Notes: a model not told the origin generated them from the letters alone. Positions 1-41,772 are shown, counted from the first letter of the stretch. The stretch: DNA of 41,772 bases from Candidatus Margulisiibacteriota bacterium (GCA_028706105.1 JAQWCF010000003.1:1-41772); one strand, 5' to 3'. A program made the numbers and translations.

Positions 1-339
1 ATTGCCGAGGTTATTTCTCTGAAAATTGAAGAATTCATAATTGCGTGGAAAGAAATAAAGAGAGTCGCTGTTTTTACCAAAAAGAACGGTAGTCCGTTGA
101 CAAGGCAGAGGGTCTGGGGAATCATTAAAGACTGGAAAAGAAAGCTGGATATTCAGGAGAAGATTACTCCACATATGTTAAGACATACTTTTGCGACTTT
201 GCTTTTAGAGAACGATATTGATTTGAGGTTTATCCAGGAAATGCTTGGACATAGCAATATTTCAACAACAGAGATTTATACTGCTGTGAATACTGGCAGA
301 TTGCATGATGTATATAGAAAGGCACACCCTAGAGCATGA
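1..339 (+). CDS. Tyrosine recombinase XerC/XerD family, C-terminal fragment (5' end lies outside the window)
   Basis: Frame 1 is open from base 1. The translated C-terminus has the catalytic-domain pattern HMLRHTFATLLLEN...LGHSNISTTEIYTAV (R, HxxR, H, Y) and ends ...KAHPRA like housekeeping Xer recombinases. Confidence 0.85.
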   Translation: MAEVISLKIEEFIIAWKEIKRVAVFTKKNGSPLTRQRVWGIIKDWKRKLDIQEKITPHMLRHTFATLLLENDIDLRFIQEMLGHSNISTTEIYTAVNTGRLHDVYRKAHPRA

Positions 340-402
340 TAGAAACTATTTTTTATTGTTATTTGCCAATACAATGCGTGGGAAAAAGATAGTTAGATAA
401 AT

Positions 403-1095
403 ATGATAATAGTGATAATCAGAATTATAGTGTTAATAATTTCCGTTATGTTGCATGAGTTGGCTCATGGTTTTACTGCATATTTGTTTGGGGATGATAC
501 AGCTAAACAAGCTGGCAGGCTAACTTTAAATCCTTTGAAACATTTAGACCCTTTTGGCTCAATTTTTTTGCCTATGATTTTAGCTGTAACAAAAAGTCCA
601 GTTATGTTTGGGTGGGCAAAGCCAGTTCCTATTAATATGAGTAAGATTAAGAACTCGAAACAAAATGTTGCTATAATTTCTGTAGCTGGTCCATTGGTCA
701 ATATTATATTAGTAATTGTCGGAGTGATAGGTTTACATTTTCTGAGAGCGACAATATTAGCAAAGTATGGCCAAGATGTATACAAGGTTTATTTTATGAT
801 AAGCGAAACAGCTAAGCTACAACTAATTTCTGCTGATTTTTTTGTCTTTGTAGGATTAGAGTTTTTGATTCAATTTGTATTTATTAATACTGCTTTAGCT
901 GTTTTTAATTTGGTTCCGATTCCTCCGTTAGATGGGAGTAGGTTGTTGTATCCTTTGTTAGGACAACGCCAAGAACAAATTTTTGCAAGTTTAGAAAAAT
1001 ACGGCATTTTAATTATATTTTTACTTTTATATTTTCATGTCTTAGACCCAATTTTTAATTTTGTCTTTAAGATACTGCTTAAGTTGATACTTTGA
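403..1095 (+). CDS. Site-2 protease / M50-like membrane zinc metalloprotease family protein
   Basis: HELAHG (HExxH) sits in an N-terminal hydrophobic helix. There are several predicted TM segments and a second conserved motif NLVPIPPLDGSRL. Confidence 0.8.
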   Translation: MIIVIIRIIVLIISVMLHELAHGFTAYLFGDDTAKQAGRLTLNPLKHLDPFGSIFLPMILAVTKSPVMFGWAKPVPINMSKIKNSKQNVAIISVAGPLVNIILVIVGVIGLHFLRATILAKYGQDVYKVYFMISETAKLQLISADFFVFVGLEFLIQFVFINTALAVFNLVPIPPLDGSRLLYPLLGQRQEQIFASLEKYGILIIFLLLYFHVLDPIFNFVFKILLKLIL

Positions 1096-1106
1096 TTTAC
1101 ATTCGG

Positions 1107-1135
1107 CGAACCATTGAACCACTGAACTAATGAAT
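1107..1135. repeat. Octamer-phased TGAAC array (CGAAC-TGAAC-TGAAC-TGAAT, 8-nt spacing) upstream of trxB
   Basis: Read directly: pentamers start at 1107, 1115, 1123 and 1131. The array lies just upstream of a TGnTATACT extended -10 at 1144-1152. Confidence 0.8.
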
Positions 1136-1170
1136 CGTTTTTATGATATACTTTCTTTTGAGGTGATTGT

Positions 1171-2109
1171 ATGAAAAATAAATATGAAATAGTTATAGTC
1201 GGTGCTGGTCCTGCTGGTCTTAGTGCTGCAATCTACGCTGCAAGAACGACTAGAAGTGTTCTTGTTATAGAAAGAGCAATGGTTGGCGGTCAGCAAAGTA
1301 TGACTGAACATCTTGAAAATTATCCAGGTACAGGCAAGGAACCAGTTTCTGGTGTTGCTTTAGCTGAAAAGATGCAAGCACAAGCTGAGGCACAAGGAGC
1401 TGAGTTTATGTTTGATGAAGTTAAGGCCATTGAAAGTAGTGGTGATAAAAAAATTGTAAAAACAGCTTATAGTGGAGAGATAGAAGCGGATGCTGTTATC
1501 TTGGCTACAGGCAGAAGTCCAAGAAAATTAAACATTAAAGGTGAAGAAAACTTTATTGGCAAAGGTGTATCTTTTTGTGCTACTTGCGATGGAGCTTTTT
1601 ATAAAGATAAAAAGATTGCTGTTATTGGTGGTGGGAATGCTGCTTTTGAGGAGGCTCAATACTTAACAAAGTTTGCTAAAGAGATATTTTTGATTCATAG
1701 AAGAAATGAGTTTAGAGCAGAGAAAATAGTTATCGAGAGAGTGAAGAGTAATCCTAAAATAAAAATTATGACTCCTTTTATTGTTAGCTCTATTGAAGGT
1801 GAAAGCAAAGTTCAAGGAGTTGTTATAAAAAACATCGAGAATGGTAAAGAACAAAATATTGAAGTAGACGGAGTTTTTGTGTATGTTGGTAGCAACCCTA
1901 ATACTGAAGTATTTAAAGACCTTGTGACTATTGATAAACAAGGATATGTTGTTGCTGATGAAAGAATGAGAACAATCAGCCCAGGTATCTTAGCCGCTGG
2001 AGACATGTTGAATAAGCATGTTTGGCAAGTAGTCACGGCTGTGTCAGATGGTGCGATTTCAGCAATTTCAGCTGATGAATATTTAAGTAAACTGGAGATA
2101 AAGGAATGA
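1171..2109 (+). CDS. trxB: Thioredoxin-disulfide reductase
   Basis: GAGPAG FAD motif, redox-active CATCDG, GGGNAAFEEA NADPH motif, 312 aa. GAGGTG RBS upstream. Confidence 0.93.
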   Translation: MKNKYEIVIVGAGPAGLSAAIYAARTTRSVLVIERAMVGGQQSMTEHLENYPGTGKEPVSGVALAEKMQAQAEAQGAEFMFDEVKAIESSGDKKIVKTAYSGEIEADAVILATGRSPRKLNIKGEENFIGKGVSFCATCDGAFYKDKKIAVIGGGNAAFEEAQYLTKFAKEIFLIHRRNEFRAEKIVIERVKSNPKIKIMTPFIVSSIEGESKVQGVVIKNIENGKEQNIEVDGVFVYVGSNPNTEVFKDLVTIDKQGYVVADERMRTISPGILAAGDMLNKHVWQVVTAVSDGAISAISADEYLSKLEIKE

Positions 2110-2540
2110 AAATGATCATAGCAATAGGTAATGATCACGCTGGAGTAGAGATGAAGCAAGCACTGTCAACTTATATCACAGAAAAAATTGGACATGAGAT
2201 TTTAAATATTGGCACAGATACTGAAGATTCAGTAGATTATCCTTATTTTGGTAGAAAAGTTGCTCAGCTAGTAGCGGATGGAAAAGCAGATAAAGGGATT
2301 GTGATTTGTGGAACGGGTATAGGCATTTCTATTTCTGCCAATAAAGTAAAAGGGATTAGGGCTTCTTTGTGTAAAGATGAGTATACTGCAGAAATGACAA
2401 GAAAGCATAATGATGCGAATGTATTAGCTTTAGGCGCTAGAGTAACTTCTATTGATGACGCTATTAAAATTGTAGAGGTATGGTTAACAACTGCGTTTGA
2501 AGGTGGCAGACATCAACGAAGAGTCGAATTAATTGAATAG
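2106..2540 (+). CDS. rpiB: Ribose-5-phosphate isomerase B (RpiB/LacA/LacB family)
   Basis: 144 aa with GNDHAG, ICGTGIGISISANK and NVLALGARV signatures. ATGA start/stop overlap with trxB. Confidence 0.9.
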   Translation: MKMIIAIGNDHAGVEMKQALSTYITEKIGHEILNIGTDTEDSVDYPYFGRKVAQLVADGKADKGIVICGTGIGISISANKVKGIRASLCKDEYTAEMTRKHNDANVLALGARVTSIDDAIKIVEVWLTTAFEGGRHQRRVELIE

Positions 2541-2626
2541 TCCCCTCTAAGTCTCCACTAAAAGGGAAGACTCATTCCTGTATAACTTGATTTGTTAAGA
2601 AAAAAAGATAAAACCTATCTTTCAGT

Positions 2627-2653
2627 CGATGCATTGAGCTTGTCGAAATGAGA
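2627..2653. repeat. Copy A of dispersed short element (core TGAGCTTGTCGAA at 2635-2647)
   Basis: cgatgcatTGAGCTTGTCGAAatgaga aligns with copy C at 28109-28135 (about 21/26 identical). The core is identical to copy B at 25325-25337. Confidence 0.7.
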
Positions 2654-2708
2654 AGGTGCTGATAGTTTTAGTAATTAAAAATAATATTGTATCTTTTAGC
2701 GGGTGAGG

Positions 2709-2828
2709 TTATCCTTCGCTAATTGATTTCATTTCCAAGAGTTCGTTTACAATTTCTTCGGAAGCACCTAATAGTTTCATTAACTTGATTTCTGATTCAA
2801 AACTAAGCATATTTTTTTCGAACTCCAT
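2709..2828 (-). CDS. Small hypothetical ORF (39 aa, MEFEKNMLSFESEIKLMKLLGASEEIVNELLEMKSISEG)
   Basis: ATG preceded by a perfect AAGGAGG RBS at about 6 nt. Not in the ORF track because it is under 60 aa. No recognisable family. Confidence 0.25.
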   Translation of the reverse strand: MEFEKNMLSFESEIKLMKLLGASEEIVNELLEMKSISEG

Positions 2829-2921
2829 TGTCTTCCTCCTTGAATATTATATAAAGATAGTCTTGCCCATTAAATTATAATTTAAACATAGACCATAAAA
2901 ATCAGATTGATTTATCCTGTA

Positions 2922-2950
2922 TTGCAGAATGAATGGATATGTTTTAAAAT
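2922..2950 (+). promoter_or_regulatory. Candidate sigma70 promoter for the tRNA (TTGCAG-17-TAAAAT)
   Basis: -35 at 2922-2927, 17-nt spacer, -10 at 2945-2950. The tRNA starts 16 nt downstream. Confidence 0.5.
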
Positions 2951-2965
2951 GTACAGACGATTTAT

Positions 2966-3042
2966 GGCGATGTAGCTCAGTTGGTTAGAGCACACGGCTC
3001 ATACCCGTGTTGTCGTTGGTTCGAGCCCGACCATCGCTACCA
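2966..3042 (+). tRNA. tRNA with anticodon CAT (elongator Met or lysidine-modified Ile2)
   Basis: 77-nt cloverleaf. Acceptor GGCGATG/CATCGCT, D arm GCTC/GAGC, anticodon stem CACGG/CCGTG with loop CTCATAC, T arm GTTGG-TTCGAGC-CCGAC, encoded CCA. Confidence 0.9.
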
Positions 3043-3084
3043 TAATCTATTTCCAGTTTTTAATAACAAAGGTATGATACATAT

Positions 3085-3582
3085 ATGAGAATAATATTAA
3101 TAATATTAGTAAGTTCATTATTGTTTGCATCTCAAGTCTTTTTTTCTCCTGATGGAGGAACCAGAGAGCAATTAATCAAGCTTATTCAATCTACAACGGG
3201 GAATGTTGACATTGCTATTTATAGCTTTACGTCTAAAGAGTTGGCTTTGGCACTTTTAAGTGAGCAGAAGAAAGGCAGAAAAATTCGTTTAATAGCTGAT
3301 AGGGGACAAGGAGAGGGCAAATATAGTGTCCTTAGTTTATTACGAGCGAGCATTCCTGTGAAATATCTTCCTGTAACTAATAACAGGGGGATGATGCATA
3401 ATAAGTTTATGATAATCAACAATAAGCATTTAGTTACTGGTTCATATAATTGGAGCACGAATGCCGAGAAGTATAATTATGAAAATTGTTTAATTTTGGA
3501 AGAGAAGGCACTTATTAGTAAGTTTAGTACGGAATTTAATAAGCTTTGGAGGGAAGCAGTTACTTATGATCAACTTCAGTGA
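3085..3582 (+). CDS. Phospholipase D-family (Nuc-like) nuclease with signal peptide
   Basis: N-terminal hydrophobic leader. Single HKD motif MMHNKFMIINNKHLVTGSYNWSTNAE. Size (165 aa) is typical of Nuc-type endonucleases. Confidence 0.75.
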   Translation: MRIILIILVSSLLFASQVFFSPDGGTREQLIKLIQSTTGNVDIAIYSFTSKELALALLSEQKKGRKIRLIADRGQGEGKYSVLSLLRASIPVKYLPVTNNRGMMHNKFMIINNKHLVTGSYNWSTNAEKYNYENCLILEEKALISKFSTEFNKLWREAVTYDQLQ

Positions 3583-4228
3583 TTTAACTGAAATTTATCA
3601 AGAAATTGATTTAAGGTTGATAGATGCTCCTCGTTTATACATTTCTCATGAATTAAAAAATATAAAAAATTTACAAGAGAAGTCCTTTAAAGTGTTGGTT
3701 TCTGCGGTAATAAGTTTAAGAACAAAGGAAGCAGTTACTTGGAAAGTGTCTGAAAAAGTTTTTGCAAAGATAAAAAACTATCAACAACTAATGAACTATT
3801 CAAACAATGAATTAATGAACCTTCTCTATCCTTGTGGATTTTATAAAAGGAAAGCAGCGCAGTTACAGAAAATAGCTGAGATAATTATTTCAAAGCATCA
3901 GGGAGTTACCCCCAACAGCCTGGATGCTTTGCTAGAGCTACCAGGAGTTGGGCGCAAGGTGGCTAATTTGGTCATTACAGAGGTTTTTGATGAGGATGGC
4001 ATATGTGTGGATATTCATGTCCACAGAATCGCCAATAGGTGGAGTTGGGTAAAAACTAAAAACGCAGACGAAACAGAGCTCAGATTAAGGGGGATATTGC
4101 CTCTAAAGTATTGGAAGACGATTAACCAATATTTAGTGCTATTTGGGCAAAACATTTGCTTGCCCCGTAATCCGAAATGTAGGGATTGTTTCTTGAATAA
4201 CAAATGTCCTTCTTCGTCAGCACTTTAA
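3566..4228 (+). CDS. nth: Endonuclease III (HhH-GPD DNA glycosylase with 4Fe-4S cluster loop)
   Basis: HhH motif LLELPGVGRKVANLV, DIHVHRIANRW, and C-terminal Cx6Cx2Cx5C (CLPRNPKCRDCFLNNKC). Confidence 0.85.
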   Translation: MINFSDLTEIYQEIDLRLIDAPRLYISHELKNIKNLQEKSFKVLVSAVISLRTKEAVTWKVSEKVFAKIKNYQQLMNYSNNELMNLLYPCGFYKRKAAQLQKIAEIIISKHQGVTPNSLDALLELPGVGRKVANLVITEVFDEDGICVDIHVHRIANRWSWVKTKNADETELRLRGILPLKYWKTINQYLVLFGQNICLPRNPKCRDCFLNNKCPSSSAL

Positions 4229-4256
4229 GCTTTAAGCTTTAGGCTTTATACTTTAA
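4222..4256. repeat. Five tandem heptamers ACTTTAA-GCTTTAA-GCTTTAG-GCTTTAT-ACTTTAA
   Basis: Read directly. Spans the nth stop codon and the whole nth/TPR-gene spacer. Confidence 0.8.
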
Positions 4257-4258
4257 GC

Positions 4259-4876
4259 ATGTATTGTACGTATTGTGAAAAATTAGTCTCAGACAAAATG
4301 GCGGTTAGACGTCAATTCTGCCCATATTGTGGTAGAAAGTTGCATTGGTTTGGTATCCCAGATGTTGAACTTAGCAAACCCATCATGCAGGCTATCTTAA
4401 AAAGAAAGAATTTTTTAGTTAGGCAAAAACTAGAAGGTATTAAAGAGCATTATTTTAAACAAAGGGATGTTGATTTGGTTTTTATAGAAATCCAGGACTC
4501 ATTACAAATTAACCCGAATAATATTAATGCTCGTTTTCAATTAGGCTTATATTATTATGAGAAGAAAAGGTTTGATAAAGCACAGGAAGAATTTTTGAAT
4601 GTTTTGGAGCTAGACGAGTTTCATAAAGATTCTTTGTTTAACTTAGCGAATATTGAGGTAGAGAACGAAGCTTATGCTAAAGCTATTGAATATTGCAATA
4701 AGGTTTTAATGGTTGAACCTGAAAACATCAATGCCTTGTATAATAAAGCTGTAGGGCAATACTATTTGGGAGATTTTGATTCAGCCTTAGGTACGTTTAA
4801 GCTAATCTTAAATATTGACGAAGATAACGAAGCTGTCAAACAGGCTATCCAAGAACTCTCCTCAAAATTTAATTAG
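4259..4876 (+). CDS. TPR-repeat protein with N-terminal zinc-ribbon (CxxC...CxxC)
   Basis: CTYC...CPYC at the N-terminus. The C-terminal half has repeated 34-aa TPR-like units (ARFQLGLYYYEKKRFDKAQEEF, NALYNKAVGQYYLGDFDSALGTF). Confidence 0.7.
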   Translation: MYCTYCEKLVSDKMAVRRQFCPYCGRKLHWFGIPDVELSKPIMQAILKRKNFLVRQKLEGIKEHYFKQRDVDLVFIEIQDSLQINPNNINARFQLGLYYYEKKRFDKAQEEFLNVLELDEFHKDSLFNLANIEVENEAYAKAIEYCNKVLMVEPENINALYNKAVGQYYLGDFDSALGTFKLILNIDEDNEAVKQAIQELSSKFN

Positions 4877-5005
4877 ATAAAGAACCTATCACAATAACTT
4901 CCATATCAAAACATAGCAAAACTTAAATAAATGGGATTAATTTTTATATTACTCGATATTTTATAGTAAACATTTATTGGAAAAGGTTAAAAGAATGGAA
5001 AATAA

Positions 5006-5938
5006 ATGAAAAACAAAGTAATCGCTTCAAATAATTTTAGTAATATTGGTCCACTTTTTGCCTATGCTGAAGATAAAACCAACTATTCGGAGCATACACA
5101 GGAGATGGAAACATTATTCTCTTATGATGAGTGGGCCGGTAGTTATCAGAGTTATCCTTCTGGAAAGATAACGGAAAGTTATTTGTCTAGATATAAGTGG
5201 GTCAAGGTGCAGCGTGCCTTGCTTCATAAGGTTTTATTTGGTAGCTATGTAGAAAATAAACTTACAATCAAAGAAATTAGAGAGATTGTTCCAAGACTGC
5301 AAAAGAGATTAGCTTTTGTTGTTGGTCGATTAAATTTTTTTGAAGGTAAAGATTTAACAGGTTTATCTTTAGATTCACATGATATTCGTGAGCTTAGAGA
5401 TGAAAAAATGTCTTTAGAAAGAGAGATAGAAATTTTACGAAAAGATATAAGAGAAAGATATTCTAAAAGAATAATTGTTGTTTATGATGAGGAAGATTCA
5501 TTAGTAGAAAAGAAAATAAAGAATGAACCAACATCAGACTCTATCAAACATGCCACGTCAGTTCATGGTAGAAATTCCAGAATAAAAATAAAAAATGCTG
5601 ACGCAGAAAAAAGAAAGTATATTGCAGGTTTATTTTTAATTTCAGGTTTAAGAGGTAAACTTCCTTTATTAAATGAAGAGGGAAAAGAGCTCAGAAAAAG
5701 AGCCGAAGTTTTTAATGTTTTATCAACCTATACTTATTTTTTGAAGACAGGAAAAGGATTGTTGCCTTTTTCTTTGCTAAATGATGTTGCCGAATATTTA
5801 TATTTGCATGATGAAAGTAAATGGGGAAATGTTATTAAGTTTAAGGTAATTCCTTCTCATGAAAGAATTGTTAATAACGAAATAGTCAGCGTAAAAGGAA
5901 GCATTAGTACCTATCCAATAATCCATGATGTAGAATAA
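5006..5938 (+). CDS. Hypothetical protein (310 aa, central charged coiled-coil-like segment)
   Basis: Long ORF consistent with local coding density. No family recognised. Confidence 0.55.
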   Translation: MKNKVIASNNFSNIGPLFAYAEDKTNYSEHTQEMETLFSYDEWAGSYQSYPSGKITESYLSRYKWVKVQRALLHKVLFGSYVENKLTIKEIREIVPRLQKRLAFVVGRLNFFEGKDLTGLSLDSHDIRELRDEKMSLEREIEILRKDIRERYSKRIIVVYDEEDSLVEKKIKNEPTSDSIKHATSVHGRNSRIKIKNADAEKRKYIAGLFLISGLRGKLPLLNEEGKELRKRAEVFNVLSTYTYFLKTGKGLLPFSLLNDVAEYLYLHDESKWGNVIKFKVIPSHERIVNNEIVSVKGSISTYPIIHDVE

Positions 5939-5951
5939 AGATTTTTAGGTG

Positions 5952-5992
5952 TTGACATTTTTTTTAGGCATGATATCATTATATTTAAATAT
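5952..5992 (+). promoter_or_regulatory. Candidate promoter (TTGACA-16-TGaTATCAT) overlapped by two perfect palindromes; likely the ArsR-type operator
   Basis: -35 TTGACA at 5952-5957. Extended -10 at 5971-5979. Palindromes ATGATATCAT (5970-5979) and ATATTTAAATAT (5981-5992) lie immediately upstream of the arsR-family gene. Confidence 0.5.
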
Positions 5993-6009
5993 ACAGATAT
6001 GAGGTTTTT

Positions 6010-6279
6010 ATGGATAAATGTGAAGAGTTAAGTGAAGTTTTGAAGGTTTTGGGTAACCCTGTAAGATTAAGGGTGCTAAAACAAATTTCAGGAGTGGAAT
6101 GTTGTGTTTCTGAGATAGAACAAAAACTTAATTTACCACAATCCACTGTTTCTCAGCATCTTTCTGTGTTAAAAAGGATGGGTATTGTTAAACCGATTAG
6201 ACAACATAAAGAGGTAACTTATATTTTGGTTAATGATTTTGTTAAGGATTTATTGGAGCTTTGTTGTAAATACAGTTGA
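6010..6279 (+). CDS. ArsR/SmtB-family winged-HTH transcriptional regulator
   Basis: LGNPVRLRVLKQIS...CCVSEIEQKLNLPQSTVSQHLSVLKRMGIV matches the ArsR HTH. A Cys pair sits at the position of the ArsR metal/redox site. Confidence 0.85.
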   Translation: MDKCEELSEVLKVLGNPVRLRVLKQISGVECCVSEIEQKLNLPQSTVSQHLSVLKRMGIVKPIRQHKEVTYILVNDFVKDLLELCCKYS

Positions 6280-6455
6280 TTGCTTGCAATCTACTTTTTA
6301 GTTGGTTGCAAGAATATATTATAAGGAGGGAGATATATTATAGTAAACCATCTTTGACAGGCAATCTATTGAGTTTGTCTAAAGAGGAGAGTGTTAGTAA
6401 AAAACAATTTATAAAATCTGGCTAATTATGCCGGGAGAGCTAAAGGAGGAATAAA

Positions 6456-6776
6456 ATGGTTGCACAAGTAACAGATAGTAATTTTAAGTCAGAGGTATTA
6501 GAGGTAAAGGATACGTTAGTGGTAGTAGATTTTTTCGCAGAATGGTGTGGACCTTGCAAAATGATGTCTCCAGCACTAGATCAAGTGTCCTTACAGTTAG
6601 GAGATTCAGCTAAAATAGTAAAACTTAATACTGATGAAAATCAGAATATGTCCGCACAGTATCAAATTACTGGGATTCCTTGTTTAATTGTGTTTAAAAA
6701 TGGCAAGGAAATAGAACGTTTAGTTGGTTTTAGACCAGCCCCACAACTTTTGCAAGACATTAAGGGTTTGATGTAA
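6456..6776 (+). CDS. trxA: Thioredoxin
   Basis: 106 aa, WCGPC active site, AAGGAGG RBS. Confidence 0.93.
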   Translation: MVAQVTDSNFKSEVLEVKDTLVVVDFFAEWCGPCKMMSPALDQVSLQLGDSAKIVKLNTDENQNMSAQYQITGIPCLIVFKNGKEIERLVGFRPAPQLLQDIKGLM

Positions 6777-6778
6777 AA

Positions 6779-7426
6779 ATGTTTTATATTGCTTTTATAG
6801 CAATTGTTTCAGGGGTGCTTTCTTTTTTATCACCATGTGTGTTACCGTTAGCACCTCTGTATATAGCCTATTTCTCTGGAGCAGGAGATTTAACGCGGAC
6901 AGAAAGTAAAGTTAATTTATATACTAACTTATTATCTTTTTTTATTGGATTTACTTTTGTTTATTTGGTCTTAGGATTATCAGTTAGTTTTTCTTTTGCT
7001 TTTTTACAAAAGCATTATTTATTTCGTGGGTTATTGGGGATTATTCTGATCTTGTTTGCTTTTCATTACTGGAAAATCATCAATTTGCCTTTTTTATATA
7101 TGGATACTAGGAAGATGAAAGTAAAAGAATTTAATTTATTTTCTTCTTTGTTGTTTGGTATTTTATTCGCTTTTGGTTGGTCTCCTTGCATGGGGCCATT
7201 ATTAGGAAATGTAATAGTTTTAGCTTCCAATAGTGCTGGATTATGGGGAAAGGTTTTTGTTTTGTTAATGTTTTGTTTAGGGATTATTATACCCTTTATA
7301 TTAGTTGCCGTTATGTCCGTTGGATTAAGGAAAAAAGTACAGGGTTTAGTAAAGTATTCTAGGTATATTGAAGTTGTTTCTGGTGGTTTGTTGTTTGGTT
7401 TAGGGGTTTGGTTGTTGGTGTCGTAA
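6779..7426 (+). CDS. ccdA: CcdA/DsbD-family transmembrane thiol-disulfide electron transporter
   Basis: Polytopic membrane protein with the two conserved Cys motifs LSPCVLP and WSPCMGP. Confidence 0.85.
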   Translation: MFYIAFIAIVSGVLSFLSPCVLPLAPLYIAYFSGAGDLTRTESKVNLYTNLLSFFIGFTFVYLVLGLSVSFSFAFLQKHYLFRGLLGIILILFAFHYWKIINLPFLYMDTRKMKVKEFNLFSSLLFGILFAFGWSPCMGPLLGNVIVLASNSAGLWGKVFVLLMFCLGIIIPFILVAVMSVGLRKKVQGLVKYSRYIEVVSGGLLFGLGVWLLVS

Positions 7427-7453
7427 TAGAAATCAGTTTAGCTGGAGGAAATC

Positions 7454-7918
7454 ATGAAAAAGTTAGTTTTATTAAGTTTAATTGTGTTGATGTTTAGTTA
7501 TGCCTTTGGAAAAGAAGTGGAAAAAGTTCCAGATTTTTCTTTAAACGCTCTTGATGGTAAAGCAGTATCTCTAAGTTATTACACCAGTGATAAAGATGTA
7601 AGTTTTTTAGTGTTTTTTACTACTTGGTGTCCATGGTGTTCAAAACAAATGGAAACTTTTGAGGAAATGTTCCAAGAAAACTCGACTAAAAATCAATTTT
7701 TAGCAATTGGATTTGACAATGATGTTAAGAAGATTAAAAGTAAAATGAAAAGTCTAGGCATTACCTATCCAGTAGTTGTTGGTAATAATAAGATCGCAGG
7801 ATATTTTAATGTTTCTGGAATACCAGTGACTGTTGTCATTGATAAGTCAGGTAAAGTTACTGACCAGGTTGTTGGGTTTAGAGACAAGAAGTATTTTGTT
7901 AATTATTTAAAGCAGTAG
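7454..7918 (+). CDS. TlpA/ResA-like secreted thioredoxin-fold thiol-disulfide oxidoreductase
   Basis: Signal peptide, WCPWC active site, thioredoxin-fold length. Confidence 0.8.
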   Translation: MKKLVLLSLIVLMFSYAFGKEVEKVPDFSLNALDGKAVSLSYYTSDKDVSFLVFFTTWCPWCSKQMETFEEMFQENSTKNQFLAIGFDNDVKKIKSKMKSLGITYPVVVGNNKIAGYFNVSGIPVTVVIDKSGKVTDQVVGFRDKKYFVNYLKQ

Positions 7919-7919
7919 A

Positions 7920-10145
7920 TTATTCTTGAGATCTCTCTAAGAGTTCCATATAAAAGGGGTTACTGCCTAATTTGTTGACTTCTTGATATGCTTGTAGTTG
8001 ATATGTTGCAAAAAGAGCATCATCTTTATTTAGAACAAGATAGTTGGAAAGAATGTTCAACAGAAGGTTATCTATTTTAAGGCTGGTTTTGTCGTTTATA
8101 TGGTTTCTTATAAAGTAACTCAACACTCTTCTTCTGTGATCCATATCATTTAAACAATCCGCAAGAACAGAATTGCCAGTCTTGAATGGCATTGTATTTT
8201 TTTTTGAACTATATCTTCTGGTTTTTAGTAAATTTTCGAAGAAGTTCATTATAAAATTTTCGGGGTTTCTCACTATGGTAATTCTTTCCTTTGATAAAAG
8301 GATGTTTGGGATATCTTTTGCTATGTGGAACTCATTATTTTCTTCGTACTCTAAGGTATTCGCTACTCCCTCACAAAACCTAAAGAATACTTTTCTTTCA
8401 GGATACGACCATATGTCATAATCTAAAATAATTGATAAGGTAGTACCATCAGGAGATTTACTAAAGGAATGTGCTTTAGTCTGAGTTTTAGCGACATCTT
8501 CAGAGGAGTATCTAGGATCTAATAGGATAGTGTCGTAAGATAATTCATCTTTGATAAAGATGGGGTTTAATAGTTCCTCTGCACTTTTATGAATAGGTTT
8601 GTCGAAAATAAGAACTACGTGAGTTTGAATATTGCCAGAAAATTCGTCTACTACAGGTTTGCAAATTACTTTGCCTTTTAGTTTTGGTTCAAGCATTTTC
8701 TGAAGTTCTTTAGGTGCATTACCTTCAAAAAGGCCGTTCAGCAGTTGTGACCTTCGACCAAGTGTCATGACATTTAGGAAAGAATTTTCGTCTTTAGTTA
8801 GTAAAATACCGTTTTCTTTTATAAATATTAAAAATTTTGTTTGCATTTCTTTAGCCAATAAAGGAAGAATTTCATTTATGTTAATAGGTGCAAAATAGCA
8901 AACTTGAAGCTCTGAAAAGGGTTCAGTTTTAAGCTTTTTTTGTTCTTCTAGGATTATTTGTTTTTTGTTTCTTTCGAAAGCTGTTGCCCTCTCTCTGATT
9001 TGGTCAGCTTCTTTTTTGTCTATCATAATCTCTATGTCTTCAATTATAGTTTTTGCACCGATAATTCTTTCCTTGAGCGTATCTGGGCTTTGGTTGAGCA
9101 TTTTCATTGGTTTGTTGTCTAGCCAGATTAGACCATTTTTAACTTCAACTTTATTGTTTTTTTCAAGAGCATTTATGATTAGTTCTATGTAGTAGTTAGC
9201 ATTATGTGCCCTAGCGATTATATTTAATCCAGCAATACCTTCGAATTCTTGTTCTCTGCGAACTTCTAACATGATTCCTTCATTATATAAGATTGTTAAT
9301 ATCTGATTTTGAGTTTCAACATTAATTTTATAAATTTCAAATAACTTCTTCATGGTTTGTGCTTGTGGTGAATGCAGCATACTCATTGACGATTTGAGGT
9401 CAGAACTGTCTCTTGCTTCATTATGGAAAATAGCGGTAGTTTTATCATTAGAGTCCGTGGCTATAGAGTGTTTGCTATTTTTTTGATTAAATTCTAAAAA
9501 CAATAATCCTAGTGGCGAATTTACATCCAGCAGTATAGAGATGTTAGAGCTTCCAGATGTTTGAATTTGCTTTTTTTCTATTACTTTTCCCTCTTTGTTC
9601 TTTGCTGCTGGTATCTCAACGTAGGAGATACCATTACCTACTTCTATATTAGGAAATATCTCTTCGTGGGCAAAATCATGAGTAACCCCGCCATTTTGTA
9701 TGGTATATACATTCAACATTCTTCCTTGTCTTGTGGGTTCATCGTTAATTAATTCTTTGATGGTAAATCTGGAACCGTAATTTTTGTCAACAAACTTGGT
9801 TTGGACCCAAAGATATCCACCTTGTGTCTCTCCAAAAATTTGATCAAAGTTAGTTTGGTATATTACAACATCAGAACACTTCAAAATAGAGGGTAAGGAG
9901 TGGAAGAGGTAATACAACATTATATCTTTTACTAATTCTATATTTTCGCTAATATTGCCATTGTTCACAGCTAAAGAAGAAGGAAGATAATGGATATTAA
10001 GATATTTGGTAAAGGCATAGAGAACTTCTTCTTCATTGCTTGCTTTTGCAAGTAACTGTAGCCCTTCTCTGTGCCACGTTAGTGTGTCTCTAAGTGTTTT
10101 TAATTCTTGAGAGCTGGTGTTTAAAGAACATATTTTGTATAGCAT
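7920..10145 (-). CDS. Large hypothetical protein (741 aa), no recognisable domain
   Basis: Uninterrupted 2.2-kb ORF. It converges on the tlpA-like gene with a 1-bp gap. I found no P-loop, HD or other catalytic motif. Confidence 0.6.
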   Translation of the reverse strand: MLYKICSLNTSSQELKTLRDTLTWHREGLQLLAKASNEEEVLYAFTKYLNIHYLPSSLAVNNGNISENIELVKDIMLYYLFHSLPSILKCSDVVIYQTNFDQIFGETQGGYLWVQTKFVDKNYGSRFTIKELINDEPTRQGRMLNVYTIQNGGVTHDFAHEEIFPNIEVGNGISYVEIPAAKNKEGKVIEKKQIQTSGSSNISILLDVNSPLGLLFLEFNQKNSKHSIATDSNDKTTAIFHNEARDSSDLKSSMSMLHSPQAQTMKKLFEIYKINVETQNQILTILYNEGIMLEVRREQEFEGIAGLNIIARAHNANYYIELIINALEKNNKVEVKNGLIWLDNKPMKMLNQSPDTLKERIIGAKTIIEDIEIMIDKKEADQIRERATAFERNKKQIILEEQKKLKTEPFSELQVCYFAPININEILPLLAKEMQTKFLIFIKENGILLTKDENSFLNVMTLGRRSQLLNGLFEGNAPKELQKMLEPKLKGKVICKPVVDEFSGNIQTHVVLIFDKPIHKSAEELLNPIFIKDELSYDTILLDPRYSSEDVAKTQTKAHSFSKSPDGTTLSIILDYDIWSYPERKVFFRFCEGVANTLEYEENNEFHIAKDIPNILLSKERITIVRNPENFIMNFFENLLKTRRYSSKKNTMPFKTGNSVLADCLNDMDHRRRVLSYFIRNHINDKTSLKIDNLLLNILSNYLVLNKDDALFATYQLQAYQEVNKLGSNPFYMELLERSQE

Positions 10146-10220
10146 AATTCCCTTCTTATAGAATTTGTCTAAAAATAATCGAAGAACAAAGTAAAAAATT
10201 GCAATATGTTTACATGGTTT

Positions 10221-10691
10221 TTATGGCTTAATTGGTCTTTCTCTGTCCCACAATATTTGTAACAAATTTACGACGAAACTGGATAGTTCTTTTATAAAAT
10301 TTTCGAAAGGATACTCAAAACCAATAAATTTAGCATTTAAAGCTCTGTAGATATCTTTACTTAAAGCAATGTCTTCAAGTATTCCTATTGTTGTTGGTTG
10401 TTCTAAGACCATAATTCTTTGAAGCATTGGAATATTTGTTGATAATCGTATATAAGATAGAGGATCTTGTTTGTAAGCATCTCCTAATTGATTTTCTAGT
10501 CTTGTCGCTGCTCCTTTTGCATAAGTTGGTATTAAGGCAAGAGGATTAATGAAAAACCCACTTAATTTGACATTTTTTGGTGCATTTCCCTTTTCTAATT
10601 GTAAATAGATAGCTAGTGCGTTTTCTTTTTCTGTTAAGTTATCGAGCCATTTGGCTAAATTTTTATTAAAAGCTATTACCTTATGATTCAT
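10221..10691 (-). CDS. Hypothetical protein (156 aa), probably co-transcribed with the 741-aa gene
   Basis: ORF with AGGAG RBS (reverse complement of ctcct at 10699-10703). 75-nt gap to the downstream 741-aa ORF on the same strand. Confidence 0.55.
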   Translation of the reverse strand: MNHKVIAFNKNLAKWLDNLTEKENALAIYLQLEKGNAPKNVKLSGFFINPLALIPTYAKGAATRLENQLGDAYKQDPLSYIRLSTNIPMLQRIMVLEQPTTIGILEDIALSKDIYRALNAKFIGFEYPFENFIKELSSFVVNLLQILWDRERPIKP

Positions 10692-10769
10692 ATTTTTTCT
10701 CCTATTAAGTTATTTGCTAACAGGTTATCGTTTTATTTATAGAAAAATTTCAGTTATTTTTTCAAATGT

Positions 10770-10798
10770 TTGACGTTGATTGTATTGTAGTTTATTCT
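10770..10798 (+). promoter_or_regulatory. Candidate purD promoter (TTGACG-17-TATTCT)
   Basis: Hexamers read at 10770-10775 and 10793-10798. Confidence 0.35.
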
Positions 10799-10829
10799 AC
10801 ATATAGCAAAGTTTAAGGAGTTTTAGGCA

Positions 10830-12104
10830 ATGAATATTCTGATTATTGGTAGTGGCGGAAGAGAGCATGCTATAGCTTGGTCTTTAAAAAAAAGTAAAGA
10901 GATTCGCAGAATTTTCGTTTCTCCTGGTAATGGAGGAACTGCAGAAATTGCAGAGAATGTTGAGTTAGATTTAATGAATAGTCAGTCAATAATAGATTTT
11001 GCTAATCAAGAAAAAGTTGGGCTAGTTGTTATCGGACCAGAAGATCCTTTAGTTAATGGGCTGGCTGATGTTTTGATAGAGCAAGGACTTGCTGTTTTTG
11101 GCCCTCAAAAGAAGGGTGCTATTCTTGAAGGAAGCAAGTCTTATGCTAAGCGTTTTATGAAAAAATACAAGATTCCTACCGCTAATTATGAGGAATTTTC
11201 CGATTATAAGAAGGCTAGCAAATATTTAGTAGAGGCGGAGTATCCCTTGGTTCTTAAAGCTGACGGATTAGCCGCCGGCAAAGGAGTTATTATTGTTCAT
11301 AGTCCCGAAGAGGCTCAGATAGCGTTGGACAAAATAATGAAAGACAAAGATTTCGGTTCAGCTGGGGACAAGCTCGTTGTTGAAGAGTTTTTAGAAGGCG
11401 AAGAAGCTTCTATTCTTGCTTTTGTAGATGCAAACACCATTGTTCCAATGGTTCCAGCTCAAGACCATAAGGCTATCTTTGATGGAGACAAAGGGCCAAA
11501 TACAGGGGGAATGGGCACCTATTCGCCAGCACCGATTGTTGACGAGAAATTAATGAAGCTTTTTCAAACAGAAGTTCTAGATAGATTTATGATAGGTTTA
11601 AAAGGTGAAGGAATTGTCTATAGAGGTATTATTTTTATTGGGTTAATGATTAAAAATGGACAGCCAAAAGTTTTAGAATTTAATGTTCGTTTTGGTGACC
11701 CAGAAACGCAAGTAGTTTTGCCAAGATTAAAAACAGATTTGTATACTATTATGGCTGCTGTAGTTAAGGATAAGTTGTCTGAAGTTAAAATAGAGTGGAA
11801 GGATGAGTATGCGGTTTGTGTAGTAGTTGCTTCTGAAGGTTATCCAGATGCGTATCCTAAAGGTATAGAACTAACCAATCTTCAGCACGATGGCGTGCTG
11901 GTGTTTCATGCTGGGACCAAGTTAGTGAAAGGTAAAATCGTTAACTCAGGAGGTAGGGTGCTTGGTGTTACAGCCCTAAACAAAGATTTAAAGCTAGCTG
12001 TTGCCAAAGCATATTCAGCAGTAGAGAAAATTAATTTTGAGAAGAAGTATTATCGCCAGGATATAGCACAGAAAGCGTATAAATATTTATATAAGGAAGT
12101 GTAA
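10830..12104 (+). CDS. purD: Phosphoribosylamine-glycine ligase
   Basis: MNILIIGSGGREHAIAWSL N-terminus, ATP-grasp core, 424 aa. Confidence 0.93.
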   Translation: MNILIIGSGGREHAIAWSLKKSKEIRRIFVSPGNGGTAEIAENVELDLMNSQSIIDFANQEKVGLVVIGPEDPLVNGLADVLIEQGLAVFGPQKKGAILEGSKSYAKRFMKKYKIPTANYEEFSDYKKASKYLVEAEYPLVLKADGLAAGKGVIIVHSPEEAQIALDKIMKDKDFGSAGDKLVVEEFLEGEEASILAFVDANTIVPMVPAQDHKAIFDGDKGPNTGGMGTYSPAPIVDEKLMKLFQTEVLDRFMIGLKGEGIVYRGIIFIGLMIKNGQPKVLEFNVRFGDPETQVVLPRLKTDLYTIMAAVVKDKLSEVKIEWKDEYAVCVVVASEGYPDAYPKGIELTNLQHDGVLVFHAGTKLVKGKIVNSGGRVLGVTALNKDLKLAVAKAYSAVEKINFEKKYYRQDIAQKAYKYLYKEV

Positions 12105-12105
12105 A

Positions 12106-12708
12106 ATGGAAAGAATTATTTTAGCTACGCATAATGAACATAAAACTAAAGAAGTTAGACATATTTTACAAGATTTAGGCATAGAAGTTCTTAGTTTAAA
12201 GGACCTTGGTTGGACAGAAGAGATAGTTGAGGATGGGCTTACTTTTTCTGATAATGCGGGAAGTAAAGTTAGTGCAGTTGCAAAAAAATATCCTCAAGAG
12301 TATATAATTGCTGACGATTCTGGCCTCGAGGTAGACATTCTTGATGGCGCTCCGGGTGTGCATTCTGCAAGATATGCAGGTAATGATAAAAGCAGTTTGG
12401 CCCTTTGTACTAAGTTAATTGAAGCTACTAAATTGTTTCCCTTTCAGGAAAGAACAGCTAGCTTTGTAACAGTACTTGCTTTTTATCAACCAACGGATAG
12501 GACAATCATGGCCTTTGAAGGTACTGTAAATGGATTAATTCTTGAGGAGATGCGCGGTAGTAACGGCTTTGGCTATGATCCAGTGTTTTATCTGCCAGAA
12601 TTAATGAAAACTATGGCTGAACTTAGTTCAGAGGAGAAGGATAAATTAAGTCATAGACATAATGCTTTGGAGAAATTTAAGGCGTATGTTAAACGACACA
12701 ATGTCTAA
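12106..12708 (+). CDS. rdgB: dITP/XTP pyrophosphatase (RdgB/HAM1 family)
   Basis: ILATHNEHKTKE, ADDSGLEVD, FGYDPVF and SHR motifs; 200 aa. Confidence 0.9.
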   Translation: MERIILATHNEHKTKEVRHILQDLGIEVLSLKDLGWTEEIVEDGLTFSDNAGSKVSAVAKKYPQEYIIADDSGLEVDILDGAPGVHSARYAGNDKSSLALCTKLIEATKLFPFQERTASFVTVLAFYQPTDRTIMAFEGTVNGLILEEMRGSNGFGYDPVFYLPELMKTMAELSSEEKDKLSHRHNALEKFKAYVKRHNV

Positions 12709-13780
12709 AATTCTTTTTCTTTCTAATGGACATGGAGAAGATTTGATTTCCTTTAGAATTTTAACTGAGTTACAAAAAATATTATCTGACGATAGCTTTT
12801 ATGTTCTTCCAATGGTAGGTGAAGGTGGTGCTTTTTCAGCTCTTACGGGTATCAATATAATTGGTCCGCAGAAAGAGACTAGTTCTGGTGGTTTTGTCAA
12901 AAATATCTTGTCTTTAGTTAAGGATTTATCATCAGGCATTTTGTCGCTTCATTTTAAACAAATAAAAAATGCTTCTAAAATTAAATATGATTTGGTGGTT
13001 TGTGTAGGAGATTTTTTGCCGTTTATTCTTTCATATTTATTTTTAAAATATAAAAAAATTGTTTTTATATCTACAGCTAAATCAGATTTTTTTGAGCCTC
13101 ATTTTTGGATAGAACGATATTTTTTCAAAAAATCTAAAACGAAAGTGCTGGCTAGAGATAGTGTTACAGCAGAAAATCTAGTAGCTCGGGGAGTCAATGC
13201 AGAATATTTTGGTAACGTGATGATGGATGGTTTTAAGATTAAGCGATTGCCAAAGACAGACCAAAATCAATTTATTGTAGGTGTTCTGCCTGGGAGCAGG
13301 AGAGAGGCATATATAAATTATAGTTTAATAAAAGAGGTTATTTTAAATCTTCCAGATGAATGGGTATACCAGGTAGCGGTTCCTAACAATTTGGATAAAA
13401 ATAAGTTTCAAATAGAGGATAAAAAGGATTTTATTAAGATGGTTAAATTTGAAAACATGCTTAAGGAAGCTGATATCGTTTTAGGTTTAGCAGGTACGGC
13501 GAATGAGCAGGTAATAGGATTTGGAATTCCGCTTTTTACCTTTAGAGGTTATGGACCACAGACTACTAGAAAAAGATTTTTGGATCAAAAAAAATTGTTA
13601 GGTAATTTGCCTGAGTTTATTGACTCGCAAGACAGTGAAGTGATTGCTAAGCTAATTAAGCAGAAAGTTAAGGATAGAGATTTTTTTGAGCGAGTAAGAG
13701 TTGATGGTATTAAGGTTATGGGTAGTAGTGGGGCTGCCGAAAGAATATCAAAAGAACTTGCAGTTTTATTAAAAAGCTAG
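12701..13780 (+). CDS. Lipid-A-disaccharide synthase-related protein (LpxB-like glycosyltransferase family)
   Basis: MSKILFLSNGHGEDL N-terminus and GTANEQ motif resemble the LpxB-related family. The ATG at 12701 overlaps the rdgB stop (ATGTCTAA). The track ORF start at 12662 lies inside rdgB. Confidence 0.6.
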   Translation: MSKILFLSNGHGEDLISFRILTELQKILSDDSFYVLPMVGEGGAFSALTGINIIGPQKETSSGGFVKNILSLVKDLSSGILSLHFKQIKNASKIKYDLVVCVGDFLPFILSYLFLKYKKIVFISTAKSDFFEPHFWIERYFFKKSKTKVLARDSVTAENLVARGVNAEYFGNVMMDGFKIKRLPKTDQNQFIVGVLPGSRREAYINYSLIKEVILNLPDEWVYQVAVPNNLDKNKFQIEDKKDFIKMVKFENMLKEADIVLGLAGTANEQVIGFGIPLFTFRGYGPQTTRKRFLDQKKLLGNLPEFIDSQDSEVIAKLIKQKVKDRDFFERVRVDGIKVMGSSGAAERISKELAVLLKS

Positions 13781-13783
13781 TTG

Positions 13784-14728
13784 TTATTTAAAATAACCAT
13801 TTGTTGATTCAAATTTATGATAATATTTCCCAATACCTTCTTCCAATGTGTGAAAGTTTTGTGTAAAGCCAGCCGCACGTAGTTTAGTCGTGTCTGCTTG
13901 AGTATAAACTTGGTATTTGCCTTTTAATTGTTCTGGAAAAGGCGTATATATTAGTTTTGCTGACTTGTTAAGGGATTGAACGGTGTTTGCAATATCTAAG
14001 AAGCTTCTTGCTTTTCCAGTTCCACAGTTGTAGATGCCCTGTTTTCCGTTTTCATAAAAAAATAAATTAACTTTTACAACATCTTCAATAAAAATAAAGT
14101 CTCTTAAAAATCCTTCACTACCTTCAAATAATTTAATCTCTTCTTTGTTTTTTATTTGATTAAACATACGGTAGGCAACTGATGCCATTTTACCTTTATG
14201 ATTTTCTTGATAGCCATAAACATTGAAATAACGAAGACCGAGTATTTGTGAATCTATGTTTTTTCTTTTTAATCTGACATTTCTCACAAAGTTATCAAAA
14301 GAAAATTTTGAGAAGGCATAAACATTTAGAGGATACTCGCACATTGGGTCTTCTTTGAATCCCTTGTCTCCATTACCGTAAATTGAAGCACTGGAAGCAT
14401 ATATCAGGTCAATGTCATTATTTAAGCTGAACAGTAGAAGTTCTTTTGAGTATTCATAATTGTTTCTCATCATATATTTGCCATCAGTTTCGGTTGTATC
14501 CGAACATGCTCCTTGATGAAATATTGTTCTGTAAGCTTTGAATTTATCTAGATTGGCAATGAAGTCTTGTTTATCAACATAATCGTAATATTTTAAGGAG
14601 TTTAAGTTTAAATGTTTTTCTGGGTTAGAAAGATTGTCTACAATAAGTATATCTGTAATGCCTTTATCATTTAGTCCTTTGACTATATTGCTACCAATAA
14701 ATCCGGCTCCTCCAGTTACTATTATCAT
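13784..14728 (-). CDS. hldD: ADP-L-glycero-D-manno-heptose 6-epimerase
   Basis: N-terminus MIIVTGGAGFIGSNIVKGLNDKGITDILIVDNL is nearly identical to enterobacterial HldD/RfaD. 314 aa SDR fold. Confidence 0.9.
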   Translation of the reverse strand: MIIVTGGAGFIGSNIVKGLNDKGITDILIVDNLSNPEKHLNLNSLKYYDYVDKQDFIANLDKFKAYRTIFHQGACSDTTETDGKYMMRNNYEYSKELLLFSLNNDIDLIYASSASIYGNGDKGFKEDPMCEYPLNVYAFSKFSFDNFVRNVRLKRKNIDSQILGLRYFNVYGYQENHKGKMASVAYRMFNQIKNKEEIKLFEGSEGFLRDFIFIEDVVKVNLFFYENGKQGIYNCGTGKARSFLDIANTVQSLNKSAKLIYTPFPEQLKGKYQVYTQADTTKLRAAGFTQNFHTLEEGIGKYYHKFESTNGYFK

Positions 14729-15260
14729 CTGCTTCTCCTTTACTATTTACTAATAATAGCCTTAGTTTGTAGAAATATAAAGATTTAGTTATGAAAATGT
14801 TTGGGGTTTGGTTAGTTGTACTAACTTTAAATTCATTCCCGAGTAGGCGGGAGTCTGTTCATTTATTAAAGGTGAACTTTTAGATTCTTTATATAAGGCC
14901 TCATCGCCGGCCTTATTAATCCGCTAGACACATGAAGCTTCAGAGCTTAGATAAAGTAACGCTTATTACACTAACGGACAAATTCGCCTGTCCTGGCTCA
15001 GTTGTCCTGAAAAATCGTCCTGATTTTTCTGCGTTCCATTCGCTAACATTATCTATAGCTCTTTTCGCACAGTGTCTTTAGTGTAATTAGAGGAGGTGGT
15101 GATAAATACATAGGAAGTGTTATAGTTATATTTGTAACCTATTGAATACAGCGTTTTATATTTAGTAATTTGGTTATTGGTTAATAAAATTAGTTGAAAC
15201 TGGATTTAATAATGTTTTTTAAGTAATATTGTATGTATGTTGTTTTAAGGAGACTAGATT

Positions 15261-15929
15261 TTGATTAATTTAAAAATAGGAAAATTAGTTTTCGAAAATG
15301 TTGATTTATCAAAAGATCAATCTCATAAATTGAGAGGATATATTGGAGAAAAGTATAAAGAATATGACCTTGTACATAATCACGATACAGTAACAGGTAA
15401 AGAAATATATCGTTACCCATTATTTCAATTTAAAGTGATAGATAAGAAGCCCCATGTTATATCAATTGGTGAAAAACCATCAATAATTTTTAAAAAAATG
15501 TTTATGGATATTAAAAGTATTGAAATCCAAGGTAAAAATATTCCAATATATGAAAAACAATTGTGTTCTGATTTTTATTCTTTTGGTGAGTCCTTAAAAA
15601 TGAATACTTATAAGTTTGTTTCTCCATGGATAGGTTTAAATCAAGATAATTATAAAAAGTATAATTTGGCATTAGATTACAATGATAAGAGAACGATCCT
15701 TAATAATTGTTTAATAGGAAACATTATTTCTGTTTGTAAGGGATTAGGGTATAGGGTTGAACAGCCAATAGTGTGTGAGAGCAGTTTAAGCTTAAATAAA
15801 GTGATACTAAAGGGGTTTGAGGTATTAGGTTTCTTAGGAACATTTAAAATCAATTTTGAATTACCTGATTATATTGGGATAGGGAAATCTGTTTCTCGAG
15901 GTTATGGGACAATAAAAAAATATGTATAA
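15261..15929 (+). CDS. cas6: CRISPR-associated endoribonuclease Cas6
   Basis: TTG start 8 nt after AAGGAG. C-terminal glycine-rich loop GIGKSVSRGYGTI. First gene of the cas operon. Confidence 0.8.
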   Translation: MINLKIGKLVFENVDLSKDQSHKLRGYIGEKYKEYDLVHNHDTVTGKEIYRYPLFQFKVIDKKPHVISIGEKPSIIFKKMFMDIKSIEIQGKNIPIYEKQLCSDFYSFGESLKMNTYKFVSPWIGLNQDNYKKYNLALDYNDKRTILNNCLIGNIISVCKGLGYRVEQPIVCESSLSLNKVILKGFEVLGFLGTFKINFELPDYIGIGKSVSRGYGTIKKYV

Positions 15930-15949
15930 AATTTTAACGAGTAGGATAA

Positions 15950-17719
15950 ATGTTAAAAAAACTTTATAAATTGGGTAAATACATTCCAGAGGAGTATTTT
16001 GAAGATAATCCTTTAGGTTTAAATATGTCGCACACTGGTGGGATGGTTTGCGTGATTCAGTTTAGTTTTAATAATGATGTTTTCTTATATGATAAAATTA
16101 CCTATGAGGATTATGATGCTGCAAGAAATGAATATAGGTATTTGTTTGAAGAACTAGATAGTCCTAATAGTACACCTGCGTTCCCAACTTATCGTGTTAA
16201 TAAAGCAGGGGATAAAAGTATTAAAGAGAAAACAATTTCTGCATTATCAAAAATAAAAAATTCTTTGAATTGTTATGAGCGCTTAAAACAAATAACAAAT
16301 TGTATTGATGCCAACATCGAGGAATTAGTTTTGGATATATCGGAGAAGGTGGACTATAAAGAGTCTTTTTTGATTACATTAATGATAAATGGTCAGTATT
16401 TAGCAGAAATAGATGAGGTTAAGAATAAAGTGGTTAATCGGACTTCCGAGATTTATGCTAAATACTATTCTAATGATAAAAAATATGTGGGAGAACAAGC
16501 TGTGTGTTCTTTATGTATGCTGAAAAAAGATGAAGTATGGGGGTATGTGAGCCCTTACAATTTTTATGCTGTTAAGACTGAACAATCTGTTGTTTCAGGT
16601 GGATTTAATGTAAAAAATGCTTGGAAAAATTTCCCAGTATGTGAAGATTGTGCTAAAAAAATATTAAAATATAAAACCGCGATTAAGCAAAGACTTTCTT
16701 TTAACTTTTATGGATTCAATTACTTTTTAATACCAGAAGTAGTCTTAGATAAAGGTAATAATAAAGAATTTGTAGATGTTTTATTTAATGACCAATATGG
16801 GTTATTGAACTTAAGGAAATTAAAAGAGACCAATAAGTTAGAAGATGATTTGGTTGATATATTAAAAGAAACAAACAATTCAGCTAACTTTACTTTATTG
16901 TTTTATGAAGAGAATAATGCTGAATTTAAGATTGTTTTATCGATAGATGATGTGTTCCCTTCTAGATTTAACAGTATTTTTAGTGCTAGAGAATATTCAG
17001 AGAATAATTTATTGTTTAAAGATTTAACGTTTAAAGATGGGATAAAAGATTTGAAAATGAGCTTTGGAGTTATTAAACATTTTTTCCCGTCATCAAAAAT
17101 AGAAGGAGATTTTTCTTCTTACTTTCTTGAAATTGTTAGGTCTATTTTTATAGTGAAAAAGGTTGATTATGACTTTGTAATTAATAGAATAATAACAAAA
17201 TTAAGAAACAAATTTGTTAATGAAGAGTATCTATTCGTAGATTTATTAAATTCTATGCTTTTAATAAGATTTATGAACCATTTAAAGTTATGGAATAAAA
17301 AAGAATCAATAAAAGAAAGGGAGGTTGTCATGGACAGTAATAAGTACAATATTTTTTTAGATGAGCACAAAGAATTTTTTGATAATAATACAAAGAAGGC
17401 AATATTTTTAGAAGGAGTTCTTTGTCAATTTTTATTTAACATACAGTATTCAGAGAGGAATTCAACACCTTTCAAATCAAAGCTTAATGGATTGAAATTA
17501 GACGAGAAGTATATTAAAAAGCTTTTGCCTGAAATAATTAATAAACTAGAGGAGTATGATAAAAATTACTATAAAGATTTGGAAACTATTATTTCTAAAT
17601 ATATGTTGGAGTCAACATTTGATATGACTAATGATGAAATAAGTTTCTATTTTGTTATGGGAATGAATTTGGCAAAGGAATTTAGAAATGAAAAAGAAAA
17701 AAATGAGGAGGTAAACTAA
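15950..17719 (+). CDS. cas8b: Type I-B Cascade large subunit Cas8b (TM1802-like)
   Basis: 589 aa, internal CSLC...CEDC zinc-finger-like pairs. Position between cas6 and cas7. Confidence 0.75.
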   Translation: MLKKLYKLGKYIPEEYFEDNPLGLNMSHTGGMVCVIQFSFNNDVFLYDKITYEDYDAARNEYRYLFEELDSPNSTPAFPTYRVNKAGDKSIKEKTISALSKIKNSLNCYERLKQITNCIDANIEELVLDISEKVDYKESFLITLMINGQYLAEIDEVKNKVVNRTSEIYAKYYSNDKKYVGEQAVCSLCMLKKDEVWGYVSPYNFYAVKTEQSVVSGGFNVKNAWKNFPVCEDCAKKILKYKTAIKQRLSFNFYGFNYFLIPEVVLDKGNNKEFVDVLFNDQYGLLNLRKLKETNKLEDDLVDILKETNNSANFTLLFYEENNAEFKIVLSIDDVFPSRFNSIFSAREYSENNLLFKDLTFKDGIKDLKMSFGVIKHFFPSSKIEGDFSSYFLEIVRSIFIVKKVDYDFVINRIITKLRNKFVNEEYLFVDLLNSMLLIRFMNHLKLWNKKESIKEREVVMDSNKYNIFLDEHKEFFDNNTKKAIFLEGVLCQFLFNIQYSERNSTPFKSKLNGLKLDEKYIKKLLPEIINKLEEYDKNYYKDLETIISKYMLESTFDMTNDEISFYFVMGMNLAKEFRNEKEKNEEVN

Positions 17720-17720
17720 T

Positions 17721-18638
17721 ATGACAGAATTAAAGAATAGATCAGAGTTATTGTTTTTATATGATATTAAAGATTGTAATCCAAATGGTGACCCGATGGA
17801 TGAAAATAAGCCCAGAATTGATGAGGAGACTAGGATTAATATTGTTACTGATGTTAGATTAAAAAGAACTATTAGGGATTATATGTTCAATTATAAAGGA
17901 TACAATGGGAATAACGGAAAAGATATTTTTTGTCGACAGACAGAATCAAAAAAAGAAAAAGGCGGACTAAATGATGGCAAAAGTCGTGCTGGAGATTTTG
18001 GCAAAGATAAAGTAGAAAAAGACAAGCGTATATTAACAGAATGTATTGATGTAAGACTTTTTGGTGGAGTTATCCCTTTAGATAAAGATTCAATAACATA
18101 TACTGGTCCTGTACAATTTAAGATGGGACGGTCTTTGCATCAAGTTGACTTAGTTCATATAAAGGGAACAGGAGCTTTTGCTTCTCAAGAAGGAAAACAT
18201 CAACAGGCATTTAGAGAGGAATATGTTTTGCCTTATTCTTTAATTGCTTTTTATGGTGTTATTAACGAAAATGCAGCAAAACATACGGGGCTTAGCGAAG
18301 AGGACACAGAAGAGTTATTGGAAGCCATGTGGAAAGGAACCAAGAATTTGCTTTCTCGTTCTAAAATGGGTCATAGTCCTAGACTGTTAGTAAGAGTTGT
18401 TTATAAAAAAGATAATTTTTTTATTGGGGAGTTAGATAAGTTGATTCGTTTAGATGCTCAATTATCTGATGAAAAATTACGAGATATTTCAGAAGTCAAA
18501 ATTGATTTGCAAAATTTTTCTGATAAAGTCGTAAAAAATAAAGACAAAATCGAGAAAGTTATTGTTATAAAGGATGATAGATGCGTATTAAGTAACATTG
18601 ATACTATAAAATCCTTAATAGAATACAAGAATTTTTAA
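17721..18638 (+). CDS. cas7: Type I-B Cascade backbone subunit Cas7 (Csh2/Cst2 family)
   Basis: N-terminal LFLYDIKDCNPNGDPMDENKPRID and VRLKRTIRDY motifs characteristic of I-B/I-C Cas7. Confidence 0.9.
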   Translation: MTELKNRSELLFLYDIKDCNPNGDPMDENKPRIDEETRINIVTDVRLKRTIRDYMFNYKGYNGNNGKDIFCRQTESKKEKGGLNDGKSRAGDFGKDKVEKDKRILTECIDVRLFGGVIPLDKDSITYTGPVQFKMGRSLHQVDLVHIKGTGAFASQEGKHQQAFREEYVLPYSLIAFYGVINENAAKHTGLSEEDTEELLEAMWKGTKNLLSRSKMGHSPRLLVRVVYKKDNFFIGELDKLIRLDAQLSDEKLRDISEVKIDLQNFSDKVVKNKDKIEKVIVIKDDRCVLSNIDTIKSLIEYKNF

Positions 18639-18649
18639 AAGGAGTTAAT

Positions 18650-19354
18650 GTGAATAATATTTTAATTTTTGATATTTGGGCTGATTATGCTCATATTAAA
18701 AAGATATTTACAACAATGTCACCTTTATCTTTTCCTTTTCCAGGTAGGACAGCGATTCAAGGTATTATTGGTGCAATTATTGGGGTGGATAAGAGTTTGA
18801 ATCCAGAAAAGTTTATTGATGAGGATGTTTTGATTGGGTTAAGTTTATTATCTTCGATAAAAAAGGTTGTTATTCCTCATAATAATCTTAAGGTAACGTC
18901 CAAAATACATTTTAGTCACTATGAAGATCATAAACCTCAAAATGTAGAGTTTATTAAAGATCCTAAGTATAGAATCTATTTTGCTTGTAAGGATAAAAAC
19001 GTGTATGAGGAGTTAAAAGTAAAACTAGAGAGTCATACATCAGTTTATACAATATCGCTTGGAATATCACAGACATTAGCTAATTATGAATATATTGGGG
19101 AGTATGGTTGTTTACAAAAAACATCGACAAACGAATTTTGTTTAATTAATAGTGTTTGTGATAAATCATCTGTTTTAGACATTGAATTTGGTGAATTAAA
19201 GATATTTACAGTGATTTTGCCAAATAGGATGAAGAATGATCGCGAAGTTATTGAGTATAAGGAGTTTATTTATGAATCAGACGGAAATCCTATAAAGATA
19301 AAAACAAATAAATATTATGAAGTAAGTAATGGTGAAAATATTATATTCTTATAA
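18650..19354 (+). CDS. cas5: Type I-B Cas5
   Basis: GTG start after AAGGAG. N-terminal FDIWADYAHIKK...PFPGRTAIQGIIGAIIG Cas5 signature. Confidence 0.85.
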   Translation: MNNILIFDIWADYAHIKKIFTTMSPLSFPFPGRTAIQGIIGAIIGVDKSLNPEKFIDEDVLIGLSLLSSIKKVVIPHNNLKVTSKIHFSHYEDHKPQNVEFIKDPKYRIYFACKDKNVYEELKVKLESHTSVYTISLGISQTLANYEYIGEYGCLQKTSTNEFCLINSVCDKSSVLDIEFGELKIFTVILPNRMKNDREVIEYKEFIYESDGNPIKIKTNKYYEVSNGENIIFL

Positions 19355-21647
19355 GCTTAGATCTCATCCAGATAAATTATTAAAAGACCATTTGGTGAAT
19401 GTTCATGATATTGGGCTTAAAAAATATAAGCAATCTAGTTTAAATATTATTTCTGAAGATGTATTAAAAGCTATTTTATTGTTTCATGACTTTGGGAAAT
19501 CTACTATTTATTTTCAAGATAAGATACAGGGGAAATCGATCCATAATGAAGTTCTGATGAGGCACAGTGAGGTGTCTGCATTGTTTTGCTTATATTATTT
19601 GTTGCAGAATGGTGCTGATGAACATGACGCTCTTTTAGCGTATTTAGCAATAAAAAAACATCACGGTAGTTTTGAGAATTTAACTGAGATGCTTAGTGTT
19701 TCTGAAGACATAGACGATCGTTTAGAAAGAATTGTTAGTAATATTAATTATGATGAAATTAAGGAAATTTATAATCCATATTTTAATAATTCAATTATTG
19801 ATAAAAAATTATTTGTTGAATGGAATCAGGAATTTAGGTTAAGTAAGTTAAGAAGAAATCTTGAGAAGAAATTAATTGGATATAATCTAGTGTTTTATAA
19901 TAAATTAAACCTGTATTTTTCTTTACTGGTATATGCAGATAAACAAGATTGTATTTTTAATAGAGAATTGTTAGGAGACAACGAAACTTACCTAAATTAT
20001 CTTTGTGTCGATGAATTCAAAAAGAGAGTTTTTAAAGATTCATCAGATATAGACAAGATAAGGGATGATGCTTATAAAGAGGTTGAAAATAATTTAGATG
20101 TTACCACTAGAATTATGTCGATTAATCTTCCTACAGGGATTGGCAAAACGCTTACGGCATTTAATGCTGCGTTGAAATTGCTAAAAATGGATTGTAGTTT
20201 AAAGAAAATTATTTATTGTTTGCCTTTTACCTCTGTAATAGATCAAAATTCCAGTGTTTTTGAAAAAGTATTACAAACAGACGATCCAAGCATTATTACA
20301 ACTCAACATCATTTGACAGAAATTAATACAAAAAAATATGAAAAAAGTAATAGTTACGAGGTAACAGATAATCAAGCAGAGTTTTTGATAGAAACATGGC
20401 ATAGCAACATTATAATAACAACTTTTTACCAATTACTTCATACAATGCTTTCAGGTCTTAACCGGCAACTTAAAAAGTACAATAATCTTGCAAATTCCAT
20501 TATTATTTTGGATGAAGTTCAATCAATTCCAAGAAAGTATTGGGATTTAGTAAGGCGGGTATTTACAGAGACAGCGGATCTATTAAACATGAAGATTATT
20601 CTCGTGACCGCAACAATGCCTTTAATTTTTTCTGAAGATAATAAAGAAATAAAAGAATTAGCCATATCAAAACATAGATTTTTTAAGTCATTGAACCGTA
20701 TAGTCCTTGATGTTTCGAGCATAACAGAAAAAATTAAAATAGAAGATTTTTGTAAAGAAATTATTTCTGAAATTGAGCACTCAGACAAGAGTTACCTGTT
20801 TATTTTAAATACAGTGAATAGTTCTTTGGTTGTGTATAATTTTTTGAAGGATTTTGATTTAAATCCTTTGTACTTATCGTCAAACGTTATCCCAGATGAG
20901 AGGCTAAATAGAATAAATCAAATAAGGCATAATACTAAAAGGCAAATTGTTGTATCAACACAAGTTGTAGAGGCTGGTGTAGATATTGATTTTGATGTTG
21001 TTTATCGAGATATTGCTCCTCTTGATTCTATTTTTCAGGCATGCGGAAGATGTAATAGAAATGGTAAGTTAGAAAAGGGTTATGTGCGTATTGTTGAATT
21101 AGTATCCGATACTGGAAATAGTTATGCAAAATATGTTTATGATTTAGTTTCATTAAATAAAACAAAAGATATTTTAGTAAACAAAAAGCAGATAGAAGAG
21201 AAAGATTTTTTTGAGCTTTCACATGAGTATTATAAAGAGATGAAAAGCATAGCAGAGACCTCAACAAGCTTAGAAATATATAATAGTATGTCTCTATTAA
21301 AGTATACAGATGCTTTTTGTGGTAAGGATGGATTTGAGTTAATAAAGCAAGAATATAAGACGGTACCTGTATTTATTCAGGTTAATTCTGTGTCACAGGA
21401 GTTATTAACTGAATATTATTTATTGTTAAAATGCTTGTCAGCTAATAACAATAGCTTTGAGAACAAGGTGAAAATTAAAAATCATTTTATCAAAATGCAG
21501 AAGTATATGCTAAGCATACCTCTTAGGTATTTGCCTGACTATAAAGATGAAAATTTTATCATTATTAATTCAAGTCAAATCCCTAATCAGTACAACTTGG
21601 AAACTGGTTTTGTTCGTTCACCAAGGATGGAAGATTATTTTATTTAA
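19329..21647 (+). CDS. cas3: Cas3 HD nuclease-helicase fusion
   Basis: N-terminal HD domain (LLFHDFGKST, KKHHG). Helicase motifs PTGIGKT, ILDEVQ, VTATMP and VSTQVVEAGVDIDF. Confidence 0.92.
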   Translation: MVKILYSYKLRSHPDKLLKDHLVNVHDIGLKKYKQSSLNIISEDVLKAILLFHDFGKSTIYFQDKIQGKSIHNEVLMRHSEVSALFCLYYLLQNGADEHDALLAYLAIKKHHGSFENLTEMLSVSEDIDDRLERIVSNINYDEIKEIYNPYFNNSIIDKKLFVEWNQEFRLSKLRRNLEKKLIGYNLVFYNKLNLYFSLLVYADKQDCIFNRELLGDNETYLNYLCVDEFKKRVFKDSSDIDKIRDDAYKEVENNLDVTTRIMSINLPTGIGKTLTAFNAALKLLKMDCSLKKIIYCLPFTSVIDQNSSVFEKVLQTDDPSIITTQHHLTEINTKKYEKSNSYEVTDNQAEFLIETWHSNIIITTFYQLLHTMLSGLNRQLKKYNNLANSIIILDEVQSIPRKYWDLVRRVFTETADLLNMKIILVTATMPLIFSEDNKEIKELAISKHRFFKSLNRIVLDVSSITEKIKIEDFCKEIISEIEHSDKSYLFILNTVNSSLVVYNFLKDFDLNPLYLSSNVIPDERLNRINQIRHNTKRQIVVSTQVVEAGVDIDFDVVYRDIAPLDSIFQACGRCNRNGKLEKGYVRIVELVSDTGNSYAKYVYDLVSLNKTKDILVNKKQIEEKDFFELSHEYYKEMKSIAETSTSLEIYNSMSLLKYTDAFCGKDGFELIKQEYKTVPVFIQVNSVSQELLTEYYLLLKCLSANNNSFENKVKIKNHFIKMQKYMLSIPLRYLPDYKDENFIIINSSQIPNQYNLETGFVRSPRMEDYFI

Positions 21648-21674
21648 TAAAACTAAGGTAAGAGGAGTAAATAA

Positions 21675-22223
21675 ATGAATAAAGGTAAAATTTATATTTT
21701 TAAGATTTCTTTAAAAAACAGTGACCCGTTAATTTGGAGGCGAGTGAAAGTGCCCAGTTATTTTACGTTAGGTGATTTTCATGAGGTTATTCAAATTGTA
21801 ATGCCTTGGGCTGATTGTCATATGCATGTCTTTAAGGTTAAAGGAAAAACATATACTAATTTAGAATATGAGTCAATGGAGAATGATCTTGATGAGGATT
21901 TATTTGAGCTGGTTGATATCTTGAAAGAAGGTGATACCTTTGACTATATTTATGATTTTGGCGATGGATGGAGACACAATGTTAAGGTTGAAGAATTAGT
22001 ATCCCCAGAGAAGAAGGAAATTTACCCAATATGTGTAGAAGGAGAATTTGCAGCACCACAGGAAAACAGTGGAGGACTACATAGCTATTACGAAAAACTT
22101 GAGATTTTAAAAAACAAAAATCATCCTGAATATGAAGAAATTTCAAGTTGGTGTGAAGCAGGACTTGATCCTGAATTTTTTGACTTGCAAGACGCTAATG
22201 ACGTCTTAGATAGTTACAAATAA
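21675..22223 (+). CDS. MM3350-like / plasmid pRiA4b ORF-3-like (PF07929-type) protein embedded in the cas operon
   Basis: Motifs PLIWRRVKVPSYFTLGDFHEVIQIVMPWADCHMHVF, FDYIYDFGDGWRHNVKVEE and CVEGEFAAPQENSGGLHSYYE match my recollection of this family. AGAGGAG RBS. The stop abuts the cas1 ATG. Confidence 0.8.
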   Translation: MNKGKIYIFKISLKNSDPLIWRRVKVPSYFTLGDFHEVIQIVMPWADCHMHVFKVKGKTYTNLEYESMENDLDEDLFELVDILKEGDTFDYIYDFGDGWRHNVKVEELVSPEKKEIYPICVEGEFAAPQENSGGLHSYYEKLEILKNKNHPEYEEISSWCEAGLDPEFFDLQDANDVLDSYK

Positions 22224-23195
22224 ATGGAGCTTACAATTACTACATATGGTTCATATTTACATGTGAAAGATGGTTGTTTTGAAGTCAAAGTAGATGAGAC
22301 AAAAGCTCAATTTTCAGTAAAAAAAATATCTTCTATTCACATAGCTACAAAAGCTTCTTTGTCTACAGACGCGATAAAACTTGCGTTAGACAATAATATA
22401 GATATTGTTTTTCTTGATGACTATAAAGGAGCATATGCTAGAGTTTGGTTTCCGAAAATAGGCTCAACAGTCAAAATCAGAAGAAGACAATTGGAAATAA
22501 GTGATAAGAAAGAAGGTTTCGATTTATCAAAAGAGTGGATGTTAATAAAAATTGATAATCAAGTGTCTTTTTTGAGGGAACTAGGTTATAAGAGACCTGC
22601 AAAGGAGTTATATTTCAAAGACAGTATTGCGTATATTTTGGAGTTACGTAAAAGCATAGATTTGTTGATTTTTGATGAGAACATTATACCTTCAATAATG
22701 GGATATGAGGGAAACATCAGTAAGAAGTATTTTGAGGTTCTAAGTATGATTATGCCTAAAGGATTCGAGTTCAATGGTAGAAGCAGACAGCCTGCATTGG
22801 ATAAATTTAATTGTATGCTTAATTATAGTTATAGTGTTATTTATTCTATGGTGGAGAAAGCATGTATCATTGCTGGACTTGATCCTTATATAGGATTTGT
22901 TCATGCAGATAATTATAACAAAAAGTCATTAGTATTTGATATTATTGAGTTGTTTAGGGTATATGCAGACATTCCTGTGACTCATTTATGTACTTGCAAA
23001 AGAATGAATGTGGATTGTTTTGAGCAATTAGATGGAGGAGGCGTGATTTTAAATAAGCAAGGGAAAAAAGAATTGCTGGTGCAGTTTTATAATCATCTTG
23101 ATGAAAAAATTAGACATCGGAATAGACAGGTCTCTAGGAAAACAGCTATTCAGCTGGAATGTCACCATGTCGCTCAGACAATATTAAATGGATGA
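22224..23195 (+). CDS. cas1: CRISPR integrase Cas1
   Basis: 323 aa. Cas1 N-terminal beta domain (YGSYLHVKDGCFEV) and C-terminal helical catalytic domain (GFVHADNYNKKSLVFDIIELFR). Confidence 0.92.
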   Translation: MELTITTYGSYLHVKDGCFEVKVDETKAQFSVKKISSIHIATKASLSTDAIKLALDNNIDIVFLDDYKGAYARVWFPKIGSTVKIRRRQLEISDKKEGFDLSKEWMLIKIDNQVSFLRELGYKRPAKELYFKDSIAYILELRKSIDLLIFDENIIPSIMGYEGNISKKYFEVLSMIMPKGFEFNGRSRQPALDKFNCMLNYSYSVIYSMVEKACIIAGLDPYIGFVHADNYNKKSLVFDIIELFRVYADIPVTHLCTCKRMNVDCFEQLDGGGVILNKQGKKELLVQFYNHLDEKIRHRNRQVSRKTAIQLECHHVAQTILNG

Positions 23196-23496
23196 GCATA
23201 CAATTATGTTGACTTGGTTTATTTATGATGTTACCTCGAATAAAGTTAGAAATAAGATAATTAAGGATGCCAAGGGTTACGGTTTTTATCGAGTGCAGAA
23301 ATCTGTTTTTTTAGGCGAAGCAGACAAATCAGACGTTGACGCCTTAAAAGAGTATTGTTCGGAAATAATTGATCATTCAACTGACTCTGTTTATGTTTTT
23401 CCAGTTTGTGAAGAGTGTTTTTCAAAAGCAAGATTTGTAGGTCAGGCTTTTAATAAAGAATTAGTTTGTGATGAATTAAAAAGTTTTATCATATGA
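23188..23496 (+). CDS. cas2: Cas2
   Basis: MLTWFIYDVTSNKVRNKI...RVQKSVFLGE ferredoxin-like Cas2 pattern. The true start may be the ATG at 23206. Overlaps the cas1 stop. Confidence 0.88.
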   Translation: MDEHTIMLTWFIYDVTSNKVRNKIIKDAKGYGFYRVQKSVFLGEADKSDVDALKEYCSEIIDHSTDSVYVFPVCEECFSKARFVGQAFNKELVCDELKSFII

Positions 23497-24080
23497 ATTC
23501 AGTTACCATAACACCCTCAGATGTTTTAGAATATAATTTTTGTCCAAGGTTTATATATTATATGTATTGTCTAGGTATTTCTCAACACGAAGGCGAAAGG
23601 TATAAGGTTGTCAAAGGAAGAGAAGTCCATGATTACAAAAGCACAGTTAATAAAGGATATTTACGGAAAAAGTTAGAGGTAATAGATAAAAAGATAAATG
23701 TATACATTAAATCTGAAAAACTAAGGCTAAGAGGTGAGGTGGATGAGATTTTATTTTTAAAAGATGAAACAGCTGTGATTCTTGACTATAAGTATGCAGA
23801 GTACAAAGAAAAACTTTTTACTACTTATAAAACACAAATTGTTCAATATGCTTTACTTGTTCAGGAAAAATATGATGTATTTGTTAATAAAGGTTATATA
23901 TGTTTTACAAGAAGCGATAATTATTTGCATGAGGTTGACATTTTGCTTCAAGATAAACAAAAAGCGCTGGATGTAATTGATGAGATATTTGATATAATAG
24001 TAAATGAAACGTATCCAAAAGCTACGACTAGTAAAGCGAAGTGTCTGGATTGCTGTTATAGAAATATTTGTGTAAAATAA
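23493..24080 (+). CDS. cas4: Cas4 RecB-like exonuclease with Fe-S Cys cluster
   Basis: N-terminal Cys (YNFCPRF) plus C-terminal CLDCCYRNIC. D...DYKY (D-ExK-like) nuclease core. ATGA overlap with cas2. Confidence 0.88.
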   Translation: MNSVTITPSDVLEYNFCPRFIYYMYCLGISQHEGERYKVVKGREVHDYKSTVNKGYLRKKLEVIDKKINVYIKSEKLRLRGEVDEILFLKDETAVILDYKYAEYKEKLFTTYKTQIVQYALLVQEKYDVFVNKGYICFTRSDNYLHEVDILLQDKQKALDVIDEIFDIIVNETYPKATTSKAKCLDCCYRNICVK

Positions 24081-24249
24081 TTTTATTAAGTAAATAATAG
24101 CGATTGTTTGGCTTGCAGATGAATTTTGTTTGCGGAGATTGATAAAAGGTTAAGTGAAATCTACAAAAATCCGTCACAGTTTTTGTTAGATAAGTATCTT
24201 GAAAATTTAATTAAAGCATTATATTTGTTACTAAGTTTGGAGTTATAGG

Positions 24250-25104
24250 ATTTCAGACCACATATCCAATAAAATAAGGATTGAAACAAGACAAAGCAAG
24301 TAAAATTGATACAACGTTATTCAATTTCAGACCACATATCCAATAAAATAAGGATTGAAACATGTTAGTAGAGCGGTTTTTAAATAAACATCATGCAATT
24401 TCAGACCACATATCCAATAAAATAAGGATTGAAACTTCGTTAGGTTCACTGTTTGAGTTTGCCCGCTAAAATATTTCAGACCACATATCCAATAAAATAA
24501 GGATTGAAACCGATTTTATAAACTGTTCCCTTTCACCTGTTGTTGTATTTCAGACCACATATCCAATAAAATAAGGATTGAAACTATGTTCCGATTACCC
24601 AGTTATTCGTCTCCATGTCTATTTCAGACCACATATCCAATAAAATAAGGATTGAAACAGTAAATTTTTAGCGAATTCAACACCCTGCAGAAATAATTTC
24701 AGACCACATATCCAATAAAATAAGGATTGAAACAAATTAATAAATGGGGAGTAACTGTTTACAATGGAATTTCAGACCACATATCCAATAAAATAAGGAT
24801 TGAAACATACTCTATCTCTTCATAAACAATATAAACTCATTCTATTTCAGACCACATATCCAATAAAATAAGGATTGAAACTGTTCGGTAAGTTTTATGG
24901 CTGGCACAGTGTGGCAGATTTCAGACCACATATCCAATAAAATAAGGATTGAAACAATTGCGTATGATGAGATGTTGTAGGATAGCTGATAAATTTCAGA
25001 CCACATATCCAATAAAATAAGGATTGAAACGAGCATGGGACAAAGAAAGTAAACAGATGTTTCCAGATTTCAGACCACATATCCAATAAAATAAGGATTG
25101 AAAC
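24250..25104 (+). CRISPR. CRISPR array: 12 identical 38-nt repeats (ATTTCAGACCACATATCCAATAAAATAAGGATTGAAAC) and 11 unique spacers of 35-37 nt
   Basis: TTTCAG cores start at 24251, 24325, 24399, 24474, 24548, 24622, 24697, 24770, 24845, 24919, 24994 and 25068. The repeat ends in ATTGAAAC (Cas6 5'-handle type). This gives + orientation, with the AT-rich leader at 24081-24249 next to cas4. Confidence 0.97.
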
Positions 25105-25299
25105 CGTCTTAGACCTAGCGGGTTGTATTACAACTTCACTTAATGTAAACTTAACGAATCTAAAAACTATCCACAAAAACAAAGCTTAAATATAAATCAA
25201 CGATGAAACCTTATTAAATAAGAAATTTAAAGAGTTCCCTTTTAGTATAGTCTATAGCTAGTCACACTAACAACAACTCACCCAACGTATATAGAAAAT

Positions 25300-25351
25300 T
25301 GAACGATTGAACAAGTGCTTGTGCTGAGCTTGTCGAAGCAAACGATTGAAC
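25300..25351. repeat. TGAAC units (25300, 25308, 25347), with an 11-nt direct repeat AACGATTGAAC (25302-25312 / 25341-25351) flanking copy B of the TGAGCTTGTCGAA element (core 25325-25337)
   Basis: Read directly from the sequence. Confidence 0.75.
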
Positions 25352-25359
25352 GTTATAAT
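25330..25359 (+). promoter_or_regulatory. Candidate metX promoter TTGTCG-18-TATAAT, placing the TSS at or next to the ATG (possible leaderless mRNA)
   Basis: TATAAT at 25354-25359. The ATG at 25366 is the 7th nt downstream, and no SD lies between them. Confidence 0.35.
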
Positions 25360-25365
25360 ACAACC

Positions 25366-26493
25366 ATGTCATTTTCAGAAGAACTAAACATTAAACAAGG
25401 AGTTTTTACTTTCGCTGGTGATAGTAAACTGCCTCTGCAAAGTGGTAGAGAGTTTGGTCCTATTTGTGTGGCTTATGAAACTTATGGTGTTTTAAGTAAA
25501 GACAAATGTAATGCGATTTTGTTATTACATGCTCTTTCTGGTGATGCTCATGTTGCAGGAAAACATAATAAAGAGGACAAGAAAACTGGTTGGTGGGACG
25601 TTATGGTTGGACCAGGTAAGCCCTTTGATACCAATAAGTATTTTGTTATTTGTTCCAATGTTTTGGGTGGGTGTTCTGGAACAACAGGTCCTAGCTCGCT
25701 AGACCCGCTTACCAAAAAACCATATGCGATGACTTTTCCTGTAATAACTATAGAAGATATGGTAAATGTTCAGCATGCTTTAGTTAAGTCGCTTGGAATT
25801 GATTGTTTATACTCAATTTCTGGTGGCTCTATGGGCGGAATGCAGGCGCTAAAATGGGTTCAAATGTATCCAGAAATGATAAAGTCTGTGGTTGCGATAG
25901 CCACTACAACAAAACTTTCACCACAAGCCATAGCTTTTAATGAAGTTGGCAGACAGGCCATAATTTCTGATCCAGCCTGGAACAAAGGTGATTATTATGG
26001 AAAAAAAGAATTACCACGTAAAGGACTCAGTATAGCCAGAATGTTAGGACATATTACTTATCTTTCTGAAGAAGGCATGACTAGGAAATTCGGCAGACAG
26101 TTGAGCAGTTCACAGCAATTTCAATACGAGTTTTTAACAGAATTTCAGGTAGAAAGTTATTTGCATTATCAAGGACAACGTTTCACGGAAAGATTTGATG
26201 CTAACTCGTATATTTATTTAACTAAGGCAATTGATTATTTTGACTTATCTTCAGGTTATAATTCGTTGGAAGAAGCGCTGGCAATGGTAAAAAGTAAATT
26301 TCTTGTTTTGTCGTATTCCTCAGATTGGCTTTTCCCCACATATCAGTCTGAAGAATTAGTTAAAGCTTTAAGGAAAAACAATATTGATGTGTCATTTTGC
26401 GAAATAAATGCTGACTATGGCCATGATTCTTTTTTGTTGCAGAACGATTTACATGAGAAATTAATTCATGGCTTTTTGGAGAATGTAAAATGA
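25366..26493 (+). CDS. metX: Homoserine O-acetyltransferase
   Basis: alpha/beta-hydrolase with GGSMGGMQAL nucleophile elbow, HALSGDAH, and C-terminal YGHDSFL. I prefer the ATG at 25366 over the track GTG at 25315, because the extra N-terminus (LVLSLSKQ) translates a dispersed repeat. Confidence 0.9.
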   Translation: MSFSEELNIKQGVFTFAGDSKLPLQSGREFGPICVAYETYGVLSKDKCNAILLLHALSGDAHVAGKHNKEDKKTGWWDVMVGPGKPFDTNKYFVICSNVLGGCSGTTGPSSLDPLTKKPYAMTFPVITIEDMVNVQHALVKSLGIDCLYSISGGSMGGMQALKWVQMYPEMIKSVVAIATTTKLSPQAIAFNEVGRQAIISDPAWNKGDYYGKKELPRKGLSIARMLGHITYLSEEGMTRKFGRQLSSSQQFQYEFLTEFQVESYLHYQGQRFTERFDANSYIYLTKAIDYFDLSSGYNSLEEALAMVKSKFLVLSYSSDWLFPTYQSEELVKALRKNNIDVSFCEINADYGHDSFLLQNDLHEKLIHGFLENVK

Positions 26494-27113
26494 AAAGAGT
26501 ATTGAAAATGTTAGAAAAAAGAAAAGACTTAGAGGCGATACTTAATTATATTGAGGAAGGCTCGAGAGTTTTAGACATTGGTTGTGGTGATGGGAGTTTG
26601 CTATATACGCTTAAGAAGATCAAGAAAATACAAGCCTTTGGTTTAGAAATTGACGAAGAAAAAATTGCAGAATGCGTTAGCAAAGGCCTTAGCGTTATTC
26701 AATACGATTTAAATAAGGGGCTGCCTGATTATCAGGATAAAGCTTTTGATTTCGTTATTCTTTCCCAAACTTTACAACAAGTTGCTAGACCCGATCAGGC
26801 GATTAAAGAGGTCGTTAGAGTAGGGAAGAAAGCAATTGTCAGTGTTCCTAATTTTGGTTTTTGGAAATGTAGGTTTGACCTTTTCTTCAAAGGCAAAACG
26901 CCTGTTACCAAAGCTTTGCCACACATGTGGTATAACACTCCCAACCTTAGAGTTTTAACCATTAAGGACTTTAACGATTTCTGTCAGGAGATAGGTGTTA
27001 GGATAATAAAGACGATACCTCTTTTGTCTTCAGAAGGAGATAGCGAAAAGATCATTAGTTTGTTCTCTAATCTTAGGGCAGATTATTGTGTTTTTATGCT
27101 AGAAACAAAGTAG
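26490..27113 (+). CDS. metW: Methionine biosynthesis protein MetW (SAM-MTase-like)
   Basis: VLDIGCGDGSLL motif, about 200 aa. ATGA-coupled directly downstream of metX. Confidence 0.88.
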   Translation: MKRVLKMLEKRKDLEAILNYIEEGSRVLDIGCGDGSLLYTLKKIKKIQAFGLEIDEEKIAECVSKGLSVIQYDLNKGLPDYQDKAFDFVILSQTLQQVARPDQAIKEVVRVGKKAIVSVPNFGFWKCRFDLFFKGKTPVTKALPHMWYNTPNLRVLTIKDFNDFCQEIGVRIIKTIPLLSSEGDSEKIISLFSNLRADYCVFMLETK

Positions 27114-27135
27114 CGAAACCCGCGATTTTTCTTTG

Positions 27136-27164
27136 TTGACACTAGTTACCTTTGAAGGTAAAAT
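27136..27164 (+). promoter_or_regulatory. Strong candidate sigma70 promoter for rplU-rpmA (TTGACA-17-TAAAAT)
   Basis: Consensus -35 at 27136-27141 and -10 at 27159-27164. Leaves a leader of about 75 nt. Confidence 0.6.
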
Positions 27165-27191
27165 TTAAAGCCGGTTTGCGGATTCGACAGT

Positions 27192-27236
27192 TGAATTAAC
27201 TGATTAATGAACTAGTGAACAAATGAACCAATGAAC
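27192..27236 (+). repeat. Octamer-phased TGAAC array in the rplU 5' leader (TGAAT, TGATT, then four perfect TGAAC exactly 8 nt apart)
   Basis: Pentamers at 27192, 27201, 27208, 27216, 27224 and 27232. The array ends at the AGGAG RBS (27237-27241). Confidence 0.85.
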
Positions 27237-27246
27237 AGGAGAAATT

Positions 27247-27711
27247 ATGTACGCAATAGTTGAAGTTTCTGGTAAACAATACAAAGTAGAAAAAGGCATG
27301 AAATTATATGTCGATAGATTAGGTGAAAAAGATAAAGCCAAACTGGTTTTAGATAAAGTTCTTTTTGTTAACGATGGAAAGGTTATCAGTGTTGGTACAC
27401 CTTATGTTGAAGGTTACGTTGTTAAAGCAGAAGTAATTGATCCTGAGTTTAAAGATAAAAAAGTAATTGTTTTTAAATACAAAAACAAAACTGGTTATCA
27501 TAAGAAACAAGGCCACAGACAACAATATACAATACTTAATATTAAAGATATCGCTAAAGCAGACAGCAAGCCTGTTAAAGAAAAAGTAGAAGTGGTTGCT
27601 GCTGATGTAGCTCCAGTAGTTAAGAAGCCAGCAGTGAAAAAAACAGTGAAAGCTTCTGCTCCTGTAGAAAAGAAACCAGTTAAAAAGACAACTGCAAAAA
27701 AAGCAGAGTAA
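27247..27711 (+). CDS. rplU: 50S ribosomal protein L21 with about 50-aa Lys/Ala/Pro/Val-rich C-terminal extension
   Basis: MYAIVEVSGKQYKV N-terminus and GHRQQYT motif. Residues about 103-154 are a basic low-complexity tail. Confidence 0.93.
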   Translation: MYAIVEVSGKQYKVEKGMKLYVDRLGEKDKAKLVLDKVLFVNDGKVISVGTPYVEGYVVKAEVIDPEFKDKKVIVFKYKNKTGYHKKQGHRQQYTILNIKDIAKADSKPVKEKVEVVAADVAPVVKKPAVKKTVKASAPVEKKPVKKTTAKKAE

Positions 27712-27730
27712 ATAATAGGGAGATATAGAT

Positions 27731-27988
27731 ATGGCTCATAAAAAAGGTAAGGGAAGTTCAAGTAACGGAAGAGACAGCAATCCTAAATACTTAGGTGTTA
27801 AAAAATTTGGCGGAGAACAAGTAGTTGCAGGTAATATCATACTAAGGCAGAGAGGCACCAAGTTCAAACCAGGGAAGAATGTAGGGCTAGGTAGAGACTA
27901 CACTATATTCTCGTTAATAGCAGGAACAGTCAAATTCGAAACAGGAAAAGGTAATATCAAGAAAGTCAGCGTAGAAGCAGTAGCCTAA
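27731..27988 (+). CDS. rpmA: 50S ribosomal protein L27
   Basis: [28 protein letters not shown]...RQRGTKF signature. Confidence 0.95.
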
Positions 27989-28014
27989 TATAGTATTTAG
28001 TTTTGTTATATAAT

Positions 28015-28045
28015 AAAAAGCGGACTTATTATGTCCGCTTTTTTT
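28015..28045 (+). terminator. Rho-independent terminator after rpmA
   Basis: AAAAAGCGGAC-ttattat-GTCCGCTTTTTTT. GC-cored stem at 28019-28025 / 28033-28039 followed by a T-run. Confidence 0.8.
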
Positions 28046-28108
28046 ATGGCCCCAAAAATCTTCAAGGGGGCTTGTTAAAAGTTTTTTTGTTGCAAAGTCC
28101 CCTTTAGG

Positions 28109-28135
28109 CGATGTACTGAGCTCGTCGAAGTGGGA
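28109..28135. repeat. Copy C of dispersed short element (core TGAGCTCGTCGAA at 28117-28129)
   Basis: cgatgtacTGAGCTCGTCGAAgtggga aligns with copy A. Confidence 0.7.
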
Positions 28136-28156
28136 TTTAGGGGCTAGGGAGAATAA

Positions 28157-29137
28157 ATGTTTATAGATGTAGCTGATATTTTGGTTAAAGCTGGTAACGG
28201 TGGTAAGGGTTGCGTTAGCTTTAGACGAGAAAAATATATTCCAAGAGGAGGTCCTGACGGCGGAGATGGGTCTAAGGGTGGAGATATTGTCGTAGTTGCG
28301 GATGCTCACTTGAAGAGCCTGATGGATTATCAATATAAAAAAGTTTATAAAGCTCAAAATGGTGGAGCTGGAGAAGGACGAGACCGTTATGGGAAAAAGG
28401 GTGAGGATATTACCCTTAAATTTCCAGTGGGCACAACTATTTCCAATAAAGAAACAGGAGAAACAATCGTTGATTTAATAGAAGACAAACAAGAGTTCGT
28501 CATTTTAAGAGGAGGTATTGGTGGTAAGGGCAATGCTAGATTTGCTAATTCTGTAAATCAAACTCCTTATTATGCTCAGCCAGGTTTGCCGGGTGAAGAA
28601 ATGAAAATTCATTTGGAATTAAAATTAATCGCAGACGTTGGCATTATTGGGTTGCCAAACATAGGAAAGTCTTCTTTGATTTCGAGGGTTACAAACGCTA
28701 GACCGAAGATTGCTGATTATGAGTTCACAACATTGGTTCCTAATTTAGGTGTGGTAAATTATAAGAATGATAAACAATTTGTGATTGCTGATGTTCCAGG
28801 TATTATAGAGAACGCTCATCTCGGGCAAGGGTTGGGTCATCAGTTTTTAAGGCATGTGGAGAGAACAAGAGTTTTGATTCATCTGTTAGATGTTTCGGAC
28901 TTTAAGCAAATGGAACCTAAAAAAGCATATGATGTCCTTAATAATGAATTATCTTTATACAACAAAGACATTTTAGAAAAAAAACAATTAGTTGTTTTTA
29001 ATAAGATAGATGTTCTACATGATCGAAGTATTTTGCAAGAGTATAGCCAAGAATTTGATACTAAAGTTTTTTTTATTTCTGCAGTTACTGGTGAAGGAAT
29101 CGAAGAGTTAATGACAGAATTAGTTACATATTTATAA
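28157..29137 (+). CDS. obg: GTPase Obg/CgtA
   Basis: MFIDVADILVKAGNGGKGCVSFRREK N-terminal Obg fold. G motifs GLPNIGKSS, DVPG and NKID. Confidence 0.93.
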   Translation: MFIDVADILVKAGNGGKGCVSFRREKYIPRGGPDGGDGSKGGDIVVVADAHLKSLMDYQYKKVYKAQNGGAGEGRDRYGKKGEDITLKFPVGTTISNKETGETIVDLIEDKQEFVILRGGIGGKGNARFANSVNQTPYYAQPGLPGEEMKIHLELKLIADVGIIGLPNIGKSSLISRVTNARPKIADYEFTTLVPNLGVVNYKNDKQFVIADVPGIIENAHLGQGLGHQFLRHVERTRVLIHLLDVSDFKQMEPKKAYDVLNNELSLYNKDILEKKQLVVFNKIDVLHDRSILQEYSQEFDTKVFFISAVTGEGIEELMTELVTYL

Positions 29138-29292
29138 AACAACATAAAATATAGGTAGATAATAGTTATCCACAGTTGTCTAATAAGTATAAAAGCATTT
29201 TTTTGACAACATGCACTCGCAGGTTAGCTCAAAAATATATTTAATGAAGGGGTGTTAATTCTTTATGGTCAATTTATTGAATAGGCTTCATA

Positions 29293-29820
29293 TTGTTGGA
29301 TTTGGCATCATTGACACTGTTATTTTACAGTGCTAACTTTAACAGTATAATGAGCAGCGATTTAGGTATATATAATTATGGTCTTACTTCAAATGTAGCC
29401 AACAAGTTTGACCCTTCAAAACCTGAGGATGCAGTGCTTTATTTTCAGCAAAGCTTTACCAACATATTTGAGAATTTTTTATCACAAGACGCAAGTAGCG
29501 ATTCATTTGATGGTTTTATGGGAAGTTCTTCGGGTAGCTCTAGCTCATCGTATGATCCTTTTTCCTCTAGTTATGATTTTTATTCTCAGATGATTAATTT
29601 GCAAACCCAGCAGTCAGGTTCTAGCACTTCTTCAAGTCAATTGGAACTTTTGAATGGGGCAGCGAATCTAATAGAGAAAGAAGCGGTATACTCTTACAAA
29701 GGTCAAAGGCTAACGGGAATGATTCAAAGTGTAGTAAATGATAACGGTAAAATATATTTTAAGATAGATGGAGATTTGATTCAGATTGACCAGTTGTTAG
29801 AAGTAAGAAAGGCAGTGTAA
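29293..29820 (+). CDS. Possible flagellar hook-assembly (FlgD-like) protein; start uncertain (TTG 29293 or ATG 29350)
   Basis: Position directly upstream of flgE. Ser-rich linker. C-terminal segment LIEKEAVYSYKGQRLTGMIQSVV...IQIDQLLEV resembles the FlgD Tudor-like domain. The canonical N-terminal FlgD motif was not seen. Confidence 0.45.
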   Translation: MLDLASLTLLFYSANFNSIMSSDLGIYNYGLTSNVANKFDPSKPEDAVLYFQQSFTNIFENFLSQDASSDSFDGFMGSSSGSSSSSYDPFSSSYDFYSQMINLQTQQSGSSTSSSQLELLNGAANLIEKEAVYSYKGQRLTGMIQSVVNDNGKIYFKIDGDLIQIDQLLEVRKAV

Positions 29821-29822
29821 TT

Positions 29823-30677
29823 ATGCTAGATATTATGAAAAACGGTGAAAATGCTATGAGAGCATTTGAAACAGCCCTAAGACTTCAGACAGCAAACATG
29901 GGCAACATGAGCACAACTGGATACAAATCCCTCAAATATTCCTTTAAAACAGTCTTTAATAAGGTTATCAACACTGGCTCAGCTGGGAGCATGCAACACG
30001 GAGGGACTAACCCTCATCAAGAAGGTTCTAGTGTCGCTCTAGCAAATATAACAATAGATTTTTCTCAAGGTGAGCTTGGTACTGGTAATATGTTAGATTT
30101 AGCTATCCAAGGTAATGGTCTTTATATCGTTTCTCCTGATAGTGGAAATACTTTTTTGTATACTAGAGCAGGGAACTTTCAATTGAATGATTTGGGTGAG
30201 TTATTGGATAATTCAGGAAGAAATGTTTATGGATATAAGTATATTGGTAATGGCGAGTTTAATACATCAATGATTGAGCCTATCGTGATCCAGAAACCTG
30301 TAAATGCAGGATGGCAGTATGAAGGGACTAGAGGCATACTTGTCGAGGAGTTTAGTCTTTCTTCCCAAGGATTAGAAATTGGAAAACCATTATTTCAAGT
30401 AGCTCTTACCGATTTTCCAAACAAATCAGCATTAATCCAGCATGATGGTTCAACCTATAAAGCAACTCCTGCTGCGGGCATTCCCTTTAATCCTTCTCCG
30501 CCATTAGTCAATGGTATGGGTCAAGCGATGTCTCAATCTGTAGAAAAATCTAATGTCTTTTTTATTGGTGAAACAGTAGATGCGATGGAAATACAAAGAG
30601 CAATGTCTGCTAGTTTGACAGCTGTTAAGATTGCCAGCCAGCAAATAGAAAATATAATACAACAGTTAGGAACGTAA
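29823..30677 (+). CDS. flgE: Flagellar hook protein FlgE (short, Bacillus-like)
   Basis: N-terminal TANMGNMSTTGYK rod/hook motif. GGTNPHQEGSS...LDLAIQGNGLY...YTRAGNF parallels B. subtilis FlgE. C-terminal SNV...EMxxxQRA heptads. Confidence 0.8.
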   Translation: MLDIMKNGENAMRAFETALRLQTANMGNMSTTGYKSLKYSFKTVFNKVINTGSAGSMQHGGTNPHQEGSSVALANITIDFSQGELGTGNMLDLAIQGNGLYIVSPDSGNTFLYTRAGNFQLNDLGELLDNSGRNVYGYKYIGNGEFNTSMIEPIVIQKPVNAGWQYEGTRGILVEEFSLSSQGLEIGKPLFQVALTDFPNKSALIQHDGSTYKATPAAGIPFNPSPPLVNGMGQAMSQSVEKSNVFFIGETVDAMEIQRAMSASLTAVKIASQQIENIIQQLGT

Positions 30678-30680
30678 TGA

Positions 30681-31757
30681 ATGGTCGTTAGTATGGAGAT
30701 AAAACTGCCACTAGGTCTTGGGCAGTGGCATTTATACCAGCCTGAAACATCTTCTGTAATGAAGGAAGAGCTTTCTGATGGCGCTCGTAAGAAAATTTTA
30801 TCTGAACTTAATATTTTTTCCAAATGGATGGAAAGCATTTCACTTAAAGCTCAAGATAAATATCAGTTAGTCTTTTCACAAAAAGATATTTCCTATAACA
30901 AGATATACAGTAATGATTTAGGTAGAATTTTAGGAAACAACCTCACAGTAGAATACCAAGACAAAAAAGGAGCTTTTTTGTTTTCTCTGGATAGTTCATT
31001 TTTAAGAAATATTTTAGGGATGTATTTTGGTGTGGATATGGTTAAGTTGGGTGGGTTTACTTTCACCGATATGGAATTGGTGCTGATTAAGAGTTTTTAT
31101 AGTGATTTTTTTGCTAAGTTTTTTGTTGATAGTGGGTTTATTGAAAAAGAACATAAGTTAAATTTTCATGATGGTAAGTTTGGAACAATGAAATACATCG
31201 CTGCCAATCAAGATTTTATTAATATAAAGTTTAGCTTAGGTTTCCCCGGCAATAATGAATCTTCGATTGATTTATTTTATTCTGAGCATGTTTCTAAGAA
31301 TTTTTTAGAAAGAATCGCTGTGCATCAAACTCAAGAAGTTGTTCTATCGGATAATATGAAAAGTGGCATAAGCACAGAAGTTGCAGTTCAGTTTGGTCAA
31401 GCCAAGCTAACTTTTGGTGAGTTTATGAATATTCAAAAAGGAGATGTTTTAGTTTTAAACAGTAAGGTTGGCGATAAAATTAAATTTATTTTAGCCGATC
31501 AGTTAGCCTTTGTTTCCTCTGTTGGCCAAAGTGAAGGGAAATATGCAATAAAATTAGAAGAGCAAATAATAGATTTATCCTTAGTATCACCAAAGGTACC
31601 GACCAAAATAGTAGAAAAAGAAGAAACGAAGGAAGAGGAATTGTTGATGAGTTCGTTTGATAAAGTTAATATAGAAGAAGAAAAAAAGGACCAAGAGTTT
31701 GGCTCAGTTCTTGATGATAATTCAGAGGACGAAGAATTTGATTGGGAGAAATTATAA
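30681..31757 (+). CDS. fliM: Flagellar motor switch protein FliM (divergent, acidic C-terminal tail)
   Basis: Size and position. C-terminal SpoA-type segment FMNIQKGDVLVLNSKVGDKIKFILADQLAFVSSVGQSEGKYAIKL. Confidence 0.65.
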   Translation: MVVSMEIKLPLGLGQWHLYQPETSSVMKEELSDGARKKILSELNIFSKWMESISLKAQDKYQLVFSQKDISYNKIYSNDLGRILGNNLTVEYQDKKGAFLFSLDSSFLRNILGMYFGVDMVKLGGFTFTDMELVLIKSFYSDFFAKFFVDSGFIEKEHKLNFHDGKFGTMKYIAANQDFINIKFSLGFPGNNESSIDLFYSEHVSKNFLERIAVHQTQEVVLSDNMKSGISTEVAVQFGQAKLTFGEFMNIQKGDVLVLNSKVGDKIKFILADQLAFVSSVGQSEGKYAIKLEEQIIDLSLVSPKVPTKIVEKEETKEEELLMSSFDKVNIEEEKKDQEFGSVLDDNSEDEEFDWEKL

Positions 31758-32575
31758 TGAATAAGGATGATTTAAAGAAAATGCTTGAGGATGATTTTTT
31801 TGGTGAAGGTGATTCCTTGAGTGGATTAGATGACATCTCTTTAGGGATGACTGGTAAAGAAGAGGAAAAAGATGTTTTTGACCTTGATGGCTTTGATTTT
31901 GATGATGATGACAATTTATTAGGTAGTGACTTGGACTTGGATGAATTAGATGAAGAAATTTCGAGTGATCTGAAAAAAAATAATGTAAGGCATGACGAGA
32001 TAAATGTTAATAGTAAAAGTATCTTTGACGATATCACTAAAGATGTTAATGATATTCTTAGTAAAACTGAGGAGCAAATTGAAGAAGAATTTGAGTCTGA
32101 AGAATTTCCAGAAGTTGAAGATATTAAAGAGGTTAGAGATAATAATACATTTACAAATTATGTTCTAAATGACACAATAAACGAAGAAGAAAGCTATCTT
32201 GATATAGAAGAAAGCAAAGGAACTGATATGAGTAAAAACGCCTTAGATTATAATGAATTTTCTGATGCCCTGAATCAAGAATATATCAATGTGAAGAAAC
32301 TTGATTTTCCTGAAATGAGCAATCAGTTAACGGGCTCCAAGTTTAAAGTAGATCTTTTTTCTAATATTCCAGTCACAATAGATGTTTTCTTAGGCAAAAC
32401 AACTCTTTCCTTGAAGGATGTTCATGACTTTTCTAAAGGTTCAGTAATCGAGCTGGATAATTTTTATGGTGAGCCCTTAGAGCTAAAAATAAACGGAGAA
32501 CTTATCGCGACTGGAGAGGTTGTCGCTATTGATAATAAATATGGAATAATGATAAAAGATATAGTTAAATCATGA
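31757..32575 (+). CDS. fliN: Flagellar motor switch protein FliN/FliY with long acidic N-terminal region
   Basis: C-terminal SpoA domain IPVTIDVFLGKTTLSLKDVHDFSKGSVIELDNFYGEPLELKINGELIATGEVVAIDNKYGIMI. The ATG at 31757 overlaps the fliM stop (TAATG). The track start at 31742 is TTG. Confidence 0.8.
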   Translation: MNKDDLKKMLEDDFFGEGDSLSGLDDISLGMTGKEEEKDVFDLDGFDFDDDDNLLGSDLDLDELDEEISSDLKKNNVRHDEINVNSKSIFDDITKDVNDILSKTEEQIEEEFESEEFPEVEDIKEVRDNNTFTNYVLNDTINEEESYLDIEESKGTDMSKNALDYNEFSDALNQEYINVKKLDFPEMSNQLTGSKFKVDLFSNIPVTIDVFLGKTTLSLKDVHDFSKGSVIELDNFYGEPLELKINGELIATGEVVAIDNKYGIMIKDIVKS

Positions 32576-32928
32576 TTCACTACCTACGTATAACTTTATC
32601 TTTACTTTCAATTGGTGCAATATTATTCATTGTATACTATGTTTTAACTAAGCTTCCGGGCAATAATGTGTTAAATAAAAAGAATAAACGGATTAGTTTT
32701 ATTGAACAAATGTTTTTAAGTCCAGGGGTGGCGGTTTATATTGTTAAAGTAGATGAACAAGAGTTTTTAGTTGGAGTAAGTAATAAAGCTATCAATGTTA
32801 TTCAGCCACTAAATGGTGCTACTACACCAACTGAGCCAGTTGATTTTGCTGAAGTTCTTAAAAAGAAAGAGGCTCTAGTGACTAAGAGCCGTGTTCCTAA
32901 ATCAAAATTAGTTAAAAAGGTAGAGTAA
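32572..32928 (+). CDS. fliO: FliO/FliZ-type flagellar export gate assembly protein
   Basis: Single N-terminal TM helix, then the ISFIEQMFLSPGVAVYIVKVDEQEFLVGVS pattern. Sits immediately before fliP. ATGA overlap with fliN. Confidence 0.65.
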   Translation: MIHYLRITLSLLSIGAILFIVYYVLTKLPGNNVLNKKNKRISFIEQMFLSPGVAVYIVKVDEQEFLVGVSNKAINVIQPLNGATTPTEPVDFAEVLKKKEALVTKSRVPKSKLVKKVE

Positions 32929-32929
32929 G

Positions 32930-33598
32930 ATGGATTTAGCTAATTTATTAGACACACCAATTCAGTTTAGCAGTTCTGTTAATCTGATGTTTTTCCTTTC
33001 GCTGATATCCTTTGTCCCTTTCTTTTTAATATCCGTAACTTCTTTTTTAAGAATAACGATTGTTTTTGGTATGATGAGGAGTGCTTTGGGTACTCAACAA
33101 TCGCCCCCCAACATGGTTATTGTGTCGTTAGCACTTTTTATGACAATCTTTATCATGTCCCCAGTTTGGAATGATATTAACGATAATGCGGTGAAGCCAT
33201 TTGTTAAGGGAAAAATCACCCAAGCAAAAGCTATAGAAATTGGTCAAAAACCATTAAGAAATTTTATGTTTAAACAAACCAAGGAAAACGATTTAGCTTT
33301 GTTTGCCCAATTTGCTGGACTTGATTTAAAAAAAATAACCGAGAGAGATGACATTCCTACTTATGTGTTAATTCCTTCTTTCATGATTAGTGAATTAAAA
33401 ACAGCATTTATTATTGCGTTTGTAATATTTCTCCCTTTTATTTTAGTCGACTTATTAGTGGCGAATATCCTGCTTTCATTGGGGATGATGATGTTGTCTC
33501 CGGTCATGATATCGCTGCCGTTTAAAATACTTTTGTTTGTTTTGGTTGATGGGTTTAATTTAATTGCAAGAGGACTTATGCTGAGTTATCTTGGCTAA
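32930..33598 (+). CDS. fliP: Flagellar type III export gate protein FliP
   Basis: SFLRITIVFGMMRSALGTQQSPPNMV and ELKTAFIIAFVIFLPFILVDLLVANILLSLGMMMLSP are hallmark FliP motifs. Confidence 0.93.
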   Translation: MDLANLLDTPIQFSSSVNLMFFLSLISFVPFFLISVTSFLRITIVFGMMRSALGTQQSPPNMVIVSLALFMTIFIMSPVWNDINDNAVKPFVKGKITQAKAIEIGQKPLRNFMFKQTKENDLALFAQFAGLDLKKITERDDIPTYVLIPSFMISELKTAFIIAFVIFLPFILVDLLVANILLSLGMMMLSPVMISLPFKILLFVLVDGFNLIARGLMLSYLG

Positions 33599-34454
33599 AT
33601 TTTTATATTTCTTCCTTTTTTTTTATAGTTTTCTTTTTTGTGTTGGTGAACCAGAAAAAATAGTATTTAGTAATAGTCCTGAAAACATTTATATCGATGG
33701 AAGCCTCTTGAATATTCAGGTGAGTGGTAGTTTTCGGTTGTTTTTTTCACACAACAACCAGACGAAGAATAAGGGAGATATTGTTGTACGGATAACCTCG
33801 TCAGAGGATGTGCAAGTTCAGCAGAGGATGGTATTTGCAGGACCAGACAAAAGCGAGCTTTATGTTGGCAAGATTTTGGGGGAGAGATTCTTTGCAAGCT
33901 ATAATCATGTGAATCTAACAAACTTGCCGATGGAGTGGAAGTGGGGAGTAGCTACTCAAAATGTTCTTTCAGGAATTATTGATGTTTTTCCTGAGAATTC
34001 AAGCAGTATTTGCAAGGTACATATATATTTTAACAATCCTTCATCTTTAGTTTTTGATAATAACAAATATATCTTTCCTAATACGACTGTTAAGAAAAGA
34101 TCCAAGCTGCTCAATGGTAATGTTCGTCATAATTTAAAAATAGCGGATAATTTTGAGTTTATAAATAATGGACATTATTCATTACCAGGTAATTATGGCG
34201 TTTTGTATGAGTATTTAGTTGATTTTTCCGAAACAGGAGAGTATCAGTTGTTTTTTACTGCCAACGGAGGTCCTGCTTCCTGTGTGTTTACGTTGGATGG
34301 TGAAGTATTTAGTGTATATAGCAATAATAGTAAAAAAGTTGGTAGTTTTAATGTTCCAAGACAAGGACTCAAGAAGCTTGTAACCTTTCCCTTACCTGGC
34401 TCTAACTATCCTGCGACTGTTACAATTGTTAAAGAAAAGGTGTATACTGAGTAA
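33591..34454 (+). CDS. Hypothetical secreted protein (287 aa) inserted between fliP and fliQ
   Basis: TTG start overlaps the fliP stop by 8 nt. Hydrophobic N-terminal leader KFLYFFLFFYSFLFC. Ends 2 nt before the fliQ ATG. No family recognised. Confidence 0.6.
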   Translation: MAKFLYFFLFFYSFLFCVGEPEKIVFSNSPENIYIDGSLLNIQVSGSFRLFFSHNNQTKNKGDIVVRITSSEDVQVQQRMVFAGPDKSELYVGKILGERFFASYNHVNLTNLPMEWKWGVATQNVLSGIIDVFPENSSSICKVHIYFNNPSSLVFDNNKYIFPNTTVKKRSKLLNGNVRHNLKIADNFEFINNGHYSLPGNYGVLYEYLVDFSETGEYQLFFTANGGPASCVFTLDGEVFSVYSNNSKKVGSFNVPRQGLKKLVTFPLPGSNYPATVTIVKEKVYTE

Positions 34455-34456
34455 TC

Positions 34457-34720
34457 ATGGATATTAACATCGCAACTGACTATCTTAGGCAGGCAATTAC
34501 CTTGTTGCTGTCTTTGGTTTTACCAGTTGTTGGTTCTGGATTAGTCATCGGTTTACTTATTTCCTTATTTCAAGCTGTTACTCAAATACAAGAACAGACA
34601 CTTACTTTTGTGCCAAAGATGGTTGTTGTTTTTTTGGTGGTATCAATAGGTTTTCCGTGGATGGCAGCAAGTCTTCAGGCTTGGGTGACCACAATGTGGT
34701 CGGCAATCCCTTATTTTTAA
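34457..34720 (+). CDS. fliQ: Flagellar export gate protein FliQ
   Basis: 87 aa, two TM helices, LISLFQAVTQIQEQTLTFVPK motif. Confidence 0.92.
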   Translation: MDINIATDYLRQAITLLLSLVLPVVGSGLVIGLLISLFQAVTQIQEQTLTFVPKMVVVFLVVSIGFPWMAASLQAWVTTMWSAIPYF

Positions 34721-35494
34721 ATGATTATAGACGGACCTAGTCTCCTTTTATTCATGTTTATTTTGGCAAGGGTAATAGGTTGCTTTATCCTGATGCCATT
34801 TTTTAGTGAAAGGTCAGTGTCGCAAATGATCAAGCTGATGTTCGCTTTTTGGCTAAGTATAATCTTGTTCATTTCTATACCAAAAACAGTATTAATTCCG
34901 GAGCATTATTTAGAATTAATCATCGCTTTTGTTAATGAGTTTATGCTGGGTCTTTTTATTGGGCTTATTGCTAGACTTATTTTCTATGGAATACAATTTG
35001 CTGGTGGATTAATGGATATGCAGATGGGGTTAAGCGTTGCCGCAGCATTCGACCCTGCAACAGGTAGCCAAGAAACAATTATTAGTAGGTTGCTATATAT
35101 TACTTCCATCGCAGTTTTTTTGATGATTGATGGTCATCATTTAGTTTTGACAGGTTTGTTTGAGAGTTTTAACGCTATTCCTTTGTTTAGCGAAGTTGCT
35201 TATCCCATGGGTTTACAGCAGTTAGGTGATTTAGGTTCAAATATGTTTTTTATCGCAGTTACAATCTCAATGCCAATCATTATCATAATTTTTATGTTGG
35301 ATTTTTCTTTGGGATTATTAGCTAGACTAGCACCGCAGGTTAACGTTTTCTTTTTAGGGTTTCAGATTAAGCCTATGTTAGGCGCATTTATTTTGTTACT
35401 ACTTATTCCAACAATGATGAGTAAAATTGTCGTTATTATGGATGATTTGGCTGTTCAAATTGTATATTTTTATAAATCTGTAAAGATACTCTGA
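34721..35494 (+). CDS. fliR: Flagellar export gate protein FliR
   Basis: 257-aa polytopic membrane protein with FLGFQIKP and ARLAPQVNVFF motifs. Position between fliQ and flhB. Confidence 0.9.
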   Translation: MIIDGPSLLLFMFILARVIGCFILMPFFSERSVSQMIKLMFAFWLSIILFISIPKTVLIPEHYLELIIAFVNEFMLGLFIGLIARLIFYGIQFAGGLMDMQMGLSVAAAFDPATGSQETIISRLLYITSIAVFLMIDGHHLVLTGLFESFNAIPLFSEVAYPMGLQQLGDLGSNMFFIAVTISMPIIIIIFMLDFSLGLLARLAPQVNVFFLGFQIKPMLGAFILLLLIPTMMSKIVVIMDDLAVQIVYFYKSVKIL

Positions 35495-35495
35495 C

Positions 35496-36599
35496 ATGGG
35501 TGATCAAGGAGATAAAACCGAAGAACCTACCCCTCATAAACTAAGGGAAGCACGTAAAAAAGGGCAGGTAGTTAAGAGTAAGGAGATTACTACTGCCTTT
35601 TTGTTTTTTGCTTCATATTATGCCTTAAACGCTTTTTTACCACAAATGTGGCAAAATATGACTGATTTTTTCCTTTTATGTTTCACATCAGTAAGGGAAG
35701 AGATAACGATTGTTTCTGCAGCAAAGATTCTCGAGAAAGGCTACCATGCTTTAATGTTTTCGTTATTGCCAATAATGCTTATTATTTTTTTTGTGGCAAT
35801 TTTATTGGAGTTTTTGCAGTCTGGTTTTAATTTTTCGGTTGACCCTCTGATGCCAAAGCTTAATAAAATTAATCCAATCGAAGGATTTAAAAAAATCTTT
35901 TCCGTGAAAGGACTTTTTGAGTTAGCAAAATCAATCGCTAAGATGGGGATAATAGTTTTTATTATGGTTAAGGCTATCACGCCGATTCTGCCTCAATTAT
36001 TAGAAACAGCCAATATGCCAGTCCTTGGTTCCGTTGGAATGGCCGGAAAACTAGCCTTTGATGTTGCTATCAGGGTTGGGCTTTTCTTTTTAGTTGTGGC
36101 TGCTCTTGATTATTTTTGGCAAAGGCATCAATTTATGAAGCAGATGAGGATGAGTAAACAAGAGATTAAAGATGAATATAAGAAGTTGGAGGGTGACCCC
36201 TTAATCAAACAAAGGCAACGAGATATGGCTTTATCGTTGTCAGGAGGTAGACAGTCCAAGGGCGCTGCAGGAGCAGACGCTGTTGTCACAAATCCAACTC
36301 ACATAGCTGTTGCAATTAAGTATGACGCAGAGATAATGAAGGCACCTGAAGTTGTAGCAAAAGGAAAGATGTTGATTGCGGAAGAGATTAAGAAAGTAGC
36401 TGATGAAAATTATATTTATATTTTGGAAGATAAATTATTAGCTTGGGATTTGTTTAATACAACGGAAGTTGGACAGGAGGTCCCGCCAGATTTATACACA
36501 GAAGTTGCTGAATTGCTTGCTCTGGTGTATGAAATTAAAAGAAAGAGAAAAAAACGAAATCAACAAGAAAATGAGGTGAAAGATGAAAAATCTAAATAA
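35496..36599 (+). CDS. flhB: Flagellar export switch protein FlhB
   Basis: N-terminal EEPTPHKLREARKKGQV and the NPTH autocleavage site (VVTNPTHIAVAIKY). Confidence 0.93.
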   Translation: MGDQGDKTEEPTPHKLREARKKGQVVKSKEITTAFLFFASYYALNAFLPQMWQNMTDFFLLCFTSVREEITIVSAAKILEKGYHALMFSLLPIMLIIFFVAILLEFLQSGFNFSVDPLMPKLNKINPIEGFKKIFSVKGLFELAKSIAKMGIIVFIMVKAITPILPQLLETANMPVLGSVGMAGKLAFDVAIRVGLFFLVVAALDYFWQRHQFMKQMRMSKQEIKDEYKKLEGDPLIKQRQRDMALSLSGGRQSKGAAGADAVVTNPTHIAVAIKYDAEIMKAPEVVAKGKMLIAEEIKKVADENYIYILEDKLLAWDLFNTTEVGQEVPPDLYTEVAELLALVYEIKRKRKKRNQQENEVKDEKSK

Positions 36600-37137
36600 A
36601 ATAATTTGGCCGATTTTTATTATTCTGCTTTCTTTGACAGGAATATATATTTACGAACAAGGAAAATCAAAGAGCATTCAAGTTGTGGAAAGAGTGCAAG
36701 AAGTTCAGGAGATAAAAAAAATTGTTGTTCAGGTGGATGGCGCTGTTTTGCATCCAGGTATTTATCAGGTAACAGAAAATTTACATTTATATGAGCTTTT
36801 ATTAATGGTTCAGCCTTTGCCGGATGCTGATTTGCAAAAGTTCAATTTGGCCGAGGTGCTTAAAGATGGTGCGTTATATAGAATTCCAGCACTAAAGAAG
36901 GAAATTGCTAAGCCAGCCCTGTCCAGCGTTTCAAAAGTAATTGGTAAAATTAATATCAATAAAGCTACGGCGGAGGAGCTTAGTAAGATACCGGGGATTG
37001 GGATTAGTTATGCGGAGAGAATAGTCGAATATAGAAACGAAAAAGGCTATTTTGGTGACAAGAATGAGCTTTTGAAGGTCAAGGGTATTGGCCCTTCCAA
37101 ATTAAAAGCTATGGCGAACAATATCACTCTGGATTAG
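36583..37137 (+). CDS. comEA: ComEA-family DNA-binding competence protein (TM anchor + SLBB + tandem HhH)
   Basis: N-terminal TM helix, VQVDGAVLHPGIYQV SLBB motif, C-terminal ININKATAEELSKIPGIG...VKGIGPSKL. Confidence 0.85.
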   Translation: MKNLNKIIWPIFIILLSLTGIYIYEQGKSKSIQVVERVQEVQEIKKIVVQVDGAVLHPGIYQVTENLHLYELLLMVQPLPDADLQKFNLAEVLKDGALYRIPALKKEIAKPALSSVSKVIGKININKATAEELSKIPGIGISYAERIVEYRNEKGYFGDKNELLKVKGIGPSKLKAMANNITLD

Positions 37138-37146
37138 AATAAAACT

Positions 37147-39150
37147 ATGGTAAGTGAAAAGAAAATATTAAAACGAATTAAAGAATTAGTAAGCGAAATA
37201 AAAGAGCATAATCAAAATTATTATGACGAGGATGCTCCTGTAATAACAGATTTTGAATATGATACTAAGGTCAAAGAATTAACTTATTTGGAAGAAAACT
37301 ATCCACATCTTGTGTTCGCTGACTCGCCAACAAACCAAGTTGGTGGCACTGTTTCCGCTTCGTTTCAGAAAGTTAAACATCAAGTACCAATGCTTAGTTT
37401 AGCAAACTCTTATTCCAAACAAGAGTTAATAGATTTCGATGCTCGAGTGAGGAAGCTTTTGCTTAAAGAAGTGGAACAATTTTCAGCCTTAAAGTATTGT
37501 TGTGAGTTAAAAATGGATGGATTGGCCATTAGTATTATTTACAAAGATGGTCATTTGGTAAAAGGTATTACCAGAGGAGACGGCAAGATTGGTGAAGACG
37601 TAACCGAGAACATCAAAATGATTGCTGTTATTCCACATAGTATTTTGTGTAAAGAAGATGTCGAGATAAGAGGGGAAGTTTATTTAGAAAAGGATAGATT
37701 AGCTAAAATTAATGAGCAGAGAAAGCAAGAAGGTGAAGCTGAATTTGCCAACGCCAGAAATGCTGCAGCAGGAACTATCAGACAGCTAGATAGCAAGATA
37801 GTTGGTGAGCGGATGTTAAGCTTTTCGCCATATTCTTTAGTGTCGGCGACAGGGTTTGGTTTGGCTACTCAATCTCAAATGTTGGGGTGGCTAAAGGTTC
37901 AAGGTTTTGTTGTAAATGATAAGTATTTAGCAGATGCTGAGATTAGTCAGGTTTTAGCTTTTTGTGAAGAATGGGAACAGAAGCGCGATTCTTTAGATTA
38001 TGTTTTTGATGGAATTGTCATTAAAGTAGAAACTTTTAAGTTTCAGGAGCTGTTAGGTTCCAATATGAAGACACCTAAATGGGCGATTGCTTATAAGTTT
38101 TTTGAAGAAGTAGTCAACACAATCTTAGCGGATGTTCTGTATCAGGTTGGCAGGTTGGGCACTATTACTCCAGTTGCTGTACTTGCGCCAGTGGAAGTGT
38201 CCGGCGCTATTGTAGAAAGGGCAACACTCCACAATAAGGACTTTATTGAAGAAAAGGGTGTTGCTATTCATGATGAAGTTGCAATTAAACGGGCGGCGGA
38301 GGTTATTCCTGCAGTTGTGATGGTTACGCATCGCAGCGAAACTAGAAAAGAAATAGTGTTTCCTACACATTGCCCTGTTTGTGAAACTTTATTGAAACAG
38401 GAAGAAGATAATGTTGCCATTTTTTGCCCAAATATACATTGTAAAGGAAGGCTTAAGGCTCAACTAACACACGTTGTTGCTAGAGATGCCTTTAATATAA
38501 GTGGCATTGGTGAAAAGTTGATAGAACAGTTTGTAGAACAAGCAATCATTACAGATTGGATAGAATTATTTGAGATTAATGGTGAGAGATTAAGTGTTTT
38601 AGAGCGAATGGGTACTAAAACAATAGAAAATATCCTCTCTCAGCTTGAGAAAGCAAAAAAAATTGGTCTTGCAAAAATTCTTTTTGCTATAGGCATCAAG
38701 CAGGTTGGTGTTAGGGCTTCTGAATTGTTGGTTTCAGCTGTTTCTTCTTATGAAGATTTTTTCAAGATGCAGGTAGAAGATTTTTCTAAGATAGAGGGCA
38801 TAGGAGAAAAAACAGCTATTTTATTGAAAGAGTTTTTTGAGAGTGAGAGAGCGAGAGAAATTTTTGTCTATTTGGAAGAGCAGGGGTTTAATCTTGCAAT
38901 AGAAAATAACTTTAAAAGCAGTAACCTTTCAGGTAAAAAGTTTGTTATTACTGGAAGTTTTGCGAGATATTCTCGTACGGAGATGACAGCTTTAATTAAA
39001 TCTCATCAGGGAACTATTTCCAGTAGTGTGAGCAAAAATGTTGATTTTGTTGTTGCTGGTGAGAATGCTGGCTCGAAATTGCAGAAAGCACAAGATTTAG
39101 GTGTTGAGATTATTAGCGAAAGTCAGCTAGAGGAGATGCTTGTAGCATGA
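37147..39150 (+). CDS. ligA: NAD-dependent DNA ligase
   Basis: KMDGLA adenylation lysine motif, four-Cys zinc finger (CPVC...CPNIHC), HhH repeats, C-terminal BRCT (GKKFVITGSF). Confidence 0.95.
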   Translation: MVSEKKILKRIKELVSEIKEHNQNYYDEDAPVITDFEYDTKVKELTYLEENYPHLVFADSPTNQVGGTVSASFQKVKHQVPMLSLANSYSKQELIDFDARVRKLLLKEVEQFSALKYCCELKMDGLAISIIYKDGHLVKGITRGDGKIGEDVTENIKMIAVIPHSILCKEDVEIRGEVYLEKDRLAKINEQRKQEGEAEFANARNAAAGTIRQLDSKIVGERMLSFSPYSLVSATGFGLATQSQMLGWLKVQGFVVNDKYLADAEISQVLAFCEEWEQKRDSLDYVFDGIVIKVETFKFQELLGSNMKTPKWAIAYKFFEEVVNTILADVLYQVGRLGTITPVAVLAPVEVSGAIVERATLHNKDFIEEKGVAIHDEVAIKRAAEVIPAVVMVTHRSETRKEIVFPTHCPVCETLLKQEEDNVAIFCPNIHCKGRLKAQLTHVVARDAFNISGIGEKLIEQFVEQAIITDWIELFEINGERLSVLERMGTKTIENILSQLEKAKKIGLAKILFAIGIKQVGVRASELLVSAVSSYEDFFKMQVEDFSKIEGIGEKTAILLKEFFESERAREIFVYLEEQGFNLAIENNFKSSNLSGKKFVITGSFARYSRTEMTALIKSHQGTISSSVSKNVDFVVAGENAGSKLQKAQDLGVEIISESQLEEMLVA

Positions 39151-39938
39151 ATATTGGGATAGATTTAGGGAGCAGAACTGTAAAAGTGGCGTATCTAGGC
39201 AGCCAAGGACAGCTATTAGATAGTAAAATTTTTGATTCTATTAGTTTTTATAGTAATTACAGAAAACCAACAGCTGGTCGCGCTTTTACTTTGGATTTAG
39301 CTAAGCTGGGCCTGTCAGCAGAAGATAGCCTAACAGCTACTGGGTATGGAAAACATGGTGTTCAGATAGAAGGAATTAAAACAATTTCAGAACAAAAAGC
39401 ACACATGTTGGGCGCGATACATCAAACAGGTCTTAATGATTTTGTGCTTCTAGATATTGGCGGTCAGGATACAAAAATAGTTAAAGTTGTGAAGGGTAAG
39501 ATGGTTGACGTATATATGAACGATAAATGTGGAGCCAGTTCAGGAAGATATTTAGAGAATATGGCGGGAGTTTTGAAAATAAGTTTAGAGGAGCTTTCTG
39601 GGCACTTTAAAGAACCACAGAGCTTAAATAATACCTGTGCTGTTTTTGGCGAATCAGAAGTTTTAAGCAAGATATTTGAAGGCGTTCCTGTGAATAATAT
39701 TGCCGCTGGAGTCAATTATAGTGTATTTGAGAGAGTTTCAACTGTTTTGTCTACTATGGTTGATGCTTCACCAATAGTTTTCGTGGGAGGAGTATCCAAA
39801 AACAAGGCAATTTATGAATTTTTACAGTTAGAATATAAGGTAAAAATCATTATTCCTCAGTATGAACAGCTAAACGGGGCTATAGGTGCAGGAATTAGTG
39901 AAAAAGTTGTTGGGAATAAAGAAAATAAACTACGATAA
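39147..39938 (+). CDS. BadF/BadG/BcrA/BcrD-type ATPase (HgdC-like CoA-enzyme activase)
   Basis: IGIDLGSRTVK, DIGGQDTK, NDKCGASSGRYLE and CAVFGESEV match the acyl-CoA dehydratase activase family. ATGA overlap with ligA. Confidence 0.8.
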   Translation: MNIGIDLGSRTVKVAYLGSQGQLLDSKIFDSISFYSNYRKPTAGRAFTLDLAKLGLSAEDSLTATGYGKHGVQIEGIKTISEQKAHMLGAIHQTGLNDFVLLDIGGQDTKIVKVVKGKMVDVYMNDKCGASSGRYLENMAGVLKISLEELSGHFKEPQSLNNTCAVFGESEVLSKIFEGVPVNNIAAGVNYSVFERVSTVLSTMVDASPIVFVGGVSKNKAIYEFLQLEYKVKIIIPQYEQLNGAIGAGISEKVVGNKENKLR

Positions 39939-39991
39939 TTTTGTTGGAATTAAGGGAAGGATTAAAACAGTAAATTTGCAACCTTTATTGT

Positions 39992-40021
39992 TTGCCAATC
40001 GCAGACCAAGTCTTGTATAAT
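39992..40021 (+). promoter_or_regulatory. Candidate promoter TTGCCA-18-(TG)TATAAT for the secreted-protein genes
   Basis: -35 at 39992-39997. Extended -10 TGTATAAT at 40014-40021. Confidence 0.5.
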
Positions 40022-40056
40022 GATATTTAGTTGAAACATCGAAGGGAGAATGGAAA

Positions 40057-40719
40057 ATGAAAAAATTATTAATAGCAGTTATTATCTTAATGTCTACAAT
40101 CATTTATGCTGAAGAGGTCAAAATGCCAAAGGTTTTTGAGCTAGATGGCTTTGAAGACGGAATAATTAGTGAAGAACCAGCTTGGTGGACCTTCGGGGAT
40201 ATTAACGCAATTCCTGTTAGCACTCAAATATATAAGGGCGACCCAATGCAAGCTTATTTAGGTAAATATTCCCTTTCACTGAAGGGTAGCACTAAAGATT
40301 GGTATGTTGGTGGACTAGGCACGTACGTGGGTATTGATGCTAGTAGATATACTCATTTGAAGATGTTTATTTATGGCAACGGTCCTAAAAGTGGTAAGTT
40401 AACTATCCAGCTTTATGACGATGACAATAAGAACTTTATTCTTGAGCAAGATGTAGAGAAAGATTATGAGCCTATTTTTGATGACAAGATTGAATTTTCT
40501 CAGACTGTATCATGGAAGGGCTGGAAAGTTATTTTGGTTCCTTTAGCAAACTTTAAGGACGTTAATCCAACTGTTGGTGACAACAAATTGAACCTTGACC
40601 AAAAGGATGGTTCTGGTGGGCTGCTGCATTTTCAGATAATTGTGCTTGCTGATGACAAAGAAGGAACAGTCGACATGGCAATAGATGATATTAAACTTAT
40701 TGACATGGTTGGCGAATAA
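40057..40719 (+). CDS. Secreted beta-sandwich protein, CBM11/CIA30-like carbohydrate-binding-type domain (tentative)
   Basis: Signal peptide. The pattern W..G......G..SL......W.G...G.D.S.Y..LK..IYG.G...KL.IQL.D and the final MAIDDIKL resemble CBM11/CIA30-like modules. Confidence 0.5.
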   Translation: MKKLLIAVIILMSTIIYAEEVKMPKVFELDGFEDGIISEEPAWWTFGDINAIPVSTQIYKGDPMQAYLGKYSLSLKGSTKDWYVGGLGTYVGIDASRYTHLKMFIYGNGPKSGKLTIQLYDDDNKNFILEQDVEKDYEPIFDDKIEFSQTVSWKGWKVILVPLANFKDVNPTVGDNKLNLDQKDGSGGLLHFQIIVLADDKEGTVDMAIDDIKLIDMVGE

Positions 40720-40728
40720 GGAGTTTTT

Positions 40729-41235
40729 ATGAAAAAAACTATAGTTATTCTTTTACTCTTAGGTGTTGTTTCTTTTTCGGCAACGGCTGTACTTAATGTT
40801 GTGGTTAATGTTCAAAGTGTTTATGAAATAAATGTAGATAGATACACTATGGAAGTGCCAAGCGTTAGACCAGGCCAGTTTTTGTCTGATATTCCAGATA
40901 ATGAAGGAATAAAGGTTAACGTTAAAACAAATAATGGGGAGCCATGGCAATTAAAAATCCATGACACCATGGAATTAACAGACGGTAATAACACCATCCC
41001 TAATTCTAATTTTTATTGGTATGGCCATTTAGGAGCTGATGCAAAGGGTGTTTGGTATGGTAAAGATGCACAAGCGTTTACTTTAGACCCTGTATTGGCA
41101 TATTCCTCCGGATTTGACGAAGATAATAACTTTCCAGATGGAACAGATTTGTACTTTAAGTTCAGATTAAATGTTCCAAAGACCCAAAATAGTGGTAAAT
41201 ACAGATCGATAGTAGCATTTACTCTCACCGAGTAG
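40729..41235 (+). CDS. Secreted hypothetical protein (168 aa)
   Basis: Signal peptide MKKTIVILLLLGVVSFSATA and GGAG RBS. No family recognised. Confidence 0.55.
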   Translation: MKKTIVILLLLGVVSFSATAVLNVVVNVQSVYEINVDRYTMEVPSVRPGQFLSDIPDNEGIKVNVKTNNGEPWQLKIHDTMELTDGNNTIPNSNFYWYGHLGADAKGVWYGKDAQAFTLDPVLAYSSGFDEDNNFPDGTDLYFKFRLNVPKTQNSGKYRSIVAFTLTE

Positions 41236-41260
41236 CCATTTATTTGAAAGGCTGTTTAAT

Positions 41261-41772
41261 ATGAAAAAGCTGTTTGTATTGTTTTTACTATTATCTAGTT
41301 TCATATTGACTTTTACCGTTCCGGTATTAGTTGAGGACAGTTATTCAACATGGGCAGATGTTCATGTTTATGATCTTTCTCCAAAAGATGATGAAGCATG
41401 GATTACTGGAGCACGTAGTCGTTATTCTGGCTTTAAATCTGCTAAGATTAAGTTTAAACTTGATCCAGGTGATACAGTGTTTGTTAAAGTTCATGCGGTA
41501 AGTCCTATTAGTTTCCCTACTTTACTTGATTCTGGGAGTAATTATATTGTTAATCCAAAATTAACCTATTATGGTTATTATGATGGAGTTAATTATGCTA
41601 ATCAATTACCTTCTGGTGTTGTTTTTGTAGGAGGGACAGATGGAATTAATAATAATGTATATTTGAGTGATGTTAATCAGCCTTTGTTTGCACTTAAGAA
41701 TAACAATATTACGCAAACGGTTGACTTAGATTTTTCATTTGATATTGTCTTAATGCCTAAAAGCGAAACAAA
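41261..41772 (+). CDS. Secreted hypothetical protein, 5' fragment (runs off the window end)
   Basis: ATG at 41261 followed by signal peptide MKKLFVLFLLLSSFILTF. The frame stays open to the last base. Absent from the ORF track because there is no stop in the window. Confidence 0.55.
   Translation, partial: MKKLFVLFLLLSSFILTFTVPVLVEDSYSTWADVHVYDLSPKDDEAWITGARSRYSGFKSAKIKFKLDPGDTVFVKVHAVSPISFPTLLDSGSNYIVNPKLTYYGYYDGVNYANQLPSGVVFVGGTDGINNNVYLSDVNQPLFALKNNNITQTVDLDFSFDIVLMPKSET

What the first reader, a model, noticed from the sequence alone, without database searches (positions are those of the whole stretch)
21675..22223. MM3350 / pRiA4b-ORF3-like gene of unknown function in the cas4 slot, butted against cas1
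- Seen: a 182-aa ORF with its own AGAGGAG RBS starts 27 nt after the cas3 stop.
- Seen: its TAA (22221-22223) is immediately followed by the cas1 ATG (22224). cas1/cas2 then overlap by 8 nt and cas2/cas4 by ATGA, so the four genes look like one translationally coupled adaptation cassette.
- Seen: its motifs are PLIWRRVKVP..TLGDFHEVIQ..W..CHMHVF, YIYDFGDGWRHNV and CVEGEFAAPQENSGG.
- Established: canonical I-B loci read cas6-cas8b-cas7-cas5-cas3-cas4-cas1-cas2. Here this gene occupies the cas4 position and cas4 sits after cas2.
- Established: these motifs fit my recollection of Pfam PF07929 (MM3350-like fold). The family has no assigned function and is otherwise known from plasmids and as an IS passenger gene. 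It is not a recognised Cas family to my knowledge.
- Inference: it may be an undescribed accessory factor of spacer acquisition, or of the Cas3-to-Cas1 hand-off (primed adaptation).
Basis: partly seen in the sequence, partly recalled or inferred. Interest (0 to 1): 0.8.

Follow-up and report, generated by a model that had tools for sequence, protein, structure and literature searches.

The report
Mobile-element gene lodged inside CRISPR operon
A small gene of unknown function that normally travels on plasmids and transposons sits between cas3 and cas1 of a type I-B CRISPR locus, but related loci carry nothing or quite different small genes at that spot, so it looks like swappable cargo rather than a new CRISPR factor.

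Summary
ORF 21675-22223 is an intact, full-length PF07929 (PRiA4_ORF3 / MM3350-fold) protein. It has its own Shine-Dalgarno site 27 nt after the cas3 stop, and its TAA abuts the cas1 ATG.

- **No cas4 displacement.** cas1-cas2-cas4 is the native order of this I-B lineage.
- **Not conserved.** None of seven related I-B loci has a PF07929 gene after cas3 or before cas1. The closest (Cas1 86% identical) has cas3, 19 nt, then cas1. The others hold a 143-aa orphan, MNT and/or HEPN toxin-antitoxin genes, an ATPase, or three small ORFs.
- **A mobile family.** It has about 14,800 clusters at 50% identity. It occurs in 3.9% of plasmids, often next to serine recombinases in transposons such as ISKpn19. 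The window protein has no relative above about 51% identity.
- **Weak cas linkage.** Of 240 sampled PF07929 loci, 3 lie within 10 kb of a cas3. There is no supported Cas-linked subclade and no Cas fusion.

Best reading: lineage-specific cargo in a variable cas3|cas1 slot, co-expressed with the adaptation genes. A real Cas3/Cas1-modulating role is not excluded (about 0.2).

The parts
15261..15929 (+). cas6b
   Evidence: Pfam Cas6b_N and Cas6b_C, E = 4e-23 and 1.6e-36
15950..17719 (+). cas8b (TM1802/Csh1 type)
   Evidence: PF09484 E = 2.8e-124; TIGR02556 and TIGR02591
17721..18638 (+). cas7 (Csh2)
   Evidence: PF05107 E = 7.7e-65; TIGR02590
18650..19354 (+). cas5b
   Evidence: TIGR02592 E = 2.6e-33
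19329..21647 (+). cas3 (HD nuclease plus helicase)
   Evidence: TIGR01587 and TIGR01596; Cas3-like_C_2 and DEAD
21661..21667 (+). Shine-Dalgarno AGAGGAG of the PF07929 gene, possibly the ancestral cas1 SD
   Evidence: Read directly from the sequence. L088 has AGAGG at the equivalent place before cas1.
21675..22223 (+). PF07929 (PRiA4_ORF3 / MM3350-fold) gene, 182 aa, pI 4.6: the finding
22221..22226 (+). TAAATG stop/start junction. cas1 has no SD of its own here, so coupled translation is inferred.
   Evidence: Sequence. The indel relative to L088 spans 21648-22212.
22224..23195 (+). cas1
   Evidence: PF01867 E = 6.9e-75; TIGR00287
23188..23496 (+). cas2
   Evidence: PF09827; TIGR01573
23493..24080 (+). 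cas4, in the native position after cas2 for this lineage
   Evidence: TIGR00372 E = 2.9e-37. The same order is seen in L088, L090, L092 and L178.
24250..25104 (+). CRISPR array: 12 identical 38-nt repeats (ATTTCAGACCACATATCCAATAAAATAAGGATTGAAAC) and 11 spacers

Best explanation
The gene is a stand-alone member of the large, mobilome-associated PF07929 (MM3350-fold) family. It sits as lineage-specific cargo in the junction between the interference module (ending in cas3) and the adaptation module (cas1-cas2-cas4) of a chromosomal type I-B locus.

**The slot is variable (shown).** In relatives it is empty or holds toxin-antitoxin genes and other small non-cas ORFs.

**How the gene works in place.**
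- Shown: it lies inside the cas gene string with a strong SD, and no convincing terminator lies in the cas3-X gap.
- Inferred: it is transcribed from the cas operon mRNA and uses what was probably cas1's SD. cas1, now lacking an SD, is translated by termination-reinitiation at TAAATG. The cargo is thereby entrenched, because a sloppy deletion would silence cas1.
- Inferred, weak: the protein is an acidic, beta-grasp-containing binding module. It probably acts on a partner protein, as it presumably does beside serine recombinases in transposons. It is unlikely to be a nuclease or a DNA binder.

It is not a conserved, dedicated component of spacer acquisition.
For: **Related I-B loci lack it.**
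- L088/L089 (Cas1 86% identical): cas3, 19 nt, then cas1.
- L090/L091 (Cas1 72%): an unrelated 143-aa orphan between cas3 and cas1.
- L092: a HEPN gene abutting cas1.
- L175: MNT after cas3. L176: MNT then HEPN.
- L177: an ATPase-like ORF with a Walker-type GRRRAGKT motif, identified by eye only.
- L178: an AlbA_2 fragment plus two small ORFs, then cas1-cas2-cas4.
- The PF07929 profile finds nothing in any of these loci.

**The family is mobile.**
- 2,833 of 72,556 plasmids carry it, mostly conjugative ones, against 4 of 50,697 phage genomes.
- It is part of ISKpn19 (PRiA4, serine recombinase, transposase) and lies next to a Tn3 transposase in Nostoc.
- A resolvase sits directly upstream in six or more sampled loci. 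Published transposon-passenger status: PMC3942029.
- Neighbouring ORFs hit defence and mobilome models: PDC-S01, WYL, methyltransferases, Drt2, AbiEii.
- The nearest homologue, P0002, lies directly after an MNT-HEPN pair. P0007 lies after PIN-MazE pairs.

**No Cas specialisation.**
- The window + L009 sister grouping has 14.5% bootstrap support.
- There are no Cas fusions among 149 representatives.
- There are no PADLOC or NCBIfam hits.

**Intactness and expression signals:**
Against: - The gene is intact and keeps all 19 family-invariant residues I checked. It is tightly coupled to cas1, which is also what a functional operon member would look like.
- Three other PF07929 genes lie near a cas3:
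  - L009, 26 nt upstream of a I-C cas3 on the same strand.
  - L096, WYL-PRiA4-YhcG-cas3 (I-C).
  - L102, 5 kb from a I-G-like cas3.
- Three cas3 genes in about 2.8 Mb of flank exceeds my rough background of about 0.1 cas3 per Mb. That background comes from my own knowledge and was not computed here.
- The polarity of the indel (gain here or loss in L088) is not resolved.
- The related loci come from short metagenomic contigs. Several end inside the slot.
Confidence: 0.6

Rival explanations
1. Genuine accessory of type I systems. The PF07929 protein binds Cas3 or the Cas1-Cas2-Cas4 complex. It modulates the hand-off of Cas3 degradation products to the adaptation machinery (priming), or it gates Cas3 activity.
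For: - It is embedded in the operon and stop/start-joined to cas1.
- Independent cas3-proximal occurrences exist in I-C (L009, L096) and I-G-like (L102) loci.
- L009 is the nominal nearest neighbour of the window protein in the tree.
- The protein is intact and conserved.
- An acidic pI of 4.6 suits binding to basic partners such as Cas1, pI 8.75.
Against: - It is absent from all 7 related I-B loci, and the slot is filled by unrelated genes.
- Only 3 of 240 family loci lie near cas.
- In the I-C cases it sits at the locus edge among degraded YhcG genes and a WYL partner. That WYL-PRiA4 pair also occurs without cas, in L105.
- The sister grouping is unsupported at 14.5%.
- It is not reported in the CRISPR-linked gene survey text I could search.
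Confidence: 0.2
2. Selfish or stabilising module. Like the toxin-antitoxin pairs that occupy the same slot in relatives, the gene either makes the cas operon hard to lose or acts as a brake or regulator (anti-defence-like) on the host's own system.
For: - The same slot holds MNT-HEPN and other toxin-antitoxin-like genes in relatives.
- Toxin-like genes inside cas operons, with repeated displacement of one by another, are described in PMC3506569.
- The family is abundant on conjugative plasmids and transposons.
- The closest homologues sit beside toxin-antitoxin pairs.
Against: - It is a single gene with no partner ORF here.
- It has no similarity to known toxins, antitoxins or anti-CRISPRs.
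- No toxicity data exist for any PF07929 member, to my knowledge.
Confidence: 0.12
3. Decaying remnant of an old insertion with no function.
For: - It is unique to this lineage.
- Two positions of the usual PPEDCGG motif are changed, to PQENSGG.
Against: - The match is full length: 172 of 173 profile positions.
- All invariant residues are kept, the fold is confidently predicted, and the SD is strong.
- The protein is identical in three contigs from different samples, one of them carrying 8 substitutions elsewhere or silent.
- Ser in place of Cys also occurs in P0003, P0007 and P0008.
Confidence: 0.03

Closest known systems
MM3350 of Methanosarcina mazei (PDB 2i1s) / Pfam PF07929 PRiA4_ORF3
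   Same: - Same family and fold: E = 1.9e-33 by sequence, TM 0.87 by structure, and the signature motifs WRR, HxxIQ, YDFGDxWxH and PxExxGG are present.
- Stand-alone, about 180 aa, acidic.
   Different: - It lies inside a cas operon.
- PPEDCGG is changed to PQENSGG.
- It has no relative above about 51% identity among 1.84 billion cluster representatives.
PF07929 passenger genes of transposons (ISKpn19/ISKra4-like, ISAzba1 group, Tn3-family; PMC3942029)
   Same: - Same protein family.
- A small gene carried as non-transposase cargo.
   Different: - No transposase, serine recombinase or convincing terminal repeats are found around the window gene.
- Its immediate neighbours are cas3 and cas1.
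Toxin-antitoxin and other non-cas genes embedded in cas operons (for example MNT-HEPN; PMC3506569, PMC3632139)
   Same: - The position is interchangeable with MNT-HEPN in related loci.
- Presence is variable and lineage-specific.
   Different: - It is not a recognisable toxin or antitoxin.
- It is a single gene.
Canonical type I-B (Tneap/TM1802-type) CRISPR-Cas locus
   Same: All core genes and an array are present.
   Different: - The gene order is cas3-[cargo]-cas1-cas2-cas4 rather than cas3-cas4-cas1-cas2.
- The cas1-cas2-cas4 order is shared by the whole sub-lineage.

Membership tests
Pfam PF07929 (PRiA4_ORF3 / MM3350-like) | Full-length profile match above the gathering score | tested here: met
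   190.2 bits against a 26.6-bit cut-off, E = 3.1e-56, residues 5-172 on profile positions 1-172 of 173
Pfam PF07929 (PRiA4_ORF3 / MM3350-like) | Conserved signature residues: W21, R22, H36, Q40, W45, H49, F53, Y91, YDFGD, W99, H101, P118, P128, G133, G134 | tested here: met
   All are invariant in alignment A1, including the window protein. D131N and C132S are deviations at non-invariant positions.
Pfam PF07929 (PRiA4_ORF3 / MM3350-like) | MM3350 fold | tested here: met
   AF2 pLDDT 91.6 and pTM 0.88. Foldseek to 2i1s: E = 8e-18, TM 0.87.
Cas / CRISPR-accessory protein | Retained in orthologous or closely related cas loci | tested here: not met
   0 of 7 related I-B loci carry it, and the slot is empty or holds unrelated genes.
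Cas / CRISPR-accessory protein | Family or subfamily preferentially encoded next to cas genes or arrays | tested here: inconclusive
   - 3 of 240 sampled loci (about 2.8 Mb of flank) lie within 10 kb of a cas3, and none are in viral contigs.
- That is above a rough random expectation, but the sample is small and no matched control family was run.
- The Cas-linked members do not form a supported clade.
Cas / CRISPR-accessory protein | Match to a curated Cas or defence model, or fusion to a Cas domain | tested here: not met
   - No NCBIfam or PADLOC hit.
- No Cas-domain fusion in 149 representatives.
- Fusions are only to DUF1186, DUF6398, DUF7309, DUF6930 and SEC-C.
Cas / CRISPR-accessory protein | Effect on adaptation or interference; physical interaction with Cas proteins | not testable with these tools
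   This needs genetics, biochemistry or multimer modelling.
Transposon / IS passenger (in its present location) | Adjacent transposase or recombinase, and terminal inverted repeats or a target-site duplication | tested here: not met
   - The neighbours are cas3 and cas1, and the annotated flanking ORFs are housekeeping genes.
- Only weak AT-rich repeats flank the gene.
- A 9-nt direct repeat AAATAAATG at both ATGs is a common start context in this window.
Toxin-antitoxin module | Two-gene toxin/antitoxin architecture, or homology to a known toxin or antitoxin | tested here: not met
   It is a single ORF with no hit to toxin-antitoxin models.

The most novel reading that the evidence does not exclude
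PF07929/MM3350-fold proteins may be acidic partner-binding modulators of DNA-processing enzymes: serine recombinases in transposons, and Cas3/Cas1 in type I systems. Under this reading, the window shows one co-opted into the adaptation operon, where it tunes Cas1 integrase or couples Cas3 to spacer capture. The recurrent cas3-adjacent copies in I-C (L009, L096) and I-G-like (L102) loci would then be further examples of the same co-option.
Probability: 0.15. Interest if true: 0.7.

Novelty: new member of a known kind. Interest (0 to 1): 0.3.

Why it matters
- **If it is cargo (likely).** The value is descriptive. In this I-B sub-lineage the cas3|cas1 junction is a defined hot spot where small selfish or accessory genes are swapped. 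These include MNT-HEPN, orphans, an ATPase and PF07929. Each abuts cas1 and so shares its expression. That offers a compact natural system for studying how non-cas genes become entrenched in immune operons.
- **If the minority reading holds.** A family of roughly 15,000 clusters with a solved structure but no known function, present on about 4% of sequenced plasmids including clinical Enterobacteriaceae plasmids, would gain its first functional handle.

Tried and rejected
- **Cas-specific subclade.** An NJ tree of 176 PF07929 domains puts the window next to the I-C-linked L009 protein. Bootstrap support is only 14.5%, and L096 and L102 lie elsewhere. One bootstrap run timed out. Rejected.
- **Extra CRISPR arrays near family members.** My k-mer detector flagged L014, L035, L060, L068 and L072. 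TRF shows these are ordinary tandem repeats.
- **Extra 'Cas3c' PADLOC hits among neighbours.** Jackhmmer and a Cas3 profile confirm only L096. L048 is a generic SF2 helicase beside an IS200-like gene.
- **The 143-aa ORF of L090 as a divergent PF07929.** No similarity and no Pfam hit.
- **Anti-CRISPR or viral analogue.** PHROGs gives nothing significant. Foldseek against BFVD finds only two unknown giant-virus proteins.
- **Functional clue from fold or fusions.** Beyond 2i1s there is only a weak SNAPc-subunit hit (7zwc_b, E = 0.012, TM 0.45) and ubiquitin-like beta-grasp hits. Fusion partners are all DUFs or SEC-C.
- **Promoter/terminator scan.** Promoter-like sites are no more frequent than in shuffles, and no terminator-like site lies in the cas3-X gap.
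- **Foreign composition.** GC is 0.35, against 0.24-0.35 across the cas genes. Not diagnostic.
- **Literature.** No open paper links PF07929/MM3350 to CRISPR. No supplement text was available.
- **Host organism.** Not determined.

Full report
**1. Observation**

The window holds a complete type I-B locus on the + strand:
- cas6b 15261-15929
- cas8b (TM1802 type) 15950-17719
- cas7 17721-18638
- cas5 18650-19354
- cas3 19329-21647
- the ORF in question 21675-22223
- cas1 22224-23195
- cas2 23188-23496
- cas4 23493-24080
- an array of twelve identical 38-nt repeats at 24250-25104

- cas3 ends with TAA at 21647.
- AGAGGAG lies at 21661-21667.
- The ATG is at 21675.
- The TAA at 22221-22223 is followed at once by the cas1 ATG.

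The overlaps are also as stated: cas1/cas2 by 8 nt and cas2/cas4 by ATGA.

The locus is chromosomal. It lies between purD, a Ham1-family gene and an epimerase on one side, and a homoserine O-acetyltransferase-like hydrolase, metW, rplU, obg and, further on, ligA on the other.

**2. Identity of the protein**

- It matches Pfam PF07929 (PRiA4_ORF3) over the whole profile: E = 3.1e-56, 190 bits.
- It matches the MM3350 structure 2i1s at E = 1.9e-33.
- An AF2 model built on 15 homologues is confident (pLDDT 91.6). It superposes on 2i1s with TM 0.87.
- All 19 residues invariant in the alignment that I checked are kept. The usual PPEDCGG reads PQENSGG, and Ser for Cys also occurs in three homologues.
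- NCBIfam and PADLOC have no model for it. PHROGs gives nothing significant.
- The protein is acidic (pI 4.6), like its relatives (pI 4.4-6.4).

**3. Is it a conserved part of this CRISPR system? No.**

I collected related loci through Cas1 and Cas3 homologues. The same locus, with an identical 182-aa protein, occurs in two other samples: L001 at 100% DNA identity, and L002 with 8 substitutions in 8.9 kb.

The next relatives differ at exactly this spot:

| Locus | Identity to window | Content of the cas3\|cas1 junction |
|---|---|---|
| L088/L089 | Cas1 86% | cas3 stop, 19 nt carrying AGAGG, then cas1. The indel against the window is 21648-22212. |
| L090/L091 | Cas1 72%, Cas3 63% | An unrelated 143-aa orphan with its own AAGGAG, ending 2 nt before cas1 |
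| L092 | Cas1 71% | A HEPN gene (E = 2.7e-17) ending 4 nt before a TTG-initiated cas1 |
| L175 | Cas3 59% | cas3, then MNT (contig ends) |
| L176 | Cas3 52% | cas3, MNT, HEPN (contig ends) |
| L177 | Cas3 48% | cas3, then an ATPase-like ORF (Walker-type GRRRAGKT motif, by eye; no family search) |
| L178 | Cas3 47% | cas3, an AlbA_2 fragment, 64-aa and 129-aa ORFs, then cas1-cas2-cas4 |

The PF07929 profile finds nothing in any of these loci.

Two conclusions follow:
- cas1-cas2-cas4 is the native order of the lineage, so nothing displaced cas4.
- The cas3|cas1 junction is a variable slot. Its content turns over among toxin-antitoxin genes, orphans and, in the window only, PF07929.

Toxin-like genes inside cas operons, with repeated displacement, have been described before (PMC3506569).

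**4. What the family looks like elsewhere**

*Size and isolation.* An exhaustive phmmer search finds 14,840 cluster representatives (50% identity) at E <= 1e-3. None is closer than about 51% to the window protein.

*Distribution.*
- The family is on 2,833 of 72,556 plasmids, of which 1,917 are conjugative.
- It is in only 4 of 50,697 phage genomes. It gave 204 pattern hits in 2.9 million viral contigs.

*Transposon contexts.*
- In Enterobacteriaceae one allele sits in ISKpn19 as PRiA4, serine recombinase, then ISKra4-like transposase.
- In Nostoc it lies beside a Tn3 transposase on seven plasmids.
- This agrees with PMC3942029.

*Neighbours in 160 sampled chromosomal and metagenomic loci.*
- No neighbour family recurs in more than 7 loci.
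- The recurrent ones are a serine resolvase directly upstream (7 loci), AAA_14/DUF4143 (6 loci) and AbiEi (4 loci).
- A WYL-PRiA4 pair occurs in L096 and L105. A related SWIM/DUF6880 protein lies a few genes downstream in L102 and L105.
- Of 145 flanking ORFs, a noticeable share hit defence models: PDC-S01, WYL, methyltransferases, Drt2, AbiEii.

*Closest homologues.* They sit after an MNT-HEPN pair (P0002) or after PIN-MazE pairs (P0007), with no cas genes nearby.

*Fusions.* Partners are only DUFs and SEC-C, never a Cas domain.

**5. Is there any cas signal in the family? A weak one.**

Of 240 sampled loci (80 genomes, 80 metagenomes, 80 viral; about 2.8 Mb of flank), three lie near a cas3:
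- L009 (Syntrophus MAG, I-C): PRiA4 26 nt upstream of cas3, same strand, preceded by a truncated YhcG.
- L096 (I-C): WYL-PRiA4-split YhcG-split cas3-cas5.
- L102: 5 kb upstream of a I-G-like cas3.

Against a background of roughly 0.1 cas3 per Mb, three is more than random. That background is my own estimate and was not computed here. The excess is what a defence-island resident would show.

The I-C cases lie at the locus edge among degraded genes. The WYL-PRiA4 pair also occurs without cas. The Cas-linked proteins do not form a supported clade (14.5% bootstrap).

**6. Mechanism**

*Shown.* The gene is intact. It lies in the cas gene string and has a strong SD. No terminator-like site lies in the cas3-X gap. 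cas1 has no SD-like sequence in the 20 nt before its ATG, whereas L088 has AGAGG there.

*Inferred.*
- The gene took over the ancestral cas1 SD.
- Cas1 is now made by termination-reinitiation at TAAATG.
- This entrenches the cargo.

A 9-nt direct repeat, AAATAAATG, ends at both ATGs. Deleting one copy plus the intervening 540 nt would restore SD-cas1. However, this 9-mer is a common start context in the window (8 copies against 2.6 expected), so I give it little weight.

*What the protein does* is not known for any member. Three features fit a partner-binding module better than a DNA binder or an enzyme:
- its acidity;
- the beta-grasp-like N-terminal lobe (weak Foldseek hits to ubiquitin-like folds);
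- helical-repeat and SEC-C fusion partners, and pairing with serine recombinases.

This is inference only.

**7. Verdict**

The 'cas4 slot' reading and the 'new adaptation factor' reading are not supported.

The most likely explanation (0.6) is lineage-specific mobilome cargo in a variable inter-module slot. A real Cas3/Cas1-modulating role remains possible (about 0.2) and is cheaply testable.

Novelty: a new example of a known phenomenon (non-cas genes embedded in cas operons) and a new, isolated member of a known family.

Interest: 0.3.

Noticed in passing
L088, L090/L091, L092, L175-L178 (the junction equivalent to window 21648-22223): In this I-B sub-lineage the cas3|cas1 junction is a hot spot. 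It is empty, or holds a 143-aa orphan, MNT and/or HEPN, an ATPase-like ORF, or an AlbA_2 fragment plus two small ORFs. Where the junction with cas1 is seen, the occupant ends 0-4 nt before cas1 (window, L090, L092) or about 20 nt before it (L178).
   Followed up: yes
L175:2652-4474: A second variable slot lies between cas6b and cas8b in a related locus. It holds a 162-aa ORF, a RhuM-family gene, a 45-aa ORF and a PemK toxin.
   Followed up: no
L090:2387-2818 (also L091:2296-2727): A 143-aa acidic (pI 5.0) orphan sits between cas3 and cas1. It has no Pfam hit and no similarity to the PF07929 protein. Function unknown.
   Followed up: partly
window 21669-21677 and 22218-22226: The same 9-mer, AAATAAATG, ends at the ATG of the PF07929 gene and at the ATG of cas1. 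Deletion between the copies would rebuild SD-cas1. It may be microhomology from the insertion, or just a common start context (8 copies in the window against 2.6 expected).
   Followed up: partly
window 21675-23195: The PF07929 ORF and cas1 are in the same reading frame, separated by a single TAA. Read-through would give a fusion protein. No PF07929-Cas1 fusion was seen among 149 family representatives.
   Followed up: partly
L096:157-1707, L105:6982-12376, L102:29-4046: A WYL-PRiA4 gene pair recurs (L096, L105), and a SWIM/DUF6880 protein lies nearby in L102 and L105. L105 has no cas genes on its contig. In L096 and L102 these genes lie next to I-C and I-G-like cas3 genes.
   Followed up: partly
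L009:9078-9842 and L096:2033-2729: Degraded YhcG/DUF1016 PD-(D/E)xK nuclease genes (truncated or split) accompany the PF07929 gene upstream of both I-C cas3 genes. The L009 I-C operon also carries a Fic gene and a 23S-IVS-like gene between cas7 and cas4.
   Followed up: no
L173 (NZ_KY499796.1 17057-19739) and about 2,000 Enterobacteriaceae plasmids: One PF07929 allele, identical across the plasmids sampled in the spread listing, sits in ISKpn19 (PRiA4, serine recombinase, ISKra4-like transposase). It is spread over Klebsiella, E. coli, Salmonella and Enterobacter plasmids of many sizes and mobility classes.
   Followed up: partly
AF2 model of window 21675-22223: Apart from 2i1s, the best structural matches are a subunit of human SNAPc (7zwc_b, E = 0.012, TM 0.45) and two unknown giant-virus proteins (E about 1e-5 to 1e-4, TM about 0.47). 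This may be a distant fold relationship. It was not examined.
   Followed up: no
P0136-P0145: Many family members carry two or three tandem PF07929 domains, and 98 of 149 top representatives are longer than 230 aa. Fusion partners are DUF1186, DUF6398, DUF7309 + DUF6930 and SEC-C.
   Followed up: partly
window 7920-10145 (-) and 12662-13780 (+): Two large ORFs (741 aa and 372 aa) beside the CRISPR locus have no Pfam match at E <= 1e-4.
   Followed up: no
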